This document shows, in pieces, positions 1 to 64,000 of a DNA stretch of 64,000 nucleotides. The notes beneath the pieces were generated by a model that was given only the letters and a program-made list of their open reading frames with translations, had not been told where the DNA came from and did not search any database. Every line of letters begins with the position of its first letter. Position 1 is the first letter of the stretch. The stretch is from Dehalococcoidia bacterium (GTDB lineage Bacteria; Chloroflexota; Dehalococcoidia; Lucifugimonadales; UBA3495), in the NCBI GenBank assembly GCA_965218875.1, contig OZ244707.1:2000504-2064503 (forward strand), read 5' to 3'. The position numbers were made by a program, and so were the translations under genes.

Positions 1-337
1 CGACTGAGTGGCCGGCGGCGCTCCAGATGTTCTCGCTGTTGACCCCGCAAAGGTACAGCGGCTCCATCTCCTCGATGCCCAGCTGCTGAAGATAGTGGAC
101 CCTGCCGTGGCGGGCCTCGTTGGCCCACCACCATTTGGGCATGCTCGCGGCCAGCTCCAGGTATGACCTCTTGTGGGGGTCCACCCAGCCCTCTTCCGGG
201 ACCTCCACCACCCACTGCTCGCCGCGCGGCCCCTGCTGCCTGAAGGCCCTCAACTCCCCGTTTCGGATGCCCTCCCTTATCGTGCGCTGAGATACGTTTA
301 GGCGCAGGGACGCTTCCTGAATGGTCAGTCGTTCCAA
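1..337 (-). CDS. Helix-turn-helix DNA-binding protein (excisionase/MerR-type HTH); 3' end lies outside the window
   Basis: Not in the ORF track because it runs off the edge. Reading the minus strand from TTG 337..335 (AAGGGG 5 nt upstream) gives LERLTIQEASLRLNVSQRTIREGIRNGELRAFRQQGPRGEQWVVEV..., a typical excisionase-family HTH N-terminus. Confidence 0.55.
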   Translation of the reverse strand, partial: MERLTIQEASLRLNVSQRTIREGIRNGELRAFRQQGPRGEQWVVEVPEEGWVDPHKRSYLELAASMPKWWWANEARHGRVHYLQQLGIEEMEPLYLCGVNSENIWSAAGHSV

Positions 338-381
338 TTTAGCCCCTTATCGGTCCTATTGCGGGTGGGTCCGGACGTGAA

Positions 382-641
382 CCAGGATCATTCGATTATC
401 CCGTGATGCCGAACGCACTCCCCTGTAGGACCATGGTGATTCAGAAAGATCCCTCATATGTCGTTCCGACAGAGCGGAGCGACGAGGAAACTAAACTTCT
501 TCACCGCGGGTCCGGCTGCCGGACAACGAACCGTCTATAAAGTAGGGCTTTAAATTCCTCGGCTGCGCTCGGAATGACAATGGCAGGCCTCTTAACAGCA
601 CGTCGTTGGCTACCCTCCCAACAATAATCGAATGATCCTGG
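382..641. mobile_element. MITE-like non-coding element (element A)
   Basis: Perfect 18-bp terminal inverted repeat: CCAGGATCATTCGATTAT (382..399) versus ATAATCGAATGATCCTGG (624..641). The interior holds REP-like units (GTCGTTCCGAC..GAGGAAAC; AATTCCTCGG..CGGAATGAC) that recur in other intergenic elements here. Confidence 0.7.
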
Positions 642-688
642 GACGTGCCCCCGGCCGGCGGCGGCGCGGAGTGCGGGACGCGCCGGGG

Positions 689-2392
689 TCAAGGGCTTTG
701 GTTTATCAACGGGTCTTCTATGGTGTCCGCCAGGGAGCCTCCCGGGGGCACCATGGGGTACACGTTGGCCACCGGCTCGACGACGAACTCGATCAGGAAG
801 GGGCCGTCGTAGGCTTGGGCCTGGCGCATGGCCGGCATGACGTCCTCCTGATGGGTCACGCGCACCCCGGGAATCCCGTAGGCTTCGGCCAGCTTCACGT
901 AGTCCGGGCCGGGCACGGGCACCGCCTTTAGATGGTCCTGGAAAAACAGCTCCTGCCATTGGCGGACCATCCCCAGGTAGCCGTTGTTAATGAGGGCGAT
1001 CTTGACCGGCAGCCCCTCTTCGGTGGCCGTAGCCAGCTCCTGCAGGGTCATTTGGAACCCGCCGTCTCCGGCTATGCTCCACACGGTGGCTTCCGGGCGG
1101 CCTGCCTGGGCGCCCAGCGCGGCGGGCAGCTCGAATCCCATGGCGCCCAGGCCCCCTGAGGAGACCAGCGTGTCCGACTCGTTGAAGGCCAGGAATTGGG
1201 CGGCCCACATCTGGTGCTGGCCCACGCCGGTTACCACCACCGTCTCCGAGTTTTCCCGCATCAAGTCGCTGAGGCTGGACAGCACCCGCTGGGCCTGCAG
1301 GCTGTCCGATACCGGGATGGACAGGGACGGGTGTTCCCGTTGCAGCCGGCGGATGTGGTCCATCCATTCGCCGCAATCAACCCTGGACACCAGGGGCAGC
1401 AGCGCGCGCAGCACCGCCTTGGCGTCGCCCACCAGGGGCACCTCTACGGGCACGTTGCGGCCCACCTGGGACGGCTCGATGTCCAGGTGAATCACCCGGG
1501 CGTGGGGGGCGAACGTAGACACCTTTCCCGTCACCCGGTCGTCGAATCTCATGCCTAGGCCGATTATGAGATCGGCCTGGTCCACTGCTATGTTGGACCA
1601 GTACATGCCGTGCATCCCCAGCATCCCCAGGCTCAGGGGGTGGTTGGCCGGGATCCCGCCCAGGCCCAGCAGCGTGGTGATCACCGGTATGCCGGTGGTC
1701 TCCGCCAGTTGCTTCACCTCCGGCGACGCGCCCGAGGCAAGAACGCCGTGTCCGCTGATGATGACCGGCCGTTGGGCCTGGCTGATCAACCGGGCCGCCT
1801 GGTGGACCGCTTCCAGCGTCTCGGAGCAAAGGGCGGGAAGCGCCGGTCCGGGTAGGTCGTCGAACTCCGCGTCGGCTTCTTCCAGTTGAACGTCCCGGGG
1901 GACGTCGATCAGCACCGGCCCCGGGCGGCCCTCCGACGCGGTCTGGAAAGCCTCTCGGATGGTGGGCGCCAGGTCCTTGGCGGACATGACCATGAACGAC
2001 TTCTTGGTGCAGGAGGCCGTGATGGCGCAGATGTCGCACTCCTGGAACGCCTCTGTGCCCAGGGAGGCCCGCGCCACCTGGCCGGTGATGGCGACCATGG
2101 GCACCGAGTCGGCCTTGGCGCCCATGATGCCGGTGACCAAGTTGGTGGCGCCGGGGCCCGAGGTGGCGACGCAGACCCCGGGTTTGCCCGTGACCCGGGC
2201 GTAGCCGTCGGCGGCGTGGGCCGCCGACTGCTCGTGCCGGACCAGGATGTGCCGCAGCTGCGGGTAGGCCCACAGGGCGTCGTAGAAAGGGAGTATCGCC
2301 CCTCCGGGATACCCAAAGACTACTTCAATTCCCTCTCGCAGCAGGCTTTCGCAGATTATTTCCGAACCCTTGAGTCTCTTCGTAACCTTCAC
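689..2392 (-). CDS. Acetolactate synthase (AHAS) large-subunit paralog, TPP-dependent, monocistronic
   Basis: 567 aa with the AHAS N-terminus GSEIICESLLREGIEVVFGYPGGAILPFYDAL...HEQSAAHAADGYARVTGKPGVCVATSGPGATNLVTG and a C-terminal TPP motif (GDGGFQM). GTG start with ACGAGG upstream. No small-subunit gene follows. Confidence 0.85.
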   Translation of the reverse strand: MKVTKRLKGSEIICESLLREGIEVVFGYPGGAILPFYDALWAYPQLRHILVRHEQSAAHAADGYARVTGKPGVCVATSGPGATNLVTGIMGAKADSVPMVAITGQVARASLGTEAFQECDICAITASCTKKSFMVMSAKDLAPTIREAFQTASEGRPGPVLIDVPRDVQLEEADAEFDDLPGPALPALCSETLEAVHQAARLISQAQRPVIISGHGVLASGASPEVKQLAETTGIPVITTLLGLGGIPANHPLSLGMLGMHGMYWSNIAVDQADLIIGLGMRFDDRVTGKVSTFAPHARVIHLDIEPSQVGRNVPVEVPLVGDAKAVLRALLPLVSRVDCGEWMDHIRRLQREHPSLSIPVSDSLQAQRVLSSLSDLMRENSETVVVTGVGQHQMWAAQFLAFNESDTLVSSGGLGAMGFELPAALGAQAGRPEATVWSIAGDGGFQMTLQELATATEEGLPVKIALINNGYLGMVRQWQELFFQDHLKAVPVPGPDYVKLAEAYGIPGVRVTHQEDVMPAMRQAQAYDGPFLIEFVVEPVANVYPMVPPGGSLADTIEDPLINQSP

Positions 2393-2544
2393 AGCGGCCT
2401 CGTAGTTTGCCGGTGTCGTCCGGGCGCCCCGATTGGGTTGGCCGAGCCGGCGTCGAATTGGTGGGCCCCAGGCCCCAGACTTGTTACCCCGTGTCTATAA
2501 CGTTTGGGTCCCAAACGTTCCCCTGCCAAGAGCGCCGTTGCAAC

Positions 2545-2845
2545 CAGCAAAGAAAAGCCCCGTCCCCTTATTAGGGACGGGACTTCATTCAATCCCGCGG
2601 TACCACCCTATTTGTCCCGGGTTCTCCGGGGCCTCCTCAGCAGGGCACCAACATGCCCCGTCGTTGCTAACGGGCGACGACCCCGGCCTGGCTTACTCGC
2701 TCTTCCCCAGGATCTTCCCAGATTGGAAGGCCTTCAGCCGGCGGCTCCGGAGGGATTTTCTCGTGAGCTAGGCGGGCCTGCTTCCACCGTACCAGGCTCG
2801 CTATCCGCCGCCGCTACGTTACTCGTCTCCATCACAGCCTTTGTA
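2545..2845 (-). promoter_or_regulatory. T-box leader (tRNA-sensing riboswitch) upstream of the AHAS paralog
   Basis: On the minus strand: stem I base GUGAUGGAGACGAGUAAC, AG-bulge AUAGCGAG, T-box sequence AAUAGGGUGGUACCGCGGG (2594..2608 on plus), then terminator CCCGUCCC-UAAUAAG-GGGACGGG followed by GCUUUUCUUU (2545..2581). Confidence 0.8.
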
Positions 2846-2851
2846 GTGAAG

Positions 2852-2881
2852 ACCGTACCACAATGCCGGTTTTGGTGTCAA
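2852..2881 (-). promoter_or_regulatory. Putative sigma70-type promoter for T-box leader 1
   Basis: Minus strand TTGACA (2881..2876), 18-nt spacer, TACGGT (2857..2852), just upstream of the stem I base. Confidence 0.45.
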
Positions 2882-2949
2882 TATTCAGAGGCGGGTGCAA
2901 AACAGGAGCTGACCTGAAGTCGGCTCAGGCGTGAAAAGGCCCCGGCGGC

Positions 2950-3180
2950 TTACTCCGGATCCCCGTCCTCCAGCCAGCCGTACCGCTGGGCCAGCCGCAC
3001 CCACAGCCGTCGGGTCTGAGCCGTGTCCCTTCGCACCTCTTCCAGCAAATCGCCCAAGTGTTCCAAGCTGGCCTGCTGCCGCTCGGCTATTGAAGTCAGT
3101 AAACCGACTTGCGCCTGTTGCCCTTCGGCGATGGACTCCAGCCTTTCCACCCTTCTCTCTATGTCCCCGGTCATGGCCAT
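2950..3180 (-). CDS. Small coiled-coil protein, unknown function
   Basis: 76-aa ORF with heptad-like ERRVERLESIAEGQQAQV...; purine-rich GGGGGCGAGGG immediately before the ATG and a perfect TATAAT upstream. Confidence 0.45.
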   Translation of the reverse strand: MAMTGDIERRVERLESIAEGQQAQVGLLTSIAERQQASLEHLGDLLEEVRRDTAQTRRLWVRLAQRYGWLEDGDPE

Positions 3181-3206
3181 CCCTCGCCCCCTATGCCGTT
3201 GCCACC

Positions 3207-3234
3207 ATTATACAGACGGCAAGTTGCACAGCAA
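3207..3234 (-). promoter_or_regulatory. Putative promoter of the small coiled-coil gene
   Basis: Minus strand TTGCTG (3234..3229), 16-nt spacer, TATAAT (3212..3207), about 25 nt before the ATG at 3180. Confidence 0.45.
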
Positions 3235-3651
3235 GCCTTGACACCCTTGGGCCAGGCATAGGCTAGATTCGCTACAGCCCTAGAGGTACCTCTGCGAGTA
3301 TGCACCGGGACGGGGCCACGTGCCCCCTTGCTAGCTCGCCGTGGGATAAGAGAACTGTACCGAGTGCCTAATCCTGGTGCTCGAGGGGGCTTCTGGAAAT
3401 GGAGGTCAAGGCTGCGCGGATTCAGGGGAGCCGGATTATCTTTCGACCGACCAAGTTGATCTTCCCGGGCCGCATGGAGTACGACGGCGAACGTGTCATT
3501 CGGGGCTTTATTCATGCCCAAAGGCGAGTTTTTTGCTCGCCTCGATATCGCGAATTTCCCCGCAACGACGCGTCTCCTGGGGCGCCCCTAGCAGTGATCT
3601 ATGCAGCAAGCAGGACCGGCCTTGGCGGTGTGATAGTATGGACTTCGGTAT

Positions 3652-4257
3652 ATGAGTGTGGTCAATGGTCCTAACTCGGTGGAAAGCCAACCGAGATTCG
3701 TACGCAATATCGCCCTGCTGCCCGGGGAAACCGTCAGCCACGTGTTCTCTCCGGACCTGGGACTCACCCAGGCCCCCCCCGGCAACGGCCAGGTGTTGGT
3801 GGCCACCAACTGCCGGATTCTGGCGTTCCGGCGCAGCGAGGGTCGCAACGAGACCTTCCTGGCGCCGCTGGAGGAACTCAGGGTGGTCGCCCTCCAGGCC
3901 CATTCCCGAAGCCTGCTCTCCATGTTGCAGGGCTTTTTCCTGCTGCTCGTCGGCATCTTCCTTTACCTGGCGGTGGCCTACTGGATAACCGGCCGCATCC
4001 CCGGGCCCGCTGTTCCCGGGATAAACATGGACCTGGCTCCGCTGCTCATGTTGCTACTCGGCGTGATGGTGGTGGTGGTTATGGGACGGCGATACCTGGT
4101 CAAGGAGGAGGGGTCGGTGTCCTTCCGGGGCGGAGACTGGCGGTTCGAGTTTCCCTACCGGGGAGAGAGGGCCGGCCGGGACCTGTACGAGATGCTCAAC
4201 AGCGTGTTGGCGTCTCGCCTGTCCGGCAACGGCCGCCCTTACCTTTGGGAGGACTGA
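3652..4257 (+). CDS. Hypothetical membrane protein (soluble N-terminal domain plus two predicted TM helices)
   Basis: 201-aa ORF with hydrophobic stretches LLSMLQGFFLLLVGIFLYLAVAYWI and LAPLLMLLLGVMVVVVMG. No family recognised. Confidence 0.5.
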   Translation: MSVVNGPNSVESQPRFVRNIALLPGETVSHVFSPDLGLTQAPPGNGQVLVATNCRILAFRRSEGRNETFLAPLEELRVVALQAHSRSLLSMLQGFFLLLVGIFLYLAVAYWITGRIPGPAVPGINMDLAPLLMLLLGVMVVVVMGRRYLVKEEGSVSFRGGDWRFEFPYRGERAGRDLYEMLNSVLASRLSGNGRPYLWED

Positions 4258-4320
4258 CCCGGCGCCGCCGGTCTTTGGTCCGTCTTTGAATGGAAATGGC
4301 CGCGGATGGAAGGGCCCGCC

Positions 4321-5358
4321 CTAGCCCAGGGTCAGGCCCGGGTCTATGTCCAAGTCCAGACCGAACTGCTGCCCGCGCCGGTATTGATAGTAGGCGCAGG
4401 CGGCTATCATCGCGCCGTTGTCGGTGCATAGGATGGGCGCGGGAACGATGACGGGAAGGTGGGAACGCCGGGCTACCTCCTGGCGCAGCAGGGCGTTGGC
4501 CGCGACCCCTCCGGCGAGGACCAGCCCCTTCGCCCCGTACTGCCCGGCCATGTCCAGTAGCTTCCGAGACAAGACGTCCACCACCGAGTCCTGGAATGCC
4601 GCCGCTAACTCCCGGACCGCCTCTCCGGCCTCCGGGCCAGTCAGGGCCTCGCTGGCCTGGGGGTATAGCCCCTGGTCCCGGGCCAGGTGCAGCATGGCTG
4701 TCTTAACCCCGCTAAAGCTAAAGTCCAGGGTGTCCCTCATCCAAGCCCGGGGCAGATGGTGGTGGCCGGCCGCGCCCTCGGCCGCCCGTTGAATCTCCGG
4801 GCCGCCGGGAAAGCCCAGTCCCAGGATGCGCGCCGCCTTGTCGAAGGCCTCCCCCGCCGCGTCGTCCCGGGTCCGCCCCAGCAGGCGGTAGTCGCCGTGG
4901 CCCTGCATCAGTATCAGGTCGGTGTGGCCGCCGGAGGCTATCAGGCAGGCCAGCGGAAACCCGGGGTCTTCCGCCGGGTCCCCCGGTCCCAGCCAGGAGG
5001 CATAGATGTGGGCCTCCAGGTGGTTGACCCCCAATAGGGGCGCGTCCAGGGCGAAGGCCATGGCCTTGGCGGCGTTGAGCCCGGTGATCAGCGACCCGGC
5101 CAAGCCGGGCCCATAGGTCACCGCCACCGCGTCCACGTTTTCCAGCGGCAAGCCGCTGCCGGCCAGGGCTTTCTCCAGCACCGGCGCCAGGTCCCGGACG
5201 TGCTGACGGGAGGCCACCTCGGGTACTACGCCGCCGTACTGGGCGTGCAGCTCCACCTGCGAGGAGATGACGTTGGAGCGGACCCGCCGGCCGTCGGCCA
5301 CGACGCCGATGGCCGTCTCGTCGCAGGAGGTCTCGATGCCCAGAATGTTCAAGCTCAT
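4321..5358 (-). CDS. tsaD: tRNA N6-adenosine threonylcarbamoyltransferase TsaD (Kae1/Gcp family)
   Basis: MSLNILGIETSCDETAIGVV...QYGGVVPEVASRQH...GPGLAGSLITG is the canonical TsaD signature. I start at ATG 5358; the 145-aa upstream extension in the track ORF has no homology-like content. Confidence 0.9.
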   Translation of the reverse strand: MSLNILGIETSCDETAIGVVADGRRVRSNVISSQVELHAQYGGVVPEVASRQHVRDLAPVLEKALAGSGLPLENVDAVAVTYGPGLAGSLITGLNAAKAMAFALDAPLLGVNHLEAHIYASWLGPGDPAEDPGFPLACLIASGGHTDLILMQGHGDYRLLGRTRDDAAGEAFDKAARILGLGFPGGPEIQRAAEGAAGHHHLPRAWMRDTLDFSFSGVKTAMLHLARDQGLYPQASEALTGPEAGEAVRELAAAFQDSVVDVLSRKLLDMAGQYGAKGLVLAGGVAANALLRQEVARRSHLPVIVPAPILCTDNGAMIAACAYYQYRRGQQFGLDLDIDPGLTLG

Positions 5359-5503
5359 TGTCGTCTCCGGGCGCCCAGCATAAGTTCCCGGCGCGGACCC
5401 GTCAACTTTACACTCCTGAAAGGCCGATGCTATCATCGGACTCAAACACCCCGGCTCGAACACCCCGGGCTCCGGCTGGACCCCAGCTTGTGCCCGCCCG
5501 CCG

Positions 5504-6808
5504 GTGGAGGTGCCGCCCGAAATGGATGCCGCTGACTTATCGAGGTTAGTCTTACTGCTGGTGGGAGTGGCCCTGTCGGCGTTCTTTTCAGCCTCCGAGA
5601 CGGCGTTTATCGCCCTCCCCCGCGCCCGTTTGCTGCACCTGACCAGGATCGGGCGGCCGGGCGCCGGCCGCGTCAACCAGTTGCTCCAGCGCCCGGACAA
5701 GTTCCTCAGCACCGTGCTCTGGGGCAACAACCTAGTCAACACCGCCGTGGCCGCCTTGGGCACGGCGCTGGCGGTGAGCCTGATTGGCAACAACGACTAC
5801 GTGGCGGTGCTGGCCGCGACGCTGGGGGTCACCCTGTTGCTGCTGGTTTTCGGCGAGGCGCTGCCCAAGACCTTCGCCTGGCACCGCTCGGAGAGAGTGG
5901 CCTTTGCCGTGTCGCGTCCCCTGATGGCGGTGGGATTCGCCCTGGCGCCGGCGGTGAAGGCGCTGCAGGTGTTCACTTCCGCGGCCAACCGTTCCCTGGG
6001 GGTTACCAGCGAGTTCCCCCAGATGGGCGAGGAGGAAATTCGCACTCTGATCGCCGCCGGCGCCCAGTCCGGGACGGTGGAGGCCGGCGAAGCCGCCCTG
6101 CTTGAAAAGGTGTTCCGGTTCGGCGACCGGCAGGTGCAGGAGATAATGACCCCCCGGCCCGAGATCGTTTGGCTGGAGCGGGGAGCCACCCTGGAGGCGT
6201 TCCTGGCCATATACTCCAAGCACCGCCACACCAGGTTCCCGGTCTACGAGGGGACCATGGAGAACGTGGTGGGCGTGCTGGCCATCAAGGACGTTCTCTT
6301 GGCCATGGGCCAGCAGCGTCTCCGGCCCCAGGCCAACGTCACCAACTACCTCAGGCCGGCCCACTTCGTTCCGGAAACCAAGACGGTGAGCAGCACCTTT
6401 AGCGAGATGCAGCACAACGGGTACGGGATGGTGCTTACCGTGGACGAGTTCGGCGGCATCGCCGGTCTGGCTACTCTGAAGCAGCTTCAGGAGGTCATCG
6501 TCGGCCAGCTGCGGGAGGAGGGCGCCGCGCCGGAGGAGGCCTTTGTTCCCCTGGATGAGCACACCTACCGGGTCTACGCCGGCGCCGGTATCCTGGACAT
6601 CAACGACGAGTTGGGAGTGGGCCTCCCCGAGGGAGACTACCAAACGGTGGCCGGTTTCATTCTCGACAGGCTCGGCCGGATCCCGGAGGAGGAGGACGTG
6701 CTGGAGTACCAGGACCTGAGGCTCACCGTCAAAGCCATGGATGGGGTTAGAATCGACCAGGTGGAGCTGCGCCGGATACACAGCGGACAGGACGTCGGAG
6801 ACCGATGA
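5504..6808 (+). CDS. CNNM/HlyC-CorC family transporter-associated protein (DUF21 + CBS pair + CorC_HlyC)
   Basis: N-terminal TM domain with SASETAF, central CBS-like region (IMTPRPEIVWL...VYEGTMENVVGVL) and C-terminal CorC/HlyC-like end (TVAGFILDRLGRIPEE). The start may instead be ATG 5522. Confidence 0.85.
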   Translation: MEVPPEMDAADLSRLVLLLVGVALSAFFSASETAFIALPRARLLHLTRIGRPGAGRVNQLLQRPDKFLSTVLWGNNLVNTAVAALGTALAVSLIGNNDYVAVLAATLGVTLLLLVFGEALPKTFAWHRSERVAFAVSRPLMAVGFALAPAVKALQVFTSAANRSLGVTSEFPQMGEEEIRTLIAAGAQSGTVEAGEAALLEKVFRFGDRQVQEIMTPRPEIVWLERGATLEAFLAIYSKHRHTRFPVYEGTMENVVGVLAIKDVLLAMGQQRLRPQANVTNYLRPAHFVPETKTVSSTFSEMQHNGYGMVLTVDEFGGIAGLATLKQLQEVIVGQLREEGAAPEEAFVPLDEHTYRVYAGAGILDINDELGVGLPEGDYQTVAGFILDRLGRIPEEEDVLEYQDLRLTVKAMDGVRIDQVELRRIHSGQDVGDR

Positions 6809-7422
6809 AGCTGGTCATGGTGCGGCACGGGGAAACCGAGTGGAACAAGCTGGGCAAGTTTCTCGGCCATCACGACGTCTCCCTGAACGACCGGGGCCTG
6901 TCCCAAGCTAAGGAAACCGCGCGGGCGGTGACGGACTGGAAGCACAAGGCCGTCTACTCCAGCCCGTTGCGGCGCACCATGCAGGTGGCCCAGGAAATCT
7001 CCCGGCTTAGCGGCATGCCCGTGTCGCCGGTCCCGGGCTTGATGGAGCTGAGCCTGGGGGAGCTCGAGGGGGTCACGGGTGACGAAATGCGCTCCGGTTG
7101 GCCCGAGGTCTACGATGCCTGGCGGGACGACCCGGCGGGCGTCGTCATGCCCGGCGGCGAGTCCCTGGCGGAGCTTCAGGAGCGGGCTTGGAACTCCCTG
7201 GTGGAGCTGGAAGAGGCCCGCGTCGAGGATGAATACCTCATCCTGGTGTCCCACAATTTCACCATTCGCGCCATAATCGGAAGGTTGTTGGGGATGCCCC
7301 TGGCCAACTTCCATCGCATGTCCCTCAGCTTGAGTTCGATCTGCGTGATCGAAAGCAGCCAGTGGGGGCGCCGCCTGGTCAGCTACAACTCCACCTGCCA
7401 CCTGTCGCCGGAGAACCAATAG
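6805..7422 (+). CDS. Histidine phosphatase family protein (phosphoglycerate mutase-like)
   Basis: MKLVMVRHGETEWN... RHG catalytic motif and later SHNFTIRA (H of the second motif). ATGA overlap with the preceding gene. Confidence 0.8.
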   Translation: MKLVMVRHGETEWNKLGKFLGHHDVSLNDRGLSQAKETARAVTDWKHKAVYSSPLRRTMQVAQEISRLSGMPVSPVPGLMELSLGELEGVTGDEMRSGWPEVYDAWRDDPAGVVMPGGESLAELQERAWNSLVELEEARVEDEYLILVSHNFTIRAIIGRLLGMPLANFHRMSLSLSSICVIESSQWGRRLVSYNSTCHLSPENQ

Positions 7423-7430
7423 GGCAGCCG

Positions 7431-8936
7431 GTGACCCCCGTCGCCCGCCTGGAAAGAGAAGTGGCCGCCGCGCTGCGCAGGGCGGGTTACTCCGGCAGTG
7501 GGGCCTCCCTGGTGGTGGGGGTGTCCGGCGGCCCCGACTCCACCGCCCTTCTGCACTGCCTCCATCGCCTCAGCGAGCAGCACCAACTGTCCCTTCACGT
7601 GGCCCACCTGGACCACAACTTCCGGGGCGAGGAGGCCCACGAGGACGCCCGGTTCGCCGCAGCGCTGGCCCGTGAATTGGGCCTGGGCGCTACGGTTGAG
7701 GAGAGGCACGTTGGCGGGGAAGGGCCGCAAGAGGCGTCGTCCTTCGAACAGGTGGCCCGGGAGGTACGCTACGCCTTCCTGGCGGAGGTGGCCAACCGGG
7801 TGGGCGCCGCCGCCGTCGCCGTGGGCCACACCGGGGACGACCTGGCGGAAACGGTGTTGCTTCATATTCTGCGGGGCTCCGGAAGCCGGGGCCTGCGGGG
7901 CATGACTGAGCTATCTCCCTGGCCCTGGTCCCAGGCCGGCCCGTCGTTGAGGCTGTTCCGGCCTTTGCTCCAGTGCACCAAGGCGGACACCGAGGGCTAC
8001 TGCCGGGACCTGGGCCAGACCTACCGGGACGACAGCGGGAATTACCTTTCGCGCTTCGCCCGCAACCGGGTCCGCATGGACTTGTTGCCCCTCCTGGCCC
8101 GGGAGTACAACCCGCGCATCCGGGACTCGCTGGTCGGGTTGTCCCGGGTCGCCACCCAGGAACTGGACTACCTGGAGGGCGAGGTGGACCGGCTTTGGGA
8201 CCAAATGGCCTTGGCGGACCAGGACGCCGTGGAGTTCTCCCAGCCGGGCCTGGTGTCTCTTCATCCGGCGCTGTTGAATCTGGTGCTGCGCCGGGCCTAT
8301 GCCCATCTCCGCGGGGACACCCGCGCCTTGGGCAGGCGTCACCTGGACGCCATGGGGGAGTTGGTCCTGGCGCCGGCCGGGGGGCGCAGCCTGGACCTGC
8401 CGGGGAGGCTGAAATTTCACCGCTCCCACCAACAAGTGTGGTTGACCCGCGACGCAGGCATCCCGTGTCCCTTTCCGGCCATCGAGGGGGAGTATTGGCT
8501 GGACATCCCCGCAAATTGCGAAGGCCTGGCCCCCGTCACGGTTGGACCCTGGCGAGTGTCCCTGGGCCCCGGCGGGTCCGCCGTCCCGGTGCAAGAAACC
8601 CGAGCCGGGTCGAAGGGACCGTCATCCCCCCAGTCCTGGACCGCCCGCTTTCACCGGGCCGCCTTGGGGGATGGGGTACGGATAAGGGGTTGGCAGGCCG
8701 GTGACCGCTTCCGGCCCCTGGGGCTGGGGGGCGAGAAGAAGCTTCAGGACTTCTTCACCGACGCCAAGGCGCCCCGGTCCTGGCGGCAACGGGTCCCGTT
8801 GCTGGTCGCTGCCGGGGGCATCGCCTGGGTGGTGGGGTACCGCATCGCCGACTGGGCCAAGGCGCCGGAGTCCCCCGCCGCCGGAGACGTGCTGGAGATC
8901 ACCTTCTCTTTGGATGAACTGACGGAGGATGAGTAA
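7431..8936 (+). CDS. tilS: tRNA(Ile)-lysidine synthase TilS
   Basis: PP-loop VGVSGGPDSTALLH, HLDHNFRG, and a C-terminal TilS substrate domain (KKLQDFFTDAKAPRSWRQRVPLL). I chose GTG 7431, which is in frame with the track ORF and just past the upstream stop. Confidence 0.85.
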   Translation: MTPVARLEREVAAALRRAGYSGSGASLVVGVSGGPDSTALLHCLHRLSEQHQLSLHVAHLDHNFRGEEAHEDARFAAALARELGLGATVEERHVGGEGPQEASSFEQVAREVRYAFLAEVANRVGAAAVAVGHTGDDLAETVLLHILRGSGSRGLRGMTELSPWPWSQAGPSLRLFRPLLQCTKADTEGYCRDLGQTYRDDSGNYLSRFARNRVRMDLLPLLAREYNPRIRDSLVGLSRVATQELDYLEGEVDRLWDQMALADQDAVEFSQPGLVSLHPALLNLVLRRAYAHLRGDTRALGRRHLDAMGELVLAPAGGRSLDLPGRLKFHRSHQQVWLTRDAGIPCPFPAIEGEYWLDIPANCEGLAPVTVGPWRVSLGPGGSAVPVQETRAGSKGPSSPQSWTARFHRAALGDGVRIRGWQAGDRFRPLGLGGEKKLQDFFTDAKAPRSWRQRVPLLVAAGGIAWVVGYRIADWAKAPESPAAGDVLEITFSLDELTEDE

Positions 8937-9246
8937 CGGCGGCGGCGTGACGGAGAACCGGCGACGGCTTTGGTGAACACGCCGCCGGGGAGGATGTCCT
9001 AAAGTCCCGAAAGAAGCCCCACAAGCTTTGATGGACCATCCTTGACCGGCGCCCGGTTGACCCCAGGGCCTCGGGCCTCTAGGACAGTGTTAATAAAACG
9101 ATTTGAATAGGTCGGCAAGATGGAACCAAGGGCGATAAACTCGCCCTAAGACAAGGCGTGCACGCCCCCTACTGGGACATTACGTTCACCGCCGGAGTGG
9201 TTCACACTAAGCTGATGGTCGTAACCCCAACCGGATGAGGGTGCCA

Positions 9247-10506
9247 CTAACAGGCGGTCTTGGCATTGGGCACAGACAGGGAAGAAGCAACGGGGAACCT
9301 GAATTCTGCGCGTATGGCGTTCACCAACGGCCAATAGTCATTTTCGAAGAAATCCGTGATGACCTGCTTGATCTGTGGCTGGGCTTTCTCGTAATCGGGC
9401 TGAGGTGAGCCTGCCTTTCCGAGAAGGGGCTTGCTGTACACGGTATGCCACGTCTTACTTAGATTCCGTGAGCGACGCGTGGCGACGCCGGGCACTCCAT
9501 TACTTTGGACGAGGTCGTAAAGCCGCTTGCGCGTCTCCTGTGGCCCAGGCCCTATATTCAGAACGAGCCTCCTCTCGCGGTACTTGATTTCGAACAAAAG
9601 GATACGGCCCGATTCCGTCCAGCCTGTTCCGTTCTTGAGTTCAGGTATCTCGTCAAGGTCCGGGGCGTAGAACCGATGATACCACTTGCTGTTGAAATCC
9701 GTTTGTAAAAGGGGAGCATACTGCTCCACCGCTGTATCAATGACATCCCAGCCCTTGGCCTCCAAGGCAGGCTTGGCGTTGATGATGAGGTCAATGGCAG
9801 CCCGATGGTTGTTGTATATCTGCAGAGCCAACTCATCGATATTATCGGTGGTCTCCAACACATGCCTCCGTAAGGTACGGGCGTACTGCTCCAGGAAACC
9901 AGCGACGCTGGTGCTGATGGTCGAGCCGCGCGTCCGCAATGTCCGATCAATGAGAGTGGCAACCCGCCCATAGTCGAAGGGCACGTAACGTTCGGCATCA
10001 TCCTCGGCTTCCGGCTCCATACCATCGGGCGTCAGGAGTATTGGAAACGGATTGAGACCTTCATACTCGCGTTCGACCTCTTCCAGGTAGCGGCGGAGTT
10101 GGCCAGAGTGCTCGCTGGCCCCAATCTTGTTCTCGATGAGGCAGACGAACTCATCAGTCTCGTCTATCAACATGATGTCTATGTTATGGCGCTCGGTGGC
10201 GACCTCGATGTTGCTAAGCTTCCAGCCGTCCACGTCGAGCGGTGTAACGTCCGCGATTCCTCGCGCGCTCGCCGCCGCCTCTGAGAGAAATCTACGGAGA
10301 AAGTAGTCCCGCAATCCGTGTGAGCCAAGAGGGTCAAGGAGCCACGCAAGGAGCGCCGAATGTTGGAGTTCCCTCCGCTCGATCTTGAGCACATCAAACA
10401 GGTTGAATTCCGCTAGAAGGTCCTCTAGCCGCTCCAAGTCCCTGTCCAAGACCAGTGCTTGTAGTGCCTCTTCGGGTGACCCAGTGGCGGGAAGGCCGTT
10501 GGTCAT
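9247..10506 (-). CDS. PD-(D/E)xK nuclease superfamily protein (PDDEXK_4/PF14281-like)
   Basis: N-terminus FNLFDVLKIERRELQHSALLAWLLDPLGSHGL and the core motif DIMLIDETDEFVCLIENKIGASEHSGQLRRY (D..E.K). It sits in visibly lower-GC DNA. Confidence 0.7.
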   Translation of the reverse strand: MTNGLPATGSPEEALQALVLDRDLERLEDLLAEFNLFDVLKIERRELQHSALLAWLLDPLGSHGLRDYFLRRFLSEAAASARGIADVTPLDVDGWKLSNIEVATERHNIDIMLIDETDEFVCLIENKIGASEHSGQLRRYLEEVEREYEGLNPFPILLTPDGMEPEAEDDAERYVPFDYGRVATLIDRTLRTRGSTISTSVAGFLEQYARTLRRHVLETTDNIDELALQIYNNHRAAIDLIINAKPALEAKGWDVIDTAVEQYAPLLQTDFNSKWYHRFYAPDLDEIPELKNGTGWTESGRILLFEIKYRERRLVLNIGPGPQETRKRLYDLVQSNGVPGVATRRSRNLSKTWHTVYSKPLLGKAGSPQPDYEKAQPQIKQVITDFFENDYWPLVNAIRAEFRFPVASSLSVPNAKTAC

Positions 10507-10957
10507 TCCACTCCCCTTAACCGGGGCTTCCCGTCTGTTCAGTCGTCAAGCTCAGACGGGACCCGGAACGAGATAACGACATCGTAATCTGGTTCTGCAA
10601 AGCCGGTCAATCTCCGTGTCTTCCAATACGCGATGCAAACTCCGGTTGTAAACCACCCTCGGCGGATAGTCACCCAGGCCGCTGCCGCACTGCTGCCAGG
10701 CCACGCCTTTATAGGCTCTGGCCAGCAGATCTCCCTCGGTGGCTACGGATATGGCACGGTGCTCCATCGGGTGGCCCACTGTTTGGACACCGGGGACTCC
10801 CGCAGGAAGGCTTCCCCCACTCGACCATCGCCCCGGCGTCAATGCCCTGTCCCTTGGGGAAGTACCGGCGCTGGGGGGAGGACACGATACGCAGCGTAAG
10901 ACCGGCGCCCGGCTTTCCTTAGCAGGCGGCCCCAGTCCCCATCCGCCTCGGTCCGAT

Positions 10958-12058
10958 TTAGGGAAACATGATGACCGAGCGAAGGGTCTCGCCCCTCTCC
11001 ATTGCCTCGAAGGCGGCCTCGGCGTCTTCCAGGGCGATTTCCCTGGACACCAATCGGTCCAGGTCCAGCTCGCCGCTGCGGTACCAGTTGGCCAGCAGGG
11101 GAAAATCCCGGGACGGCAGGCAGTCGCCGTACCAACTCACCCGCAGCGCGCCGCCAAGGCCGAAGAACTGCAACATGGGCAGTTCCATGGTCATGGCCGG
11201 GTCCGGGACGCCGATGAGGGTGCAGGTCCCGGCCAGGTCTCGGGACCACAGGGCCTGAAGCAGCGTTTGGGGAGACCCCACGGCCTCGAAGGAGTAATCG
11301 ACGCCGTTGCCGCCGGTGAGGCCTTTGATGGCTTCCACCGGGTCGGTCTTGCTCGCGTCCACCAGGTCGGTGGCGCCGAACTCCCGGGCCCAGTCCAGCT
11401 TGTTTTGGGCGATGTCCACGGCGATGATCTTCCCGGCCCTGGCCAGCCTGGCCCCCATGATGACGCTGCAGCCCACGCCGCCGCAGCCGTACACTGCGAC
11501 GGTGCTTCCCCGGCGCACCGCGGCCGTGTAAAGGGCCGCTCCCACCCCGGTCATGACGCCGCAGCCGATGAGACTTGCCTGGGCCGGGGGGCAGTCGGCG
11601 GGGACCGGGATTGCCTGTTTGGCGGCCACCACGGTGTGAGTGCAAAAAGTGCCGATCCCAAGGGCGGGACTCAAGGGAGCGTTGTCTGCTTTGGCGGACA
11701 TTCGCGGCTGGGCATTCAGGCTGGCTGAGCACAGATTGGGCTGTCCCAGCTGGCAAAACCGGCAGCGCTCGCAGGGCGCGCGCCAGGCCAGCACCACGTA
11801 GTCTCCCACCGCCGGCGTGGTTACCCCGTCTCCCACCGCCTCGACGATGCCCGATCCCTCGTGCCCCAGCAGGTAGGGAAAATCGTTCCCAATCTTTCCC
11901 TGCTTGTACAGCAGGTCGGTGTGGCAGACGCCGCTGGCCTGAATCCGCACCAGGACCTCACCGGGCCCGGGGGCCTCGATGAGGATCTCTTCGGGCCGCG
12001 CCGGCTCCCCGGCCCGCCGGGAAAGGACTCCCATTCCGGTTATGGTCATCGCTCTCAC
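10958..12058 (-). CDS. Zinc-dependent alcohol dehydrogenase (class III / mycothiol-dependent formaldehyde dehydrogenase-like)
   Basis: GVCHTDL, GHEGSGIVEAVGDGV, the structural-zinc Cys cluster (CERCRFCQ...NLC) and the GxGxxG motif (VYGCGGVG). Confidence 0.85.
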   Translation of the reverse strand: MRAMTITGMGVLSRRAGEPARPEEILIEAPGPGEVLVRIQASGVCHTDLLYKQGKIGNDFPYLLGHEGSGIVEAVGDGVTTPAVGDYVVLAWRAPCERCRFCQLGQPNLCSASLNAQPRMSAKADNAPLSPALGIGTFCTHTVVAAKQAIPVPADCPPAQASLIGCGVMTGVGAALYTAAVRRGSTVAVYGCGGVGCSVIMGARLARAGKIIAVDIAQNKLDWAREFGATDLVDASKTDPVEAIKGLTGGNGVDYSFEAVGSPQTLLQALWSRDLAGTCTLIGVPDPAMTMELPMLQFFGLGGALRVSWYGDCLPSRDFPLLANWYRSGELDLDRLVSREIALEDAEAAFEAMERGETLRSVIMFP

Positions 12059-12122
12059 CTAGTTAGAGTCTGGGCAACATATTACCACGGCTCGACCGCG
12101 GCGGCGGCGCCCGCCAGACGGG

Positions 12123-12350
12123 CAGGGTCATTCAATTGTGACCCCGGAAGGAGGCGGCAACCACCGCCTCCCGGTCATCCCGAACCCGGCTTCCCGGTCA
12201 TTTCGAACCCGGCTTCTCTGTCATTCCGAACCCGTCGGAAGCGGGTGAGGAATCCCAAGCCGCTATCAAGAGCTAAGGTGAGCTGACCAAAGGCATTTTG
12301 GATTCCTCCCTGCACTCGGAATGGCATTTGCCAACAATTAATTGACCCTG
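12123..12350. mobile_element. MITE-like non-coding element (element B)
   Basis: TIR CAGGGTCATTCAATTGT (12123..12139) versus the reverse complement of 12334..12350, CAGGGTCAATTAATTGT (15/17). The interior has three GGTCATYYCGAACCCGGCTTC units and a GAGGAATC/GATTCCTC pair. Confidence 0.65.
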
Positions 12351-12485
12351 GGAAGTCGGGCCGCGCCGGTCCCGCCGGGAGACAATCCAGGAGACAACTA
12401 AGGAGGCCTGCCCCTATTCTCGGCGTGGTTGTTCCCTCGGCGCGGGGCTGATAGCATGGGCGTAACAACGGACAAGGAGAGTGCC

Positions 12486-13277
12486 ATGGACCTGGGTCTA
12501 CAGGGCCGGGTGGCGGTGATCGGGGGCGCCAGCAAGGGTTTGGGCAAAGCGTGCGCCCTGTCATTGGCGCAGGAAGGGGCCGGAGTGGCCATCTGCAGCC
12601 GCAGCGAGGGTGACTTGGCGGCGGCCGCCGAGGAAATCCGGTCCTTGACCGGCGCGGAGGTGCTGCCGGTGCCGGGAGACCTCTCCCGGCTGGAGGACAT
12701 ACGGGACCTGATAAGCCGCGCCGCCGGCCACTTCGGCAGGCTGGACGTGGTGGTGTGCAACTCCGGAGGCCCGCCGGAAGGACGCGCCGTGGACACCGAC
12801 GATGAGACCTGGGACCGGGCTATACAGATGGCCCTGACCTTCTTCATCCGCATGGGACGGGAGTCGATACCCCACTTGAGGAGTCAGGGGTGGGGAAGGA
12901 TCGTCAACATCCTCGCCAGTACCGTCTATCAGCCCATCGACAACCTGGTTACGTCCGGGGTGACGCGCCTGGGAGCCGTCGCCTTTGCCAAGAGCCTGTC
13001 CGACGAGGTGGGCCGGGACAACATCCTGGTCAACAACGTGGCTCCGGGTTTCCTGCTGACCGACCGTATGGTGGGACTGTTCGAGACCCGGGCCAGGGAG
13101 ACGGGCGGGTCCACGGAAGCCCTGCTCCAAGCCCGCGCCTCCTCTATTCCCCTGGGACGATTTGGCCGGCCGGAGGAGTTGGCCGACCTGGTGACTTTCC
13201 TGTGCTCGGAGAAGAACAGCTACGTCACCGGCACCACTATCCTGGTCGATGGCGGGGTCGTCCGCTCGGTGCTATGA
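12486..13277 (+). CDS. SDR family oxidoreductase (FabG-like)
   Basis: MDLGLQGRVAVIGGASKGLGKA (TGxxxGxG-type) and NNVAPGF. AAGGAG lies 7 nt before ATG 12486, so the upstream part of the track ORF is discarded. Confidence 0.85.
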   Translation: MDLGLQGRVAVIGGASKGLGKACALSLAQEGAGVAICSRSEGDLAAAAEEIRSLTGAEVLPVPGDLSRLEDIRDLISRAAGHFGRLDVVVCNSGGPPEGRAVDTDDETWDRAIQMALTFFIRMGRESIPHLRSQGWGRIVNILASTVYQPIDNLVTSGVTRLGAVAFAKSLSDEVGRDNILVNNVAPGFLLTDRMVGLFETRARETGGSTEALLQARASSIPLGRFGRPEELADLVTFLCSEKNSYVTGTTILVDGGVVRSVL

Positions 13278-13299
13278 CGCTCCCCCGGTCAATTCCCGG

Positions 13300-13608
13300 T
13301 CAATTCTTGGAGATGACCGATCCGATGCCCTGGGTTTGCTCGCTGACCAGGAACGCGGCCGTGTCTCTGCCGTAGGGGGTTTCTAGCTCCGCGTCGAACC
13401 TCTGGCCCCCGATGCTCCCGATCAGTTCATACTTTACGTCGGTGTGCAGCGTGCCCTCGAAGCCGGGGCGTTTGATGGTCCGTTCCCCCTCTCCAGATAG
13501 GTACATTTCGACCGCCTGGATCATCAGGTCTTTGACCTGCTCTTGGCCGATGTTGGAAGCAGACCGCAAGAAGACGTATCCCCAGCGCATTCCCATGTGT
13601 TCCAGCAT
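13300..13608 (-). CDS. Hypothetical protein
   Basis: 102-aa ORF convergent with the SDR gene. No family recognised; coding status rests on ORF length only. Confidence 0.3.
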   Translation of the reverse strand: MLEHMGMRWGYVFLRSASNIGQEQVKDLMIQAVEMYLSGEGERTIKRPGFEGTLHTDVKYELIGSIGGQRFDAELETPYGRDTAAFLVSEQTQGIGSVISKN

Positions 13609-13635
13609 AGTTCGGTGTTACTCGCGTTTGATGGC

Positions 13636-14001
13636 AGGGTCATTCAATTGTCGGCCTATAAACCTTGTCATTGTTATGAAAATAGACGGGCGAGGAGGCC
13701 CGGGCATGACAGGGAGGGGCTAGAGCCGCCCGCCCGCCCCATTACTGTGATTCCGCTGGAGCACCCACCCCGGTCATTCCGCGGCCGCGAAGCGGCGAGG
13801 AATCTAAAAAGCATAGCTGGAAGCCCCGGTCGCGGGTGATGGGCCGCTCGGCGCTCCCTCATTTTCATCCGCATACGTGGCTTTCACAAGGCCATTGGCA
13901 ATTCTGAGCGTAGCGAAGAATCTCAACTACAGCCGAGAGACCCTTCACTTCGTTCAGCGTGACAACTAAAAGACCCTGCAGGGTGACAACTAGAAGCCCC
14001 T
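13636..14001. mobile_element. MITE-like composite element (element C) flanked by a 12-bp direct repeat
   Basis: Starts AGGGTCATTCAATTGTCGGCC and ends ..GGTGACAACTAGAAGCCCCT (degenerate inverted terminus). GCGTTTGATGGC occurs at 13624..13635 and 14002..14013, directly abutting both ends. The interior has GTCATTCCGCGGCCGCGAAGCGGCGAGGAATCT-type units. Confidence 0.7.
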
Positions 14002-14044
14002 GCGTTTGATGGCGACTGCCTTGACGGGGCCGCCGGTCCCGCCC

Positions 14045-15826
14045 TCAGGCGCCGTTATGGGCTTCCGGCATGAGCGGGTCGCACAAGCACAGGGCTTCGC
14101 CGCCGCCCAGCATGGCCAAATTCTCCAGGGAATAACCTAGCAGCGAAACGGGGTCCGGCAGCGGCGGGTGAGACTGCTCCCGGCTCATGGGTATCTCATA
14201 GACCGGCGCTCTCGGGTGCAGCCCCGCCAGTTCCCGCGCCTTCGCCAGCGCGTCCTCCAGGCCGCCCAAGTGGTCCACCAGCCCGCGCTCCCTGGCCTGC
14301 CGCCCGGTCCACACCCGCCCTCCGGCTACGGCGTCGGCCTCCTCGCGGGACATCTTCCGGCTCGCGGCGACCCGGTCTAGGAAAACCTCGTAGACCCGCT
14401 GGATGTCTTCGGTGACGCTTTCCCTCTCCTTATCGGTGTAGGGCCTTTCCCCGGAGTCGAAGTCGGCCTGCTGGCCGCGGTATATCGACTCCCGGCGAAA
14501 AAGAAGCTTGTCCCACAGCGAGGCGGTGACGAACTTGCCCGCCAGGACTCCTATCGAGCCGGTCAGGGTGCCCGGCTGGGCCGAAATCCACTGGGCCGGG
14601 GTGCAGACGTAGTAGCCGCCGGATGCGGCCACCGGGCCCATGGCGGCGACCAAGGGCTTCTTGGCGGCCAGCTTCTCCAGGGCCGCGGCCATGGACTCCG
14701 ACGCTGACGCCGAACCCCCCTCGGAGTTGACGTACAGCACCACGGCGGCCACCCTCCGGTCCATCAAGGCAGCCCGCGCCTGTTGCACCACCGTGATGTC
14801 ACCGGCGCGGGGGTTGAACACCAGGGGAATGGGCAGCGGGGGCCTTCCCGGCGGGCGCTGGCTCCGGCCGTTGACGATGACCCCCTCGACCCGTATCAGC
14901 GCGACGTACCGCCCGGGAAAGGCCGGGGACGGCCGCAGCACCCGCCGCCGAGCCGTGTTCCAGTGGGCCAGCCGGGCGGGCCTGCCCCCGGCGGCCAGGT
15001 GAGCCGGCAGGTCCTCCTCGCTGACCAATCCGTCCACGACTCCGGCTCCCAGCGCCTGCAGGTCGGTATAAGGCGCGCCGTTCACCAGGTCCCTGGCGGC
15101 GGCGGCTTCGAGGTTGCGGCCGGAGGCAATCGCCTGAACGAAATCGTCGTAGTAGCTGTCCATCAGCCAGTTGGACATCTCCCTTACCTCGTCGGACATG
15201 CCGGACCGGGTAAGTGGGTCGGCGGCGGACTTGTAGGGGCTGATTTGAACGAAGTCGGCCTTCACGCCGGCCCGTTCCAGGGCATCGGCCAGGAACACGA
15301 AGCTGACCCGAGGCCCCCGGGGGGAGGCGCTGCCGCCGTTTTGCAGCAAGATCTCGCCGGCCGCGGCCGCCACGTAATACCTAGCGTTGTCGTAGCTCGA
15401 CGACCAAGCGACAACCCGCTTTCCCGAAGAGCCCAGTTGGAGGACGAGGTCTCGCAAGGTTTGGGCCTGGGCTACGGGGAGGTTCAAGCCTCGTATGTTC
15501 AGGACGACGCCTTTGATGCGAGGGTCTTGCCGTATGGCGTGAAACTGCTCTCCCAGTTCCCGGAGGCTTAACGCGGCGCCGGGAAACAACCGCCGCTGGA
15601 GAAACCCCGGCCTGGGGGACGGCAATTCCGGATAGGCGCCCTCCAGGGTGAATACAACGTAGTCGGGGGGCCTCTTCAACCGGCGCCGGAGGTTCCCCAG
15701 GAAACGGAGCGCCTGCAACAGGGCTGTCACCGGCCAGGCTGCTAACACTAGCCACCTCCTCCCCGTCCGGCCCTCGGCCATCCCCGCAAGTAGGCTTGTC
15801 CCCTGCGGCGGCTCCCGGCTAACCAA
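14045..15826 (-). CDS. sppA: Signal peptide peptidase SppA (S49 family, long 67K type)
   Basis: Two S49 repeats, e.g. GSASPRGPRVSFVF... and VVLYVNSEGGSASASE...AASGGYYV. The start is uncertain; an alternative is ATG 15781. Confidence 0.8.
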   Translation of the reverse strand: MVSREPPQGTSLLAGMAEGRTGRRWLVLAAWPVTALLQALRFLGNLRRRLKRPPDYVVFTLEGAYPELPSPRPGFLQRRLFPGAALSLRELGEQFHAIRQDPRIKGVVLNIRGLNLPVAQAQTLRDLVLQLGSSGKRVVAWSSSYDNARYYVAAAAGEILLQNGGSASPRGPRVSFVFLADALERAGVKADFVQISPYKSAADPLTRSGMSDEVREMSNWLMDSYYDDFVQAIASGRNLEAAAARDLVNGAPYTDLQALGAGVVDGLVSEEDLPAHLAAGGRPARLAHWNTARRRVLRPSPAFPGRYVALIRVEGVIVNGRSQRPPGRPPLPIPLVFNPRAGDITVVQQARAALMDRRVAAVVLYVNSEGGSASASESMAAALEKLAAKKPLVAAMGPVAASGGYYVCTPAQWISAQPGTLTGSIGVLAGKFVTASLWDKLLFRRESIYRGQQADFDSGERPYTDKERESVTEDIQRVYEVFLDRVAASRKMSREEADAVAGGRVWTGRQARERGLVDHLGGLEDALAKARELAGLHPRAPVYEIPMSREQSHPPLPDPVSLLGYSLENLAMLGGGEALCLCDPLMPEAHNGA

Positions 15827-15962
15827 GAGACGCGGAGGACGCTTCCGAAGAGAGGGCTTGACGCTGCGGTTGGGCCCTTGCGAAAGGCAAGCGCCTCAGA
15901 ACCGCCGTGCGCCCGCACTGCCCGCGCCCTGAGCCGCCGTTGCGCCGCTGCTGGGAATATCG

Positions 15963-16691
15963 CTAGGCCCTCAGGTGCCGGTCGAACCAGGCCATGGCCT
16001 TGGCCCAAGCGTCCTCGGCGGCCTCCGGCCGGTAGCTGCTCCGGGCATTGCAGTTGAAGCCGTGGCCGCAGCCGGGGTACATGTGGAACTCGTAGGTCTT
16101 CCCGTGCCTCTCCAACTCGGCCCCGATGGCGGCTACGTCGGCGGGAGTTGGGTTGGCGTCATCCTCTCCGAACAGGCCCAGCACCGGGCAGCCTATGCCG
16201 GGTGTCTGATCCAAGGGGGAAGGACCGTCCGAGCCCAGGGGCGCCAGGATCCGGCCCCCGTAGTACACCACCGACGCCTTGAGGTCCGAGATGTTGCAGG
16301 CCGCCAGGTAGGAAACCCGGCCGCCGAAACAGAACCCCACTATGCCGATGCGGTCCGCTTCCACGAAAGGTTGGCTCTTGAGGTAGTCCACCGCGGCCTG
16401 CACGTCGGCCAAGATGTTGGCGTCGGTGCAGCGGGTCATTCTTCCGATGGCGGTGTCCAACTCTTCGTGAAGGCCCATGGTCATTTGGCCCTCGCGGTGA
16501 AACATGGCGGGAGCCAGACCCACCAGGCCCTGGCCGGGAAGCCGGTCGGTGACGTGCTGGATGTGAGAGTTGACCCCCCAGATCTCCTGAATGACGATCA
16601 CTGCGGGGTATCTTCCCTCCGCCTCCGGTTGGGCCAGATAACCCTCCATGGCGTCGCCGTCGACACTCATATGTACCCAACGGGCCGGCAT
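15963..16691 (-). CDS. Dienelactone hydrolase family protein
   Basis: GYLAQPEAEGRYPAVIVIQEIWGVN, the nucleophile motif GIVGFCFGG and C-terminal YPGCGHGF. GGAGGTG precedes ATG 16691. Confidence 0.85.
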   Translation of the reverse strand: MPARWVHMSVDGDAMEGYLAQPEAEGRYPAVIVIQEIWGVNSHIQHVTDRLPGQGLVGLAPAMFHREGQMTMGLHEELDTAIGRMTRCTDANILADVQAAVDYLKSQPFVEADRIGIVGFCFGGRVSYLAACNISDLKASVVYYGGRILAPLGSDGPSPLDQTPGIGCPVLGLFGEDDANPTPADVAAIGAELERHGKTYEFHMYPGCGHGFNCNARSSYRPEAAEDAWAKAMAWFDRHLRA

Positions 16692-16857
16692 GGCTTCACC
16701 TCCTGCCAAGTATAGACGCCGGTTGGCGTTCCAAAGGCGCTTTTGGTGGGCAACATTTTATCACGCGAATCAACCTGGCGGCTGAGCAGGGCGCGCCCCA
16801 TCTGCCCGAGGGCTTTGGTTTTCCCGTCGCGCCGGGCGCACTCCCCTCATCTGCCGG

Positions 16858-17060
16858 CAGGGTCATTTAATTGTTAGCGAATGTCATTCCGAGTGCAGCG
16901 AGGAATCTAAGGCTCCTCTGGTCAACTCACCTTGACTCCTAATAGCGGCTTGAGATTTCTCACTCGCGTCCGACGGGTTCGGAATGACAGGGAAGGCGAG
17001 TCCGGAATGACGTGGTGGCGGTGGCTGCTGCGCCCTCACAAGGTGACAATTGAATCGCCT
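16858..17060. mobile_element. MITE-like element (element D) flanked by a perfect 13-bp direct repeat
   Basis: Starts CAGGGTCATTTAATTGT; the right end read in reverse complement is AGGCGATTCAATTGTCA. CCTCATCTGCCGG occurs at 16845..16857 and 17061..17073, abutting both ends. The interior has GTCATTCCGAGTGCAGCGAGGAATCT and its inverse. Confidence 0.75.
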
Positions 17061-17173
17061 CCTCATCTGCCGGTAACGCGTTTTAATTTGGGGCGGTGGC
17101 CTGTATGATAGGCACATAGGAGCGGTTTCGAGGGCAGGCCCACGGGAGGAGTCCGCCCCACGTCGCCGGAGGT

Positions 17174-19033
17174 GTGGAGTTGCGCAACCTGGCAAACTTC
17201 CTGGTCCACCTATTTGGCCGGAACGGGGACACGGACCGGGTGTTCCTCTCGGTGGTCCACGACCGCTGTTTGTTGTGCGAAGAACCCATAGGGGAATCGC
17301 CCGCCTACCACACCTACCGGGTGTGCCCCTACTGCCGGTTCCACTACACGCTGTCCGCTCGGGAGCGCGTCGAACTCCTGGCGGACAAGGGGACCTTCAA
17401 GGAGTCTCACAAGTATCTGAGCTCGGTGTCCCCCCTTGCCTTCTCCCGGTGGGGCCGCTATGCCAAGCGGCTGTCCTTGGACCAGGACCGCACCGGCCTT
17501 ACCGAGGCCGCGGTCACCGGCCGGTGCAACATCGGGGGCATCGGCGTAATGCTGGTGGTGCTAGACTTCGGGTTCATGGGCGGTAGCATGGGGAGCGTGG
17601 TCGGAGAGAAGGTGGCCACGGCCCTGGAGACGGCGGCCCGCCAGAGCCTTCCGGTGGTCGCTCTGGTGTCCGGCGGCGGCGCCCGGGTGCAGGAGGGGGT
17701 CCTGTCCTTGATGCAGATGGCCAAGACCGTGGCCGCGGCCAATCGCCTGCGCAAGGAGGGCGCGCCGTTCATCGTGGTGCTGTCCAATCCGTCGACGGGT
17801 CAGGCCTACGCCAGCTTCGCCAACCTGGCCGACGTGATACTGGCCGAGCCGGGTTCCCTCATCGGCCTGGCTCCCCTGCGGACCCTCCAGGAAGCTTCCA
17901 GCAGGCCCCTTCCTCTGGACGCCCACACGGCGGAGGCCCACCTGGGCCACGGCCTGCTGGACAACGTGGTTGACCGGGAAGTGCTCCAGGCGCGGCTGGC
18001 GACCATACTCCAGATACTGACCTCTCAAACACTGAGCGGAGAGAATGGCAAGGACCTCGCCAAGGCCGAGACTGAACCGCCGCCCGAGCCTGACGTGTGG
18101 GAGGCGGTGACCATCGCCCGGCACGCCGAAAGGCCCATGGCCATGGCCTATATGCGGTCCATGGTGGAGCCTTTCATCGAGTTGCGGGGCGACCGGCTCA
18201 ACAGCGACGACCGCACCATCGTGGGCGGGGTGGGCTTCCTGTCCGGCCAGCCCATGGTCATCATCGGCCAGCAACGCCGTCCCGGCCTGGAGGGCGAGCG
18301 GTACCACGTTTACCCCGACGGGCTCCGCAAGGCCCAGCGGTTGATCCAGTTGGCGGCCCGGTTCCGGCTGCCGCTGGTGACCCTGATAGACACCCACGGG
18401 GCCGACCCCGGCTTGGAGGCGGAAGAGCAGGGGATGGGCAACGCTATAGCCACCACCCTGTCGATCATGATGGAAGCCCCGGTGCCCATAGTGTCGGTGA
18501 TCATCGGGGAGAGCGGCAGCGAGGGCGCCCTGGCCCTTAGCTTGTCCGACCGGATATTGATGCAGCAATACTCCGTGTACTCACCCATATCCCTCAACCG
18601 TCACCTGGGCGGTCCTTTCCCCGACCACCTGCTGGACCGGGAGGCGGCGCAGGCCCTGATGTTGACTTCTCAGGACTGCCTGGAGCTGGGCATCGCGGAC
18701 CAGATCGTGCCGGAGCCGGAGGGCGGCGCTCACTCCAGTCCCCGGGAGGCGGCCGGTACGCTGCAAGCCGCCGTGCACCGGCAGTTGACCGAGCTCACCA
18801 AGCTGTCCCAGAGCAAGCTGTTGAAGCGCCGCTATCAGAAGTTCCGGCGCATGGGCGAGCAGACGGCCTACTCCCAAGAGGCGCTGGGGTTGGAAGTGGA
18901 GATGCTCATCAACATTTCCGCCGATGGCGTGCGGCAGGGGCGGCTGGTCAGGACCAAGGCGGGGCGCGGTTCGGAGAACGGCGCCGGCGACGCGTTCTTG
19001 GTCACGCCGGTTCCCTCGGCGGAGGACGGCTAG
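17174..19033 (+). CDS. Acetyl-CoA carboxylase carboxyltransferase, fused beta (AccD) and alpha (AccA) subunits
   Basis: N-terminal AccD zinc ribbon (CLLCEEP...CPYCRFHYTLSARERVELL) and GGSMG. The C-terminal half is AccA-like (ARHAERPMAMAYM...LIDTHGADPGLEAEEQG). The exact start is uncertain (GTG 17174 or TTG 17180). Confidence 0.85.
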   Translation: MELRNLANFLVHLFGRNGDTDRVFLSVVHDRCLLCEEPIGESPAYHTYRVCPYCRFHYTLSARERVELLADKGTFKESHKYLSSVSPLAFSRWGRYAKRLSLDQDRTGLTEAAVTGRCNIGGIGVMLVVLDFGFMGGSMGSVVGEKVATALETAARQSLPVVALVSGGGARVQEGVLSLMQMAKTVAAANRLRKEGAPFIVVLSNPSTGQAYASFANLADVILAEPGSLIGLAPLRTLQEASSRPLPLDAHTAEAHLGHGLLDNVVDREVLQARLATILQILTSQTLSGENGKDLAKAETEPPPEPDVWEAVTIARHAERPMAMAYMRSMVEPFIELRGDRLNSDDRTIVGGVGFLSGQPMVIIGQQRRPGLEGERYHVYPDGLRKAQRLIQLAARFRLPLVTLIDTHGADPGLEAEEQGMGNAIATTLSIMMEAPVPIVSVIIGESGSEGALALSLSDRILMQQYSVYSPISLNRHLGGPFPDHLLDREAAQALMLTSQDCLELGIADQIVPEPEGGAHSSPREAAGTLQAAVHRQLTELTKLSQSKLLKRRYQKFRRMGEQTAYSQEALGLEVEMLINISADGVRQGRLVRTKAGRGSENGAGDAFLVTPVPSAEDG

Positions 19034-19072
19034 CCGCCGCCAGGGAGCTTCGCGGCGGGACTCCCCCGCAGT

Positions 19073-19882
19073 TCAGGCCGCTTCCCGGCCGAACTCCTGC
19101 AGGCTCTTCCTAACGCCGTTGACCAGGTGGGTGTATTCCATCCCCACGTCGGGATCGGCGAGGACGGTGGGCTTGGAGGTGTCCCGGTAGCTGCCCCGCA
19201 GCGCCATGCTTCCCAGGAAGGGCGCGTCCACCTCCAGGGCCAGCTTCAGCGCGCCGCCTTCCCCGAATACCTCTCCGCTATAGTTCTCCACAACGCCCAG
19301 GACGTTTAGATTGAGCTTGCGGATCATGTTGATGCACCGCTTGGCGTCCATGTTGGCCAGCTCTTGGGGTGTGCTGACCACCACGAAGCCGTCCATGGGC
19401 AGGGTCTGCATCACCGTCAGCGGGGAGTCGGAGGTGCCGGGGGGCAGGTCCACCAACAGGTAGTCCAACTCGCCCCAGTTGGTTATCTGGAGGAACTGGT
19501 TGATGGCGTTGTGGATCATCGGCCCGCGCCATATGATGGCTTCCTCCTCCTTCTCCTGGAAGAAGGCCATGGACACCACCTTCACGCCCCACTTTTCCGC
19601 GGGGATGATTTGGCCGTCGACGTAGTCCGGTTTTTCGGAAATGCCCAGGACCTTGGTCACGTTGGGGCAGTCGATATCCACGTCCAGAAGGCCCACGCTC
19701 TTGCCCTGCTGCGCCAGCGCCGCCGCCAGGTTGACGGCCACGGTGGTCTTCCCCACCCCGCCTTTGCCGCTGTAGACGCCGATCTTGGTGCGGACCTTGG
19801 ACAGCCGGTCGGTGATCTGCCGTTTTTGTTGCCAGGTCCGCTTGATCTGCTCCAGACGGGCGTTTTCCTGTGGAGTTGCCAT
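19073..19882 (-). CDS. Mrp/NBP35 (ApbC) family Fe-S cluster carrier ATPase
   Basis: Deviant Walker A GKGGVGKTTVAVNLAAALA and the CPN motif region (DVDIDCPN). Confidence 0.9.
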   Translation of the reverse strand: MATPQENARLEQIKRTWQQKRQITDRLSKVRTKIGVYSGKGGVGKTTVAVNLAAALAQQGKSVGLLDVDIDCPNVTKVLGISEKPDYVDGQIIPAEKWGVKVVSMAFFQEKEEEAIIWRGPMIHNAINQFLQITNWGELDYLLVDLPPGTSDSPLTVMQTLPMDGFVVVSTPQELANMDAKRCINMIRKLNLNVLGVVENYSGEVFGEGGALKLALEVDAPFLGSMALRGSYRDTSKPTVLADPDVGMEYTHLVNGVRKSLQEFGREAA

Positions 19883-19889
19883 GGCGCCC

Positions 19890-20201
19890 CTAGATGCCCA
19901 ACTGCGCCTTGGCTTCTTCGCTGATGAGGTCGGGAGACCAGGGGGGATCGAATACCATCTCGATCTCCACCTCGCCCGCGCCCTCCAGGTCCTGGACCGC
20001 CCACTCGGCTTGCTGGGCGATAAAGGGCCCCATGCCGCAGCCGGGGAAGGTCAGGGTCATCTGCACGTAGATGCCGCCGCCGTCGTTGACCTGCACGTCG
20101 TAAACCAGGCCCAGGTCCACAATGTTCACCGGGATCTCCGGGTCGTAGACCGTTTTCAGCGCTTCTACAACGCTGTCCTTAGTCAGAGTAGCTTCTGCCA
20201 T
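19890..20201 (-). CDS. DUF59 (SufT/PaaD-like) metal-sulfur cluster assembly protein
   Basis: VVEALKTVYDPEIPVNIVDLGLVYDV...TLTFPGCGMG is the DUF59 signature. It lies immediately upstream of the Mrp gene. Confidence 0.8.
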   Translation of the reverse strand: MAEATLTKDSVVEALKTVYDPEIPVNIVDLGLVYDVQVNDGGGIYVQMTLTFPGCGMGPFIAQQAEWAVQDLEGAGEVEIEMVFDPPWSPDLISEEAKAQLGI

Positions 20202-20371
20202 TACTGCCTCCTGCTGCGCCGGGTAAGGCGATTATATCTATAGTCGACTAAATAGGTCAACAATTGCGGCGCGAGCAGCGCCCGACAGGCTGGACCGGCG
20301 GCCGGCCGGGCGTCGGACGCCGCCGGCGCTACTCGTCCTTGCCGGAGTCCCAAGCCCCTGCGCCTCGCCGT

Positions 20372-20518
20372 CCGGGGTCTTTCGATTGTCCTATTCTGCT
20401 ACCCTGATGTCCTACTCTGCTACCCTGAGCGTAGCCGAAGGGCCTAAGATGCTTCGGCAGGCTCGGCATGACATGGTGGGGAAGTGCCTCAAGCTCCATG
20501 ATAATCGAATGATCTGAG
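20372..20518. repeat. MITE-like element (element E)
   Basis: Left CCGGGGTCTTTCGATTGTCC; right (reverse complement) CTCAGATCATTCGATTATC. The interior has CTACCCTGAGCGTAGCCGAAGGGCCT REP-like units. Same terminus family as elements A and H. Confidence 0.6.
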
Positions 20519-20788
20519 GCAGGAGCTTATTGACAACTGCCAGGAGAAGTCGGACGAGATGTTCGAGCGGTATCCCCCTCCGCCGGAGCGGTAGAAGAGC
20601 AAACCCGTGTCCGCTCTGTTGCTGGAGGTGGTGTTGGCCAGGAATCGGGGAGGGTGGCTGGAGGAACTCACCGGCATCCACGTCGAGGTGCCCGGCGAGT
20701 GGTCCTGGTGGAGGTCGGGATCGCGGTGGGAATCACGGTCCTGGGCCGGATAATCGGGGGAGGACGGAGACGCTAGTGGGGATTGGGC

Positions 20789-21172
20789 TTAACGATCGGA
20801 AACCAGGGATTCGGCTTGTTGGATATAGTCGCTGGTCGAACGGATATCCTCGCTTATGGTCGGCCCGTCACAGTCACCGTCGTAAAAACAACCGCCGTGC
20901 AAATAGGTCAGTTGGCGCGAGTATTGATCCCGCAAGGCCCGGATTCGGCGATCCTGCTGTTCCAATGTCCCAAGGCCCTTCCTGGTCTGACCGCTAGTCC
21001 TAGGTTCCTCCCCGGTCCGGGCCAGAATCAACGCGTCGGTGGCCCGCTTCGTGGCACACCACGCCTTTTCTGCCGCGTCCCGGATGTCACCGGCGTCCAG
21101 TCGTTCCAGGGCGGCTTCCTGCATGGCGTGGGCGTCGCCAAACACCGCCTGAACTCTGTCGGTGGCCACCAT
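20789..21172 (-). CDS. PaREP1/HEPN-like small helical protein
   Basis: GDIRDAAEKAWCATKRATDALILA...LTYLHGGCFYDG resembles the archaeal PaREP1 family pattern. The first 13 codons lie in the solo IS-end copy, so the native start may be ATG 21124 (MQEAALERL). Confidence 0.5.
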   Translation of the reverse strand: MVATDRVQAVFGDAHAMQEAALERLDAGDIRDAAEKAWCATKRATDALILARTGEEPRTSGQTRKGLGTLEQQDRRIRALRDQYSRQLTYLHGGCFYDGDCDGPTISEDIRSTSDYIQQAESLVSDR

Positions 21173-21272
21173 ACCGCTGTCTCCCTACCCGGGATTAAAA
21201 AATCGGCAGAAAACTGCAGCCGATATTATGGGTAAGGGGTGCTTGCCGGTCAACTGCCAACGTGTCACTCCC
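21135..21272. repeat. Solo copy of the ISAs1-like right end (138 bp)
   Basis: Matches 22354..22491 with 3 mismatches by my count. The second copy encodes the transposase C-terminus plus the IS end. Confidence 0.85.
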
Positions 21273-22491
21273 AGGACGATTGCAAAGTCAGAGAAGGAGG
21301 TTTATATAAGGCAGGTAAGAGATAGAAGAGATAGGGGAGGGTGAGGATATGGAGGCGGCGGAATCTCTGTTCAAGTGCTTGGAGCAAGTGCCGGACCCCA
21401 GGAGAGCCAGGGGAGTCCGCCATCCCTTCCAAGCCGTACTGCGTCTGACCCTGCTGGGGTTGGTCTGTGGTCAGACTACCATGGCCCACATCGCCCACTT
21501 CGCCAAGATGCACTGGCCGGGGCTGAGGGAGCCTCTGGGGTTTGTTCGGGACCATCCGCCCCACGCCACCACCATCTCTCGCACCCTGGCAGGGGTGCCC
21601 TATGAGCAGTTGCAGGGAGCCCTGACCGGCTGGGTGTCCCACGTGGTGGCGGAGCAGGAATTCAATGCCTCGGTGGACGGCAAGTGGGCCAAGCAGTCCG
21701 AGGACGCCAACGGGAATCCCCTGGTGATGGTGAACGTGCTGGCCCATGACCTGAAGTTGTGTTTAGCCCAGTGGCCGGCGTCGAAGAAGCGGTACGAACC
21801 TGGGGTGTTGCGGGAACAACTGGGCCGGCTGTTCGGGGACTATCCTGGCCTGCGGCTGCTGACCATGGACGCCCTGTATGCGGAGCGGGACTTGTGCCGA
21901 GCCATAGTCAGCCACCGGCGGGACTATCTGGTGCGAATCAAGGGCAACCAGCCTGAGGCGCTGGCTGCAATAAAAGACGGGTTTGCCGGGGAGGAACTGG
22001 AGGAGCCGCAGGCGGAGACCCTGGAAAAAAAGCGGGTGTGATCGAGCGGCGGCGGATCTGGACTGATGACGTACTGGCCGACTACATCCGGGAGGAGTTG
22101 GAGTTTCCCGGGGCGAGGCAGGGGGTGATGGTGGAGAAGGAGACGGTGGCTATAGCCACCGGGGAGGTAAGCCGGGAGCGCTGGTATCTGCTGACCAGTC
22201 TGAGTTCCCGGCAGTGCGGCCCAGCAGAACTGCTCCGGGCGTTCCGCAACCACTGGAGCGTTGAGAACAGCCTGCATCACGTGAAGGACCGCAGTTGGGA
22301 TGAGGACGTCCACACACTTCGCCGTCCCGGCCTGGGTGAGATATATGCCACCCTCGCCAAACACCGCCTGAACTCTGTCGGTGGCCACCATACCGCTGTC
22401 TCCCTACCCGGGATTAAAAAATCGGCAGAAAACTGTAGTCAATATTATGGGTAAGGGGTGCTTGCCGGTCAACTGCCAACGTGTCACTCCC
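21273..22491 (+). mobile_element. ISAs1-family insertion sequence (about 1.22 kb)
   Basis: Contains the transposase. The unit length of 1219 bp is defined by the offset between the two 138-bp copies. Terminal inverted repeats are only weakly recognisable. Confidence 0.7.
21349..22454 (+). CDS. ISAs1-family (H-repeat-associated) transposase in two frames (21349..22041 and 22038..22454)
   Basis: N-terminus FKCLEQVPDPRRARGVRHPFQAVLRLTLLGLVCG (DDE_Tnp_1_assoc-like). C-terminus HWSVENSLHHVKDRSWDEDVHTLRR...ATLAKHRLNSV. The frames switch by -1 at GAA AAA AAG (22024..22032). Confidence 0.8.
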
Positions 22492-22742
22492 CTTCATCTC
22501 CTTCATCTCCCGCCCCCAGAGGCCGTACGCCAAACCAAAACGGCACCCTCGCCGTCCCATCGCGTTGCTATCAAAGACGGAAGCTGCTACCATAGCCGGA
22601 CATGCCTGGGAGTAGCAGGATAGACTAATCACGGCTGAAACGGTCCGGCCGGCGAAACCCCGGCCCGTTCATCGACGGCAATGGCAACCGGCGCGGCTGC
22701 GGGTCGCTGCGGCAACACCTAGATCTGAGGAGGCATCGGACT

Positions 22743-23555
22743 TTGGAACAGCACGCCAGTCCCTCTCTTTCGGAGGCCCTGACCAGGTTCATGGTTTCAA
22801 AGAAAAACGGCAAGGGAGGAGCAACCGACCACTCGGAATTGGGACGCTTCGTGGCCTGGTGCGGACGGGAGAGAACCGTGATGGATGTGTCCCCGTCGGA
22901 AGTTGCCGACTACGCCCAGCACATCGGCCTGGGAGGAGTCGAGTCGGCCCAAAGATTGACTCCCGTAAAAGCGTTTCTTGGCTACTGGAAGGACGAGGGC
23001 TGGATTGAGACCGGGCTGGCCGCCCACCTCCGGTTGCCCAGGTCCCGCCGCAACAGCGCCAGGAAGGGCGGCGGCGTTTCTGCGCCCGAGGCCACCCAGT
23101 TGAGCCAGGAGGGGTACGATCGTCTCATGGGGCAGCTCGCCGACCTGAAGGCGGAAAGGGCCGGCGTGACCGAGGACATCCGGCGGGCCATGGAAGACAA
23201 GGACTTCCGGGAAAACGCGCCGCTGGACGCCGCCAAAGAGCGGCAGGGCATCATCGAATCGAGAATTAGGGAGCTGGAGGCCGGCCTGACCAACACCCGG
23301 ATCATGAACGACCGGCCGGCTAAGCCCCGGCAGACCTCGGCTGTTGGCGCCAAGGTGACCCTGAAGGACGCGGCGTCGGGCAAGAGGTTGGCTTATACCC
23401 TAGTAGACGTCCGCGAGGCCGACGCGGAATCAGGCAAGATATCGACCACCTCTCCCGTGGGGCAGGCCCTGATGAACCGGGTCGTGGGCGACGAGGTAGT
23501 TATAAACGTGCCCAAGGGGACGCTGCGCTATACCGTCGAGCGCGTGGAGGGTTAA
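22743..23555 (+). CDS. GreA/GreB-family transcript cleavage factor with an integrase-SAM-like N-terminal extension of about 110 aa
   Basis: C-terminal 160 aa: LSQEGYDRLMGQLADLK...DKDFRENAPLDAAKERQGIIESRIRELE...GAKVTLKD...YTLVDVREADAESGKISTTSPVGQALMNRVVGDEV. N-terminus: LTRFMVSKK...VSPSEVADYAQHI...VKAFLGYWKDEGWI. TTG start with GAGGAGG upstream. Confidence 0.75.
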   Translation: MEQHASPSLSEALTRFMVSKKNGKGGATDHSELGRFVAWCGRERTVMDVSPSEVADYAQHIGLGGVESAQRLTPVKAFLGYWKDEGWIETGLAAHLRLPRSRRNSARKGGGVSAPEATQLSQEGYDRLMGQLADLKAERAGVTEDIRRAMEDKDFRENAPLDAAKERQGIIESRIRELEAGLTNTRIMNDRPAKPRQTSAVGAKVTLKDAASGKRLAYTLVDVREADAESGKISTTSPVGQALMNRVVGDEVVINVPKGTLRYTVERVEG

Positions 23556-23628
23556 CGCGCCGGCGCTCTGACGGACCGGGGTGCGGACGGCCCCAGCCCC
23601 AAAAAGGGGCCCCAGGCAAGTCCAACGC

Positions 23629-23655
23629 GAGAGGCCCGGACAATCCGGGCCTCTC
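23629..23655. terminator. Strong hairpin between convergent genes (possible bidirectional terminator)
   Basis: GAGAGGCCCGGA-CAA-TCCGGGCCTCTC is a perfect 12-bp stem, followed on the plus strand by GTCTTGT. It lies 7 nt past the peroxiredoxin stop on the minus strand. No clean U-tract. Confidence 0.45.
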
Positions 23656-23661
23656 GTCTTG

Positions 23662-24126
23662 TCAGGTCAAGCCCTCCACTATCTTAAGTATCTCCTCAGT
23701 GTCCGGAAGCGTTCCGGGGGCGTACGTCTGCCTGTGGCGTATTACCCCCTGCTTGTCCACCACCACCACTGCCCGCGTACCTGCTCCGCGTTCCTCGTTC
23801 CAGAGCTCATAGGCTTGGGTGGCTCGGCCCTTGGGATGAAAGTCCGACAACTCCGGGTAGGTGAGACCGCCCATGGAGGCGGACCAAGCCCGGTGGGAGT
23901 GGACCGAATCGCAGCTTATGCCCAGAACCTGGGCATTCTTCTCGTCGAACCGGCTGTTGGCCTGCCGGAACGCCATCGCTTGGGTCGTTCAACCGGAGGT
24001 GAAGTCGAAAACGTGGAAGGAGAGCACCACGGCTTTCTCGCCCCGGAAGGAACTCAGGATCACGTCGCCGTGGTCCACGGAGGGCAAGGTAAACTCGGGT
24101 GCGGCATCACCAACTTGCGCAGGCAT
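23662..24126 (-). CDS. Bcp/PrxQ-type peroxiredoxin with in-frame TGA (probable selenocysteine) at the peroxidatic position
   Basis: ATG 24126 (GAGG upstream) gives MPAQVGDAAPEFTLPSVDHGDVILSSFRGEKAVVLSFHVFDFTSG, then TGA (23991..23989), then TTQAMAFRQANSRFDEKNAQVLGISCDS... in the same frame. The track lists only 23662..23976. Confidence 0.75.
23946..23972 (-). promoter_or_regulatory. Candidate bacterial SECIS hairpin
   Basis: mRNA CGUUCCGGC-AGGCCAACA-GCCGGUUCG has a 5-bp GC stem, a 2x2 internal loop and 2 further pairs. It starts about 17 nt after the UGA. Folded by eye only. Confidence 0.3.
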
Positions 24127-24279
24127 AGGCCAACCTCAACTAGGGCCCTGGGCATGGCCCCGGAGTAGGCCCGCCCTTGGGCGACGGGCCGCAGGAATTA
24201 TACCCCACAAAGCGAAGGGCCCGCCTCCTGCTTGGCACTGTCGTTCCCGCCGGCGTTCCTGCCCGCCTGTGGGCGTCCC

Positions 24280-24798
24280 CTAGCCAAGGCCAGGGGAGTG
24301 GTCGTTGGAGAATCCCGCCGGCGATGAATCGCCAATCTGCAGCGCCGCATTGCCGGTCAGAGACCTCAACCGGGCCCGCTGGTCCCCGTCTTCGATGGTG
24401 AACTGCCGAGGGCCCTCCGCCCGCACCTCCTCTATCTCCGAGAGAAAGTCCTCTATTTCGGCCATGAAAAATCGTATCTCATCGCCCCGCATCCGATTCT
24501 CATAGAAGTTACGGTGCAAGGAGTCGCCGTGCAGGATGGAAGTAAGAATCGACGGCTTCTGAAACTCTTGAGCAAGTTGGGCGCCAACGTCCATGACCTG
24601 CCGGTGATGGATGTTGTTCCATCCCCGTTCCTTGGCCACGGACTTGAGGGCATGGGCCACCGCGGCCCAGGCCTTCTCCGAGGCTTGGAGCCGGTGGCCC
24701 TGGGCAAGCTCCGCACTGGCTTGGGCCAGGAAGCCCCGGCTTATGGCTACGTGGTCCTCGGGGCTGGAAGCCCCGGGCTCAGGCAATGCGCTCGTCAT
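24280..24798 (-). CDS. PaREP1/HEPN-like helical protein
   Basis: GHRLQASEKAWAAVAHALKSVAKERGW...ILHGDSLHRNFYEN shows the same pattern as the 20789..21172 product. A perfect TATAAT (24831..24826 on minus) and AAGGAA precede the ATG. Confidence 0.5.
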   Translation of the reverse strand: MTSALPEPGASSPEDHVAISRGFLAQASAELAQGHRLQASEKAWAAVAHALKSVAKERGWNNIHHRQVMDVGAQLAQEFQKPSILTSILHGDSLHRNFYENRMRGDEIRFFMAEIEDFLSEIEEVRAEGPRQFTIEDGDQRARLRSLTGNAALQIGDSSPAGFSNDHSPGLG

Positions 24799-24932
24799 AT
24801 TGTTCCTTGGCCTACGGTAGCCCTAATTATAGCAGAGAGGTCCGATTTCGAACCTTGGAGAGACTTGCCACGGGCCAAGGCCGCGGGGTGCGCCGTGCTA
24901 TACTACCGGCCTGCGTTGCACCGGGGCCGGGA

Positions 24933-25952
24933 GTGACCCCGGGGTACGGGGAGTACCGAGTTGTGGAAGTAGTGTTCGACCGCGGCGTCTACCTGCCTGC
25001 GCTGTCCCTATGGCTGGACTCGCGGCGCAAGCGGGAGAGCAGCGTTATCTCCCACGCCCACTCCGATCATCTGGGTAAGCACCGGCGCCCGGTCTTGACT
25101 CCCAACACTCTGCTCCTGCTGGCCGGCTACGCGCACTCCTGGGATCCCGTGGTCCTCCCTTACCGGGAGCCGCTGCGCCGGGACGGGCACACGGTTACGC
25201 TGTACCCCGCCGGTCACTGCTTGGGGTCGGCGCAGGCGCTGGTGGAAGACCGGGCCACCGGGGAGCGCCTGCTCTACACCGGGGACATCAAGACTCAGCC
25301 AAGCCCCACCAACGAACCCCTGGAAGCCGTTCCCTGCGACACGCTGGTCCTGGAGTCCACCTACGGCAGGCCGGGTTACGAATTCCCGCCTCAGGAGCAG
25401 GCCCTGGACTCGGCGTTCGGCGCCCTTCGGTCCTGGCTGCAACAGGGCCTGCGTCCGGTGGTGTGGGTGTGGCGGTTGGGGAAGGCCCAGGAGGTGTTGC
25501 ACCATCTCCTGGCGGCGGGGTTCAGGGTGATGCTGGAGGACAGCATCGCCGCAGCTACGGGGGCTTACCGGCAAGCCGGAGTCACCTTTCCCGGCGAGTA
25601 CTCGGGGTTCAGCGGCCGCTGGGCGGAAGGCGAGGTGTTGATCGCCCCGCCGGGCCGCGGCGCCAAGCTGGGCCTCGACCAGGTGCGGGGCAAACGCACC
25701 ATGGAGCTAACCGGGTGGTCTGCGGCGGGAGGGAACGGCTGGGGCCGCCGGGCCGACGTTAGCCTGCCCTTCAGCGACCACCCTGATTTCAACCAACTGG
25801 TGTCCTACGTAGGACAGGTGGCCCCCAAGCGGGTATACACGGTCAACGGCTTTCCCGATCTAGCCGCCCACCTGCGGCGGCTGGGCTACCCGGCGGTGCA
25901 CCTGGACGGCAACCACAGGTCCGGAGCGGGGTTCCAGATGAAGCTGATGTAG
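24933..25952 (+). CDS. MBL-fold beta-CASP nuclease (ligase-associated exonuclease-like)
   Basis: ISHAHSDHLG (HxHxDH), YPAGHCLGSA, YTGDIK, LESTYG and LPFSDHPDFNQLVSYV. I use GTG 24933 because the upstream part of the track ORF overlaps the neighbouring gene; the start is uncertain. Confidence 0.75.
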   Translation: MTPGYGEYRVVEVVFDRGVYLPALSLWLDSRRKRESSVISHAHSDHLGKHRRPVLTPNTLLLLAGYAHSWDPVVLPYREPLRRDGHTVTLYPAGHCLGSAQALVEDRATGERLLYTGDIKTQPSPTNEPLEAVPCDTLVLESTYGRPGYEFPPQEQALDSAFGALRSWLQQGLRPVVWVWRLGKAQEVLHHLLAAGFRVMLEDSIAAATGAYRQAGVTFPGEYSGFSGRWAEGEVLIAPPGRGAKLGLDQVRGKRTMELTGWSAAGGNGWGRRADVSLPFSDHPDFNQLVSYVGQVAPKRVYTVNGFPDLAAHLRRLGYPAVHLDGNHRSGAGFQMKLM

Positions 25953-26004
25953 GCTCGCCACCGGGGACGCTTGCCGTGCCCTCCGGGGCAACAGCGCGTT
26001 GGGC

Positions 26005-26421
26005 CTAGCCCCCGTGGAGCTTCCTGAGGCCCTCGAAGCCCATGTTGTAGGCGCCCTCGAAGAGTTCCTGGGCCTCAGCCTCGCTCATCCCCGCCGGCTC
26101 GAAAACCGACGACCAGGTCAGCTCGCATTGGCCGCTGCCGGCGTCCCTCACCTGCATGGTGGCCACGTAGCCGCTCACCGCTATGGGCGTCTCGACGAAA
26201 GAGTAGGTCAAGCTCCGGGCCTGTTCGTCCAGGCTGTCTAGCCGCTCGACGATTGTGGCGCCGCCGTCGAGGGTCAACGTCCGCAGCGCGCCCACGCCGG
26301 ACCCTTCCATCTTGCTGCCGGTAATCATGGCCATGAAGCGGTCGATGCCCTGGAAGTCGCTGATGTCCTTCCAGACGGCGTCCGCCGAGGCATTGATGGT
26401 AGCGCTCAGTGAAATGTTCAT
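26005..26421 (-). CDS. SRPBCC (START/polyketide cyclase-like) family protein
   Basis: MNISLSATINASADAVWKDISDFQGI...YSFVETPIAVSGYVATMQV is typical of SRPBCC. GGGGGTGA precedes ATG 26421. Confidence 0.75.
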   Translation of the reverse strand: MNISLSATINASADAVWKDISDFQGIDRFMAMITGSKMEGSGVGALRTLTLDGGATIVERLDSLDEQARSLTYSFVETPIAVSGYVATMQVRDAGSGQCELTWSSVFEPAGMSEAEAQELFEGAYNMGFEGLRKLHGG

Positions 26422-26567
26422 CCGGGTCACCCCCAATAGACGTTACGAAGCGGGAACCGCGGTCTGTCCCACGGGCGGACGAGCATGCGGCCCCGGTCGC
26501 CGCAGTTCTGTTCGCGGCCTGAGGGCCCTTACCGTCCGCTGCCGTGCGCCTGACAGTGTCATTATAC

Positions 26568-26601
26568 CCAATAAAATGGGGGCGCATCGTCACGCGCCCC
26601 C
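26568..26601 (-). terminator. Intrinsic terminator after leuA
   Basis: Minus strand GGGGGCGC-GUGACGAU-GCGCCCCC followed by AUUUUAUU, about 30 nt past the leuA stop. Confidence 0.7.
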
Positions 26602-26632
26602 TGGACGTCCCGCCCTCTTGCGTTTACGTAGG

Positions 26633-28198
26633 CTAGTCGGGCGTGGCGCCCAACGGCGGGGCCTCGGCCGATTCGTCGGCGGCCAGCATCCGGTTGATGG
26701 CGCTCAGGTAAGCCTTGGCGCTGGCCACCACGATGTCGGTGTCCGCGCCACGGCCGGTGTAGGTCTTTCCCTCTTTTTCGATGCGCATGGTAACCGTGCC
26801 CAGGGAGTCGATGCCCTCGGTTGCCGCCTGCACGTTGAAGTCCACCAGCTTGTTGGTTATGCCGATGGCGCGGTCCATGGCGTTGCAGATGGAGTTAACC
26901 GGGCCGTTGCCGGTGGCGGCGTCGGTGAAGGAGTTGCCCTCGGCGTCGGTGAGCCGCACCGTGGCCGTGGCCACGCCGTGGTCGCCGCCGCTGAACTGCA
27001 CCTGCTCCAGGGTATAGCTGGCCGTCTCGCCGGCCTCCCGCTGCTCCTCGTCCATCAGGATTTCCAGGTCGCGGTCGGTCACCTCCCGCTTCTTGTCGGC
27101 CAACACCTTGAACGACTCGAATACGTTGGAGATTTCCTCCCGGGATAGCGAGTAGCCCAGGGACTCCAACCGGGACTGCAGTCCGGCGCGGCCGCTCAGC
27201 TTGCCCAGCACCAGGCTGTTGCCCGGCACGCCCACCCGTTCCGGTTGCATGACCTCATAGGTGGAGCGGTCCTTCAGCACCCCGTCCTGGTGAATTCCCG
27301 AGGCGTGACGGAAGGCGTTCTCGCCCACGACCGCCTTGTTGGACTGCACCGCCATGCCGGTGATGCGGCTGACCATGCGCGAGGAGGGGTAAATCTGCGT
27401 GGTGTCGATGTCTATGTCCACGCCGAAGTGGTCCTTGCGGGTGTCCAGGGCCATGATGATCTCTTCCAACGAGGCGTTGCCGGCCCGCTCGCCGATGCCG
27501 TTGATGCACCCCTCGACCTGCCGCGCGCCCACCTCGATGGCGGTCAGGCTGTTGGCCACCGCCAGGCCGAGGTCGTTGTGGCAGTGGACGCTGAGCACCA
27601 CGTCGTCTATGCCCGGCACCTTCTCCTTGATGTCATGGAGCATCTTGGCAAACCCGTTGGCCGAGGGTATGGCGTAGCCCACGGTGTCGGCGATGTTGAC
27701 GGTGGTGGCCCCGGCGCGGATCACCTCGGCCAGCATCTGGTAGAGGTACTCCGGGTTGGTGCGGGTGGCGTCCATGGGGGAGAACTCCACGTCGGAGCAG
27801 TAGCTCTTGGCCCGCTCCACCATAGCCACGGCCAACTCCATAACCTCTTCCCGGTTCTTGCGCAGTTGGTGCATCTGGTGAATTTCCGAAGAGGAGAGAA
27901 ACACGTGGACCCGGGGCCGCTCCGCGTGCTGGACGGCCCGCCAGGCCTGGTCCACGTCGTTGGGATGGGCCCGGGCCAGGGAGGCGATGATGGGCCCCTT
28001 GACCTCCTTGGCGATGTTGGAGACCGCCTCGAAGTCGCCGGGAGAGCTGGCGGCGAACCCGGCCTCGATGATGTCTACCTGCATACGCTGCAACTGGCGG
28101 GCGATCTCCATCTTCTCGGCGCCGGTCATGCCGATGCCGGCCGATTGCTCGCCGTCGCGCAGCGTGGTGTCCAATAGCAATACCTTGTTTTGAGCCAT
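26633..28198 (-). CDS. leuA: 2-isopropylmalate synthase
   Basis: [29 protein letters not shown] and a C-terminal LeuA dimerisation/regulatory domain (521 aa). Confidence 0.92.
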
Positions 28199-28425
28199 TT
28201 CCCTTTCCTACCTAGATGTTAGTGGATAGCAGTTGGCGGTTAGCCGTTGGTTGCCGGCGGATGGTGGTTAGAAGCCCGGCAGGGTCACGTAGTCCGCCAC
28301 GCCCAGCCCGGCCAGGACCAGCGCGCGACGGCAGACTACTCTCAACGTCTCCTGTGTCATGATTTTCTCCATTTAATATTAGCAGCCCCGCCTTGGTAAC
28401 CACCGCTCGACGGGCCGAATACCCA

Positions 28426-28728
28426 TTAATCTCCCACGAAGCGGGCGGCGAAGACAGCCGCCAGCAAGGCACCGCCGACCGCGAGAATTGTGTAGAACAC
28501 CCGGTCAATGCGCCGGTTTGTCTCTGACAACCCGGTTTCCAGCCGTCGGTTTGTCTCTGACAACCCGGTTTCCAGCCGTCGGTTTGTCTCTGACAACCCA
28601 GTCTCCAGCCGCCGGTTCGTTTCTTGTTGGCCGTCTTTCAGGGCGGCCATATCGCCTTCCATCCGACCGATAGCCCGCCATACAGCGGCGGCGTCAACTT
28701 GCGTTCCGGTTTCGGCGTCGGTCGCCAT
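28426..28728 (-). CDS. Small tail-anchored coiled-coil repeat protein (XhlA-like architecture)
   Basis: 100 aa with three consecutive ETNRRLETGLS units plus a fourth ETNRR start, followed by the C-terminal TM helix VFYTILAVGGALLAAVFAARFV. It lies between ilvC and leuA on the same strand. Confidence 0.55.
   Translation of the reverse strand: MATDAETGTQVDAAAVWRAIGRMEGDMAALKDGQQETNRRLETGLSETNRRLETGLSETNRRLETGLSETNRRIDRVFYTILAVGGALLAAVFAARFVGD
28514..28612. repeat. 33-bp in-frame tandem repeat (3 copies plus a partial one)
   Basis: CGGTTTGTCTCTGACAACCCGGTTTCCAGCCGT is repeated head to tail. The first two copies are identical and the third has a few substitutions. Confidence 0.85.
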
Positions 28729-28810
28729 CGCTTCTCTCCGATAGGCTGGTATGCATTACCATGGTTGCGCCACCCACGAGGTCGGCGCTGTCCGGCCCTT
28801 TGCGCACCGC

Positions 28811-29806
28811 CTACTTCGGGTCCATCCAGGGCATCATGGCCCGGAGCTCCTTGCCTATTCCCTCGATGGGGGCGTTCTGGGCGGCTTCCCGCATGGGGAC
28901 GAACCTGGGACGGCCCTCGTCGTTCTCCGCGATCCACTCCCGGGCGAAGGTGCCGTCCTGTATCTCCTTCAATATCTCCCGCATGTTCTCCCGGACGTGC
29001 TCGTCGATGATGCGGTTCCGGCGGCTGAGCGACCCGTACTCGGCGGTGTCGCTGACCGAGAAGTGCATGTAGTTGTGCCCGCCCTGGTACATGAGGTCGA
29101 CGATCATCTTCAGCTCGTGCAGGCACTCGAAGTAGGCGATTTCCTGGGGATAACCGGCCTCCACCAGGGTCTCGAACGCCGCGTTGACCAAGGCCGTCAC
29201 CCCGCCGCAGAGGATGCTCTGCTCGCCGAACAGGTCGCTTTCGGTCTCGTCCTTGATGGTGGTTTCCAGCACTCCCGCCCCGGTGCAGCCGATGCCCTTG
29301 GCGTAGGCCAGCCCGATTTCCTTGGCCTTGCCCGTCGTATCCTGGTGCACCGCCAGCAGGCTGGGCACCCCCACTCCCTCCACGAACAACTCCCGCATCC
29401 GGTGCCCGGGGGCTTTCGGCGCCACCATCATCACGTCCACGTTGCCGGGCGGGACGACCTCCCGGTAGTGGATGCTGAAGCCGTGGGCCACCATGAGGGC
29501 GCTGCCCGGCCTGAGGTTGGGCTCTATCTCGTCGCGGTAGGTGCGGCCCTGCACGTGGTCCGGGATGACCACCATGACCACGTCGGACTCCTTGACCACC
29601 GCGGGCACGTCGTCCACCTCCAGGCCGGCCTGCCGGGCCACCTCCCGGCTGCGGCTGCCTGGGTATAGCCCCACTATCACGTTCTGACCGTTGTCCTTGA
29701 GGTTCAGGGCGTGGGCGTGGCCCTGGCTGCCGTAGCCCACGATGCCTATGGTCTTCCCGGCCAGCAATTCCAGGTCTGCGTCCTTGTCGTAATACACGTT
29801 TACCAT
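28811..29806 (-). CDS. ilvC: Ketol-acid reductoisomerase
   Basis: MVNVYYDKDADLELLAGKTIGIVGYGSQGHAHALNLKDNG is the canonical class I KARI N-terminus. Confidence 0.95.
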   Translation of the reverse strand: MVNVYYDKDADLELLAGKTIGIVGYGSQGHAHALNLKDNGQNVIVGLYPGSRSREVARQAGLEVDDVPAVVKESDVVMVVIPDHVQGRTYRDEIEPNLRPGSALMVAHGFSIHYREVVPPGNVDVMMVAPKAPGHRMRELFVEGVGVPSLLAVHQDTTGKAKEIGLAYAKGIGCTGAGVLETTIKDETESDLFGEQSILCGGVTALVNAAFETLVEAGYPQEIAYFECLHELKMIVDLMYQGGHNYMHFSVSDTAEYGSLSRRNRIIDEHVRENMREILKEIQDGTFAREWIAENDEGRPRFVPMREAAQNAPIEGIGKELRAMMPWMDPK

Positions 29807-29884
29807 GGCTTTATCGCTCTTCCTGAATTGTGTAGTTTTGTCAATCGTGTAGTTTCGTACGGTGGAACACCGGACGGGCTGCGC

Positions 29885-30448
29885 CTACCCGGCGCCGAGT
29901 TCCCCCGCTTGGCTCCCGTTGGCGCTGATTCCGAGGCCGTCGCTGACCCGCCCGTCGCCCTGCCCCCGCACCATGGCCACCAACCCGGTGCGCAGCATTT
30001 CCAGGATTCCGAAGGGCTGCAACAGGCTGTGGAAGGCGTTGATCTTGTCCTCTTCGCCGGTGATTTCGATGACCAGGGATTGGGCCCCCACGTCGACGAT
30101 CTTGGCCCGGAAGAGGTTCACGATCTCGATGATCTCGCCGCGGGACGACGGGGTGCTCCGCACCTTGATCAGGGCCAACTCCCTGGCCACGATCTCCTCG
30201 CGGGAAATGTCGGACACCCGGATCACGTCGATGAGCTTGTCCAACTGGTTGGTCACCTGGTTGACCGTGGCTTCATCCCCGTTGACCACGAAGGTCATGC
30301 GAGAGAGCCCCGGCTGCTCGCTCCTGCCCACCGCCAGGCTGGCGATGTTGAACCCGCGCCTGCGGAACATGCTGGCCACCCGGGTGAGCACCCCGGGCCG
30401 GTCCTCGACCAAGGCGACTATGGTGTGAAGCTGTCCGTTCTGGTCCAT
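29885..30448 (-). CDS. ilvN: Acetolactate synthase small (regulatory) subunit
   Basis: ACT domain HTIVALVEDRPGVLTRVASMFRRRGFNIASLAVG plus the C-terminal AHAS small-subunit domain. Confidence 0.9.
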   Translation of the reverse strand: MDQNGQLHTIVALVEDRPGVLTRVASMFRRRGFNIASLAVGRSEQPGLSRMTFVVNGDEATVNQVTNQLDKLIDVIRVSDISREEIVARELALIKVRSTPSSRGEIIEIVNLFRAKIVDVGAQSLVIEITGEEDKINAFHSLLQPFGILEMLRTGLVAMVRGQGDGRVSDGLGISANGSQAGELGAG

Positions 30449-30461
30449 CAGCTAAAGCCCT

Positions 30462-32153
30462 CTAAAGCCCCTGCGACGAGGGCTCCTCCCGCATGTCGCC
30501 CACCGACTCCCCGGCGGGAATCATAGGGTAGACGTTCTCGTCCTCCTTCACCCGGAAGTCGATTATCACCGGGCCGGGGGTCTCCATGGCTTCCTGAATT
30601 GCGTTGGCCACGTCGCCCTTTTCCGTCACCCGGATGCCCCGGATGCCGTAGGACTCGGCGATTTTGACGAAGTCCGGGTTGCCGCTGTACACGGTGGCAA
30701 AGTAGTCCTTCTCGTAGAACAGGTCTTGCCACTGGTGCACCATCCCCAGGGCCCCGTTGTTCAGAATGGCAAACTTCACGTCGATGCCGTGCTCCACCGC
30801 CACGGCCAGGTCGCACATAGTCATCTGGAAGCCGCCGTCCCCGGCAATGGACCACACCGTCTTGTCCGGGCGGCCCACCTTGGCGCCGATGGCCGCCGGG
30901 ACCTCGAATCCCATGGCTCCCAGGCCGCCCGAGGTAATCATGGTGTTGGGCTGGCGGAACCTGCAAAACTGGGCGGCCCACATCTGGTGCTGGCCCACCC
31001 CGGTCACGATGATGGCCTCCCCCTGGGTAACGTCGGAAAGCTCCTTGAGCACGAACTGAGGCAGCAACCGTTCCGTTTCCCGGATTTGAAGCGGGGGATG
31101 CTCCGCCCTGAGCCTATCGACGCGCCGCAGCCAGTCCAGGTGCACCGCCGGGTCGACCAGGGGAACAAGCTGCTGGAGGACTCGCTTGAGGTCCCCCACC
31201 ACCGGCGCGTCTGCCTTGACGTTCTTGCTCATCTCCGAAGGGTCGATGTCCACGTGGACGATCTTGGCCTGGGGAGCGAAGTCCTTCAGCCGCCCCGTCA
31301 CCCGGTCGTCGAACCGCATTCCCAGGGATATGAGCAGATCGGCCTGGTCGATGGCCAGGCTGGCGTGGGCCATGCCATGCATTCCCGGCATTCCCAGGTT
31401 CAGGTAGTGGCTGGTGGGGAAGGAACTGATGCCCAGCAGGGTGGTAATTACCGGGAGCTGGGCCTTCTCCGCCAGCTCCGCCAGCTCCTCGTAGGCGTGG
31501 GAAATAAGCACCCCGTGGCCGGCCAGGACTATGGGCCGCTCCGCCCGGTTGATCAGATCGGCCGCCTGGGCCACCTGTTGCGGGTCGGCGTCGCCGGGGG
31601 GATTGTAGCCGGCCAGGCTGACGGAGTCGGGCCAAACGAACTCGGTGCGGTCGTCCAGGAGCACGTCCTTGGGTATGTCCACCAGCACCGGGCCCGGCCT
31701 GCCGGTGCGGGCGATGTGGAACGCCTCCTTGATGGCCGGGGCCACGTCGGCCACGTCCATCACCAGGTAGTTGTGCTTGGTGATGGGCAGGGTTATGCCG
31801 GTAACGTCGGTCTCTTGAAAAGCGTCGCGGCCGATGGCCGGCCGGGGCACCTGGCCCGTAATGGCCACCATGGGGACCGAGTCCATCTGGGCGTTGCAGA
31901 TGCCGGTGACCAGGTTGGTGGCGCCGGGCCCCGAGGTGGCCAGGCACACGCCCACCTTGCCGGTGGCGCGGGCGTATCCATCCGCGGCCATGGCTGCCCC
32001 CTGCTCGTGGCGCACCAGCATGTGGCGCAGGCCGGGGTACCCGGCCATGGCGCCGTAGAGGGGCAGCACCGCGCCGCCGGGCAGGCCGAAGACCACGTCC
32101 ACCCCCTCCTTCAACAGGCTCTCACATACGATTTCCGCGCCGGTTAGCTCCAT
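30462..32153 (-). CDS. ilvB: Acetolactate synthase large subunit (biosynthetic)
   Basis: MELTGAEIVCESLLKEGVDVVFGLPGGAVLPLYGA...HEQGAAMAADGYARATGKVGVCLATSGPGATNLVTG. I start at ATG 32153 (GGAGAG upstream) because the track start at 32189 abuts the T-box terminator U-tract. Confidence 0.92.
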   Translation of the reverse strand: MELTGAEIVCESLLKEGVDVVFGLPGGAVLPLYGAMAGYPGLRHMLVRHEQGAAMAADGYARATGKVGVCLATSGPGATNLVTGICNAQMDSVPMVAITGQVPRPAIGRDAFQETDVTGITLPITKHNYLVMDVADVAPAIKEAFHIARTGRPGPVLVDIPKDVLLDDRTEFVWPDSVSLAGYNPPGDADPQQVAQAADLINRAERPIVLAGHGVLISHAYEELAELAEKAQLPVITTLLGISSFPTSHYLNLGMPGMHGMAHASLAIDQADLLISLGMRFDDRVTGRLKDFAPQAKIVHVDIDPSEMSKNVKADAPVVGDLKRVLQQLVPLVDPAVHLDWLRRVDRLRAEHPPLQIRETERLLPQFVLKELSDVTQGEAIIVTGVGQHQMWAAQFCRFRQPNTMITSGGLGAMGFEVPAAIGAKVGRPDKTVWSIAGDGGFQMTMCDLAVAVEHGIDVKFAILNNGALGMVHQWQDLFYEKDYFATVYSGNPDFVKIAESYGIRGIRVTEKGDVANAIQEAMETPGPVIIDFRVKEDENVYPMIPAGESVGDMREEPSSQGL

Positions 32154-32189
32154 GTTCTCTCCGTGACCTTGGCCCTGATTTTTGGCCAC

Positions 32190-32461
32190 AAAAAAACCGT
32201 CCCGTGAAGGGACGGGTCAGTTTGTTCCCGCGGTACCACCCTTCTTTTTCGGCAGGCCATGCCCCGGTGCTGCCGAAACAACTCAAAGACTTTTAACGGT
32301 GTCTGCCGCCACACCCTACTTTACCCTTGACGGGGGGTTCAGGTAGGCCGCTCCCGGGCGAGTTCGGAGCAGCGCCGCCGCCGGCTTGCACCAGCCGCCG
32401 ACTCTCTGGGGCGGGTACGCCTACTACTCCCGCTCATAGCGGATTTTGTGAATGTCGTAGC
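32190..32461 (-). promoter_or_regulatory. T-box leader (probable Leu, CUC specifier) of the ilvBNC-leuA operon
   Basis: Minus strand: GCUAUGAGCGGGAGUAGUAGG (stem I base), CCAGAGAG bulge, GAA-CUC-G in the specifier position (codon at 32362..32360), T-box GGGUGGUACCGCGGG (32227..32241 on plus), and terminator CCGUCCC-UUCAC-GGGACGG plus U7. Confidence 0.85.
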
Positions 32462-32467
32462 TAACTC

Positions 32468-32496
32468 AGCTTAACAGTGGCACTGGGCCTTGTCAA
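32468..32496 (-). promoter_or_regulatory. Putative sigma70-type promoter for T-box leader 2
   Basis: Minus strand TTGACA (32496..32491), 17-nt spacer, TAAGCT (32473..32468). Confidence 0.5.
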
Positions 32497-32551
32497 CGGT
32501 TTTGGCTGCGCGGCGGCACAGCCATCGCGGGGCCCATTGCCCAGGCGGGCG

Positions 32552-32905
32552 TCAAATGAGCAGGTCGACGCGATGCAGTTGCCCGGAGGTTGGATCGACG
32601 TTGAATCCCAGGGTCTCCAACGCGGTGACTCCCAGGACCGACGGGTCGCCCTCGACGCCGAACACCGCAGTGGTCCCGGCTACCTCGCCCCCGTAGTGGA
32701 TGTTGACGCTCCCCACGTCGCGGGTCAGCCTCCCGCCGAAGCCGCGAAACCCGCGCTGCCCGATCCGCTGAATCCCCAATTCTTCCAGTAGGCTAGTTGG
32801 CAAGACGCTGAGGGTAGCGCCGGTGTCCACCATGACCGACACTGACTCGGTACGGCCGGGGTCCGCGGGGTTGGAGAGGCCCACGTTTACGTATACAAGT
32901 CCCAC
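32552..32905 (-). CDS. Retropepsin-like (clan AA) aspartyl protease, single domain
   Basis: 117 aa with the catalytic VMVDTGATLSVLP (DTGA) and a C-terminal GVTALETLGF dimerisation-like strand. Confidence 0.65.
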   Translation of the reverse strand: MGLVYVNVGLSNPADPGRTESVSVMVDTGATLSVLPTSLLEELGIQRIGQRGFRGFGGRLTRDVGSVNIHYGGEVAGTTAVFGVEGDPSVLGVTALETLGFNVDPTSGQLHRVDLLI

Positions 32906-33025
32906 GGCTGGATTATGTCCCTCCTCAGATGCGATGCCCCAAGTACCATGAATTGTACTACACCCGCTCCTTCCGGCATTCTTTCCGGCGTCTTTTTCTC
33001 ACCCCGCGAGACCGGGCTGTTGTTG

Positions 33026-33034
33026 TGCTAAAAT
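33026..33034 (+). promoter_or_regulatory. Possible extended -10 promoter for metG
   Basis: TGcTAAAAT lies 37 nt before the TTG start of metG. No good -35 element. Confidence 0.35.
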
Positions 33035-33070
33035 ATCGACGCCAATCCATTCGGGCCCAGGACTACTCCC

Positions 33071-34756
33071 TTGCCTGAGAAAATTCTCGTTGCCGTTGCC
33101 TGGCCCTACGCCAACGGCCCCCTGCATCTGGGCCACGTAGCCGGCTGTTATCTGGCCGCCGACGTCTTTGCCCGCTACCATCGCGTCAAGGGCAACCAGG
33201 TGCTGATGGTCTCCGGCAGCGACAGCCACGGCACTCCCATCACGGTGCGCGCCGAGCAGGAAAACGTGACGCCCCAGGAAATCCTGGACCGGTACCACGC
33301 CCAGTTCCTGGACACCTGGCAGCAGTTGGGCATCTCCTTCGATCTGTTCACCACCACCCACACCCGGAACCACGAGGAGGTGGTGCACGACATTTTCCGG
33401 GTCCTCCAGGAGCGGGGGTACATCTACACCGGCAGTATGATGCTGGCCCACTGCCCCCGCTGCAACCGCTTCCTCCCCGACCGCTACATCACCGGCGATT
33501 GCCCCTATTGCGGGAACCAGCAGGCCCGGGGCGACCAGTGCGATAGCTGCGGCCGTACGCTGGACCCTAAAGACCTGGTTGCTCCCCGCTGCGCGCTCTG
33601 CGGGAACACCCCCGGGTTCCGGGAGTCGGAGCACTTCTTCCTGAAGCTGTCCGCTTTCCAGGAACCTCTGCTGGAGTGGGTAAATCGCCAGCGCCACTGG
33701 CGTCCCAATGTCCTGAATTTCACCCGCCGCTACCTGGAAGACGGGCTCAAAGACCGGGCCATTACCCGCGACTTGACCTGGGGGGTTCCGGTGCCCCAAG
33801 AAGGGTACGACGACAAGCGTATCTACGTGTGGTTCGAGGCCGTAATCGGCTACCTGTCGGCGGCCGTGGAGTGGGCCGGAAGCCAGGGTGCCCCGGCCAA
33901 GTGGGAGGACTTTTGGAAGGACCCCGCCGCCAAGTCTTTCTACTTCATCGGCAAGGACAACATACCGTTCCACTCGATAATCTGGCCCGCCATGCTCATG
34001 GGCTACGGCGGCTTGAACCTTCCCTACGACGTGCCGGCCAACGAGTTCTTGAGCTTGGAGGACCGGAAATTCTCCACCAGTCAAAACTGGGCGGTGTGGG
34101 TCCCCGACTACCTCTCCCGGTACGACCCCGACCCGCTGCGCTACCTGCTGAGCATCAACATGCCGGAGACCGGCGACTCGGATTTTTCCTGGAGCGAGTT
34201 CGTCCGCCGCAACAACGACGAACTGGTGGCTACTTTCGGCAACCTGGTGCACCGGGTGCTGTCCTTCACCTACCGCAACTTCGACGGGAAGATTCCCGCC
34301 GCCGGCCCCTTGGGCGAGATGGACCGGCGGCTGTTGGACGCCGCGCGGAAGACCCTGCAGGCGGTGGATGAGAACCTCTACCACTGCCACTTCAAGGCCG
34401 CGATGGAGGCGGTGTTCTCGCTGGCCAGGGAAGCCAACCGCTACCTGGACGCGACCGCCCCCTGGAGGTCCATCAAGACCGAGCGGCAGCAAGCGGCGAC
34501 TTCCCTGTGGGTGACTATCGCCGTCATAAACTGCCTGAAGGTGGTGGTCTACCCATTCCTTCCCTTCAGCGCCCAGCGCCTGCACCAGTTCTTGGGGTTC
34601 GACGGAGCCGTTGAAGAAGACCGGTGGGACTTCGATAGCATCGTGGAGGCGGTGAAGGAGGGCGAGGACCTGCGCAGTCCCTCACCCCTGTACACCAAGC
34701 TGGATCCCCAGGTCGTAGAAGAAGAAGTGCGGCGCCTTAGCGCCACGGCCGCATAG
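33071..34756 (+). CDS. metG: Methionyl-tRNA synthetase
   Basis: YANGPLHLGH (HIGH), a zinc knuckle (CPRC...CPYCG), KFSTSQN (KMSKS) and an anticodon-binding domain. Confidence 0.92.
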   Translation: MPEKILVAVAWPYANGPLHLGHVAGCYLAADVFARYHRVKGNQVLMVSGSDSHGTPITVRAEQENVTPQEILDRYHAQFLDTWQQLGISFDLFTTTHTRNHEEVVHDIFRVLQERGYIYTGSMMLAHCPRCNRFLPDRYITGDCPYCGNQQARGDQCDSCGRTLDPKDLVAPRCALCGNTPGFRESEHFFLKLSAFQEPLLEWVNRQRHWRPNVLNFTRRYLEDGLKDRAITRDLTWGVPVPQEGYDDKRIYVWFEAVIGYLSAAVEWAGSQGAPAKWEDFWKDPAAKSFYFIGKDNIPFHSIIWPAMLMGYGGLNLPYDVPANEFLSLEDRKFSTSQNWAVWVPDYLSRYDPDPLRYLLSINMPETGDSDFSWSEFVRRNNDELVATFGNLVHRVLSFTYRNFDGKIPAAGPLGEMDRRLLDAARKTLQAVDENLYHCHFKAAMEAVFSLAREANRYLDATAPWRSIKTERQQAATSLWVTIAVINCLKVVVYPFLPFSAQRLHQFLGFDGAVEEDRWDFDSIVEAVKEGEDLRSPSPLYTKLDPQVVEEEVRRLSATAA

Positions 34757-34764
34757 GGGGCGGT

Positions 34765-35748
34765 TTGCTCGACGGCTCCGATGGAATCATTGCCTCGATC
34801 TACGCGCCAGTCCGCGACGAGCTGCGGGAGGTGGATGAAAAGCTCCGCGGTCTGTCTCGGACCGAGACCCCGTACCTGGAGCCGCTGCTGGACTACGTGA
34901 CCAGCACCGGGGGCAAGCGGATGCGGCCGGCGATGACCCTGCTGTCCGCCGGCTTCTATCCCCACAACCGGGAGCACGCCATCACCATGGCCGCCGCCGT
35001 GGAACTGCTGCACGTGGCCACCCTGATCCACGACGACACGGTGGACAACTCCTCCCTGCGCCGGGGCAAGGCCACCGTGGGCAATGTCTGGGGCCACCAC
35101 GTGTCGGTGCTCTTCGGCGACTACATCTTCGCCACGTCGGCAACCTTCGTCTGCGACACCGGCAACATCCGCATCATCCGCCGCTTCGCCGAGACCATCA
35201 TGGACCTGGCCAGCGGGGAACTCATCGAGTTCTTCAGCGCCTTCGACCCCGAAGAGGCCCTCAAGCTCTACGACGAGCGCATCTACCGGAAGACGGCGTC
35301 GCTGTTCTGCACCTCCGCCGAGTCGGGCGCCATTCTGGCGGGCGCGCCGGAGTCGCAGGTTCAAGCCCTGAGAAACTATGCCTACAACGTCGGCATGGCC
35401 TTTCAGGTCATGGACGACTTGTTGGACGTTCAGGGAGACTCGACCGAGCTCGGCAAGCCGGTGGGCAATGATCTGATGCAGGGCGTGCTCACCTTGCCCA
35501 CCATCAAGCTGATGGAACGGTATCCCGGCCAAAACCCTGTCGAAAAGCTGCTGATGAACCGCGGGGAGACCACCGAGGTGCAACAGACCCTGGACATGAT
35601 CAACGACTCGCCGGTCATCGACGACTGCTACGCGGTTATCCAGCAGTACTGCGACAACGCGGCCAAGGCCCTCGACGCCTTGCCCGATTGCCCTTCAAGA
35701 CGCTCTCTCTTGGAGCTTTGCCGGTTCACCCGGGAACGACGGCACTAA
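34765..35748 (+). CDS. Polyprenyl diphosphate synthase (long-chain trans-IPPS)
   Basis: FARM LIHDDTVDN and SARM FQVMDDLLD, with GKRMRPAM near the N-terminus. Confidence 0.88.
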   Translation: MLDGSDGIIASIYAPVRDELREVDEKLRGLSRTETPYLEPLLDYVTSTGGKRMRPAMTLLSAGFYPHNREHAITMAAAVELLHVATLIHDDTVDNSSLRRGKATVGNVWGHHVSVLFGDYIFATSATFVCDTGNIRIIRRFAETIMDLASGELIEFFSAFDPEEALKLYDERIYRKTASLFCTSAESGAILAGAPESQVQALRNYAYNVGMAFQVMDDLLDVQGDSTELGKPVGNDLMQGVLTLPTIKLMERYPGQNPVEKLLMNRGETTEVQQTLDMINDSPVIDDCYAVIQQYCDNAAKALDALPDCPSRRSLLELCRFTRERRH

Positions 35749-37516
35749 GCCCGGAAGCCTCACTCTGCCAGGCCACGCGGCCGCCCACGATGGTCAACAC
35801 CGGGCGCACCCGGTCGAGCCGCGACGGGTCTGCGCCCAGCGGGTCAAGGTCCACCAGCACCAGATCGGCCAGCTTGCCCGCTTGAATGCTGCCTTTGAAG
35901 CCGCTGCTGCCCTCCGAGTAAGCGCCCTCCAACGTGTGCCTGCGGAGCGCGGACTCCGTGGTTATCGCCTGCGGATCGGGCTGTCCTCGCCGTCCGCCCG
36001 GGCGCAAGCTGCGCCCCGACCGGGCGGCCCCGGTGACCGCGCTATAGATCGCCGGCCAGGGATTGGGGTCGATCACCGGCGCGTCGGACCCGAAGGCCAC
36101 GCTTATTCCCAAGCCGGCCAGCGCGCCCAAGGGGTAGAGCCACGGCAGCAAGTCGGGGCTCACCTCTTGCCGGTAGCGCTCGCCGTTCCAGTAGACGAAC
36201 CCCGGCTGGGTCACCACCATCGCTCCGCTGCGGCGCAGCCGGGCGGCCAGAGCCGGGGGACACTCCGAGCAGTGCTCGATGCGGTCAGGTGGCATAGCCG
36301 GATCCGGGCCCGTCGACGCCCCAGGCCCGGCGTCTCGACGGCGCCTTAGGCCCATTTCGCCGGGAGGCGTTGCCGGGGATGCTTGATCAACCCCGGCGTC
36401 GAAATCCGATGAATGGGCGGGTCCTCCAAGGAGGCGCGGGCGCCGCGGAGCCGCCCCCAAAGCGTCAACCGCAGCGGCGACCGCCTCCTGCTCCACGGCG
36501 TGGACTGCCACCGGGAAGCCCGCCTGCCGCGCCTCCCGGACCATGAGGGCCAGCGTCTCCGGGTCCGGGTAACACGCGCCGGTGGTGGTGGTGAGCATTA
36601 CCTTGACGTGACCTAGCCTCAGCGTGAGACCTCCCTGTCCCCAGCGGAAGCCCTCCGCCAGGAAATCTTGAAGATGCGCGGCCCCGGCCATCATGGTTAC
36701 CCGAGGCTCAAACAGTCCCGACGCCTCCAGGTTTTGAAAGACGCGCCAGCGGGCGGGGCCGTTGTTGGGTCCCGCGTCTTGCACCGACGTAATGCCGTAG
36801 CTGAGCAGCCGGCGGTTTAGCTCCGCCACACCCTCCCCAAGATCGTCGTCGGTCCGGAGTTTGCCCAGTCGCCGGGCCAGATACCCTCCCATCTCCAGAA
36901 GGAGGCCGGTGGGTTCGCCGGTGGTCTCGTCCCGGCAGATGATCCCGTCCACCGGGTCGGGCGTGTCCCGGTCTATCCCCGCCAAGTGCAACCCCTGGCT
37001 GTTCAGTACCGCCGCGTGCCCGCTGCGGTGGTCCAACCGCACTGGATTAGCCGAGGCGGCCGAGTCCAGGTCCCAGCGGTTGGGGTGCCGCTTTTCCGCC
37101 AGGCCTAGGTGGTCATAGCCGAAACCCCGCACCCACTGCCCGCGGGGCGTCTCCCGGGCGCGGCTCCGCACCGCCTGTTGCAGGCGTCCTATGGTGGGAA
37201 GGGACTCCGGAGAGCAGTCCAGCCCCCGGAGGGAGGACGCGGCAGCCAGCAGATGACAGTGGGCGTCGACGAATCCCGGGAGCAGGGTCATTCCCCGGCA
37301 GTCGATGGTGCGAGTCCCAGGCCCCGACAGGCCCTCTACGTCGGCGCGGCGGCCCACGGCCACGACCACCTCACCCCGGACTGCCACGGCTTCCGCCAGG
37401 GGCTGTTGGGGGTCCATGGTGACGGCCTTGGCGTTTACCAGCGTCAGGCTGGCCGGCCCGGAAGCCGTGCGTCCGCCGGTGATTCCCACGGGCATGGGAT
37501 GGGGTTGTTCCACCAT
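35726..37516 (-). CDS. Amidohydrolase family protein (Amidohydro_3-like metallo-hydrolase)
   Basis: PGFVDAHCHL metal-binding motif, VAVHAVE, and C-terminal GSDAPV...GSIQAGKLADLVLVD. It contains a low-complexity insert and has a 23-bp convergent overlap with the previous gene. Confidence 0.75.
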   Translation of the reverse strand: MVEQPHPMPVGITGGRTASGPASLTLVNAKAVTMDPQQPLAEAVAVRGEVVVAVGRRADVEGLSGPGTRTIDCRGMTLLPGFVDAHCHLLAAASSLRGLDCSPESLPTIGRLQQAVRSRARETPRGQWVRGFGYDHLGLAEKRHPNRWDLDSAASANPVRLDHRSGHAAVLNSQGLHLAGIDRDTPDPVDGIICRDETTGEPTGLLLEMGGYLARRLGKLRTDDDLGEGVAELNRRLLSYGITSVQDAGPNNGPARWRVFQNLEASGLFEPRVTMMAGAAHLQDFLAEGFRWGQGGLTLRLGHVKVMLTTTTGACYPDPETLALMVREARQAGFPVAVHAVEQEAVAAAVDALGAAPRRPRLLGGPAHSSDFDAGVDQASPATPPGEMGLRRRRDAGPGASTGPDPAMPPDRIEHCSECPPALAARLRRSGAMVVTQPGFVYWNGERYRQEVSPDLLPWLYPLGALAGLGISVAFGSDAPVIDPNPWPAIYSAVTGAARSGRSLRPGGRRGQPDPQAITTESALRRHTLEGAYSEGSSGFKGSIQAGKLADLVLVDLDPLGADPSRLDRVRPVLTIVGGRVAWQSEASGLSAVVPG

Positions 37517-37599
37517 AGGGGCGATGGCCTGGCAAGGGGTTCTAAAGCCGTCGGAAACCGGGAATCGCGCCTAGACGCTCTCTCCCGCCAGCTTCGCAA

Positions 37600-37745
37600 G
37601 TAATCGTTCAGAATCGGTGAGCCCACTGGCACGCAACCGTTCGTCCTGAGCGAAGCGAAGTGCAGCCGCAGGCGGAACGAAGCGCAGTCGAAGGGCCTGT
37701 CCTGAGCCTGTCGAGGGGCCGATCCCCTCGACTCTGAACAGTTAC
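37600..37745. mobile_element. MITE-like element of a second terminus family (element F) with an 8-bp direct repeat
   Basis: TIR GTAATCGTTCAGAATCGG versus the reverse complement GTAACTGTTCAGAGTCGA (about 15/18). CTTCGCAA occurs at 37592..37599 and 37746..37753. The interior has CGTCCTGAGCGAAGCGAAG.../GTCGAAGGGCCTGTCCTGAGCC units. Confidence 0.7.
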
Positions 37746-38087
37746 CTTCGCAATTCTAGCATAGCTCCCGGTCCGGACCCCCAGGACCCCGCGCCATCCG
37801 ACAGGCCGGGCCTTGGTAGCGTCGCGGCCTGCGGCTTGCCCGCGCCTGATATCTGCTGCGACCTGCTATTATGTACCGAAACTTCAGGCGGGGATTGACT
37901 TGAAAGCGGTCGTCTTCCACCGGGACCTGACGCCGTGGGCCATCCGCGGCGGCTGCCTTGGGCTGATGGACGGCCAAACCGGCGTTCAGCGTTGAGAGTC
38001 CTTTCCAGAATCCCCAGAACTCAGGGTCACCCTCCCGCAGAGGTGAGCGCGGGAGGCGCCTCTGGGCCCGGGGCTGGCGGGTCAGCG

Positions 38088-39089
38088 GTGAAAGGGTGGC
38101 CGCGCCGTCGCGCCGCCGCCGCCGCCGTGGTGCTCCTGGCCCTGCTGGGCGTGGTGCTCGTCCTGCTGGACTGGCGGGAAGCTCGGGACGTCTTGGTGCG
38201 GGCCCGCTGGCAATGGCTGCCCCTGACCCTCGTCTTCACCGCCGGGTCCTACCTCTGCCTGAGTTACAGCTTCGCCCTGATCAACCGGGCGTTCCGTGTT
38301 CCGCTGGCCGGCAGGGAGCTATGGTGGGTGGGGTTCGTGTCTTCGGCGATGATTGCAGCGGTGGGGGGGCTGGCGGGACACTCCCTCCGGCTGCTCCTGA
38401 TGGCCCGCCGGGGGCTGCCGGCGGCCGACGTGATGGCGCCGTCTCTCTTCCACTCCTACGTCGAGAGCCTGGTTTTCTTCTCGCTGATCCCCGCCGGCCT
38501 GGTCTACCTGCTGCTGACCCACCCGCTGTCTCCCGGCGTGTCCATCTGGCTTGGCGCGGGAACGGGAGTCCTGGGCGTAGCTTTCGCCATGACCGCCGTG
38601 GTCTTCTTCTTCCCTCCGGCGCGGGCGTTGGCCCTGGGGGTGGTGGGCGGCTTCTGGCGCAGGGTTATCCGAAGGGACATCACCGAGTCGCTCCGGCGCT
38701 TCGACTATACCCTGAGTCAAGGGTTGGCGGGACTGCGCCGCCGGCCGCAAGCCTTGGCGTTGCCCCTGGCCCTGGTCCTGGCGGACCGGGTGGGCCGGGT
38801 GGTGGTGGTCTGGTTCTGTTTCCAGGCGCTGGGCATCGACGTGGGCCCGGGGGTGGCCGTGACCGGCTTCTCCGTGGGCGTCGCGGCAGGGGTCATGTCC
38901 ATGACGCCCGGAGGAATCGGGGTCCAGGAGGGCTCCATGGCCGGCACCTACCACCTGCTGGGCATGCCCCTGGAAGAGGCGGTGCTGGCCTCGGTACTCT
39001 TCCGGGTGGTTTACTACATGGTTCCCTTTGCCGTTAGCCTGGCCTTCTACCGGCGGTTGCTGCGAGCCAACGAATCTTCCCCCGCCTAG
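38088..39089 (+). CDS. Flippase-like / lysylphosphatidylglycerol-synthase TM-region family membrane protein (UPF0104)
   Basis: Polytopic membrane protein with multiple hydrophobic helices and the C-terminal GGIGVQEGSMAG motif typical of this family. The start is uncertain (GTG 38088 chosen). Confidence 0.6.
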   Translation: MKGWPRRRAAAAAVVLLALLGVVLVLLDWREARDVLVRARWQWLPLTLVFTAGSYLCLSYSFALINRAFRVPLAGRELWWVGFVSSAMIAAVGGLAGHSLRLLLMARRGLPAADVMAPSLFHSYVESLVFFSLIPAGLVYLLLTHPLSPGVSIWLGAGTGVLGVAFAMTAVVFFFPPARALALGVVGGFWRRVIRRDITESLRRFDYTLSQGLAGLRRRPQALALPLALVLADRVGRVVVVWFCFQALGIDVGPGVAVTGFSVGVAAGVMSMTPGGIGVQEGSMAGTYHLLGMPLEEAVLASVLFRVVYYMVPFAVSLAFYRRLLRANESSPA

Positions 39090-39322
39090 CGGAAGGATGG
39101 ATGGTACGTCATTCGTTCCCCTTCCTTCAAAACTCCCGGACACCTGGCCCTTGCCCCCTCCGGTGCCCACTCCCTACACTGTTAACAGGCAGCTATTAGC
39201 GGCCTGCCAAATCTATCAAACCGCCACTCAGGCCCGTGGCTCAAAATGGCTCACAATGGCCCTGAAATAAAAAACCCCGACCTCTCCCTACGCCGGTAAT
39301 CGGCTCTCCCTATACCCGCCGT

Positions 39323-39694
39323 CGCCTTCAGGCGCCCCGCCCCCTGTCACGCCGAGTCCGCCTTCAGGCGCCCCGCCCCCTGTAGGCCGAGTCCGCCTTC
39401 AGGCGCCCCGCCCCCTGTCACGCCGAGCCCGCCTTCAGGCGCCCCGCCCCCTGTCACGCCGAGTCCGCCTTCAGGCGCCCCCGCCCCCTGTGACGCCGAG
39501 TCCGCCCTCAGGCGCCCCGCCCCCTGTCACGCCGAGTCCGCCTTCAGGCGCCCTGCCCCCTGTCACGCCGAGTCCGCCTTCAGGCGCCCTGCCCCCTGCC
39601 ACGCCGAGTCCGCCTTCAGGCGCCCTGCCCCCTGTCACGCCGAGTCCGCCTTCAGGCGCCCCGCCCCCTGTCACGCCGAGTCCGCCTTCAGGCG
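39323..39694. repeat. 36-bp tandem direct repeat array (10 full units plus a partial one)
   Basis: The unit CGCCTTCAGGCGCCCCGCCCCCTGTCACGCCGAGTC starts at 39323, 39359, 39394, 39430, 39466, 39503, 39539, 39575, 39611, 39647 and 39683. Units are 35-37 bp with point differences and there are no spacers. Confidence 0.9.
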
Positions 39695-39748
39695 GGCGAG
39701 GGGTCTAAAGTCCTAGTTAAGGCCGTGCTGCTGGCCGCCAGGCGGTTG

Positions 39749-39851
39749 AGATTCCTCGCCGCTTGGCGGCCACGGAATGACATAGTGGGGGCGCTGCTAG
39801 CTATTTTCATAATAATGACAAGGTTTAGAGGCCGACAAATGAATGGCCCTG
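39749..39851. repeat. Partial MITE-like element (same family as B/C/D/I), inverted orientation
   Basis: The reverse complement reads CAGGGCCATTCATTTGTCGGCCTCTAAACCTTGTCATTATTATGAAAATAGC...GTCATTCCGTGGCCGCCAAGCGGCGAGGAATCT, near-identical in layout to the left part of element C. Confidence 0.7.
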
Positions 39852-39870
39852 TTACACTACACTGGGCTTG

Positions 39871-39899
39871 TTGACGTGATATGCCCGTCCGCCTAAAAT
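39871..39899 (+). promoter_or_regulatory. Putative sigma70-type promoter upstream of the mqnA-like gene
   Basis: TTGACG (39871..39876), 17-nt spacer, TAAAAT (39894..39899), about 100 nt before ATG 40001. Confidence 0.5.
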
Positions 39900-40000
39900 C
39901 AGACCCGCGCGTCGACGCCTCGCCTGTGTCACAGCGGCGTCAACGCGGTCCGAAATCGCAGCCTGAAATCCCATCCGAAATCTGAGGCCGGTGCTGGTCT

Positions 40001-40756
40001 ATGGCTGTCAAAGTTGCCCGGGTCCCACACCTGAACACCGAGGCGTTCTACGTAGACATGGTGCGCCGGGGCCTCGAGTTGAGGGAGATACCCCCCGGAG
40101 GCGTGGCCGAGGCCATCCGCAGCGGCGAGGTGGACGCTGGGCCGGTGCCGCTGGTCGACGCCTTCGAGCTGGAAGACCAGTGCAAACCGGTATCGGGGTT
40201 TTGCGTATCCACCACCGAAAAGGCCAGGAGCGTCCTGCTTTACTCCCAGCGGCCCATTGAGGAGCTGGGCGGGGCCCGGGTCGGCGTCCCCCAAAACTCC
40301 GGCGCGTCGCTGAAGCTCCTCCAGGTGCTGCTTGCCCTGCGGCATGGAGTGCAACCCGAAGCGTATGTGGCGACCGGGGAGCCCAACGACGCCTTCCTGA
40401 TCACCGATGACCAGGCCCTTCGCCGGCGGTTGGGGGCCCGCGGACACCCTCACCGCTACGATCTTGGGGAGGAGTGGTACCGCTGGACGGGGCTTCCCTT
40501 CGTGTTCTCGCGCTGGCTGACCCGCAAGGACTTGTCCCCGGACCAGTTCCTGCTGCTGGAGGATACCCTGTACGTGGGGCTGGAAGAGGGGGTTGAGTTG
40601 CTGTTCCACGAGTCGGAGCCCCGCGACCGGTTGCTCATGCTGCCCAAAGACATCGTCGAGTACATACAGGGGTTCCGCTTCTTCATGGGGCTGTCGGAAC
40701 AGAAGGGCATGAACCTGTTTCGAAAGTACCTGGACCAAATCGATGCCCCCGGTTAG
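40001..40756 (+). CDS. mqnA: MqnA-like chorismate dehydratase (futalosine pathway, VitK2_biosynth/PF02621-like)
   Basis: VARVPHLNTEAFY, GEVDAGPVPLVD and RYDLGEEWYRWTGLPFVFSRWLTRKD match the MqnA family pattern. Confidence 0.7.
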   Translation: MAVKVARVPHLNTEAFYVDMVRRGLELREIPPGGVAEAIRSGEVDAGPVPLVDAFELEDQCKPVSGFCVSTTEKARSVLLYSQRPIEELGGARVGVPQNSGASLKLLQVLLALRHGVQPEAYVATGEPNDAFLITDDQALRRRLGARGHPHRYDLGEEWYRWTGLPFVFSRWLTRKDLSPDQFLLLEDTLYVGLEEGVELLFHESEPRDRLLMLPKDIVEYIQGFRFFMGLSEQKGMNLFRKYLDQIDAPG

Positions 40757-40807
40757 CCTCTCGCAATTTGCCCATCGCGGCCCGCCGCCGGGCTGAACCG
40801 CGGGGGC

Positions 40808-41677
40808 ATGGTGGCAAAAGTAACCGAGCGGTGCTTCGAAGCCACGGGACGCACGGCCTTCATTTGCGACTTCTCGCCTCCCCGGTCCGGACAGCCCTCC
40901 GTCCTGGACCAGGCCGTTCCGGACGCCGATTTCCTGGCGGTAGCCTACAACCCCGGACGCGCGGTCAGAGTCAACTCCGCCATGCTAGCCGCCGCGCTCA
41001 AGCATCGCCTGGGCCGCGACGTGGTGTTCATCCTGGCCACCAGGGACATGAACCGGCTGGGGCTCCAGTCGCTGCTCCTGGGAGCGCAACTTCTGGGCCT
41101 GGAAAACGTGGCGGTGGTCCGGGGCGACCCCTTCGGCCCTCGTGACCGGGGACTGGTGCGGGACGCATCCGACACCTCGCCCACCCAGTTGGTCTCCGCC
41201 ATCGCCGAGATGAACCTGGGCCGAGACTTTCGCGGGTCGAAGCTGGCCGCTCCCACGGACTTTTCCATTGGCGCGACCTTGGACCTGGGCCGAGGCGTCG
41301 AATCGGAGGCTGCCCTGGCCCACCGGAAAGTCCGGGCCGGCGCCCAGTTCTTTTTGACCCAGCCGATATTCGAAGCCGCCGCGGCCGCCGGATTCGCCGC
41401 GGCCTACCGCGCCGCGGCCGGAGAGGCTTTGCCAGTGCCGGTCTTCTATGGTCTGCAGGTCTTGGAGAAGGACGGGGTGGTGTTCAGCTCGGCCCCTCGG
41501 GCCATACTGGAGGAGTTGGACCGGGGTAGGCCCGGCCCGGAAATCGCCCTGGAACTGTACGGGCAGTTCCGGGAAAAGGGCCTGCGCAACGTGTACCTGG
41601 TGCCCCCCATCCGCCGGGGAGGCGGCCGGGACTACGACGCGGCCGCCGAGGTCCTGGCCGGCGCACCCCGCACCTGA
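40808..41677 (+). CDS. Methylenetetrahydrofolate reductase family protein
   Basis: FICDFSPPR, DFLAVAYNPG, ATRDMNR, ENVAVVRGDPF and RAGAQFFLTQPIF follow the MetF/MTHFR motif order. Confidence 0.7.
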   Translation: MVAKVTERCFEATGRTAFICDFSPPRSGQPSVLDQAVPDADFLAVAYNPGRAVRVNSAMLAAALKHRLGRDVVFILATRDMNRLGLQSLLLGAQLLGLENVAVVRGDPFGPRDRGLVRDASDTSPTQLVSAIAEMNLGRDFRGSKLAAPTDFSIGATLDLGRGVESEAALAHRKVRAGAQFFLTQPIFEAAAAAGFAAAYRAAAGEALPVPVFYGLQVLEKDGVVFSSAPRAILEELDRGRPGPEIALELYGQFREKGLRNVYLVPPIRRGGGRDYDAAAEVLAGAPRT

Positions 41678-41717
41678 GCGGGGAGGCCCGCACTGAGTTA
41701 GTGCGAGTTAGTGCGAG

Positions 41718-43388
41718 TTACGGCCCCCAGGGCATCGGGGCCATGCCCTCCACGTCGGTCACCACCTCGACCACCGCCGGCCGGCCCGAGGCAAGGGCCT
41801 GCTCGATGGCGCCCTGGATAGCTCCCGGTTGCTCCACCTTCACCCCAAAGCAGCCCATGGCTTCCGCCATCTTGGCCAGGTCAACATCGCTGAACTCGTA
41901 AAGCTCTCCCGGATTGCCGGAAATCCCCTGGTAGGCCAGGTCGTCTCCCCGCTTGTCCTGGTTCAGCGCCCTGTTGTTGTTCACCACAATGACGGCGTTG
42001 ATGTTGTGGCGGGCGGCGGTCTCCATTTCCACCATGTGGTACCAGAACCCCCCGTCGCCGCTGAAGCAGATTACGGGACGGTCCGGCGCGGCGCACTTGG
42101 CGCCCAGGGCGGCGGGCAAGCCCCAGCCGAGGGACCCCGCGGCCCGGAAGTAGCTCTGCTCCGGGTGCTTCAGGTCCACCATGCTGCCCGTCCAAATCCC
42201 CGCGTGGCCGGTATCCGCCAGCAGAATCGCGTCGCTGGGCAGAGTCCTGGTCAACTCGGTGCAAAGGCGCTCCGGACGAATCGGCACGGCGTCGGAGTTG
42301 GCCAGGGGCGACACGTCGTCGCGCCACTCGCTCACCAGTTGCTGCGCCCTCCCGACCCATTCGGACTGGCCGCCCCTGGGCTCCACGGCCTCGATGAGGC
42401 GGCGGACGCTGGCCTTGGCGTCTCCCTGCAGGGCTATCGTGGACGGATAGCTGCGTCCCAACTCCGAGGCGTCGATGTCGATTTGGATGACCGGTGTCCC
42501 CATCGCCGGTATTCTCCAGTCCAGCGTCACCTGGCTCCCCGTGTGGCTGCCAACGAACAGCACCAGGTCGGCCTCGGAGACCGCGCGGTTGGCGCACCAA
42601 CGGGAATACGACCCGCACACGCCCACCGCCAGGGGGTGGTCTTCCGGAATGGTCCCCTTGGCGTTGAGGGAGGTGGCCACCGGGATCGACAGCATCTCCG
42701 CCAGCTCCACGACCTCGAGTTGGGCGCCCGAAGCCGTAACCCCACCGCCGGCCACTATGACCGGTCGGCGGGCCCCCACCAGGGCCTGCGCCGCCTCCCG
42801 CACCCGCTCCGGTTCCGGCTCGGGGCGGAAGGCCGGCCGGTGGACGAACGCCTCGTCGATGGCGACTTCCAGGTCGGCTTCACCGTCGGCGACCACTTCC
42901 CCGGAGATCCCCTGGAACTCCAGGTGCGCCGGCGCCGGGGCCCCGGAGGTCGCCTCCCGGAAAGCCTGCCGGAGCAGGTGGGGCAACTGCTCCGTGCTCT
43001 CCACCGTGGCGCTGTACTTGGTGACCGCGCTAAAAGGCTGCTGGTGCTCTACTTCCTGGTAGGAGTTCCGGTAGCGGTGCATCAGCGGGCGCTGGCCGGT
43101 GATGGCAACCACGGGCGAGAGGCCCAGAAAGGCGTCCTGCAGGCCCGCCGCGAGGTTGACGGCGCCCACCGATTGGGCCAGGCACACGCCGACGCGGTTG
43201 GAGGCCCGGGCGTAGCCGTCGGCCATATAGGCGGCAGACTTCTCGCCGTGGGTCACCACTCGGCGCATTCCCAGCCGTTCCATCTCGATCATGGCCCTGC
43301 GCACGATAACGGGCACGAGGAAGGCGTGGGTGACGCCGTAGCCCTGCATGGTCTCGGCCAGGAACCTGCCTCCGGTCATTCTGGTCAT
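41718..43388 (-). CDS. Thiamine-pyrophosphate-dependent enzyme (AHAS-like superfamily; substrate unknown)
   Basis: N-terminal TPP-PYR domain (GEKSAAYMADGYARASNRVGVCLAQSVGAVNLAAG) and C-terminal TPP-binding GDGGFWYHMVEMETA...NN. Confidence 0.8.
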   Translation of the reverse strand: MTRMTGGRFLAETMQGYGVTHAFLVPVIVRRAMIEMERLGMRRVVTHGEKSAAYMADGYARASNRVGVCLAQSVGAVNLAAGLQDAFLGLSPVVAITGQRPLMHRYRNSYQEVEHQQPFSAVTKYSATVESTEQLPHLLRQAFREATSGAPAPAHLEFQGISGEVVADGEADLEVAIDEAFVHRPAFRPEPEPERVREAAQALVGARRPVIVAGGGVTASGAQLEVVELAEMLSIPVATSLNAKGTIPEDHPLAVGVCGSYSRWCANRAVSEADLVLFVGSHTGSQVTLDWRIPAMGTPVIQIDIDASELGRSYPSTIALQGDAKASVRRLIEAVEPRGGQSEWVGRAQQLVSEWRDDVSPLANSDAVPIRPERLCTELTRTLPSDAILLADTGHAGIWTGSMVDLKHPEQSYFRAAGSLGWGLPAALGAKCAAPDRPVICFSGDGGFWYHMVEMETAARHNINAVIVVNNNRALNQDKRGDDLAYQGISGNPGELYEFSDVDLAKMAEAMGCFGVKVEQPGAIQGAIEQALASGRPAVVEVVTDVEGMAPMPWGP

Positions 43389-43548
43389 GGTATCGCCTCC
43401 ATATGGTGGTGACGTTTAGACCCGCTCCGTTTCATCCATCCCAAGCGGCCATTCCGAACGACCGTTCCCGAACGGCCCATCCCGAACGGGGGTCCCGGAA
43501 GCGTGGCAGCGCGCCTTGTCGAACGCCTCCGCACCGCGGCGGACCGGC

Positions 43549-43857
43549 CTAGCGGGAGTCGAATACTTCCTTGGCCACCCGGGACGCGTTGGCGGCGACG
43601 GGCCAACCGCCGTAGAACGCCTCGTGAAGGATAACTTCGCCTATCTCGTCCTCGGTGACGCCGTTGTCCAGCGCCCGGCCGATGTGACCCCGCAGTTGCT
43701 CCGTGCGGTAGAGGGCTATCAGCGTGGCTACGGTGATGAGGCTCCGGTCTCGCTTCGACAGTCCGGGACGCTCCCAGACGTCGCCGAACAGCACGTCGGC
43801 GCTCAGTTCGGCCAGGCGGGGGGATACTTCTTGCATGATTTCACGGGCGGTAGTCAT
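43549..43857 (-). CDS. Carboxymuconolactone decarboxylase (CMD) family protein
   Basis: LFGDVWERPGLSKRDRSLITVATLIAL...GVTEDEIGEVILHEAFYGGWP is the CMD domain pattern. AAGGAG precedes ATG 43857. Confidence 0.8.
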   Translation of the reverse strand: MTTAREIMQEVSPRLAELSADVLFGDVWERPGLSKRDRSLITVATLIALYRTEQLRGHIGRALDNGVTEDEIGEVILHEAFYGGWPVAANASRVAKEVFDSR

Positions 43858-43981
43858 CGTTGCTCCTTTCGGTGTATTGGCGCGGCGGCGAGCCGCGCAT
43901 GTGGTATGTGGGGCCTCTCCGGCCCGGGGGCAGTATATGCTCCAGGGCCTCCCGTGGCTAGCCGCACTCCCCAAAGACCAA

Positions 43982-44050
43982 GGTTTTTCGATTGTCCTAT
44001 TCTGTCACCCTGAGCCTGCCGAAGGGTCTAAAATCGTCGTGGCAAGCCCT
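43982..44050. repeat. Partial MITE/REP-like unit (element H)
   Basis: GGTTTTTCGATTGTCCTATTCTGTCACCCTGAGCCTGCCGAAGGGTCTAAAATCG parallels the left end of element E. No right terminus was found. Confidence 0.55.
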
Positions 44051-44130
44051 GGTTCGGGACCCTAGACAAGAATGGCATCATATCGGGACGCCATTGGCTT
44101 GCACGGCGGATTCCGGAATCGACCCGCCAA

Positions 44131-44159
44131 TTGACAAGGTATGACCTCGCCTATAGACT
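44131..44159 (+). promoter_or_regulatory. Near-consensus sigma70-type promoter upstream of the M24 peptidase gene
   Basis: TTGACA (44131..44136), 17-nt spacer, TAGACT (44154..44159). Confidence 0.55.
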
Positions 44160-44314
44160 CGGGTGCGCCCACCCCGGCGCGGCGCAGTCGCGGGCCGGAA
44201 CGGGCGCACCGCGGGCCTCCAACCGAAGCCGGGAAAGCCGGCCCTCCCCCAGGCCCTTTCACCGGACCCACCCCCAGGGATTGTTCACCAACCGGATTTC
44301 ACGAGGTGTCGATC

Positions 44315-45616
44315 ATGGCAGACGACAATCAACCCTCCGCTCCCGGCGCCCGGTTCGGCCCCAAGCCGCGCCCGTCCCGGTTCTGCAATCTGGACCGCCT
44401 GGTGGCCGCCATGGAAGCCCGCGGCCTGGACGGCATCCTCTCCTACTACACCCGCAACGTCCTCTATCTGAGCGGGTACGCCTCCGGCGCGACCTCGGTG
44501 TACGGGGAAGCCAACGGCTTTACCGCTTTCGCCATTTCTCGGCATCAGCCCGACCACCCCATCGTCATCATCCCCGACCTGGAGATGAGCTACTTCCTGC
44601 GGGAATCGAGCTGGGTGCGCGACGTCCAGCCCTACCGCAGCGTGATACTCCCCGTGGACATCCCCTGGGAGCGGGACATGATCGACCGCTTCATCCCCAG
44701 GGACGCCCAGGAGATTCCCTGGGTGCAGGAGGCCAAAGGCAAGTATTGCGAGGACCTGGCCCAGGGCTGCGCCCGGGCGCTGCGGGACCTGGGGCTGGAC
44801 CGGGGCCGCGTGGGGTTCGACAACCTCTCCTACGCTCCCATGGTCGCGGAGCATCTGCCCGGCATGGAGGTGGCGGACGCCTACGGCATGATGAAGTTCG
44901 TGCGCATGATCAAGACCGGGGCCGAGGTGTCGCTGCTGGACGAGGCCTCGCAGCTCAACCAGGCCGCGATAGAGCGGACCGTCGGGTCGTGGACCCCGGG
45001 CATGACCTGGCGGGACCTGAATACGGCCTATGCCCTGGAAGTGACCCGCCTGGGCGGGTTCGTCCTCGACCGGGGCAGCCTGGTCCTGGCCAACCCCCGG
45101 GGCGCCGACGTGCCCATGCACCAGCTCTCCACGGGGATCGAGGAGGACTTTACCCTGGAGCCGGGCACTCACGTGATGTTCGACTGCCACGGCAGGTACA
45201 ACAACTACAACTGGGACGGCGGCAAGACCTGGGTGGTGGGCGGCGACGCCAACGACTACGACCGGCGGATCGCGCGGGCCTGCGGGGACGCCATGGAAGA
45301 GGTCCTGCGCTCCTCCCGGCCCGGGGTCAGCCTTAGCCAGGTGCAGGCCCGGGGCCGTCGGGTGCTGGAGTCCCACAACGTGCCGGACAGCAACACGGCA
45401 TTCATCTACTTCCACGGCCTGGGGCTGGACAACAGCGAGCAGGAATGGGGGACGCCGCGGGACTGGACCATGGAAGCCGGGATGGTGCTGGCCGCCCACA
45501 TCTACTACCACGGGGACGAGCGCCACCGCTACTACATCGAGGAGATCGGCGTGGTGACCCCCGAAGGCATCGACCGCTTCTTCACCTGGGACATGAAAGA
45601 GCCGCTGCTGGGCTAG
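44315..45616 (+). CDS. M24 family metallopeptidase (Xaa-Pro aminopeptidase/creatinase-like)
   Basis: N-terminal creatinase-like domain (RLVAAMEARGLDGILSYYTRNVLYLSGY) and C-terminal pita-bread fold (HGLGLD...IEEIGVVT). GAGGTG precedes ATG 44315. Confidence 0.8.
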   Translation: MADDNQPSAPGARFGPKPRPSRFCNLDRLVAAMEARGLDGILSYYTRNVLYLSGYASGATSVYGEANGFTAFAISRHQPDHPIVIIPDLEMSYFLRESSWVRDVQPYRSVILPVDIPWERDMIDRFIPRDAQEIPWVQEAKGKYCEDLAQGCARALRDLGLDRGRVGFDNLSYAPMVAEHLPGMEVADAYGMMKFVRMIKTGAEVSLLDEASQLNQAAIERTVGSWTPGMTWRDLNTAYALEVTRLGGFVLDRGSLVLANPRGADVPMHQLSTGIEEDFTLEPGTHVMFDCHGRYNNYNWDGGKTWVVGGDANDYDRRIARACGDAMEEVLRSSRPGVSLSQVQARGRRVLESHNVPDSNTAFIYFHGLGLDNSEQEWGTPRDWTMEAGMVLAAHIYYHGDERHRYYIEEIGVVTPEGIDRFFTWDMKEPLLG

Positions 45617-45728
45617 GGGGGCCGGGGAGGGGGAGGACGGGCTGTCACCACCACACAACAGCTACGTCGACCTGGTAATCCTGCTCTTCCGGAGACGGCC
45701 AACGGCGCCAAGCCAAGGAGGCCAACTG

Positions 45729-45974
45729 ATGAAGCCGTTTAGCAAATGCCCAGTATGCGGTGGAGAAATGACCGGGAAAGAGGTCGAGAAGCTGTTGCGT
45801 GGGGGAGTCAATCTCGCCGCAGTCAAGGTCCATGCAGAGGTCTGCTTACGCTGTGGAGAGCGACTGTACTCTAAAGAGACCGTCGACAACTTTGAGCAGA
45901 TCCGCGAAAAACTTGCTAACCACGAAGTAGGAGAGTTCGATCACATGAGCCGGTCGTTCCTAATCCCTGTCTGA
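45729..45974 (+). CDS. YgiT-type zinc-finger protein (MqsA N-terminal-domain-like), orphan
   Basis: MKPFSKCPVCGGEM...VCLRCGERLYS has two CxxC pairs. AAGGAGG lies 7 nt before the ATG. No HTH domain and no adjacent toxin gene. Confidence 0.7.
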   Translation: MKPFSKCPVCGGEMTGKEVEKLLRGGVNLAAVKVHAEVCLRCGERLYSKETVDNFEQIREKLANHEVGEFDHMSRSFLIPV

Positions 45975-46000
45975 TAGACTTGCTACGAACTCTGCTAGCA

Positions 46001-46173
46001 TCTGCTACCATGGGGACGAGCTCCGCCGCTACTACATCGAGGAGATCGGCGTGGTGACCCCCGAAGGCATCGACCGATCCTTCACCTGGGACGCCCAGGA
46101 GATTCCCTGGGTGCAGGAGGCCAAGGGCAAGTATTGCGGGGACCTGGCCCAGGGCTGCTCCCGGGCGCTGCGG
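46001..46173 (+). pseudogene. Chimeric, permuted fragment of the adjacent M24 peptidase gene
   Basis: 46001..46092 matches 45501..45592 (6 mismatches by my count) and is joined directly to 46088..46173, which matches 44700..44785 (3 mismatches). The 3' piece therefore precedes the 5' piece. Confidence 0.85.
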
Positions 46174-46387
46174 ACGTGCCGCCAGTTGACGTCAGGGGCA
46201 GGCCGGAGGCAGAGACCAGGCCAGCGTGGTGCCGAGGACTTTTGGACACCCCGATTTCCCGAGCATGATCCGAATACCTCTGGTAATATTGAGTGAGCAC
46301 ACTCGTGTTCCGAGCACCCGACACTCTGGGGCGACTACCGGGGTATCGGCACGGTATTATCTCTCGGAGAATGGTAACGGAGACACC

Positions 46388-46603
46388 ATGAACACCAACG
46401 AAAGTTCCATCCGCCACGAAAGAGAGCCTACCGAAAATGCGTTGCCATCCAATACCTCGACGGAGCTTAGCGACCTTGAAAAGAGGCTGTCAGAACTACG
46501 TGCCCAGGGAATCCTGAGCGGAGGTGACGGACCTAGAGAAGCCCTGCGCCCCGTCGCTCACGTTCCTGGCGCCTTGGAGCGATTTCTCAAAGCAAGAGCC
46601 TAG
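46388..46603 (+). CDS. Putative antitoxin of the downstream PIN toxin
   Basis: A 71-aa acidic/helical ORF ends 20 nt before the PIN gene, the arrangement typical of VapB-VapC pairs. No fold was recognised from sequence. Confidence 0.4.
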   Translation: MNTNESSIRHEREPTENALPSNTSTELSDLEKRLSELRAQGILSGGDGPREALRPVAHVPGALERFLKARA

Positions 46604-46623
46604 CCACTGGTGACCAAGAGCCC

Positions 46624-47028
46624 ATGACACCACAAATGCCGTTGGTAGCTTATGTCGACCCGTCCGCGTTGATTTCCGAAGTTCTAGACGAAGAGCTGTT
46701 TCAGAGTTCCACTCGCCAGCGACTTGATGCGTTCCCGCACCTGATGTCATCGAACTTTCTTGAGGCTGAGTTGCGGGTAGCATTTAAGCGGGAACAGGAG
46801 GACTTCGACACAAGTTCGATATCCAGCATCGCTTGGATTTTCCCGGATCGCAGGGTGGACATTGAAATGGCGAGAGTGTTGGAAATCTCCGAACTCTCAC
46901 CCGCTCGCGTTTGGCACCTTGCCACGGCGTTATTTTTCGCAGAGGTCTTGCAGAGTGAGATGGCTTTCATCACACTGGACGAGCAGCAGGAAACCGTGGC
47001 ACGCGAGCTGGGTTTTCCGATTCCATAG
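46624..47028 (+). CDS. PIN-domain ribonuclease toxin (VapC-like)
   Basis: 134 aa with acidic residues spaced as in PIN domains: VAYVDPSALI (D), NFLEAELR (E), WHLATALF and AFITLDEQ (D). Confidence 0.65.
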   Translation: MTPQMPLVAYVDPSALISEVLDEELFQSSTRQRLDAFPHLMSSNFLEAELRVAFKREQEDFDTSSISSIAWIFPDRRVDIEMARVLEISELSPARVWHLATALFFAEVLQSEMAFITLDEQQETVARELGFPIP

Positions 47029-47039
47029 GGAGAGCAACT

Positions 47040-48575
47040 ATGCCGACACTGGATTTCAAGGGTAAGCAGCATGTCTACGCTCACCACCTGACCGTTCCCT
47101 ACCGGCCGCTGGTTGCCGACGTTGAGCGTTCGCTGAACCCGGCAGACGTTGACGACAACCTCATCATCCACGGCGATAACCTGCACGCGCTGAAGGCGTT
47201 GCTGCCCCGATACGCTGGCAAGGTGAAGTGCATCTACATCGACCCCCCCTACAACACAGGCAACGAGGGTTGGGTTTATAACGACAGAGTGAACAGTCCT
47301 CTACTCAAAGAATGGCTCAAAGACCAAAGCCCGGTTGACAACGAGGATCTTGAACGTCACGACAAGTGGCTGTGCATGATGTGGCCCCGCCTTCACATAC
47401 TCAAAGAACTGCTGTCGGATGACGGGGGTTTTTTTATATCCATTGACGACAACGAGCAGCACCATTTGCGGATGCTGATGGATGAGATTTTTGAAGAAAG
47501 CAATTTCCGTAATATTTTCGCAGTTGCTCGTATGAAGAAGAACATTAGAGAGCGTGAACACATAAGAGCATTAAACGAAGGGTATAACTTTGTTCTGTTT
47601 TATTCCAAATCCACGGATGGGTTGATTATACCGCCGACTACATTTCAAGAAAAGGCAGCACGTTGGCACGCTTTTGATGCACCCGGAATTCGTCCGTCAA
47701 TGGAGTACGAACTCTTTGGGACCACTCCCTCAATTGGAAGGCATTGGATGTATTCCCAAGAGAGGGCGGAAGAACTCGTTGCTGATGGCAAACTACGCCC
47801 CAATCCCCGTACTGGTACTCCACAATATTTGCTTGACGCCAGTACCAGCACAATGCTAGACACTAACTGGACGGACATTCAGGAATACGATACGCGCTTT
47901 AACTTTCCTAACGGAGAGAAGAACGCAGGTCTTATTCGGCGAATCTTAACTATGCTTGATGACCCGGATGCCGTCGTCCTCGACTCCTTCGCTGGCTCCG
48001 GCACAACGGCCCACGCTGTTCTGGCACTGAATCAAGAGGATGGCGGCAACCGCAAGTTTATTCTGGTCGAGTGCGAGGACTACGCAGACACCATCACCGC
48101 CGAGCGGGTACGCCGGGTTATCAATGGGGTGCCCGATGCTAGGGACGCCTCGCTAAAGGAAGGGCTTGGCGGCTCCTTCACCTACTGCACGCTGGGCGAA
48201 CCGATTGACGTGGAGGGAATGCTTGCCGGCGACTCGCTGCCGGAGTATTCAGCGCTGGCAGCCTACCTGTTGCATACATCGACCGGGATTTCTGCCGGTG
48301 TGGGCGCAATCGGACCACAGGACGACGACGGCCTGTTTTATAGCAGCGACATCACCAATTACCACCTGTTGTATGAACCCGACGTGGATTATCTTAGTAA
48401 CAACGAAGGGATGCTGAACGAGGAGCGGGCAAGGCGCATCAGCGCTCTTAGCCGACAGGACGGCAAGAGAGCTATCGTCTTCGCTCCGGGCAAGTACATC
48501 GGGCAGCGGGAGTTGACGTCCCTGGGCATCACCTTCTGCCAATTGCCTTACGAGATACACAAGGCGGGGCAATAG
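47040..48575 (+). CDS. mod: Type III restriction-modification methyltransferase (Mod; N6/N4 beta-class)
   Basis: LIIHGDNLHALKAL, IYIDPPYNTG (motif IV), HDKWLCMMWPRL, and motif I VLDSFAGSGTTAHA after a variable TRD-like middle region. Confidence 0.88.
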   Translation: MPTLDFKGKQHVYAHHLTVPYRPLVADVERSLNPADVDDNLIIHGDNLHALKALLPRYAGKVKCIYIDPPYNTGNEGWVYNDRVNSPLLKEWLKDQSPVDNEDLERHDKWLCMMWPRLHILKELLSDDGGFFISIDDNEQHHLRMLMDEIFEESNFRNIFAVARMKKNIREREHIRALNEGYNFVLFYSKSTDGLIIPPTTFQEKAARWHAFDAPGIRPSMEYELFGTTPSIGRHWMYSQERAEELVADGKLRPNPRTGTPQYLLDASTSTMLDTNWTDIQEYDTRFNFPNGEKNAGLIRRILTMLDDPDAVVLDSFAGSGTTAHAVLALNQEDGGNRKFILVECEDYADTITAERVRRVINGVPDARDASLKEGLGGSFTYCTLGEPIDVEGMLAGDSLPEYSALAAYLLHTSTGISAGVGAIGPQDDDGLFYSSDITNYHLLYEPDVDYLSNNEGMLNEERARRISALSRQDGKRAIVFAPGKYIGQRELTSLGITFCQLPYEIHKAGQ

Positions 48576-48585
48576 GGGGTTGGTC

Positions 48586-51126
48586 ATGGAATTGAAAGAT
48601 TACCAAGCCAATGCCCTCGAAGCCTTTACTGCTTGGCTGGATGCGCTCACTTCGGCCCGGTTACAGTCCCAGGCAGCCATAGACGCACTGAGACAGGCCG
48701 GTCCGGCTATCACGATTTCCGATGAACTCTACAACTATCCGAAGATTGCGTGGCAACAGCTGAAGGACGCTGGCCGTGTCGCGGATACCGTCGGCGAGTA
48801 CGTCAGCCGGACCGATGACGCCAATCGGCCTGTTCCCCATATTTGCTTCAAGGTGCCTACGGGAGGTGGTAAGACCCTTCTTGCTGCTGCTGCGTTGCAG
48901 CGGCTTCGGCGGCAAACCGGCCTGACGCTGTGGGTGATGCCAACACGGGCTATATACCAACAGACTAAAGCCGCATTGCGGAGCCGGGAACATCCCTACC
49001 GGCAAATGCTGGAAATCGCCAGTGCCGGGCGGGTCAAGCTGTTGGAAAAGGATGACTTGTTCACCCGGTCAGATATAGAGAATTACCTTTGCGTGATGTT
49101 GTTGATGTTGCCGGCCGCTAACCGGCAGCAAGGGCGCGACTTTTTGCGTATGTTCCGTGATTCGGGGCGTTATCCCACGCTTTTCCCGGACAGCGACGAC
49201 TTGCTTGGCGACGCCAGGCTGCTCAACGACTATTCCGACTTGGAGCGGATTACAGACGACGGCCCTGTTAAACACAGTCTTTTCAACGTGTTCAAGATGC
49301 TGCGCCCTGTGGTGATACTGGACGAGGCGCACAAGGCCTATGGCGCGTCTAATCTGGACGCTAACCAAGAGTTCGCACGCTCGGTCAGCCGCCTTGACCC
49401 CAGCCTCGTGATTGAGCTATCAGCCACCCCCAACCGAGGGATCAGCAACCTGCTGGTTGATATTACCGGGGTGGAACTGCACAACGAGGAGATGATCAAA
49501 CTGCCGGTTCAGGTGACGTCCTTCACCAACGCCGACTGGCGCTACACGCTGGCGCAGGCCCACGACGAGTTGGAACGGCTTGACGCCGAATCGACATCGT
49601 TGCAGATGAGCGAAGGCCGGTACATTCGTCCTATGGCCGTAGTGCGGGTGGAGCGCACGGGCAAAGACCAGCGCGACGGCGAACACGTTCACTCCGAGGA
49701 CGTCAGGGAGTATCTCACCCAGAACCTTGGGGTCCCGGAAAACTCCATTGCCGTTAAGTCCTCTGAGTTGGACGAATTGGGTCGTGACGACCTGTTGTCG
49801 GAGTTTTCACCAGTACGATGGGTAATCACCAGGGCCGCTCTTATGGAAGGTTGGGATTGTCCCTTCGCCTACCTGTTGGTGATGTTGGACAACACCCGCG
49901 CCCAGCGGGCTATTACCCAGTTGGTGGGCCGCGTGATGCGCCAGCCTAATGCCCGGCGCACCGGCCGGGAGGTGCTGGACCAATGCTACGTCTATTGCTG
50001 GAATACCAGCGTGGGAGATGCTGTGGGGCAGGTTAAACGGGGCTTGGAAGAAGAGGGCCTTACAGGGCTGGGCGATGCCGTGATCAGCGGCTCGACGAAT
50101 TTCCGGCGTATCACCCTGCAAAGACGCGAGGAGTTGAAGGGAAGGGATATATTCTTGCCCCTGGTTTTGCATCAGCATGGTGAAGGGTGGGGTGAGTTGG
50201 ATTACCAGAGCCATATCCTGCCCGGAATCGATTGGAACGGAATCGAGTCTCCCGACCCGAAAAGCAGCCTCCCTGACCGGGCTGTTCGGCAATCTGCGAG
50301 CGTCTATTTGGGCGATGCCCCTCCTGTTTTTCACCCCGAAAGAGAGTTGGACATTGCCAAAGAGGTCCAGATAAATTGGTTTGCCCGCCGCTTATCGGAT
50401 GTACTTCCAAATCCGTGGCAAGCGGCACGCCTTGCACAGCAGTTTGTGGAGAAACTACGGGCTGCCGGAGATGCTGAAGACGAAATTTACGACCGCCGCT
50501 CTTACCTAGCCTTCGCTCTGCGGGATTACGTGGCGGATCAGTTGCAACAGCAGGCGGAAAGAGTTTTTCGAGCTAAATTGAAGGAAGGCCAAATACGCTT
50601 TGACTTGGAAGCAGGCCACCCGAATTTCCGCATGGTCGAAAGCTACGAAATTCCTATAACCAGCGATGCGGCGCTTCTGGCGGGGAATGACGGGAGACAG
50701 GTGCAACTTAGCCTGTTTGAACCCGTCTATGTACAGCAGTTCGATTCAACTCTAGAACGGAACTTCGCCCGCTATCTCGATGAACAGAAGGCGCTGAAAT
50801 GGTGGCACCGGGTGGCAGTAAGACAACGTGGCGATTACTATCTCCGGGGCTGGAAACAGGAACGGATTTGGCCTGATTTCGTGGCCATGGGCGGTAAAAC
50901 CGAAGGCAAGCCCCAGGTCCTAGTCTTCGAGACCAAAGGGGAGCATCTCCGCGATAACCCGGACACGGACTACAAGCAGCGGGTGCTTGAGACGCTGGAA
51001 AATGCTTTCAACTACGGAAGAATGACCATCAAAGACGGGCCGGCCAAAGGTACATTTCGTCTCGTGTTCAACGAAACCGAGTTCCCTGAAGCGTTGGCAA
51101 TGCTTGAGGGGGCTTACAAGGTCTGA
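48586..51126 (+). CDS. res: Type III restriction endonuclease subunit (Res; SF2 helicase plus C-terminal PD-(D/E)xK-like nuclease)
   Basis: Walker A FKVPTGGGKT, DEAH-type VILDEAHKA, motif VI QLVGRVMR, and a C-terminal IWPDFVAMG...VFETKGEHL nuclease-like motif. Confidence 0.88.
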   Translation: MELKDYQANALEAFTAWLDALTSARLQSQAAIDALRQAGPAITISDELYNYPKIAWQQLKDAGRVADTVGEYVSRTDDANRPVPHICFKVPTGGGKTLLAAAALQRLRRQTGLTLWVMPTRAIYQQTKAALRSREHPYRQMLEIASAGRVKLLEKDDLFTRSDIENYLCVMLLMLPAANRQQGRDFLRMFRDSGRYPTLFPDSDDLLGDARLLNDYSDLERITDDGPVKHSLFNVFKMLRPVVILDEAHKAYGASNLDANQEFARSVSRLDPSLVIELSATPNRGISNLLVDITGVELHNEEMIKLPVQVTSFTNADWRYTLAQAHDELERLDAESTSLQMSEGRYIRPMAVVRVERTGKDQRDGEHVHSEDVREYLTQNLGVPENSIAVKSSELDELGRDDLLSEFSPVRWVITRAALMEGWDCPFAYLLVMLDNTRAQRAITQLVGRVMRQPNARRTGREVLDQCYVYCWNTSVGDAVGQVKRGLEEEGLTGLGDAVISGSTNFRRITLQRREELKGRDIFLPLVLHQHGEGWGELDYQSHILPGIDWNGIESPDPKSSLPDRAVRQSASVYLGDAPPVFHPERELDIAKEVQINWFARRLSDVLPNPWQAARLAQQFVEKLRAAGDAEDEIYDRRSYLAFALRDYVADQLQQQAERVFRAKLKEGQIRFDLEAGHPNFRMVESYEIPITSDAALLAGNDGRQVQLSLFEPVYVQQFDSTLERNFARYLDEQKALKWWHRVAVRQRGDYYLRGWKQERIWPDFVAMGGKTEGKPQVLVFETKGEHLRDNPDTDYKQRVLETLENAFNYGRMTIKDGPAKGTFRLVFNETEFPEALAMLEGAYKV

Positions 51127-51174
51127 TCACGGGCGCAGTTGTCCAAGCCGCCAGGCGGCGCCCCAAACCAATAC

Positions 51175-51606
51175 CTACCCCGCCGGGCGGAACTTGGGCA
51201 GGCTGACGTTTTCGTTCACGTCTTCGAACACCACCTCCACCGCCATCCCCACCTTTATGGCCGCCGGGTCCGGCGCCACCTCCACCAGGTTGGTGGGCAT
51301 CCGGGGGCCTTCTTGAAGCTCCACTATCGCCGCCACGTAGGGCGTGCGCTCGCGAAAGGCCGCCGTGGGGCCCCGGTGCACTATGGAAAAGGTGTGCAGC
51401 GTGCCCGCTCCCTTGCTCTGGACCCAGTCAGTGTCCCGGGAGAAGCAGTGGGGGCAAATGTCCCTGGGGTAGAAGTAAGCCTGGTCGCAGCTTCGGCAGT
51501 GCCGCAGCCACAGCTCGTGGGCCTTGCACTTCTCCCAGTAGAAGTCCGACTCCGGCTGAGACGGCGGCGCGGGTATGGGCGGCAGGTCTTGCGCCGGTTG
51601 GGTCAT
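51175..51606 (-). CDS. Zn-ribbon/OB-fold protein (DUF35 family)
   Basis: CRSCDQAYFYPRDICPHCFS rubredoxin-like ribbon followed by an OB-fold region (GTLHTFSIVHR...VAAIVELQEGPRM). Confidence 0.8.
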   Translation of the reverse strand: MTQPAQDLPPIPAPPSQPESDFYWEKCKAHELWLRHCRSCDQAYFYPRDICPHCFSRDTDWVQSKGAGTLHTFSIVHRGPTAAFRERTPYVAAIVELQEGPRMPTNLVEVAPDPAAIKVGMAVEVVFEDVNENVSLPKFRPAG

Positions 51607-51902
51607 ACGTCCCCCTGGGCTCTCAGGCTATGCGGGTTCCGGGCCTCCGGAAAGCAAGAAGAGAATAAGGAGAAATCCAGCCCCAGTCAACTTGGCCGGC
51701 ATGGCGGCCAATCGTGCCGGGCGCCATGGGCCTCCGTATCGGGCGCCGCCCGGGGCCGGCTTCCCCCCTGCCTGGGGTCCTCGGAGGCGTTTTGACAAAA
51801 ACAAGGCCCCGGCTTAGCATGGGCCGGAGGGCAGCAATCGGGGCCGGATGGCCCGCTTCTCTACGGGTCACAAGTCGGAAAATTCCGGGAGGCTTGAGCG
51901 AC

Positions 51903-52346
51903 ATGGATGCAACGGGCGTTTCTCACATTGCTATTTGCGTAAGCGACCTGGACCAGTCCCTGACCTTTTACCGGGACGTATTGGGCATGGAGGTGACCAT
52001 GGACGAGGTCCAGGACACCACCACCGGCGGCCTGCCCAGCGTGTACAAGCACCAGCGCAAGACCCGCCGCACCGTCCACGTGCGCAGCGGCAGCACCCCG
52101 GAGCTGGTGTTGACCAGCCATCCCGGCGACCAGCCCGATGGCGGGCCCATAAAGCTGGACCAGATCGGGATCAGCCACTTCTCTTTCACCGTCCCCGACG
52201 TCAAGGCCTTGGGCGAAGAGCTGGCGGCAAAAGGGGTGGAGTTGGCCGCGCCCATGGAGGCGTTTTCCAACGCCCAGGGCGCGATCAGCAGCATCTTCGT
52301 CTACGACCCCGATGGAATCCTGCTCCAGTTCGACGACCACGGTTGA
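51903..52346 (+). CDS. VOC (glyoxalase/bleomycin resistance/dioxygenase) family protein
   Basis: VSHIAICVSDLDQSLTFYRDVLGM and GISHFSFTV...IFVYDPDGILLQF. GGGAGG precedes ATG 51903. Confidence 0.8.
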   Translation: MDATGVSHIAICVSDLDQSLTFYRDVLGMEVTMDEVQDTTTGGLPSVYKHQRKTRRTVHVRSGSTPELVLTSHPGDQPDGGPIKLDQIGISHFSFTVPDVKALGEELAAKGVELAAPMEAFSNAQGAISSIFVYDPDGILLQFDDHG

Positions 52347-52348
52347 CC

Positions 52349-52888
52349 ATGACGGAGCCCGGCGGCCACGCGGACAGCCATGACCTGGACAAGCTGGAAC
52401 GCTGGAGCCGGGCGCTGGCCTCGGCGGCGGCCCCGGGGTTTCCGGTCTGGGCCGTATTCCTGGTGGCGCCCGAGGACCGCGTTGCCCACGACGTGTTCCG
52501 GGAGTTCCGGTCCAGCTTCAGCGATATGGGAGCGGACTTCCAGCACCTGGTCATCTTCGGGCAGCACGGGGTGTCCACCACCGTCCAAGGCTTGACGGCC
52601 GGGTTGCGCTTGTCCCCAGGCTCACTGCCCTTGCTGGCCCTGTTCCCCGGCCCCTCCGGAGCGACGGGGACGATGTTCCACACCCTGACCCTGACCAAGG
52701 GCGGCTACGGCAAGGACGCGGCGTCTTCGGAAACAGCCGGACAAGGACCCTGGCGCGCGGTGCTCGATTGGCTGCCGGCTGGTGCCGACGGAAAGACTCT
52801 GGATGAATCCCCGATTCCCGAGCTGGAGCGCCGGGCCCTGGGCAGCAGTTCCCTGGAGGCGCTGGTATCCGGCCTGCTGGCCGGCTAG
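52349..52888 (+). CDS. Hypothetical protein, start 2 nt after the VOC gene stop
   Basis: A 179-aa ORF starts 2 nt after the VOC stop. No family recognised. Confidence 0.4.
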   Translation: MTEPGGHADSHDLDKLERWSRALASAAAPGFPVWAVFLVAPEDRVAHDVFREFRSSFSDMGADFQHLVIFGQHGVSTTVQGLTAGLRLSPGSLPLLALFPGPSGATGTMFHTLTLTKGGYGKDAASSETAGQGPWRAVLDWLPAGADGKTLDESPIPELERRALGSSSLEALVSGLLAG

Positions 52889-52934
52889 CCGCCTCCGTCA
52901 TACGGGATAGCGGTCTGTGCCGCGGGCCCCGGTC

Positions 52935-53714
52935 CTACCCAATGACCCCGACGGCCATCAATACTCCCCAGGCGATCAGGCCGACCCCGGAGGCCCGGCT
53001 CAACGCCTGGCCCTGGGGCGCCGCTTTTTCCAGCAACACGAACCCGGCCAGGACCGCAATCCAGAGCAGGTTCATCACCCCCAGGACGAAGAGCAGCCCC
53101 ATTAGCACCCAGCAGCAGCCCACGCAGTAGGCCCCGTGGTGCAGTCCCATCAGAAGCGCCCCCCTGCCTCCCTCGCGCCAGCTATTCATTAGGAACGAAA
53201 ACGGGGAGCGGCACTGGGTCAGGCATACGTACTTCAGGCGGCTCCACTGGAAGGCTCCCGCCACCACCAGCAAAGCGCCGCCCAGGTAGGCGCTGGTGCT
53301 CCCGCCCATCATGGAGTCCAGGAGCGAGTTGACGTGAAGCGCCCAGTTGGCCGCGGTGGCCACGGCGGCGAAGGCGCACCAGACCAGCAGGTACCCCAGG
53401 AGGAACACCCCGGTGGAGACAAAGGGCTGCCGCCGCTCCCGGGACCTGCGGTTGACGGCGGCGAAAACCAGGACCATTGGCGCGGCGGTGGGCGTCATCA
53501 TGGCCGCCATCATCACCGCCCACATGAGGAACATCAGGCCAAAGTCGGCGGCGGTCCAGGCGCTCAACCGGGGCATGGTCATGTCCATGGCGCTGCTGCC
53601 GCTCGCCAGGTAGACGATGTAGGCCCAGGCCAGCCCGGCCACCGCCAGGATTCCGGCGGCGACCACCGCCCGGTCTCGCCGGAGCACGGTTTCCAGGGGA
53701 GTGGCGGCTGCCAT
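52935..53714 (-). CDS. DUF2182-like predicted metal-binding integral membrane protein
   Basis: Polytopic protein with Met-rich FLMWAVMMAAMMTPTAAPMVLVFA and C-terminal HHGAYCVGCCW, the layout I associate with DUF2182. Confidence 0.6.
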   Translation of the reverse strand: MAAATPLETVLRRDRAVVAAGILAVAGLAWAYIVYLASGSSAMDMTMPRLSAWTAADFGLMFLMWAVMMAAMMTPTAAPMVLVFAAVNRRSRERRQPFVSTGVFLLGYLLVWCAFAAVATAANWALHVNSLLDSMMGGSTSAYLGGALLVVAGAFQWSRLKYVCLTQCRSPFSFLMNSWREGGRGALLMGLHHGAYCVGCCWVLMGLLFVLGVMNLLWIAVLAGFVLLEKAAPQGQALSRASGVGLIAWGVLMAVGVIG

Positions 53715-53881
53715 CGATATCGCCTCGCCTCGTGGACTTTACCGGCGCCCGTGTCCGGGCCCAAGCGGCCGGCCACGCCGGATGAAAGGGGTCTATGCGG
53801 CCGGTGGCCGGGGAAAATATACCCCAACCGCCCGGCGGGTGTCACGGCAGGGCATCTTTCAAGGATCGCCCAGGCCCTGAG

Positions 53882-54281
53882 AGGGCCTTTTAATTGTCAT
53901 CACCATGAAAATAGCTTGCCGCGCCCCCACCATGTCATTCCGTGGCCGCAAAGCGGCGAGGAATCTCAAGTCCTGAGCCGGAGTCCGGGTCGGGGTCGGC
54001 TGCCGGGCCGGGGATGCCGCGCTCAGGGGATATGCGTCATCGGTAGGGGCGAAAAATCTTTCGCCTCTACGTAGGGTCCTGCGCGTACGGGCTAGGCTCC
54101 CACCATGTCATTACCATGAAAATAGCTTGCCGCGCCCCCACCATGTCATTCCGCGGCCGCAAAGCGGTGAGGAATCTGAGATTCTTAGGTCCGGGCGACC
54201 ATGGCCTTGGGCAGAGATTTCAGATTCCTCCCGTTGGTTCGGAATGACAAGTAGGGACCAAGGTGACAGTTAAAAGGCCCC
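53882..54281. repeat. Composite MITE-like element (element I) with an internal 65-bp duplication
   Basis: Termini AGGGCCTTTTAATTGTCATCACC and GGTGACAGTTAAAAGGCCCC are inverted copies of each other. ACCATGAAAATAGCTTGCCGCGCCCCCACCATGTCATTCCG.GGCCGCAAAGCGG.GAGGAATCT occurs at about 53901..53966 and 54113..54177. There is also a GTAGGGGCGAAAAATCTTTCGCCTCTAC hairpin. Confidence 0.7.
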
Positions 54282-54466
54282 AGCCGGCCTCCTTATCACG
54301 GCGTCATAGGTACGTTGACCATCGGCCCATCGGCGGTTAAGATGATTCGGGCACACTAGCCCAAGGATCGGTGTCCCGGAAGTCGCGTCCGCCGGCAGCA
54401 AATGCGCCTCCGGTGCAACCCATCACAATAATGCGATGCTATAATTCCGCCCAGGAGGTGGCCTAA

Positions 54467-55342
54467 TTGGAATGGATTGATTACGAAGCGCCCAAGACCA
54501 TCGCGGAAGCTGTGAGCCTCATGGCTTCCAAGGGAGACCGAGCCAAAGTCATTGCCGGCGGCACCGACATCCTGGTGAACCTCAGGGTGGGCCGGCGCGG
54601 CGCTGACCTGCTGGTGGACGTGAAGGCAATCCCCGAAGTTAACGAGTTGTCCTATAGTCCTCAAAGCGGGCTGGTGCTGGGAGCGGCGGTCCCCTGCTAC
54701 CGTATCTACGAGGACCAAACCGTAGCGTCCGCCTACCCCGGGCTCATCGACGCGGCCTCGCTGATCGGCGGCATCCAAATCCAGGGGCGCGCCAGCATCG
54801 GCGGCAACCTGTGCAACGCCGCGCCCAGCGGAGACTCTATTCCTCCGGTCATCGTGCTGGGCGGTGTATGCAACATCGTCGGCCCCAACGGCAGCCGGCA
54901 GGTGGCGGCGGAAGACTTCTGCACGGCCCCCGGCCGCAGCGTTCTGCAGGACGGAGAAATCCTGGTCTCGATCAATATTCCCGCCCCGCAGGCCCATTCG
55001 GGCGCCAACTACCTGCGGTTCATCCCCCGCAACGAGATGGACATTGCCGTCGCCGGCGTGGGCAGCTCGGTGGTGCTGGACGCCTCCGGCCAGAACTTCG
55101 TGTCGGCCCGCATCTCCCTGGCGTCGGTGGCGCCCACCCCGGTGCTAGCCGCGGAGGCCGGGGACAGTCTGGCGGGTCAGCCGGTCTCCGAAGCGTCCGT
55201 ACAGGCGGCCTCGGAAAAAGCCATGGCCGCCGCCTCGCCCATCAACGACATGCGGGGCACCATCAGGCAGCGGACCCACTTGGTCGGAGTCTTGACCCGG
55301 CGCACCTTGAATAACGCTATCGAACAAGCTAGAGGTGGATAA
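54467..55342 (+). CDS. Xanthine dehydrogenase/CO dehydrogenase family FAD-binding medium subunit (CoxM-like)
   Basis: KVIAGGTDILVNLR, GASIGGNLCNA and a C-terminal CO_deh_flav_C-like region (NDMRGTIRQRTHL). TTG start with GGAGGTG upstream. Confidence 0.88.
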   Translation: MEWIDYEAPKTIAEAVSLMASKGDRAKVIAGGTDILVNLRVGRRGADLLVDVKAIPEVNELSYSPQSGLVLGAAVPCYRIYEDQTVASAYPGLIDAASLIGGIQIQGRASIGGNLCNAAPSGDSIPPVIVLGGVCNIVGPNGSRQVAAEDFCTAPGRSVLQDGEILVSINIPAPQAHSGANYLRFIPRNEMDIAVAGVGSSVVLDASGQNFVSARISLASVAPTPVLAAEAGDSLAGQPVSEASVQAASEKAMAAASPINDMRGTIRQRTHLVGVLTRRTLNNAIEQARGG

Positions 55343-55344
55343 CA

Positions 55345-55818
55345 ATGCCTGGAGTAACCCACGTACAAACGACAATCAACGGTGAGCCGGTCAACTTTCT
55401 GTGCGAGCCCCGGCAGAGCCTGCTGGAGTGCCTGCGGGACGTGCTCGGCATGACCGGCAGCAAGGAAGGGTGCAACGACGGCAACTGCGGCGCGTGCACC
55501 GTGCAGTTCGACGGCAGGATCGTGGACTCGTGCCTGGTCCTCGGCGTAGAGGCGCAGGGCAAGGAAATCTCGACTATTGAAGGTATGGCAACCCCCGAGG
55601 GGTTGCACCCGTTGCAGCAGGCCTTCCTGGAACAGGCGGCTTTGCAGTGCGGCATCTGCACCCCCGGTTTCCTAGTGGCGGCCAAGGCGCTGCTGGACCA
55701 GGAACCCGACGCCGATGAGGCTCGGATCCGCCATTGGCTGGCGGGCAACCTGTGCCGGTGTACCGGCTACGACAAAATCGTCAGGGCGGTGCTGCAAGTA
55801 TCTCAACCAGGCAGCTGA
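55345..55818 (+). CDS. (2Fe-2S)-binding small subunit (CoxS-like)
   Basis: [12 protein letters not shown] and QCGICTPGF...CRCTGY, the two [2Fe-2S] cysteine clusters of this family. Confidence 0.92.
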
Positions 55819-55830
55819 GGTGAGAGACAA

Positions 55831-58122
55831 GTGACCTCTAACCAAGGGACCTCCAACGTAGTACTGTCCGAAGTCGAATACCGGGTCGTGGGCCAGCGGC
55901 CCATACGCCCCGATGGCGTGGACAAGGTCACCGGAAGGGCGCAGTACGGCGCCGACGTGACCCTGGCGGGCCTCCTCCACGGGAAGGTCCTGCGCAGTCC
56001 CCACGCCCACGCCAGGATAGTGTCCATCGATACCTCCCGGGCCGAAGCCCTGCCCGGGGTGAGAGCCGTGGTCACGGCGAAAGACCTGCCCTTCTCCGGG
56101 CTTTCCAAAGAGGAGTTGGGAGGCGACTACCTGAGGTTCAAGTTCGCCAGCGACCACGTGTTGGCCAGCGACAAGGTGCTGTTCAAGGGCCATCCCGTGG
56201 CGGCGGTGGCGGCGGTCAACCAGCACGTAGCCGAGGAAGCGGCCAAGCTGGTCTCGGTGGTCTACGAGGAGCTTCCCGCCGTGTTGGACGTGCGGGAATC
56301 GATGCGGGAAGACGCGCCCTTGCTTCACGACGGACTGCACACTTCTTCCCTGGGCGAGACCTCGGAGCGGTCCAGCAACGTGGCTGCCCATCTTCGCTAC
56401 GAGAAGGGCGACGCGGAACAGGGCTTCGCCAAGGCCGACGTGGTGGTGGAGCGGGAGTTCACCACCGCCCCGGTGCACCAGGGCTACATAGAGCCCCACA
56501 ACGGCACCGCCTTCTGGAACGCCGACGGCCAGTTGAACATCTGGACCAGCACCCAGGGCGCGTTCCAGGTAAGGGCCGCCGTCGCCGACGTCCTGCGGCA
56601 GCCGGTGTCGAAAATCAAGGTTACGCCCATGGAAATCGGCGGCGGGTTCGGCGGCAAGATACCCGCCTACCTGGATGCCATTGCCGCCACGCTGTCCCGC
56701 AAGACCGGGTCTCCGGTAAAGATAACCATGAGCCGCATCGAGGTGTTCGAAGGGTCCGGGCCGGCCCCCGGCTCTTGGGCCAAGATTAAGGTGGGGGCCA
56801 CCAGGGACGGCCGGCTGACCGCCTGCCAGGCGACCATGGCTTTCGAAGCCGGGGCGTACCCGGGATCGCCGGTGATGCAGGGCATTACGTGCGCCTTCGG
56901 CTGCTACGACGTGCCCAACGGCTTGGTCGACGGCTACGACGTTGTGGTCAACAAGCCCAAGTCGGCGGCCTACCGGGCCCCCGGCTCGCCCCAGGCGGCC
57001 TTCGGCGTCGAGTCGGTAATGGACGAAATCTGCGGCCGGTTGGGCATCGATCCCATAGAATTCAGGCTCATCAACGCCGCCAAGCAGGGGACCCGCCGGA
57101 TCGAAGGGCCGGCGGTGGCCCGCATCGGGTTGGTGGAGTGCCTGGAGGCGGCCCGCGACCACGAGCACTACAAGACCCCGGTGGGAGACGGAAACCGCGG
57201 GCGCGGCGTGGCCTGCGGGTACTGGATGAACCGTTCCTTCCAGTCCAGTCTTTCCATGACCGTAAACTACGACGGGACCATAACCCTGATCATGGGCTCG
57301 GTGGACATCGGCGGCACCCGGGCGTCCATCGCGCAGCAGACAGCGGAGGCCTTGGGCATCTCCTACGAGGACGTCAAGCCCACCGTGGTGGACACCGATT
57401 CCATCGGCTACACCTTCATCACCGGCGGCAGCAGGACCTCCTTCGCCACCGGCTGGGCGGCCATCGAGGCCGCGGAGGACGTGAAAGCCCAGATGGTCAC
57501 CAGGGCCGCCAAGATCTGGGACACCCAGCCCGAAGACGTAGAGTATGCCGATGGGGTCATTCAACACACGTCGGACCCGGAATTGCGGATGACCTTCAAG
57601 GAGTTGGCCAGGCAGTTGGGGGCCACCGGCGGCGCGATCACCGGGGCTTCCAACGTGGAGCCCACCGGAGAGGGCAACGGCTACGCGGTCCACCTGGTGG
57701 ACCTGGAGGTCGACCAGGAAACCGGCAAGGTCGAGATCCTCCGCTACACCGCAATCCAAGACGCCGGCAAGGCCGTCCATCCCAGCTACGTGGAAGGGCA
57801 GATGCAGGGCGGTGTGGTGCAGGGAATCGGGTGGGCCTTGAACGAGGAGTACTTCTTCAACGACAAGGGGCACATGCTCAACTCCAGCTTCCTGGACTAC
57901 CGCATGCCCACCTCCCTGGACCTGCCCATGATCGACACGGTCATTGTGGAAGTGGCCAATCCGGGCCACCCCTATGGAGTCCGGGGCGTTGGCGAGGTGC
58001 CCATAGTTCCCCCCATGGCCGCCATCGCCAGCGGCATCAACGGGGCCACCGGGGCGAGGCTGCAAAGCCTCCCCATGACCCCGGGCAAGATACTGGAAGC
58101 CGCCTGGGACCAAGAAGACTGA
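55831..58122 (+). CDS. Molybdopterin-binding large subunit of a xanthine dehydrogenase-family enzyme (CoxL-like)
   Basis: [34 protein letters not shown], and C-terminal [19 protein letters not shown] did not see the form I CO-dehydrogenase active-site loop, so the substrate is left open. Confidence 0.9.
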
Positions 58123-58146
58123 GCGTCAGCCACTGGAGGCGCAGCA

Positions 58147-58782
58147 ATGGCCATCAGCACGTTCCGCCGGGTCGTTACCGAGGTTGACCAGCTAAGGGAA
58201 ATACTGGGCCACCCCATGGAGATGGCGGTCCAGAAGCAGATATCGGCCCTTGACCACCACTGCCGCGATTTCATAGCCCGGTCCCCGTTCTTGCTCATCG
58301 GCACCGCCAGCGGGGCTGGAGTCTGCGACGTTTCCCCCAAGGGCGACCCCACGGGGTTTGTCCAGGTCCTCGACGACAACACTCTGGTTATCCCCGACCG
58401 CCCGGGCAACCGCCGGGCCGACACCCTGACCAATATCCTGGAGAACCCCCAGGTCGGGTTGCTCTTCATGATTCCCGGAATCGAGGACACGCTCCGGGTG
58501 AACGGCCGCGCCCACATTGTGCAAGACGAGGACCTCCTAGAGCGCACGGCCGTCCGAGGGAAGAAGCCCCTGCTTGCCATTGTGGTGGAGGTGGAGGAGG
58601 CGTTCCTCCACTGCGCCAAGGCCTTCAAGCGCAGCCGGCTCTGGGACCCCGAGTCCCAGGCGCCCCGGGGCGAGCTGGCGACGCTGGCCAAGATGGTCAT
58701 GGACCACACCGGCTACGACGCTTGCACCCTCGACGAGCTGGAGGAGAAGGTGGAGGAGTCCTACAAGACGGACCTCTATTGA
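58147..58782 (+). CDS. Pyridoxamine 5'-phosphate oxidase-like FMN-binding split-barrel protein
   Basis: SPFLLIGTASGAGVCDVSPKGDP...VIPDRPGNRRADTLTNILENPQVGLLF matches the PNPOx-like family pattern. Confidence 0.75.
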   Translation: MAISTFRRVVTEVDQLREILGHPMEMAVQKQISALDHHCRDFIARSPFLLIGTASGAGVCDVSPKGDPTGFVQVLDDNTLVIPDRPGNRRADTLTNILENPQVGLLFMIPGIEDTLRVNGRAHIVQDEDLLERTAVRGKKPLLAIVVEVEEAFLHCAKAFKRSRLWDPESQAPRGELATLAKMVMDHTGYDACTLDELEEKVEESYKTDLY

Positions 58783-58826
58783 GAGCCGGGGCAGGGCGCT
58801 TTCAGGTGGAGTAAGGAGTTGCGGTC

Positions 58827-59132
58827 TTGGCCACGGTGTTCATTCCTACCATGCTCCTAAAACTGACCGGCGGCGTGAAGCAGGTCGACTTCGAGGCCCG
58901 CAACGTGCGCCAGGTGGTCGACAAATTGGAAGAGCTCTACCCTGGTATGAAGGACAGCCTCTTGGAGGAGGGCAAGATCAAGCCCAGCCTCGCGGTGGCC
59001 ATTGACGGGGAGGTCGCCCGCATGGGCTTGCTGGAGAGGCTCAAAGAGGACTGCGAGGTCCACTTCGTGCCCGCCATCGGCGGCGGAGAAGGCGCTTCCG
59101 GCCCGGCCACCCCCTCCCATGGCAATCGTTAG
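58827..59132 (+). CDS. MoaD/ThiS/CysO-type ubiquitin-like sulfur-carrier protein with a C-terminal extension
   Basis: VFIPTMLLKLTGGVKQVDFEARNVRQVVDKLEELYPG...VHFVPAIGGG follows the beta-grasp sulfur-carrier pattern. 14 residues (EGASGPATPSHGNR) follow the Gly-Gly. Confidence 0.65.
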   Translation: MATVFIPTMLLKLTGGVKQVDFEARNVRQVVDKLEELYPGMKDSLLEEGKIKPSLAVAIDGEVARMGLLERLKEDCEVHFVPAIGGGEGASGPATPSHGNR

Positions 59133-59198
59133 CACCCGTGCGGCCATGCCGCCGCCGCGGACCCCCTCACCACTAGGCCGCGCAAGGGCTATACCCGC

Positions 59199-59711
59199 TT
59201 GACCAAGAACAACTCCAACCACCGCGTGGAAACCCTGGTGTCGGCGGGTGGAGTCGTCTACCGGAGAGACGGCGAGCGTTTGGAGGCGGTGCTCTGCGGG
59301 CGGACCCTGGCTCCCAAACCGGGCGGCGAGGGCGATATCCAGGACGGCGGCGGGGACGGGCCCCCGGGAGAGACGTTCCGCTGGAGCTTGGCCAAGGGTA
59401 CGCCGGACCCCGGCGAGACCATCGAGGAGACGGCCCTGCGCGAGGTGCGGGAGGAGACGGGCTTGGAGGTGGAGATCGATGCCCCTTTGGGCAGCATCGA
59501 GTACTGGTTCGCCGGCCGTGACCCCGGGGTGCGCTTCCACAAGACCGTCCATTTTTACCTGATGGTCCCCACGGGAGGCAGCACGGACTTGCACGACCCG
59601 GAATTCGACGTGGTCCGGTGGTTTAAGTGGGACGAAGCCCTGAAATCGCTGGCCTACGTCAACGAGGCCAACGTGTTGCGGCGCGCCTTCGACGTGATCT
59701 CCCGGGGATAG
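59199..59711 (+). CDS. NUDIX hydrolase
   Basis: Nudix box GTPDPGETIEETALREVREETGLEV. TTG start. Confidence 0.8.
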   Translation: MTKNNSNHRVETLVSAGGVVYRRDGERLEAVLCGRTLAPKPGGEGDIQDGGGDGPPGETFRWSLAKGTPDPGETIEETALREVREETGLEVEIDAPLGSIEYWFAGRDPGVRFHKTVHFYLMVPTGGSTDLHDPEFDVVRWFKWDEALKSLAYVNEANVLRRAFDVISRG

Positions 59712-59723
59712 GGGACTAGCCCA

Positions 59724-60326
59724 ATGCTGGAACTCCGCGGCGCAAAAATTGTTCTTCGCGACAAGCGCTTGGAAGACGCTGAGCAGGACTATATCTGGCG
59801 AAGCGATCCGGAACTGGCGCGCCTCGACGCGGCCTACCCCCTGACCATGAGCTTCGAGCGGTACCTAAAGATATTTCAGGACCAACTCCGCTACCCCACT
59901 CCCGGCTCTCACCACTTCTCCACCGATACCGTCGGCGGAAAGTTCATCGGCAACTGCATGTACTACGATCTGGACTCGGTGAACCGGGAAGCGGAGCTGG
60001 GCATAGTGATCGGCGACCGGGAGTACTGGGGCAACGCCTACGGCTATGACGCCGTCACCACCCTCCTAGACTACATGTTCGCCGAGAAGAAGCTGAAGCG
60101 GGTGTATCTGCACACCCTGGCCTGGAACACCCGGGCCCAGCGCTGTTTCGAGAAGAGCGGCTTCAACCCGCTCAAGAAGGTGCGCCGCCTGTCCCAGGAC
60201 TTCATCCTCATGGAAGTGCTGCGGGAAGACTGGCTGGCGACCTGCGAAGAGCGCCTGGCTGCCCGTTGGCCCGCCTCGGACCGTGAGACCTCTTCTCCGG
60301 AGTTACCGGAGCAGCGGCCGGGCTAG
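59724..60326 (+). CDS. GNAT family N-acetyltransferase (RimJ/RimL-like)
   Basis: ELGIVIGDREYWGNAYGYDAVTTLLDYMF...KRVYLHTLAWNTRAQRCFEKSGF is the acetyl-CoA binding core pattern. Confidence 0.8.
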   Translation: MLELRGAKIVLRDKRLEDAEQDYIWRSDPELARLDAAYPLTMSFERYLKIFQDQLRYPTPGSHHFSTDTVGGKFIGNCMYYDLDSVNREAELGIVIGDREYWGNAYGYDAVTTLLDYMFAEKKLKRVYLHTLAWNTRAQRCFEKSGFNPLKKVRRLSQDFILMEVLREDWLATCEERLAARWPASDRETSSPELPEQRPG

Positions 60327-60374
60327 GACCGCCAACCACTCTACGGACCATCGGGGATAGGCGCGGTCCCGGCG

Positions 60375-61112
60375 TCAGTTCCGTTCCGAGCCGCTCCCTC
60401 TCCCCGAGTCGATGGCGTCCTTCAGGCTGAAAGCGCCGTCGTACAGGGCCCGCCCCAGGATGACCCCCTCCACTCCGGAGCCCCCCAGCCGCCGGATGTG
60501 TTCCAGGGTGGTCACGCCCCCCGAGGCCAGGACCGCCATTCCAGTGTCCCGCACTAGGGCGGCGTTGGCGGAGAAGTTGGGCTCAGTCATGGTGCCGTCC
60601 CGGGAGATGTCCGTGTACAACAGCCGGGTAACTCCCACCGTGTCCATGCGCCGCGCCAACTCCAAGACGCCGAGCGAGCTTTGCTCGGTCCATCCTTTGA
60701 CCGACACCAGCCCGTCGCGGGCGTCCAGGGCCACCACCACCCGTTCGCTGCCCTCGACCCGGCACAAGTCCTCCACCAACGACGGGGTTTCCACCGCCGC
60801 AGTGCCGATGACCACCCGGTCGGCCCCGTCGGCCAGCAGACTGGATGCCGTTCCTTCGTCGCGCACTCCGCCCCCCACCTGTACCGGAATAGATAGCCGC
60901 CTGACGATTTCAAGTATTACGTCCCGGTTTACCTGCCTCCCCTGGGCGGCGCCGTCCAGGTCCACGAGGTGCAGCCTGGGGGCGCCCTGTTCCTCCCAGC
61001 CCACGGCGACGGCAACGGGATCGTGAGAATAGACGGTCTCCCGCCGGTGGTCGCCCTGGTACAGGCGGACGCAACGGCCCGAGCTCAGGTCAATGGCCGG
61101 GATTACTTCCAT
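60375..61112 (-). CDS. hisA: 1-(5-phosphoribosyl)-5-[(5-phosphoribosylamino)methylideneamino]imidazole-4-carboxamide isomerase
   Basis: MEVIPAIDLSSGRCVRLYQGD... and GGVRD / ASGGV motifs. Two further in-frame ATGs at 61127 and 61142 come from a 15-bp tandem duplication. Confidence 0.9.
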   Translation of the reverse strand: MEVIPAIDLSSGRCVRLYQGDHRRETVYSHDPVAVAVGWEEQGAPRLHLVDLDGAAQGRQVNRDVILEIVRRLSIPVQVGGGVRDEGTASSLLADGADRVVIGTAAVETPSLVEDLCRVEGSERVVVALDARDGLVSVKGWTEQSSLGVLELARRMDTVGVTRLLYTDISRDGTMTEPNFSANAALVRDTGMAVLASGGVTTLEHIRRLGGSGVEGVILGRALYDGAFSLKDAIDSGRGSGSERN

Positions 61113-61186
61113 AAATCGACCAGGCATAGGTCGACCAGGCATGAATTAACCGGGTGTTGCCGCGGGGGCCGGCGGGCGGCTGCCAA

Positions 61187-61846
61187 CTACCGGGCCAAGC
61201 CGGACTGCGGATAGCTGCCGGTCCTGTGCTGCTCCGCCAGCGCACAGAAATTCCGGTAAATTCTCAGGCCGGCGTCCCCGCTCTTTTCGGGATGAAACTG
61301 GGTGGCTATCAGGTTGCCCTGGGCGTAGACACTGCAAAAGGACACGCTGTAGTCGGTGGAGCCGAGCCGGCCCGAGGGTTCGTCCGGCACGGCGTAGTAG
61401 CTATGGACGAAGTAGAAGTGGCTGTCCTGGGGAATACCCTCGAAGGCCGGATGGTCCCCGTGGAGCCGGACGCTGTTCCACCCCATGTGCGGCACCTTCA
61501 AGCCCTGGGGAAGTCTCTCCACCCGGCCCGGGACGACGCCCAGGCAGGCGGCCTCACCCTCTGCCGTGCTGTCCATCAGCAACTGCAGGCCAAGGCACAC
61601 CCCCAGGAACGGACGGCCCGACGACACGTAGTCGCGCAGCGGCTGGACCAGCCCTCGCTGCCGGAGCGCGTTCATTGCCGCCGGCGCCGAGCCCACTCCT
61701 GGGAACAGCACCGCGTCGGCTTCGGCCACCTCCGCCGGGTCCCCGGTGACCGTGGGGCGCACGCCCGCCGATTCCAGGGCCTTGGCCACGCTGCGAAGGT
61801 TGCCTGAATCGTAATCGACGACCACAAGCTTGAGACTCTGGGTCAC
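61187..61846 (-). CDS. hisH: Imidazole glycerol phosphate synthase, glutamine amidotransferase subunit
   Basis: VVVDYDSGNLRSVAKALE, the nucleophile GVCLGLQLL and C-terminal ATQFHPEKS. Confidence 0.92.
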   Translation of the reverse strand: MTQSLKLVVVDYDSGNLRSVAKALESAGVRPTVTGDPAEVAEADAVLFPGVGSAPAAMNALRQRGLVQPLRDYVSSGRPFLGVCLGLQLLMDSTAEGEAACLGVVPGRVERLPQGLKVPHMGWNSVRLHGDHPAFEGIPQDSHFYFVHSYYAVPDEPSGRLGSTDYSVSFCSVYAQGNLIATQFHPEKSGDAGLRIYRNFCALAEQHRTGSYPQSGLAR

Positions 61847-61850
61847 CGGG

Positions 61851-62441
61851 CTAACCTCGCGCTCCGGTCGCCCGTTCCATGGGCAGGTCCCGGTCCTGGT
61901 AGCGGGCTACCACGAACAGCAGGTCTCCTATACGGTTCAGGTAGGTTATGACCAAGTCGTTGGTCAGTTGTTCCGCCTCTTTCAAGGCCACCACCCGGCG
62001 CTCCGCGGTGCGGATGATGCACCGGGCCAGGTCGATGGCTGCCGACGCCGGCGAGCCTCCGGGCAGGATGAACACGTTGGGCATTTCCACGTCTTGTTCC
62101 AGGGCGTTTATGGTGGACTCCAGCCGCTCCACCATCTCCTCAGTCACCGGCTCGAAGTGCTGCTGGAACAGCTCATACTTGTCCGGCTCGGTGGCCAACT
62201 CCGCCGCGATGGTGAACAGCTCCCGTTGCAAGTCCCTCAACACGTCCTTGACCCGTTGGTCTTCGGAGACGGCCCGGGCCAGACCCATGGCTGAAACCGC
62301 CTCGTCGGTGATCCCGTAGGCCTCAGTGTGCGGGTTGTTCTTGGAAACGCGGCCCCCGTAGAGCAGGCTGGTGTCGCCCTGGTCCCCAAACTTGGTATAG
62401 ATCCTCTTTCTGTACGAGGAAGATGACGAGGTCATGGGCAT
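61851..62441 (-). CDS. PduO-type ATP:cob(I)alamin adenosyltransferase
   Basis: IYTKFGDQGDTSLLYGGRVSKNNPHTEAYGITDE is the PduO-type N-terminal signature. Confidence 0.88.
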   Translation of the reverse strand: MPMTSSSSSYRKRIYTKFGDQGDTSLLYGGRVSKNNPHTEAYGITDEAVSAMGLARAVSEDQRVKDVLRDLQRELFTIAAELATEPDKYELFQQHFEPVTEEMVERLESTINALEQDVEMPNVFILPGGSPASAAIDLARCIIRTAERRVVALKEAEQLTNDLVITYLNRIGDLLFVVARYQDRDLPMERATGARG

Positions 62442-62566
62442 AGCCTTCGGGTAGATTGTCCGCCTGGACCGGGGAAGTCGTGGGCCGGTAGGGTAGCGGG
62501 TGGAATTGTAGCATAGGGGTACTCGCCGGGCTATACTGGACGCAACCGCCCCAGAGGTAAGCAGCT

Positions 62567-63325
62567 ATGCAGCCCGAGGTCCACGTCATTGGTATAGAAG
62601 GAATGCCGGAGATCAGGTCCGGTGACGACTTGGCCGCCCTGCTGATGGACGCCGCCCGGGAGCAAGGCGTCCTGGTCGAGGATGGAGACGTGATAGTCGT
62701 GACCCAGAAGGTGGTGTCCAAGGCCGAGGGGAGAGTGATGTCCTACGAGGGCGTCGAACCGTCATCCCTGGCCCTGACCATCACCGAAGGCCACCGCCGG
62801 GACCCCCGTCACACCGAGGTCGTCCTCCGGGAGAGCCGGCGCATAGTGCGCATGGACCGGGGCGTGATAATCAGCGAGACCCACCATGGCTTCGTCTGCG
62901 CCAACGCCGGCATCGACGCCTCCAACATACCGGGATCGGACACCCTGTGCCTGCTCCCGGTTGATCCCGACCTGTCCGCCCGCCACATCCGTGATTCGGT
63001 GCGAGAGAGCCTGGGGGTCGACGTGGCGGTGGTCATATCGGACACTTTTGGCCGTCCCTGGCGCAACGGGGCCACCAACGTCGCCATTGGCGTGGCCGGC
63101 ATCGACCCTATCCTTAGCTACGTGGGCCAAGAGGATGCCCACGGCAACCTGATGCACACCACCGAGATAGCCGTGGCCGACGAGCTGGCCGCCGCCGCCG
63201 AGCTGGTGACCGGGAAAGTGCGCGCGGTCCCCGTGGCGATTATCCGGGGCTATGCCTTTGCACCGGCCGAGGACGCCGGCATTCAGCGGCTGGTCCGGAC
63301 CGGCGACCGGGACCTGTTCAGGTAG
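62567..63325 (+). CDS. cofE: Coenzyme F420-0:L-glutamate ligase
   Basis: GMPEIRSGDDLAALL...GDVIVVTQKVVSKAEGR...HGFVCANAGIDASN...VVISDTFGRPWRNG is the CofE/FbiB N-domain pattern. Confidence 0.85.
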   Translation: MQPEVHVIGIEGMPEIRSGDDLAALLMDAAREQGVLVEDGDVIVVTQKVVSKAEGRVMSYEGVEPSSLALTITEGHRRDPRHTEVVLRESRRIVRMDRGVIISETHHGFVCANAGIDASNIPGSDTLCLLPVDPDLSARHIRDSVRESLGVDVAVVISDTFGRPWRNGATNVAIGVAGIDPILSYVGQEDAHGNLMHTTEIAVADELAAAAELVTGKVRAVPVAIIRGYAFAPAEDAGIQRLVRTGDRDLFR

Positions 63326-64000
63326 CGCCGCGGCCCGGTGCTTCGTCCCCGAACAGCGGCAGGGGAAGCTGGAGTTGGGGACCCTGGGGAAATGAGGACA
63401 CACCCACTCCCAAGAGCCGGAAGGACCGCTCTGGAGACAGCTCCGCGGACAGCAAGCGCCAGGCCTGCTCCAGGATGGCTTGTTGAGAAGAGGTTGGAGC
63501 CGCCAGCGTCACCTGCCTGGTGAAGGTGGCGAAGTCGGCCAGCCGGGCCTTGAGGGTAACCGTCTTTCCTTCCAGCCCCTGTCCTTCCAGGTGGCGGGCC
63601 ACGTTCTCGGCTAGCCCGTTCAGCTCTTCACGCAGGCGCTCCGGGTCGTTGAGGTCGGCGGCGAAGGTGGTCTCCGCGCTTACCGACTTGGTCTCCCGCT
63701 CGGTCTGCACCGGCTCCGTGTCCCGGCCCAGCGCCTTGGCCTGCACCGCGGCGGCCCGCTGGCCGAAGGTCCTGTGGAACCACTCCGGCGGCTGAACGGC
63801 CAACTGCCCTATGGTGTCCACTCCCTCCCGGCGCAGCCTTTCCACTGTCTTGGGACCGATGCCCCACAGCTTGCCCACCGGCAGCGGCGCCAGAAAACCG
63901 GGCTCCTGCCCCGGCGGGACCACCACCAGCCCGTCGGGCTTCCGCAGGTCAGAGGCGATTTTGGCCACGGTCTTGTTGGTTCCCACGCCCACGGATACCG
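63318..64000 (-). CDS. dinB: DNA polymerase IV (Y-family), C-terminal part; 5' end lies outside the window
   Basis: GVGTNKTVAKIASDLRKPDGLVVV...LPVGKLWGIGPKTVERLRREGVDTIGQL plus a little-finger domain. The ORF continues to the window edge. Confidence 0.85.
   Translation of the reverse strand, partial: VSVGVGTNKTVAKIASDLRKPDGLVVVPPGQEPGFLAPLPVGKLWGIGPKTVERLRREGVDTIGQLAVQPPEWFHRTFGQRAAAVQAKALGRDTEPVQTERETKSVSAETTFAADLNDPERLREELNGLAENVARHLEGQGLEGKTVTLKARLADFATFTRQVTLAAPTSSQQAILEQAWRLLSAELSPERSFRLLGVGVSSFPQGPQLQLPLPLFGDEAPGRGAT

Follow-up and report, generated by a model that had tools for sequence, protein, structure and literature searches.

Peroxiredoxins (Prx) containing selenocysteine (Sec) have been known since 2001. 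Bacterial Prx with a TxxU motif constitute an established selenoprotein family (PMC1794560; tabulated in PMC13188914), and the first-pass annotation of the gene described below correctly treated Sec-containing Prx-like proteins as an existing class. The canonical recoding signal of bacteria (bSECIS, E. coli fdhF type) is a folded RNA element that lies within the coding sequence, immediately 3' of the UGA. The bSECIS consensus model is that of Zhang and Gladyshev (summarised in PMC13188914, Fig. 2A); the criteria applied here were a loop of 3–9 nt, a G in the first two loop positions, a spacing of 16–37 nt and a minimum free energy (MFE) of ≤ −7.5 kcal/mol. According to BSepDB, 12.6% of bacterial selenoprotein genes are without a canonical SECIS (PMC13326102), and a 2026 review considers it probable that there are distinct bSECIS classes (PMC13188914). 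A search of a limited literature collection did not find a description of a Sec-containing Prx of the AhpE type, or of a distal SECIS in a Prx gene.

The window, a stretch of 64,000 nucleotides from a Dehalococcoidia bacterium, carries on its minus strand a complete Prx gene (24126..23662) of 154 codons (M1 to T154, with U46) plus a terminal TGA. A Shine-Dalgarno-like GAGG (24137..24134, minus) lies 7 nt 5' of the ATG (24126..24124). The frame runs through 45 sense codons (MPAQVGDAAPEFTLPSVDHGDVILSSFRGEKAVVLSFHVFDFTSG), an in-frame TGA (23991..23989, minus) and 108 further sense codons (TTQAMAFRQ...GISCDS...EGLT) to the stop codon TGA at 23664..23662. All this can be read directly and agrees with the first-pass annotation, which had also noted that the whole gene escapes ORF calling: the ORF listing shows it as no more than two fragments, 23989..24126 (45 aa) and 23662..23976 (104 aa), and the public gene call on a near-identical contig is split into the same two. 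With the TGA read as a residue, the protein matched the Pfam family AhpC-TSA (PF00578) over residues 5–131, across the TGA, with 118.1 bits (E 2.9e-34) against a cut-off of 26, so that the continuity of the Prx domain is far beyond chance. The same start methionine was found in 80 of 80 orthologues.

A sequence search of the PDB returned AhpE of Mycobacterium tuberculosis (Rv2238c) as the six top matches (E 7e-24, ∼33–35% identity); enzymes of the Prx1 type came next by a modest margin (E 2e-20), and the matches to Bcp were far weaker than those to AhpE. Codon 46 aligns with the peroxidatic Cys45 of AhpE, Thr43 with Thr42 and Arg118 with Arg116. An AF2 model, built on 22 homologues, had a pLDDT of 84.4 and a pTM of 0.83, and Foldseek searches with this model again gave AhpE chains as the best matches, with TM-scores of 0.88–0.89 normalised either way. 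All top Foldseek matches were peroxiredoxins with the thioredoxin-like Prx fold, the Prx1-type enzymes being longer. None of the NCBIfam models reached its cut-off for this protein: the scores were 61.9 versus 270 bits for PrxU (NF040737), 54.7 versus 140 for BCP (PRK09437) and 29 versus 298 for Prx-SUH. Since AhpE was the best match in both sequence and structure and the PrxU, BCP and Prx-SUH models stayed below their cut-offs, the protein is, as judged from alignments and a predicted model, a short AhpE-like peroxiredoxin and not a Bcp/PrxQ. The earlier alignment to Bcp/PrxQ thus did not use the closest characterised relative, but it put the TGA in the right place: the codon coincides with AhpE Cys45 (motif T43-S-G-U46).

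The likeness to AhpE (1-Cys subfamily; PDB entries 1XXU, 1XVW, 4X0X and 5C04) extends to the length of 153–154 aa, the absence of a C-terminal extension in both, the T-x-x-C(U) motif, the catalytic Arg and the YP.LSDF.P.G motif. The two differ in the replacement of Cys45 by Sec and of the active-site Pro by Val39; moreover, His38 of the window protein occupies the position mutated in the F37H variant of 5C04, and AhpE is without Cys72 (GISCD), which is invariant in the clade of the window protein. The Pro of the PxxxTxxC motif is Val39 throughout this clade, in Sec and Cys forms alike, whereas other Sec-Prx clades in our metagenome set keep it. The window protein shares superfamily (PF00578), TxxU motif and Sec at the peroxidatic position with PrxU of Eubacterium acidaminophilum, but is shorter, of the AhpE type and not a PrxU equivalog. 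With Bcp/PrxQ it shares the thioredoxin fold of Prx and a TxxC at the equivalent position; however, the resolving Cys of the CxxxxC motif is absent, as U46 is followed by TTQAMAF and position +5 is not a Cys. By analogy with the family, the Sec46 selenolate would attack the peroxide, activated by Thr43 and Arg118, and yield a selenenic acid, which would then be reduced by a thiol partner, possibly via a selenenylsulfide with Cys72; the invariant Cys72 might act as a resolving residue. Some close homologues are labelled 'mycoredoxin-dependent peroxiredoxin' by JGI; neither mycothiol nor mycoredoxin is expected in Chloroflexota. No partner gene for the reduction of the Prx was evident among the flanking genes.

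Orthologues were collected by a scan of one genome per species, which gave 80 loci, almost all under the label Dehalococcoidia, Chloroflexota or SAR202. TGA was present at the catalytic codon in all 80, and the 45 codons upstream were conserved in frame. A divergent query against metagenome contigs returned many Prx clades, with TGA at the catalytic codon of 51 loci and TGC or TGT at that of 14. Conservation of the UGA thus extends to at least 80 species of Dehalococcoidia and to several further Prx clades.

Synonymous variation was 0.8–1.0 of expectation over nearly the whole gene and was suppressed only in codons 45–70. The codon for Gly45 (23992..23994, minus), immediately 5' of the UGA, was GGT without exception (76 of 76 sequences), even though Gly is preferably encoded by GGC in these genes; Phe53 was TTC in 75 of 76 and Arg59 was CGG in 63 of 68. 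Further downstream, in a hairpin designated H2 below, Asn64 was encoded by the non-preferred AAT in 72 of 72, Ala65 by GCC in 72 of 75 and Gln66 by CAG in 74 of 76. The octamer GGUUGAAC was invariant, and no convincing pairing partner for it was found by RNAalifold or an all-against-all column-pair scan over −36..+111; over this range RNAalifold recovered H2 only, and the pair scan was dominated by third-position purine/pyrimidine noise. The fixed GGT of Gly45 could reflect a context need for Sec decoding or avoidance of RF2. The 72 nt past the UGA were compared with synonymous recodings and gave a mean z of −2.55, with 84% of the sequences below −1.64, versus −0.28 for a control region within the gene; the window's own 72 nt are modestly more stable than their recodings (z −1.37). 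For the 51 nt between the UGA and H2, the same comparison yielded a z of −2.03 in Sec forms with H2 (n = 109) and −2.04 in Cys forms with H2 (n = 6), versus 0.00 in Cys forms without H2 (n = 14).

The constrained segment contains two hairpins. The first, H1 (23975..23943, minus), has the arrangement TGGCG-TT-CCGGC-AGGCCAACA-GCCGG-TT-CGACG, in which CCGGC (23968..23964) and GCCGG (23954..23950) form the upper stem around the loop AGGCCAACA, and 23975..23971 and 23947..23943 form the lower stem. It starts 21 nt past the TGA, or 14 nt when the lower stem is included, and its MFE in the window sequence is −12.5 kcal/mol. In the window, H1 agrees with the bSECIS model in every respect, with a spacing of 25 nt from UGA to loop, a 9-nt loop that starts A-G-G, a 5-bp stem and −11.7 kcal/mol. 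A conforming hairpin at 16–37 nt was, however, present in just 29 of 80 distinct orthologues (36%) versus 28% of the control codons in these genes, and the bSECIS criteria were set aside as a discriminating test here. The fold of the single 70-nt sequence past the UGA was likewise discarded as evidence for a SECIS; it is no more stable than dinucleotide shuffles (z +0.38). Taken alone, H1 is within chance by both measures, and the support for it therefore comes from comparative data. Its pairs were formed in 81.7% of cells of an alignment of 76 distinct sequences, and its covariation was 0.215 versus 0.108 for shuffles (0 of 500) and ≤0.126 for slid controls. Compensatory pairs were seen at 33-45 (GC 46, CG 17), 24-54 (CG 57, UA 10, GC 2) and 34-44 (CG 37, UA 9). 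The first-pass annotation had pointed to a hairpin 17–43 nt downstream of the TGA: the hairpin exists, at approximately that location, and folding of the single sequence did not bear it out as a signal, while covariation among orthologues lends it support.

The second hairpin, H2 (23936..23918, minus), has the form AUGCCCAG-GUU-CUGGGCAU with an 8-bp stem; it starts 53 nt past the UGA and its loop lies at 60 nt. It coincides with codons 64–70 (AAT GCC CAG GTN CTG GGC AT), which pair without mismatch over 8 bp around a GUN loop; 99.7% of the alignment cells are paired, and the MFE in the window sequence is −11.5 kcal/mol. The position of H2 is fixed, because the Gln of the QVLGIS motif always stands 20 codons past the catalytic site, also in the Prx clades from metagenomes. 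Through these metagenome contigs H2 could be tested outside the clade and the codon usage of the window. At least 7 of the 8 pairs were kept in 37 of 44 distinct Sec forms versus 6 of 20 Cys forms (Fisher p 4e-5). Of the six Cys forms that keep H2, four are members of the same H[VI]F.FT.G clade as the window protein and may plausibly have converted from Sec to Cys in recent times; the link between H2 and Sec depends in part on this assumption. Compensatory changes were found as AGCCAG...CTGGCT, where Ala to Ser goes together with Gly to Ala (loci L119 and L121), as ACCCAG...CTGGGT, as UCCCAG...CUGGGA (L091, an AT-rich marine contig) and as CCCAA...UUGGG. The seven Sec forms without H2 all fall in a single clade, YVLAFTGGU (L130, L133, L140, L142, L158, L163 and L167), six members of which have a canonical SECIS-like hairpin with a spacing of 22 nt and the loop AGGCU; this clade offers a natural control for the evolution of the signal.

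The top of H2, CAG-GUU-CUG, resembles the apical CAGGUCUG of the E. coli fdhF SECIS. In SelB-binding hairpins such as that of fdhF, G-U opens the loop, as it does in H2. At 60 nt, H2 lies beyond the 16–37 nt range of the bSECIS model (PMC13188914). Like the canonical element, the constrained segment of this family is structured and lies within the coding region directly past the UGA; it differs in that about 75 nt with two hairpins are under constraint and that H1 is non-conforming in most orthologues. Comparative sequence analysis thus points to a composite structured element of ∼70 nt that appears tied to the Sec codon and is possibly a non-canonical SECIS. In the reading that we prefer, recoding would be directed by the ∼70 nt past the UGA, the sole part of the gene with frozen synonymous sites. 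At the mRNA channel entrance, H1 would fold into a spacer, and its folding would bring H2, the likely SelB-binding hairpin, within reach.

A selenoprotein gene in which H1 alone serves as the SECIS is the alternative that survives best. H2 would then be an unrelated feature of the mRNA, with an effect on stability or on the speed of translation, for example, or it would result from the conserved NAQVLGI peptide together with codon bias. The full conformity of the window's H1 to the bSECIS model and the real compensatory changes within it fit this explanation, as do the persistence of H2 in four Cys forms and the YVLAFTGGU clade, which has a canonical hairpin at 22 nt and lacks H2. The near-background frequency of conforming hairpins among the orthologues (29 of 80) argues against it, and so does H2 itself, with its near-complete pairing, the invariant but non-preferred AAT, compensatory changes across clades and an integrity that follows Sec versus Cys. 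On balance, we regard H1 acting alone as possible but not probable. The extension of the composite to most Sec-Prx clades, the window's included, as a bipartite SECIS with an invariant SelB-binding H2 fixed 53–71 nt downstream and a covarying H1 spacer, is offered tentatively and with considerable doubt. If true, it would define a distinct bSECIS class with a spacing about twice the maximum of the current model, and part of the selenoprotein genes without canonical SECIS could be accounted for.

The UGA might also be read as Trp, Cys, Arg or Gly, by near-cognate decoding or a lineage-wide reassignment, in which case the product would not be a selenoprotein. This would agree with the absence of Sec-machinery genes from the 64-kb window and with the W found at the site in some database entries, but in the two that were checked, of ten aligned, the W proved to be TGA translated under another genetic code. 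TGA serves as a stop codon in the Prx gene itself and in 12 of 80 orthologues, and it terminates the small and large subunits of a xanthine dehydrogenase (XDH)-family enzyme in the window at the ends of their profiles; as the Prx gene itself ends in TGA, the code has not been reassigned. The site is, moreover, that of the catalytic Cys, and the codon is TGC or TGT in four orthologues (L088, L089, L090 and L093), one of which (L088) is syntenic with the window (leuA...Prx...greA...Mrp). Together with the conserved structured RNA 3' of the codon and the Sec pathway catalogued for the closest relatives (see below), these observations make insertion of a standard amino acid very improbable. A pseudogene, a gene broken by a nonsense mutation, or a sequencing or assembly error, as the 45-aa and 104-aa pieces of the ORF callers might suggest, has a negligible probability: the same TGA recurs in 80 independent species-level assemblies and 51 metagenome contigs, the frame remains intact with a pairwise pN/pS of 0.27 in codons 1–45 versus 0.24 in codons 47–146 (pS ∼0.65, near saturation), and the ATG that opens the 104-aa piece is shared by no more than 3 of 76 sequences.

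Both halves of the gene are thus under equal purifying selection, and no decay of the frame after the TGA was seen in relatives. In most sequences no ATG occurs past the TGA before codon 85, and the C-terminal piece therefore has no conserved start of its own. The results on the domain, conservation, selection, Cys orthologues and TGA stops jointly exclude, for practical purposes, a pseudogene, an assembly error and codon reassignment. We conclude, on the strength of the comparative sequence data, that 24126..23662 very probably encodes one AhpE-like Prx of 154 residues, in which Sec46 would be inserted at the UGA by a bacterial SelB/tRNA-Sec system. The proposal of the first-pass annotation that the gene specifies a selenoprotein and is not a pseudogene is in this way upheld, including the expected alignment of the TGA with the Cys of homologues.

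None of selA, selB, selD or tRNA-Sec was found within the 64-kb window, which contains no tRNA genes at all, and Rfam searches around the Prx gene gave nothing above noise even at E ≤ 10. The closest loci are those of Dehalococcoidia bacterium UBA1141 (L008) and isolate 10f4566d (L009), each 76% identical to the window protein. These organisms have 49 and 46 selenoprotein genes, respectively, and both rank by this number among the top ten bacteria of BSepDB (Table 2 in PMC13326102), a database that covers only species with a Sec pathway (PMC13326102). They provide strong, though indirect, evidence for Sec machinery in the present organism. By its sequence, the Prx gene would mark this organism as one that uses Sec, in keeping with the very large selenoproteomes recently reported for Dehalococcoidia. 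A relaxed scan for other Sec-TGA candidates in the 64-kb window produced off-frame artefacts only. The TGA codons at 55816..55818 and 58120..58122 were rejected as Sec codons; they are ordinary stops between the XDH small subunit, the large subunit and the next gene, and they mimic the selenoprotein signature because three consecutive genes happen to share one frame.

The finding of a Sec-Prx as such will not surprise a specialist, as such enzymes have long been known and large selenoproteomes of Dehalococcoidia were reported in 2026; the interest lies in the extent of the mis-annotation, in a scaffold of the AhpE type and in a two-hairpin signal that appears non-canonical. Among the best 120 homologues in a collection of 5.8 billion proteins, most are fragments of 87–105 aa that begin past the TGA, and the full-length homologues have W or C at the catalytic site. 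One fragment bears the NCBI name 'redoxin domain-containing protein'. Stored entries thus drop the catalytic residue of an antioxidant enzyme that is widespread in Dehalococcoidia and SAR202-type Chloroflexota. Gene callers routinely split Sec-Prx genes, and the practical gain is a correction of annotation with a wide reach. For the RNA downstream of the UGA, more than 100 sequences, contrasts between Sec and Cys forms and one clade with a canonical hairpin provide a natural data set on SECIS action from 60 nt; a SECIS that acts from this distance through a spacer hairpin is excluded by current prediction models.

The neighbours of the Prx gene are leuA, a gene for a polyketide-cyclase-like protein, PaREP1-like ORFs, a convergent GreA-like gene (22743-23555, plus strand) and Mrp/ParA. 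The Prx gene looks monocistronic. Scans around it found no sigma-70 promoter and called no intrinsic terminator, including at a GC-rich perfect stem with a short loop (23628..23656, minus; −31.4 kcal/mol, z −6.3) that begins 6 nt past the stop codon and lies between the Prx and the GreA-like gene. The terminator scan misses this stem-loop because it has no U-tract; it is probably a transcript end or a stabiliser, and may be a transcript-end structure for both directions. PaREP1 is a family first described in archaea. Matches to it (PF05942) were found in the small ORFs flanking the Prx gene at ∼24280-24798 and ∼22009-22392 (minus), and at 2179-2478 and 4585-4968 in locus L001. The upstream PaREP1-like ORF is a single ORF of 172 aa in the window and is divided into 99 and 61 aa on an ENA contig of 5x coverage.

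Elsewhere in the window, the only Rfam matches are two T-box leaders on the minus strand (2570-2844 and 32205-32446; 93.9 and 116.6 bits), each directly 5' of a gene for a TPP enzyme resembling the large subunit of acetolactate synthase (689-2494 and 30462-32216, minus). Two T-box-controlled ilvB-like paralogues are thus found within 30 kb, the second heading an ilv-leu cluster towards leuA (26633-28207). The XDH/aldehyde-oxidoreductase-family operon mentioned above (54467-58782, plus) encodes FAD, 2Fe-2S and Mo subunits and, after them, a PPOX-type flavoprotein; three consecutive genes in one shared frame are separated by the TGA codons at 55816-55818 and 58120-58122 only. Finally, a block of ORFs at ∼46500-51130 (plus), including one of 870 aa (48517-51126) that matches a type III restriction endonuclease only faintly, has a third-position GC content of 0.60–0.65 versus ∼0.85 elsewhere and may be horizontally acquired DNA.

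Follow-up and report, generated by a model that had tools for sequence, protein, structure and literature searches.

A portable type III restriction-modification cassette led by an antitoxin-like and PIN-like gene pair in a composite low-GC stretch of a Dehalococcoidia genome

Introduction

Downstream of an M24 peptidase gene in a Dehalococcoidia bacterium (assembly GCA_965218875.1, contig OZ244707.1), a closely spaced series of genes on one strand runs from small toxin-antitoxin (TA)-like genes into the mod and res genes of a type III restriction-modification (RM) system. An earlier note on the window (the whole 64,000-nucleotide stretch that was analysed, to which all coordinates here refer) had taken 45617-51130 for a single defence island. 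The locus raises two questions, namely whether this stretch arrived as one unit, and whether the small gene pair at the head of the restriction genes is their cargo or their partner. Restriction operons that carry TA genes as cargo are known already, and the present case is a variant on them.

Results and discussion

A mod-res slot between native flanks

The composition does drop after the stop codon of the peptidase gene, as had been remarked earlier. Over 45617-51130, the GC content is 0.558 versus 0.640 in the 3.5-Mb genome, which puts the stretch among the lowest 1.2% of the genome's 5.5-kb windows, and the GC3 of its genes is 0.57-0.66 versus 0.87-0.89 in the peptidase, DUF35, and TPP-enzyme genes. 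The native left flank is the peptidase gene itself (44315..45616, plus strand; Pfam Peptidase_M24 and Creatinase_N; GC3 0.89), with a reading frame open from 44141 and the ATG at 44315 as the probable true start. The native right flank is a DUF35/ChsH2-like OB-fold gene (51175..51606, minus strand; Pfam OB_ChsH2_C and zf-ChsH2; GC3 0.87), which is convergent with res. The reading-frame coordinates first proposed for the genes in between hold, with gaps of 20, 11, and 10 nt from the 71-aa frame through PIN and Mod to Res, and all components do come from known families.

For comparison, we used a same-genus genome (G001), a near-conspecific contig (L041), and other Chloroflexota assemblies (L012, L020, and L021). 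The peptidase orthologue shares 95% identity in L041, where it is called as 433 aa, and 79% in G001, while the DUF35 gene is 84% identical to its G001 counterpart at the same position. Each of the three related genomes compared at this site has a type III mod-res pair in the peptidase-DUF35 interval. In G001, the order is peptidase, about 60 nt, mod-res (85-87% identity), and DUF35, and the sequence at 45623-47016 of the window is absent. In L041, the flanks are 95-98% identical to the window but mod-res only 82-86%, and the peptidase-to-mod interval holds different small genes (HicBA, YgiT, and an hsdM fragment). Moreover, dS is 0.12 for the peptidase gene against L041, and 0.6-1.1 for res against G001, L012, and L020. 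By this pattern, the peptidase-DUF35 interval is probably a long-standing type III mod-res slot in the genus, whose alleles are exchanged by recombination. The earlier note had named the same genes at the same place with native composition in relatives as a finding that would speak against its reading, and this was encountered in part, the G001 composition being near-native (GC3 0.64-0.68 vs 0.68-0.71).

We consider it very unlikely that a single, recently gained defence island spanning 45617-51130 was inserted in the peptidase-DUF35 interval. The GC and GC3 drop is uniform over the stretch, and all genes are tightly packed on the same strand, as expected of such an island, but the same site is occupied by mod-res in G001 and L041, the portable unit begins only at about 46237, and the sources of the YgiT gene and of the scar beside it are, respectively, a type I operon and the host's own peptidase gene. 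Nor was an integrase, tRNA, or att site found. On the integrase and the repeats, the earlier note was right: the domain search of the reading frames gave no integrase or recombinase match, the only long direct repeats are the peptidase-gene fragments of the scar, and the tRNA and Rfam searches of the stretch returned no match, leaving it without the integrase, tRNA/att target, and flanking att repeats of an integrase-mobilised genomic island. The claim of a single island was thus given up. Instead, separate pieces in three layers (slot, cassette, and debris) make up the low-GC stretch, and we regard a conserved slot, a portable TA-led type III cassette, and recombination debris as together the probable explanation of the whole.

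Debris left of the cassette

The spacer after the peptidase stop (45617..45714) matches L041 and G001 over its first 14-23 nt or so and is otherwise unmatched, with the L041 spacer at the same place being longer and different. It is followed by an orphan YgiT-type zinc-ribbon segment (45715..45996, plus strand, including the RBS), whose reading frame (45729..45974) encodes 81 aa. This protein carries the CxxC...CxxC ribbon and scores 34.5 bits with TIGR03831 (cut-off 20.2). As described earlier, the gene has a strong RBS (AAGGAGG, 7 nt before the ATG) and no HTH was found in the product, which is unsurprising, since 81 aa is the normal length of the family (more than 1,900 homologues of about this size). 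The protein shares the two CxxC zinc-ribbon motifs and the TIGR03831 match with MqsA/YgiT and DUF4258-YgiT proteins, but it is not an MqsA, as its scores fall short of the cut-offs for TIGR03830 (24.8 vs 61.8) and Pfam MqsA_antitoxin (20.7 vs 30), and there is neither an HTH nor an MqsR.

A copy with 83% identity sits between DUF4258 and hsdM in 17 contigs, and in these relatives the 81-aa protein follows and overlaps the DUF4258 gene, an arrangement absent here. In fact, DUF4258, a predicted BECR/colicin-like RNase (bioRxiv 10.64898/2026.08.28.747851), was not found at the locus or in the whole genome (98.5% complete), which bears out the suspicion that the gene has no partner toxin. Homology with L041 and L042 runs from the RBS to about 22 nt past the stop codon, and dN/dS against L041 is 0.21. 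By these matches, the YgiT gene is a fragment torn from a type I hsdR-DUF4258-YgiT-hsdM operon, with its DUF4258 toxin partner lost.

Next to it lies the peptidase scar already recognised in the earlier note, a chimera (45999..46173, plus strand) of two pieces. The first (45999-46092) is 94% identical to the 3' end of the intact gene (45499-45592), and the second (46093-46173) is 92% identical to a mid-gene segment (44705-44785), the two being joined at a 24-nt intragenic look-alike (IDRF..). Against the G001 peptidase gene, the scar reaches only 78-82% identity. A duplicated peptidase 3' end is also found in the peptidase-DUF35 interval of L041. We consequently read 45617-46236 as recombination debris, made up of the orphan YgiT gene and a two-piece peptidase copy.

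A portable four-gene cassette

The cassette proper spans about 46237-51127 (4.9 kb) and consists of a leader, the 71-aa antitoxin, the PIN-like protein, Mod, and Res. Three other Chloroflexota assemblies (L012, L020, and L021) have the same four-gene cassette in unrelated surroundings, with 81-83% identity. Here, homology starts at 46237 (L012) or 46259 (L020 and L021) and ends at 51121-51127, the right cassette end being the res stop codon, and the neighbouring genes differ; only the target recognition domain (TRD) of Mod is excepted from the match. Given this spread over unrelated loci, the cassette appears to move as one piece. Moreover, the 11-nt and 10-nt gaps are identical in all three assemblies, and a pair that travels with mod-res at constant gaps fits an operon-like addiction-plus-restriction module, as the earlier note had put it.

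The leader (46237..46387, plus strand) forms the left end of the homology to the other genomes and contains a conserved block in the alignment. A putative promoter of the extended -10 type, TGGTAATAT, lies within it at 46282-46290, read solely from the conserved TGnTAAnAT, and a consensus -35/-10 scan of the leader found nothing. No terminator-like site was found on the plus strand at 46600-47100. A single transcript of the four genes from the leader is likely, and mod is probably translationally coupled to the PIN gene, given the 11-nt gap and an RBS that overlaps the PIN stop codon. This junction of PIN stop, RBS, and ATG is conserved at the nucleotide level.

Mod and Res

The identification of a type III RM system was upheld by the PADLOC search, in which both the MTase_III and REase_III models were matched. 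Mod (47040..48575, plus strand; MTase_III, 7e-156; Pfam N6_N4_Mtase) is a type III N6-adenine methyltransferase with the motifs IYIDPPYNTG (DPPY) and DSFAGSGTT (FAGSG) on either side of the TRD, the arrangement that marks a type III Mod, and it matches EcoP15I Mod (4zcf_A) at 9e-34. The TRD (about 47494-47981) has a GC content of 0.46-0.47 and finds no nucleotide match in G001, L012, L020, L021, or L041. Res (48586..51126, plus strand; REase_III, 9e-191; Pfam ResIII) combines an SF2 helicase with a C-terminal PD..ExK nuclease. Its match to REase_III PDLC03653 is full length (residues 3-831), as for a type III Res, and its translation contains TGGGKT, DEAH, SAT, QxxGRxxR (QLVGRVMR), and WPD...FETK. 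Judged from their translations, Mod and Res retain all catalytic motifs, and the dN/dS of Res is 0.05-0.07. The adenine methylated by Mod would lie in a site defined by the variable TRD, and DNA without this methylation would be cut by the Res helicase-nuclease.

The pair resembles EcoP15I and EcoP1I in the order of mod and then res (10-nt gap here), in having DPPY and FxGxG around the TRD, and in the SF2 plus PD..ExK architecture. Unlike in those systems, Res is of another subfamily (PADLOC PDLC03653), with a weak match to EcoP15I Res (1.3e-3), and two extra small genes lead the operon. In relatives of the locus, HicB or HicBA, GIY-YIG, and IS were found between mod and res.

The antitoxin-like and PIN-like proteins

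The first of the two small genes (46388..46603, plus strand) encodes a 71-aa protein with a Phd/YefM C-terminal tail and a short acidic N-terminus. No Pfam, NCBIfam, or PADLOC match was obtained for it, and PADLOC 2.0 has no model for either this or the PIN-like protein. The tail is 51% identical over 41 aa to that of the genome's canonical 90-aa Phd/YefM antitoxin. Of the N-terminal DNA-binding domain and C-terminal tail that make up such an antitoxin, the tail alone is present. The 71-aa protein is accordingly described here as the toxin-binding tail, by homology, of a Phd/YefM antitoxin without its DNA-binding domain, and the absence of this domain makes classical autoregulation unlikely. 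A partner of 61-80 aa with a ...PGAL.RF.. tail is found upstream of PIN in 23 of the 26 subfamily loci, and so the two genes are conserved as a pair, as the earlier note had supposed.

The second gene (46624..47028, plus strand) encodes a VapC-like PIN-fold protein of 134 aa, in which the catalytic acid expected where the crossover helix begins is replaced by Arg (R95). Its score with Pfam PIN (PF01850) is 22.2 bits, under the 23.6 gathering cut-off, as against 34.4 for the genome's canonical copy. The AF2 model (pLDDT 88, pTM 0.84) has VapC toxins as its best Foldseek matches, including VapC4 (5h4g), Shigella VapC (TM 0.70), and M. tuberculosis VapCs, and on this predicted structure the protein has a PIN fold. 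Across 141 homologues, D12, E49, D/E119, and E120 are invariant and E81 is essentially so, while site 95 is R, P, L, Q, or S in 129 of them, with Asp occurring only in the canonical 126-aa ones. Thus, among the catalytic acids expected after S1, at the H4 N-terminus, after S4, and after S2, D12, E49, and D119 are in place and the H4 position is R95. The label 'VapBC-like' was therefore retained only in part: the PIN fold and the conserved adjacent pair speak for it, but the helix-4 acid is absent, the Pfam score is below the cut-off, and the antitoxin is without a DNA-binding domain. With dN/dS at 0.06 for PIN and 0.11-0.21 for the 71-aa protein, the pair is evidently under purifying selection.

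Because the helix-4 acid is absent and the Pfam score falls under its cut-off, the PIN-like protein may not be a nuclease toxin. A catalytically dead protein, with the pair then being a conserved non-toxic accessory (e.g., for nucleic-acid binding) rather than a TA system, would agree with the non-acidic site 95 in most homologues, and also with a survey of PIN domains, where the helix-4 acid is almost always invariant and mechanistically central, and no fewer than four acids must be correctly positioned (Matelska et al., 2017; PMC5499597). We consider such a loss of activity possible but doubtful, as D12, E49, E81, D/E119, and E120 are kept, which leaves at least four acids near the site, the canonically toxin-neutralising antitoxin tail is retained under selection, and the PIN genes at two loci (L025 and L028) are pseudogenised, as is often so for toxins.

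The canonical Phd/YefM-PIN pair of the same genome (C1:1292410-1293062) served as our comparison with Phd/YefM-VapC pairs. Common to both are an antitoxin gene upstream of a PIN-fold gene, a homologous tail, and a fold nearest to VapC. In contrast, the present pair has no DNA-binding/dimerisation domain and no helix-4 Asp, its genes are separated by 20 nt instead of overlapping, and it is RM-linked, which the canonical relatives are not.

Linkage of the pair to restriction genes

In a survey of loci from related Chloroflexota MAGs, which are not independent, about 20 of the 26 subfamily loci adjoin restriction genes of several types, versus none of 17 canonical-like control loci with a match to the RM panel within 1.5 kb, part of that panel having been built from the surveyed loci themselves. 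Type III genes are the neighbours at about 10 loci (the L029 remnant included) and type IIG genes at nine (MmeI-like, convergent Eco57I-like, and one type ISP). At a further locus, a type II methyltransferase lies no more than about 1.1 kb away, and another has an AriA-like ATPase preceded by a 17-codon mod remnant. On the PIN tree, loci with different RM partner types are intermingled. Four loci (L026, L031, L040, and L071) have the pair without a recognisable RM neighbour.

Chance packing of the pair next to mod-res, in an RM-rich and TA-rich genome of symbiont type, must also be weighed. Some 20 genes in the 3.5 Mb of this genome are candidates for DNA methyltransferases, and sponge-associated microbes are reported to be rich in RM and TA genes (PMC5649159, PMC5099237). 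From that number of methyltransferase candidates, chance adjacency would amount to a few percent, far from the proportion of RM-adjoining loci counted above; moreover, the four-gene unit turns up in loci of three different kinds, and its junction is conserved. We thus find chance packing extremely improbable. By these counts, the antitoxin/PIN family is unusually faithful to restriction genes.

Cargo or partner

In the reading that we favour, the pair is probably swappable TA cargo, which would either stabilise the cassette by addiction or act as an abortive-infection second line behind restriction. Alternatively, the pair may be integrated into the restriction system, either as a guard that releases PIN when restriction is blocked or host expression is shut off by a phage, or as a post-transcriptional regulator of the Mod:Res balance on entry into a new cell. 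Pointing to integration, the loss of the antitoxin DNA-binding domain, the loss of the helix-4 acid, and the RM linkage coincide in the subfamily, and the canonical relatives (Phd of 90 aa, PIN of 126 aa with D at the site) show none of the three changes. The pair also stays beside RM genes though the RM type changes, and conservation extends to its RBS junction with the gene downstream. Against this, the same RM subfamily occurs in the same slot without the pair (G001 and L041), so that the pair is dispensable for restriction; at the four loci named above, it has no RM neighbour; and its orientation is convergent to the Eco57I-like IIG enzymes, so that co-transcription cannot be general. On balance, integration seems rather unlikely to us. 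We put forward only tentatively, and with the odds against it, that a PIN/antitoxin lineage was domesticated by Chloroflexota type III/IIG restriction systems as a guard or expression regulator instead of free-standing addiction cargo. If so, the domain and the acid would have been lost, and the pair would then have ridden at the head of, or against, restriction genes.

PrrC, an ABC-ATPase-type anticodon nuclease in the EcoprrI type Ic RM locus, is restrained by the RM proteins themselves. It resembles the present case as a latent RNase gene physically linked to RM, and offers a model for a 'guard of restriction'. Here, however, the candidate toxin has a PIN fold and comes with a small antitoxin of its own.

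Type I RM subunits with transcriptionally coupled PIN-like TA genes have been described (Matelska, Steczkiewicz and Ginalski, 2017; PMC5499597), and like these, the present genes place a PIN-type TA and RM in the same apparent operon. A further likeness is that such arrangements differ even among closely related genomes and in some cases lack antitoxin elements (PMC5499597). In contrast, that survey covers type I contexts only, with none for the putative type II, whereas type III and type IIG are the partners here (PMC5499597). Swappable slots within RM and other multi-gene defence systems also house small defence and TA genes (Payne et al., 2024; bioRxiv 10.1101/2024.01.29.577857). Unlike those embedded genes, the pair leads its operon and is not nested between the operon's genes.

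Composition and gene content of the interval

The window corresponds to G000:C1:2000504-2064503 in the source genome (3.5 Mb, 64.0% GC), and the drop in composition that had been reported for 45617-51130 was confirmed there. GC is 0.46-0.60 within these limits versus 0.65-0.69 in the flanks, with the 0.558 of the whole segment placing it among the lowest 1.2% of the genome's 5.5-kb windows, and GC3 of the five genes is 0.57-0.66 versus 0.87-0.89 in the peptidase, DUF35, and TPP-enzyme genes. The open reading frames lie where the earlier note had placed them. They comprise a YgiT-type zinc finger (45729..45974; TIGR03831, 34.5 bits), followed, with intergenic gaps of 20, 11, and 10 nt among them, by a 71-aa ORF (46388..46603), a PIN gene (46624..47028; Pfam PIN at 22.2 bits, slightly below the 23.6 cut-off), mod (47040..48575), and res (48586..51126). 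While the 71-aa ORF matched no family in Pfam, PADLOC, or NCBIfam, the PADLOC check proposed earlier identified Mod as MTase_III (7e-156) and Res as REase_III (9e-191), and by motifs and profile models the type III system looks intact. Upstream, the M24 peptidase ORF opens at 44141, and its orthologue in the near-conspecific metagenome contig L041 is called as 433 aa, equivalent to an ATG at 44315; the first 58 codons (44141-44314) are probably leader.

The peptidase-DUF35 slot in relatives

In the congeneric genome G001, the peptidase gene is followed by ~60 nt (only ~34 of them unaligned), mod, res, and the convergent DUF35 gene, with this slot being 85-87% identical to that of the window and the counterpart of window 45623-47016 wholly absent. 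Here, GC3 is 0.68-0.71 in the core genes and 0.64-0.68 in mod-res, and by this measure the restriction system looks native. L041, with flanks 95-98% identical to the window and a peptidase dS of 0.12, also has mod and res inside the slot, their identity to those of the window being only 82-86%. Its peptidase-mod space holds a 5′ fragment of mod, HicB-HicA, a second peptidase 3′ end, a YgiT gene (90%), and a type I hsdM truncated to its first 100 codons. The gap between mod and res (7279-8830) contains a GIY-YIG gene as well as a DDE_3 transposase (IS) and its HTH gene, which probably interrupt the operon. The view of 45617-51130 as a single inserted island therefore had to be abandoned, since mod-res is resident at the site in both relatives. 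As for the comparison of this interval that had been suggested for delimiting the insertion, mod-res does sit at the same place in G001 with near-native GC3, and it is the stretch 45623-47016 that is missing there.

The mod-res alleles of the window, G001, and L041 are ~85% identical pairwise and near-equidistant irrespective of host distance. Moreover, the target-recognition region of mod (TRD; 47494-47981) is unrelated in all comparisons (G001, L041, and the Chloroflexota assemblies L012, L020, and L021), and 47250-47999, where GC is at its lowest for the stretch (0.46-0.47), resembles no related mod at the nucleotide level, which fits TRD swapping. In the high-GC species, the restriction-modification (RM) alleles of the slot are all of ~57% GC and foreign composition. 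We read the peptidase-DUF35 interval as a conserved chromosomal slot whose RM alleles would be replaced by recombination.

An orphan HicB-like antitoxin gene lies between mod and res in G001 (L011, on G001:C15, 8794-9000; Pfam HicB_lk_antitox, 1.2e-9), and HicB-HicA is located in the same gap in L072, a further type III locus, and upstream of mod in L041. The mod-res gap thus constitutes a second site for cargo in this type III subfamily. We also noticed unannotated ORFs in cargo positions, one of 148 aa between mod and res in L034 (8096-8542) and one of 210 aa between the PIN gene and mod in L072 (5408-6040).

A portable four-gene cassette and its putative expression signals

The window aligns with L012 (a 3.09-Mb contig) and with L020 and L021 (two Chloroflexota MAGs) from 46237/46259 to 51121/51127 at 81-83% identity, interrupted only at the TRD, and the neighboring genes differ strongly (in L012, these are Nmad3, HTH, and SIR2 genes). 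On the right, homology stops at the termination codon of res; on the left, it begins ~130-150 nt before the 71-aa ORF; and the 11-nt and 10-nt gaps are identical in the other copies. From the shared ends and gaps, we delimit a cassette made up of a leader, the 71-aa gene, the PIN gene, mod, and res. The four genes move together as one unit, and the alleles of the peptidase-DUF35 slot turn over.

Within the leader, a block common to all four copies contains TGGTAATAT / TGGTAAGAT / TGATAAGAT, a putative extended -10 promoter, and a -35/-10 consensus scan returned nothing there. A known RNA element was rejected, as an Rfam search of the conserved leader gave no match at E ≤ 0.1. The PIN stop codon and the mod RBS (GGGAGAG) overlap, and in type III-linked copies (the window, L012, L020, L021, L025, and L034) the nucleotide sequence of this stop/RBS/ATG junction is conserved. 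Where the downstream gene is a different one, a similar layout is seen ahead of it, as for MmeI in L013 and for a small ORF in L030, L035, and L036. A pattern scan of the + strand found no terminator-like site between the pair and mod. Together with the RBS overlap, the conserved junction, and the leader block, this makes co-transcription likely; the cassette genes would be read as one transcript starting in the leader, and mod translation would be coupled to the PIN gene. An intrinsic terminator, whether downstream of res or in the gaps between genes, was likewise rejected, since the pattern scan returned no more than shuffled sequence does and the res-DUF35 spacer gains no folding stability over its shuffled versions (z = -0.24).

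The 71-aa/PIN pair

The PIN protein has >120 homologues of 126-140 aa. By sequence, the family gave no match to solved structures at E ≤ 1, and it was the fold search alone that succeeded, with the AlphaFold model (pLDDT 88) being closest to VapC toxins, including P. horikoshii VapC4, Shigella VapC (TM 0.70), and several M. tuberculosis VapCs. Across 141 sequences, D12, E49, E81, H98, D/E119, and E120 are essentially invariant. At the acid position that opens the crossover helix (its N-terminus), the window has Arg and 129 of the 141 have R/P/L/Q/S, with Asp kept only by twelve 126-aa ‘canonical’ members. Matelska et al. (2017, PMC5499597) describe this helix-4 acid of PINs as almost always invariant and spanning both metal sites.

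In the 71-aa protein, the last 41 residues share 51% identity with the C-terminal tail of the genome's 90-aa Phd/YefM antitoxin, and the Phd/YefM domain itself is absent. The 90-aa antitoxin precedes a canonical 126-aa PIN (Pfam, 34.4 bits) at G000:C1:1292410-1293062 (L050 6992-7644, minus strand); RM genes are not adjacent to this pair, and the gene that comes next, convergent and of 429 aa, has no Pfam hits. A tail-only partner of 61-80 aa is found upstream of PIN in 23 of the 26 subfamily loci. With dN/dS values of 0.06 (PIN) and 0.11-0.21 (antitoxin), similar to the 0.05-0.07 of Res, both pair genes are under purifying selection. The pair is therefore real, conserved, and functional at the protein level. 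The earlier description as VapBC-like thus stands as regards the conserved pairing and the VapC-like fold, and does not extend to three classical VapBC features, these being the full acid set, the Pfam threshold, and the antitoxin DNA-binding domain. Signs of decay, in the form of in-frame stops, are seen in the PIN genes of L025 (6001-6393) and L028 (6001-6414).

Linkage of the pair to restriction genes

We examined 26 subfamily loci (the window, 21 from genome contigs, and 4 from metagenome contigs), about three quarters of which adjoin restriction genes of several types, as counted over genomes that are related MAGs. Type III mod(-res) follows the pair on the same strand in the window, L012, L020, L021, L025, L033, L034, L039, and L072, type III remnants occur in L029, and in L038 an AriA-like ATPase gene is preceded by a 17-codon mod remnant (6403-6455), MPTPDFQDKQHIG*, which follows the PIN gene and is a further sign of decay. 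An MmeI-type IIG enzyme lies 11 nt after the pair in L013, and a convergent Eco57I-like IIG enzyme of ~1,100 aa, conserved in seven Dehalococcoidia MAGs (PADLOC REase_MTase_IIG, 6e-66), abuts it in L022, L027 (6444-9743), L028, L030, L032, L035, and L036. A type ISP enzyme is next to the pair in L037, and a type II methyltransferase is 1.1 kb downstream in L023. Five of the 26 loci (L015, L026, L031, L040, and L071) have no recognized RM neighbor. In L015, a convergent 974-aa gene beside the pair (6538-9462) has no Pfam or PADLOC hits and a faint similarity to IIG enzymes. A second antitoxin-like ORF seems to follow the pair in L030, L035, and L036, with L035 seeming to add a second PIN-like ORF.

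On the PIN tree, the RM partner types are interleaved, and hence partners changed repeatedly. As controls, we took 17 canonical-like loci from a class-level sample of 401 genomes, which contained only canonical-type PIN pairs, the source genome's own copy excepted; none of the 17, which come from few genera, showed similarity within 1.5 kb to an RM panel drawn in part from the 26 loci counted. With ~20 candidate DNA methyltransferase genes in the genome, adjacency by chance would be a matter of a few percent.

The pair may be addiction or abortive-infection cargo, and we would argue that it is separable from the RM system, given the alleles without toxin-antitoxin (TA) genes in the same slot and the convergent IIG arrangements. 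A tighter functional tie between the two seems unlikely, and is kept alive by the joint occurrence of domain loss, a changed active site, and RM linkage. Should the pair turn out to be no more than cargo, the locus would still stand as a well-documented case of an RM slot with allele turnover and illegitimate recombination.

Matelska et al. (2017, PMC5499597) link PIN-type TA genes to type I RM subunits and to no putative type II systems, whereas the subfamily here is linked to type III and IIG enzymes. Genes nested in defense systems also underlie ‘guilt by embedding’ (Payne et al. 2024, bioRxiv 10.1101/2024.01.29.577857). New here are this PIN/antitoxin subfamily, faithful as it is to restriction genes of types III and IIG, and, moreover, a natural with/without series of the pair at one slot. 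Restriction operons are increasingly viewed as carrying extra defense genes. The slot offers a clean natural comparison of the same type III system with the pair (source genome), without it (G001), and with other small TA genes (L041), and the four-gene unit is found at other loci too. With the subfamily well delimited, whether a TA-like module stabilizes, backs up, or regulates restriction becomes a testable question.

Remnants between the peptidase gene and the cassette

The peptidase scar (45999-46173), within the debris at 45617-46236, proved to be genuine, with 45999-46092 copying the peptidase 3′ end at 94% identity and a second piece copying mid-gene sequence at 92%. The two are joined at a 24-nt stretch that occurs twice in similar form within the peptidase gene (IDRFFTWD / IDRFIPRD). 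A simple degraded tandem copy was rejected, as the pieces are permuted, with the 3′ end before mid-gene.

Proteins like the ~81-aa YgiT form a very large family (>1,900 hits) in which 81 aa is the normal full length, and we therefore dismissed a truncated MqsA. An 83%-identical YgiT copy is found in 17 contigs in the order hsdR - DUF4258 - YgiT - hsdM/S, with a 14-nt overlap with DUF4258. In L042-L049 (ENA ERZ25071132 / ERZ25072854 contigs), DUF4258 and YgiT lie at 2679-3246 between a type I hsdR and a fused hsdM/S, with DUF4258 missing from L045. DUF4258 is a predicted BECR/colicin-like RNase (bioRxiv 10.64898/2026.08.28.747851). Homology to the window YgiT begins at the RBS, inside the would-be DUF4258 3′ end, and ends ~22 nt past the stop codon, and L041 retains the hsdM start behind YgiT. 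Since DUF4258 was found nowhere in the source genome, YgiT is an orphan antitoxin-type gene, in agreement with its earlier description as lacking a partner toxin. Its ORF is still open, with a dN/dS of 0.21 versus L041 that is based on few changes.

Searches for domains, tRNAs, and repeats found no integrase or recombinase domain, tRNA, or att site at the locus, the scar providing the sole repeats; the reported absence of an integrase and att-like repeats is thereby upheld, and an integrase-, att-, or tRNA-targeted island was rejected. In both the window and L041, duplicated peptidase-gene and peptidase-mod junction pieces surround the inserts, a pattern that speaks for illegitimate recombination assisted by homology and not for site-specific integration.
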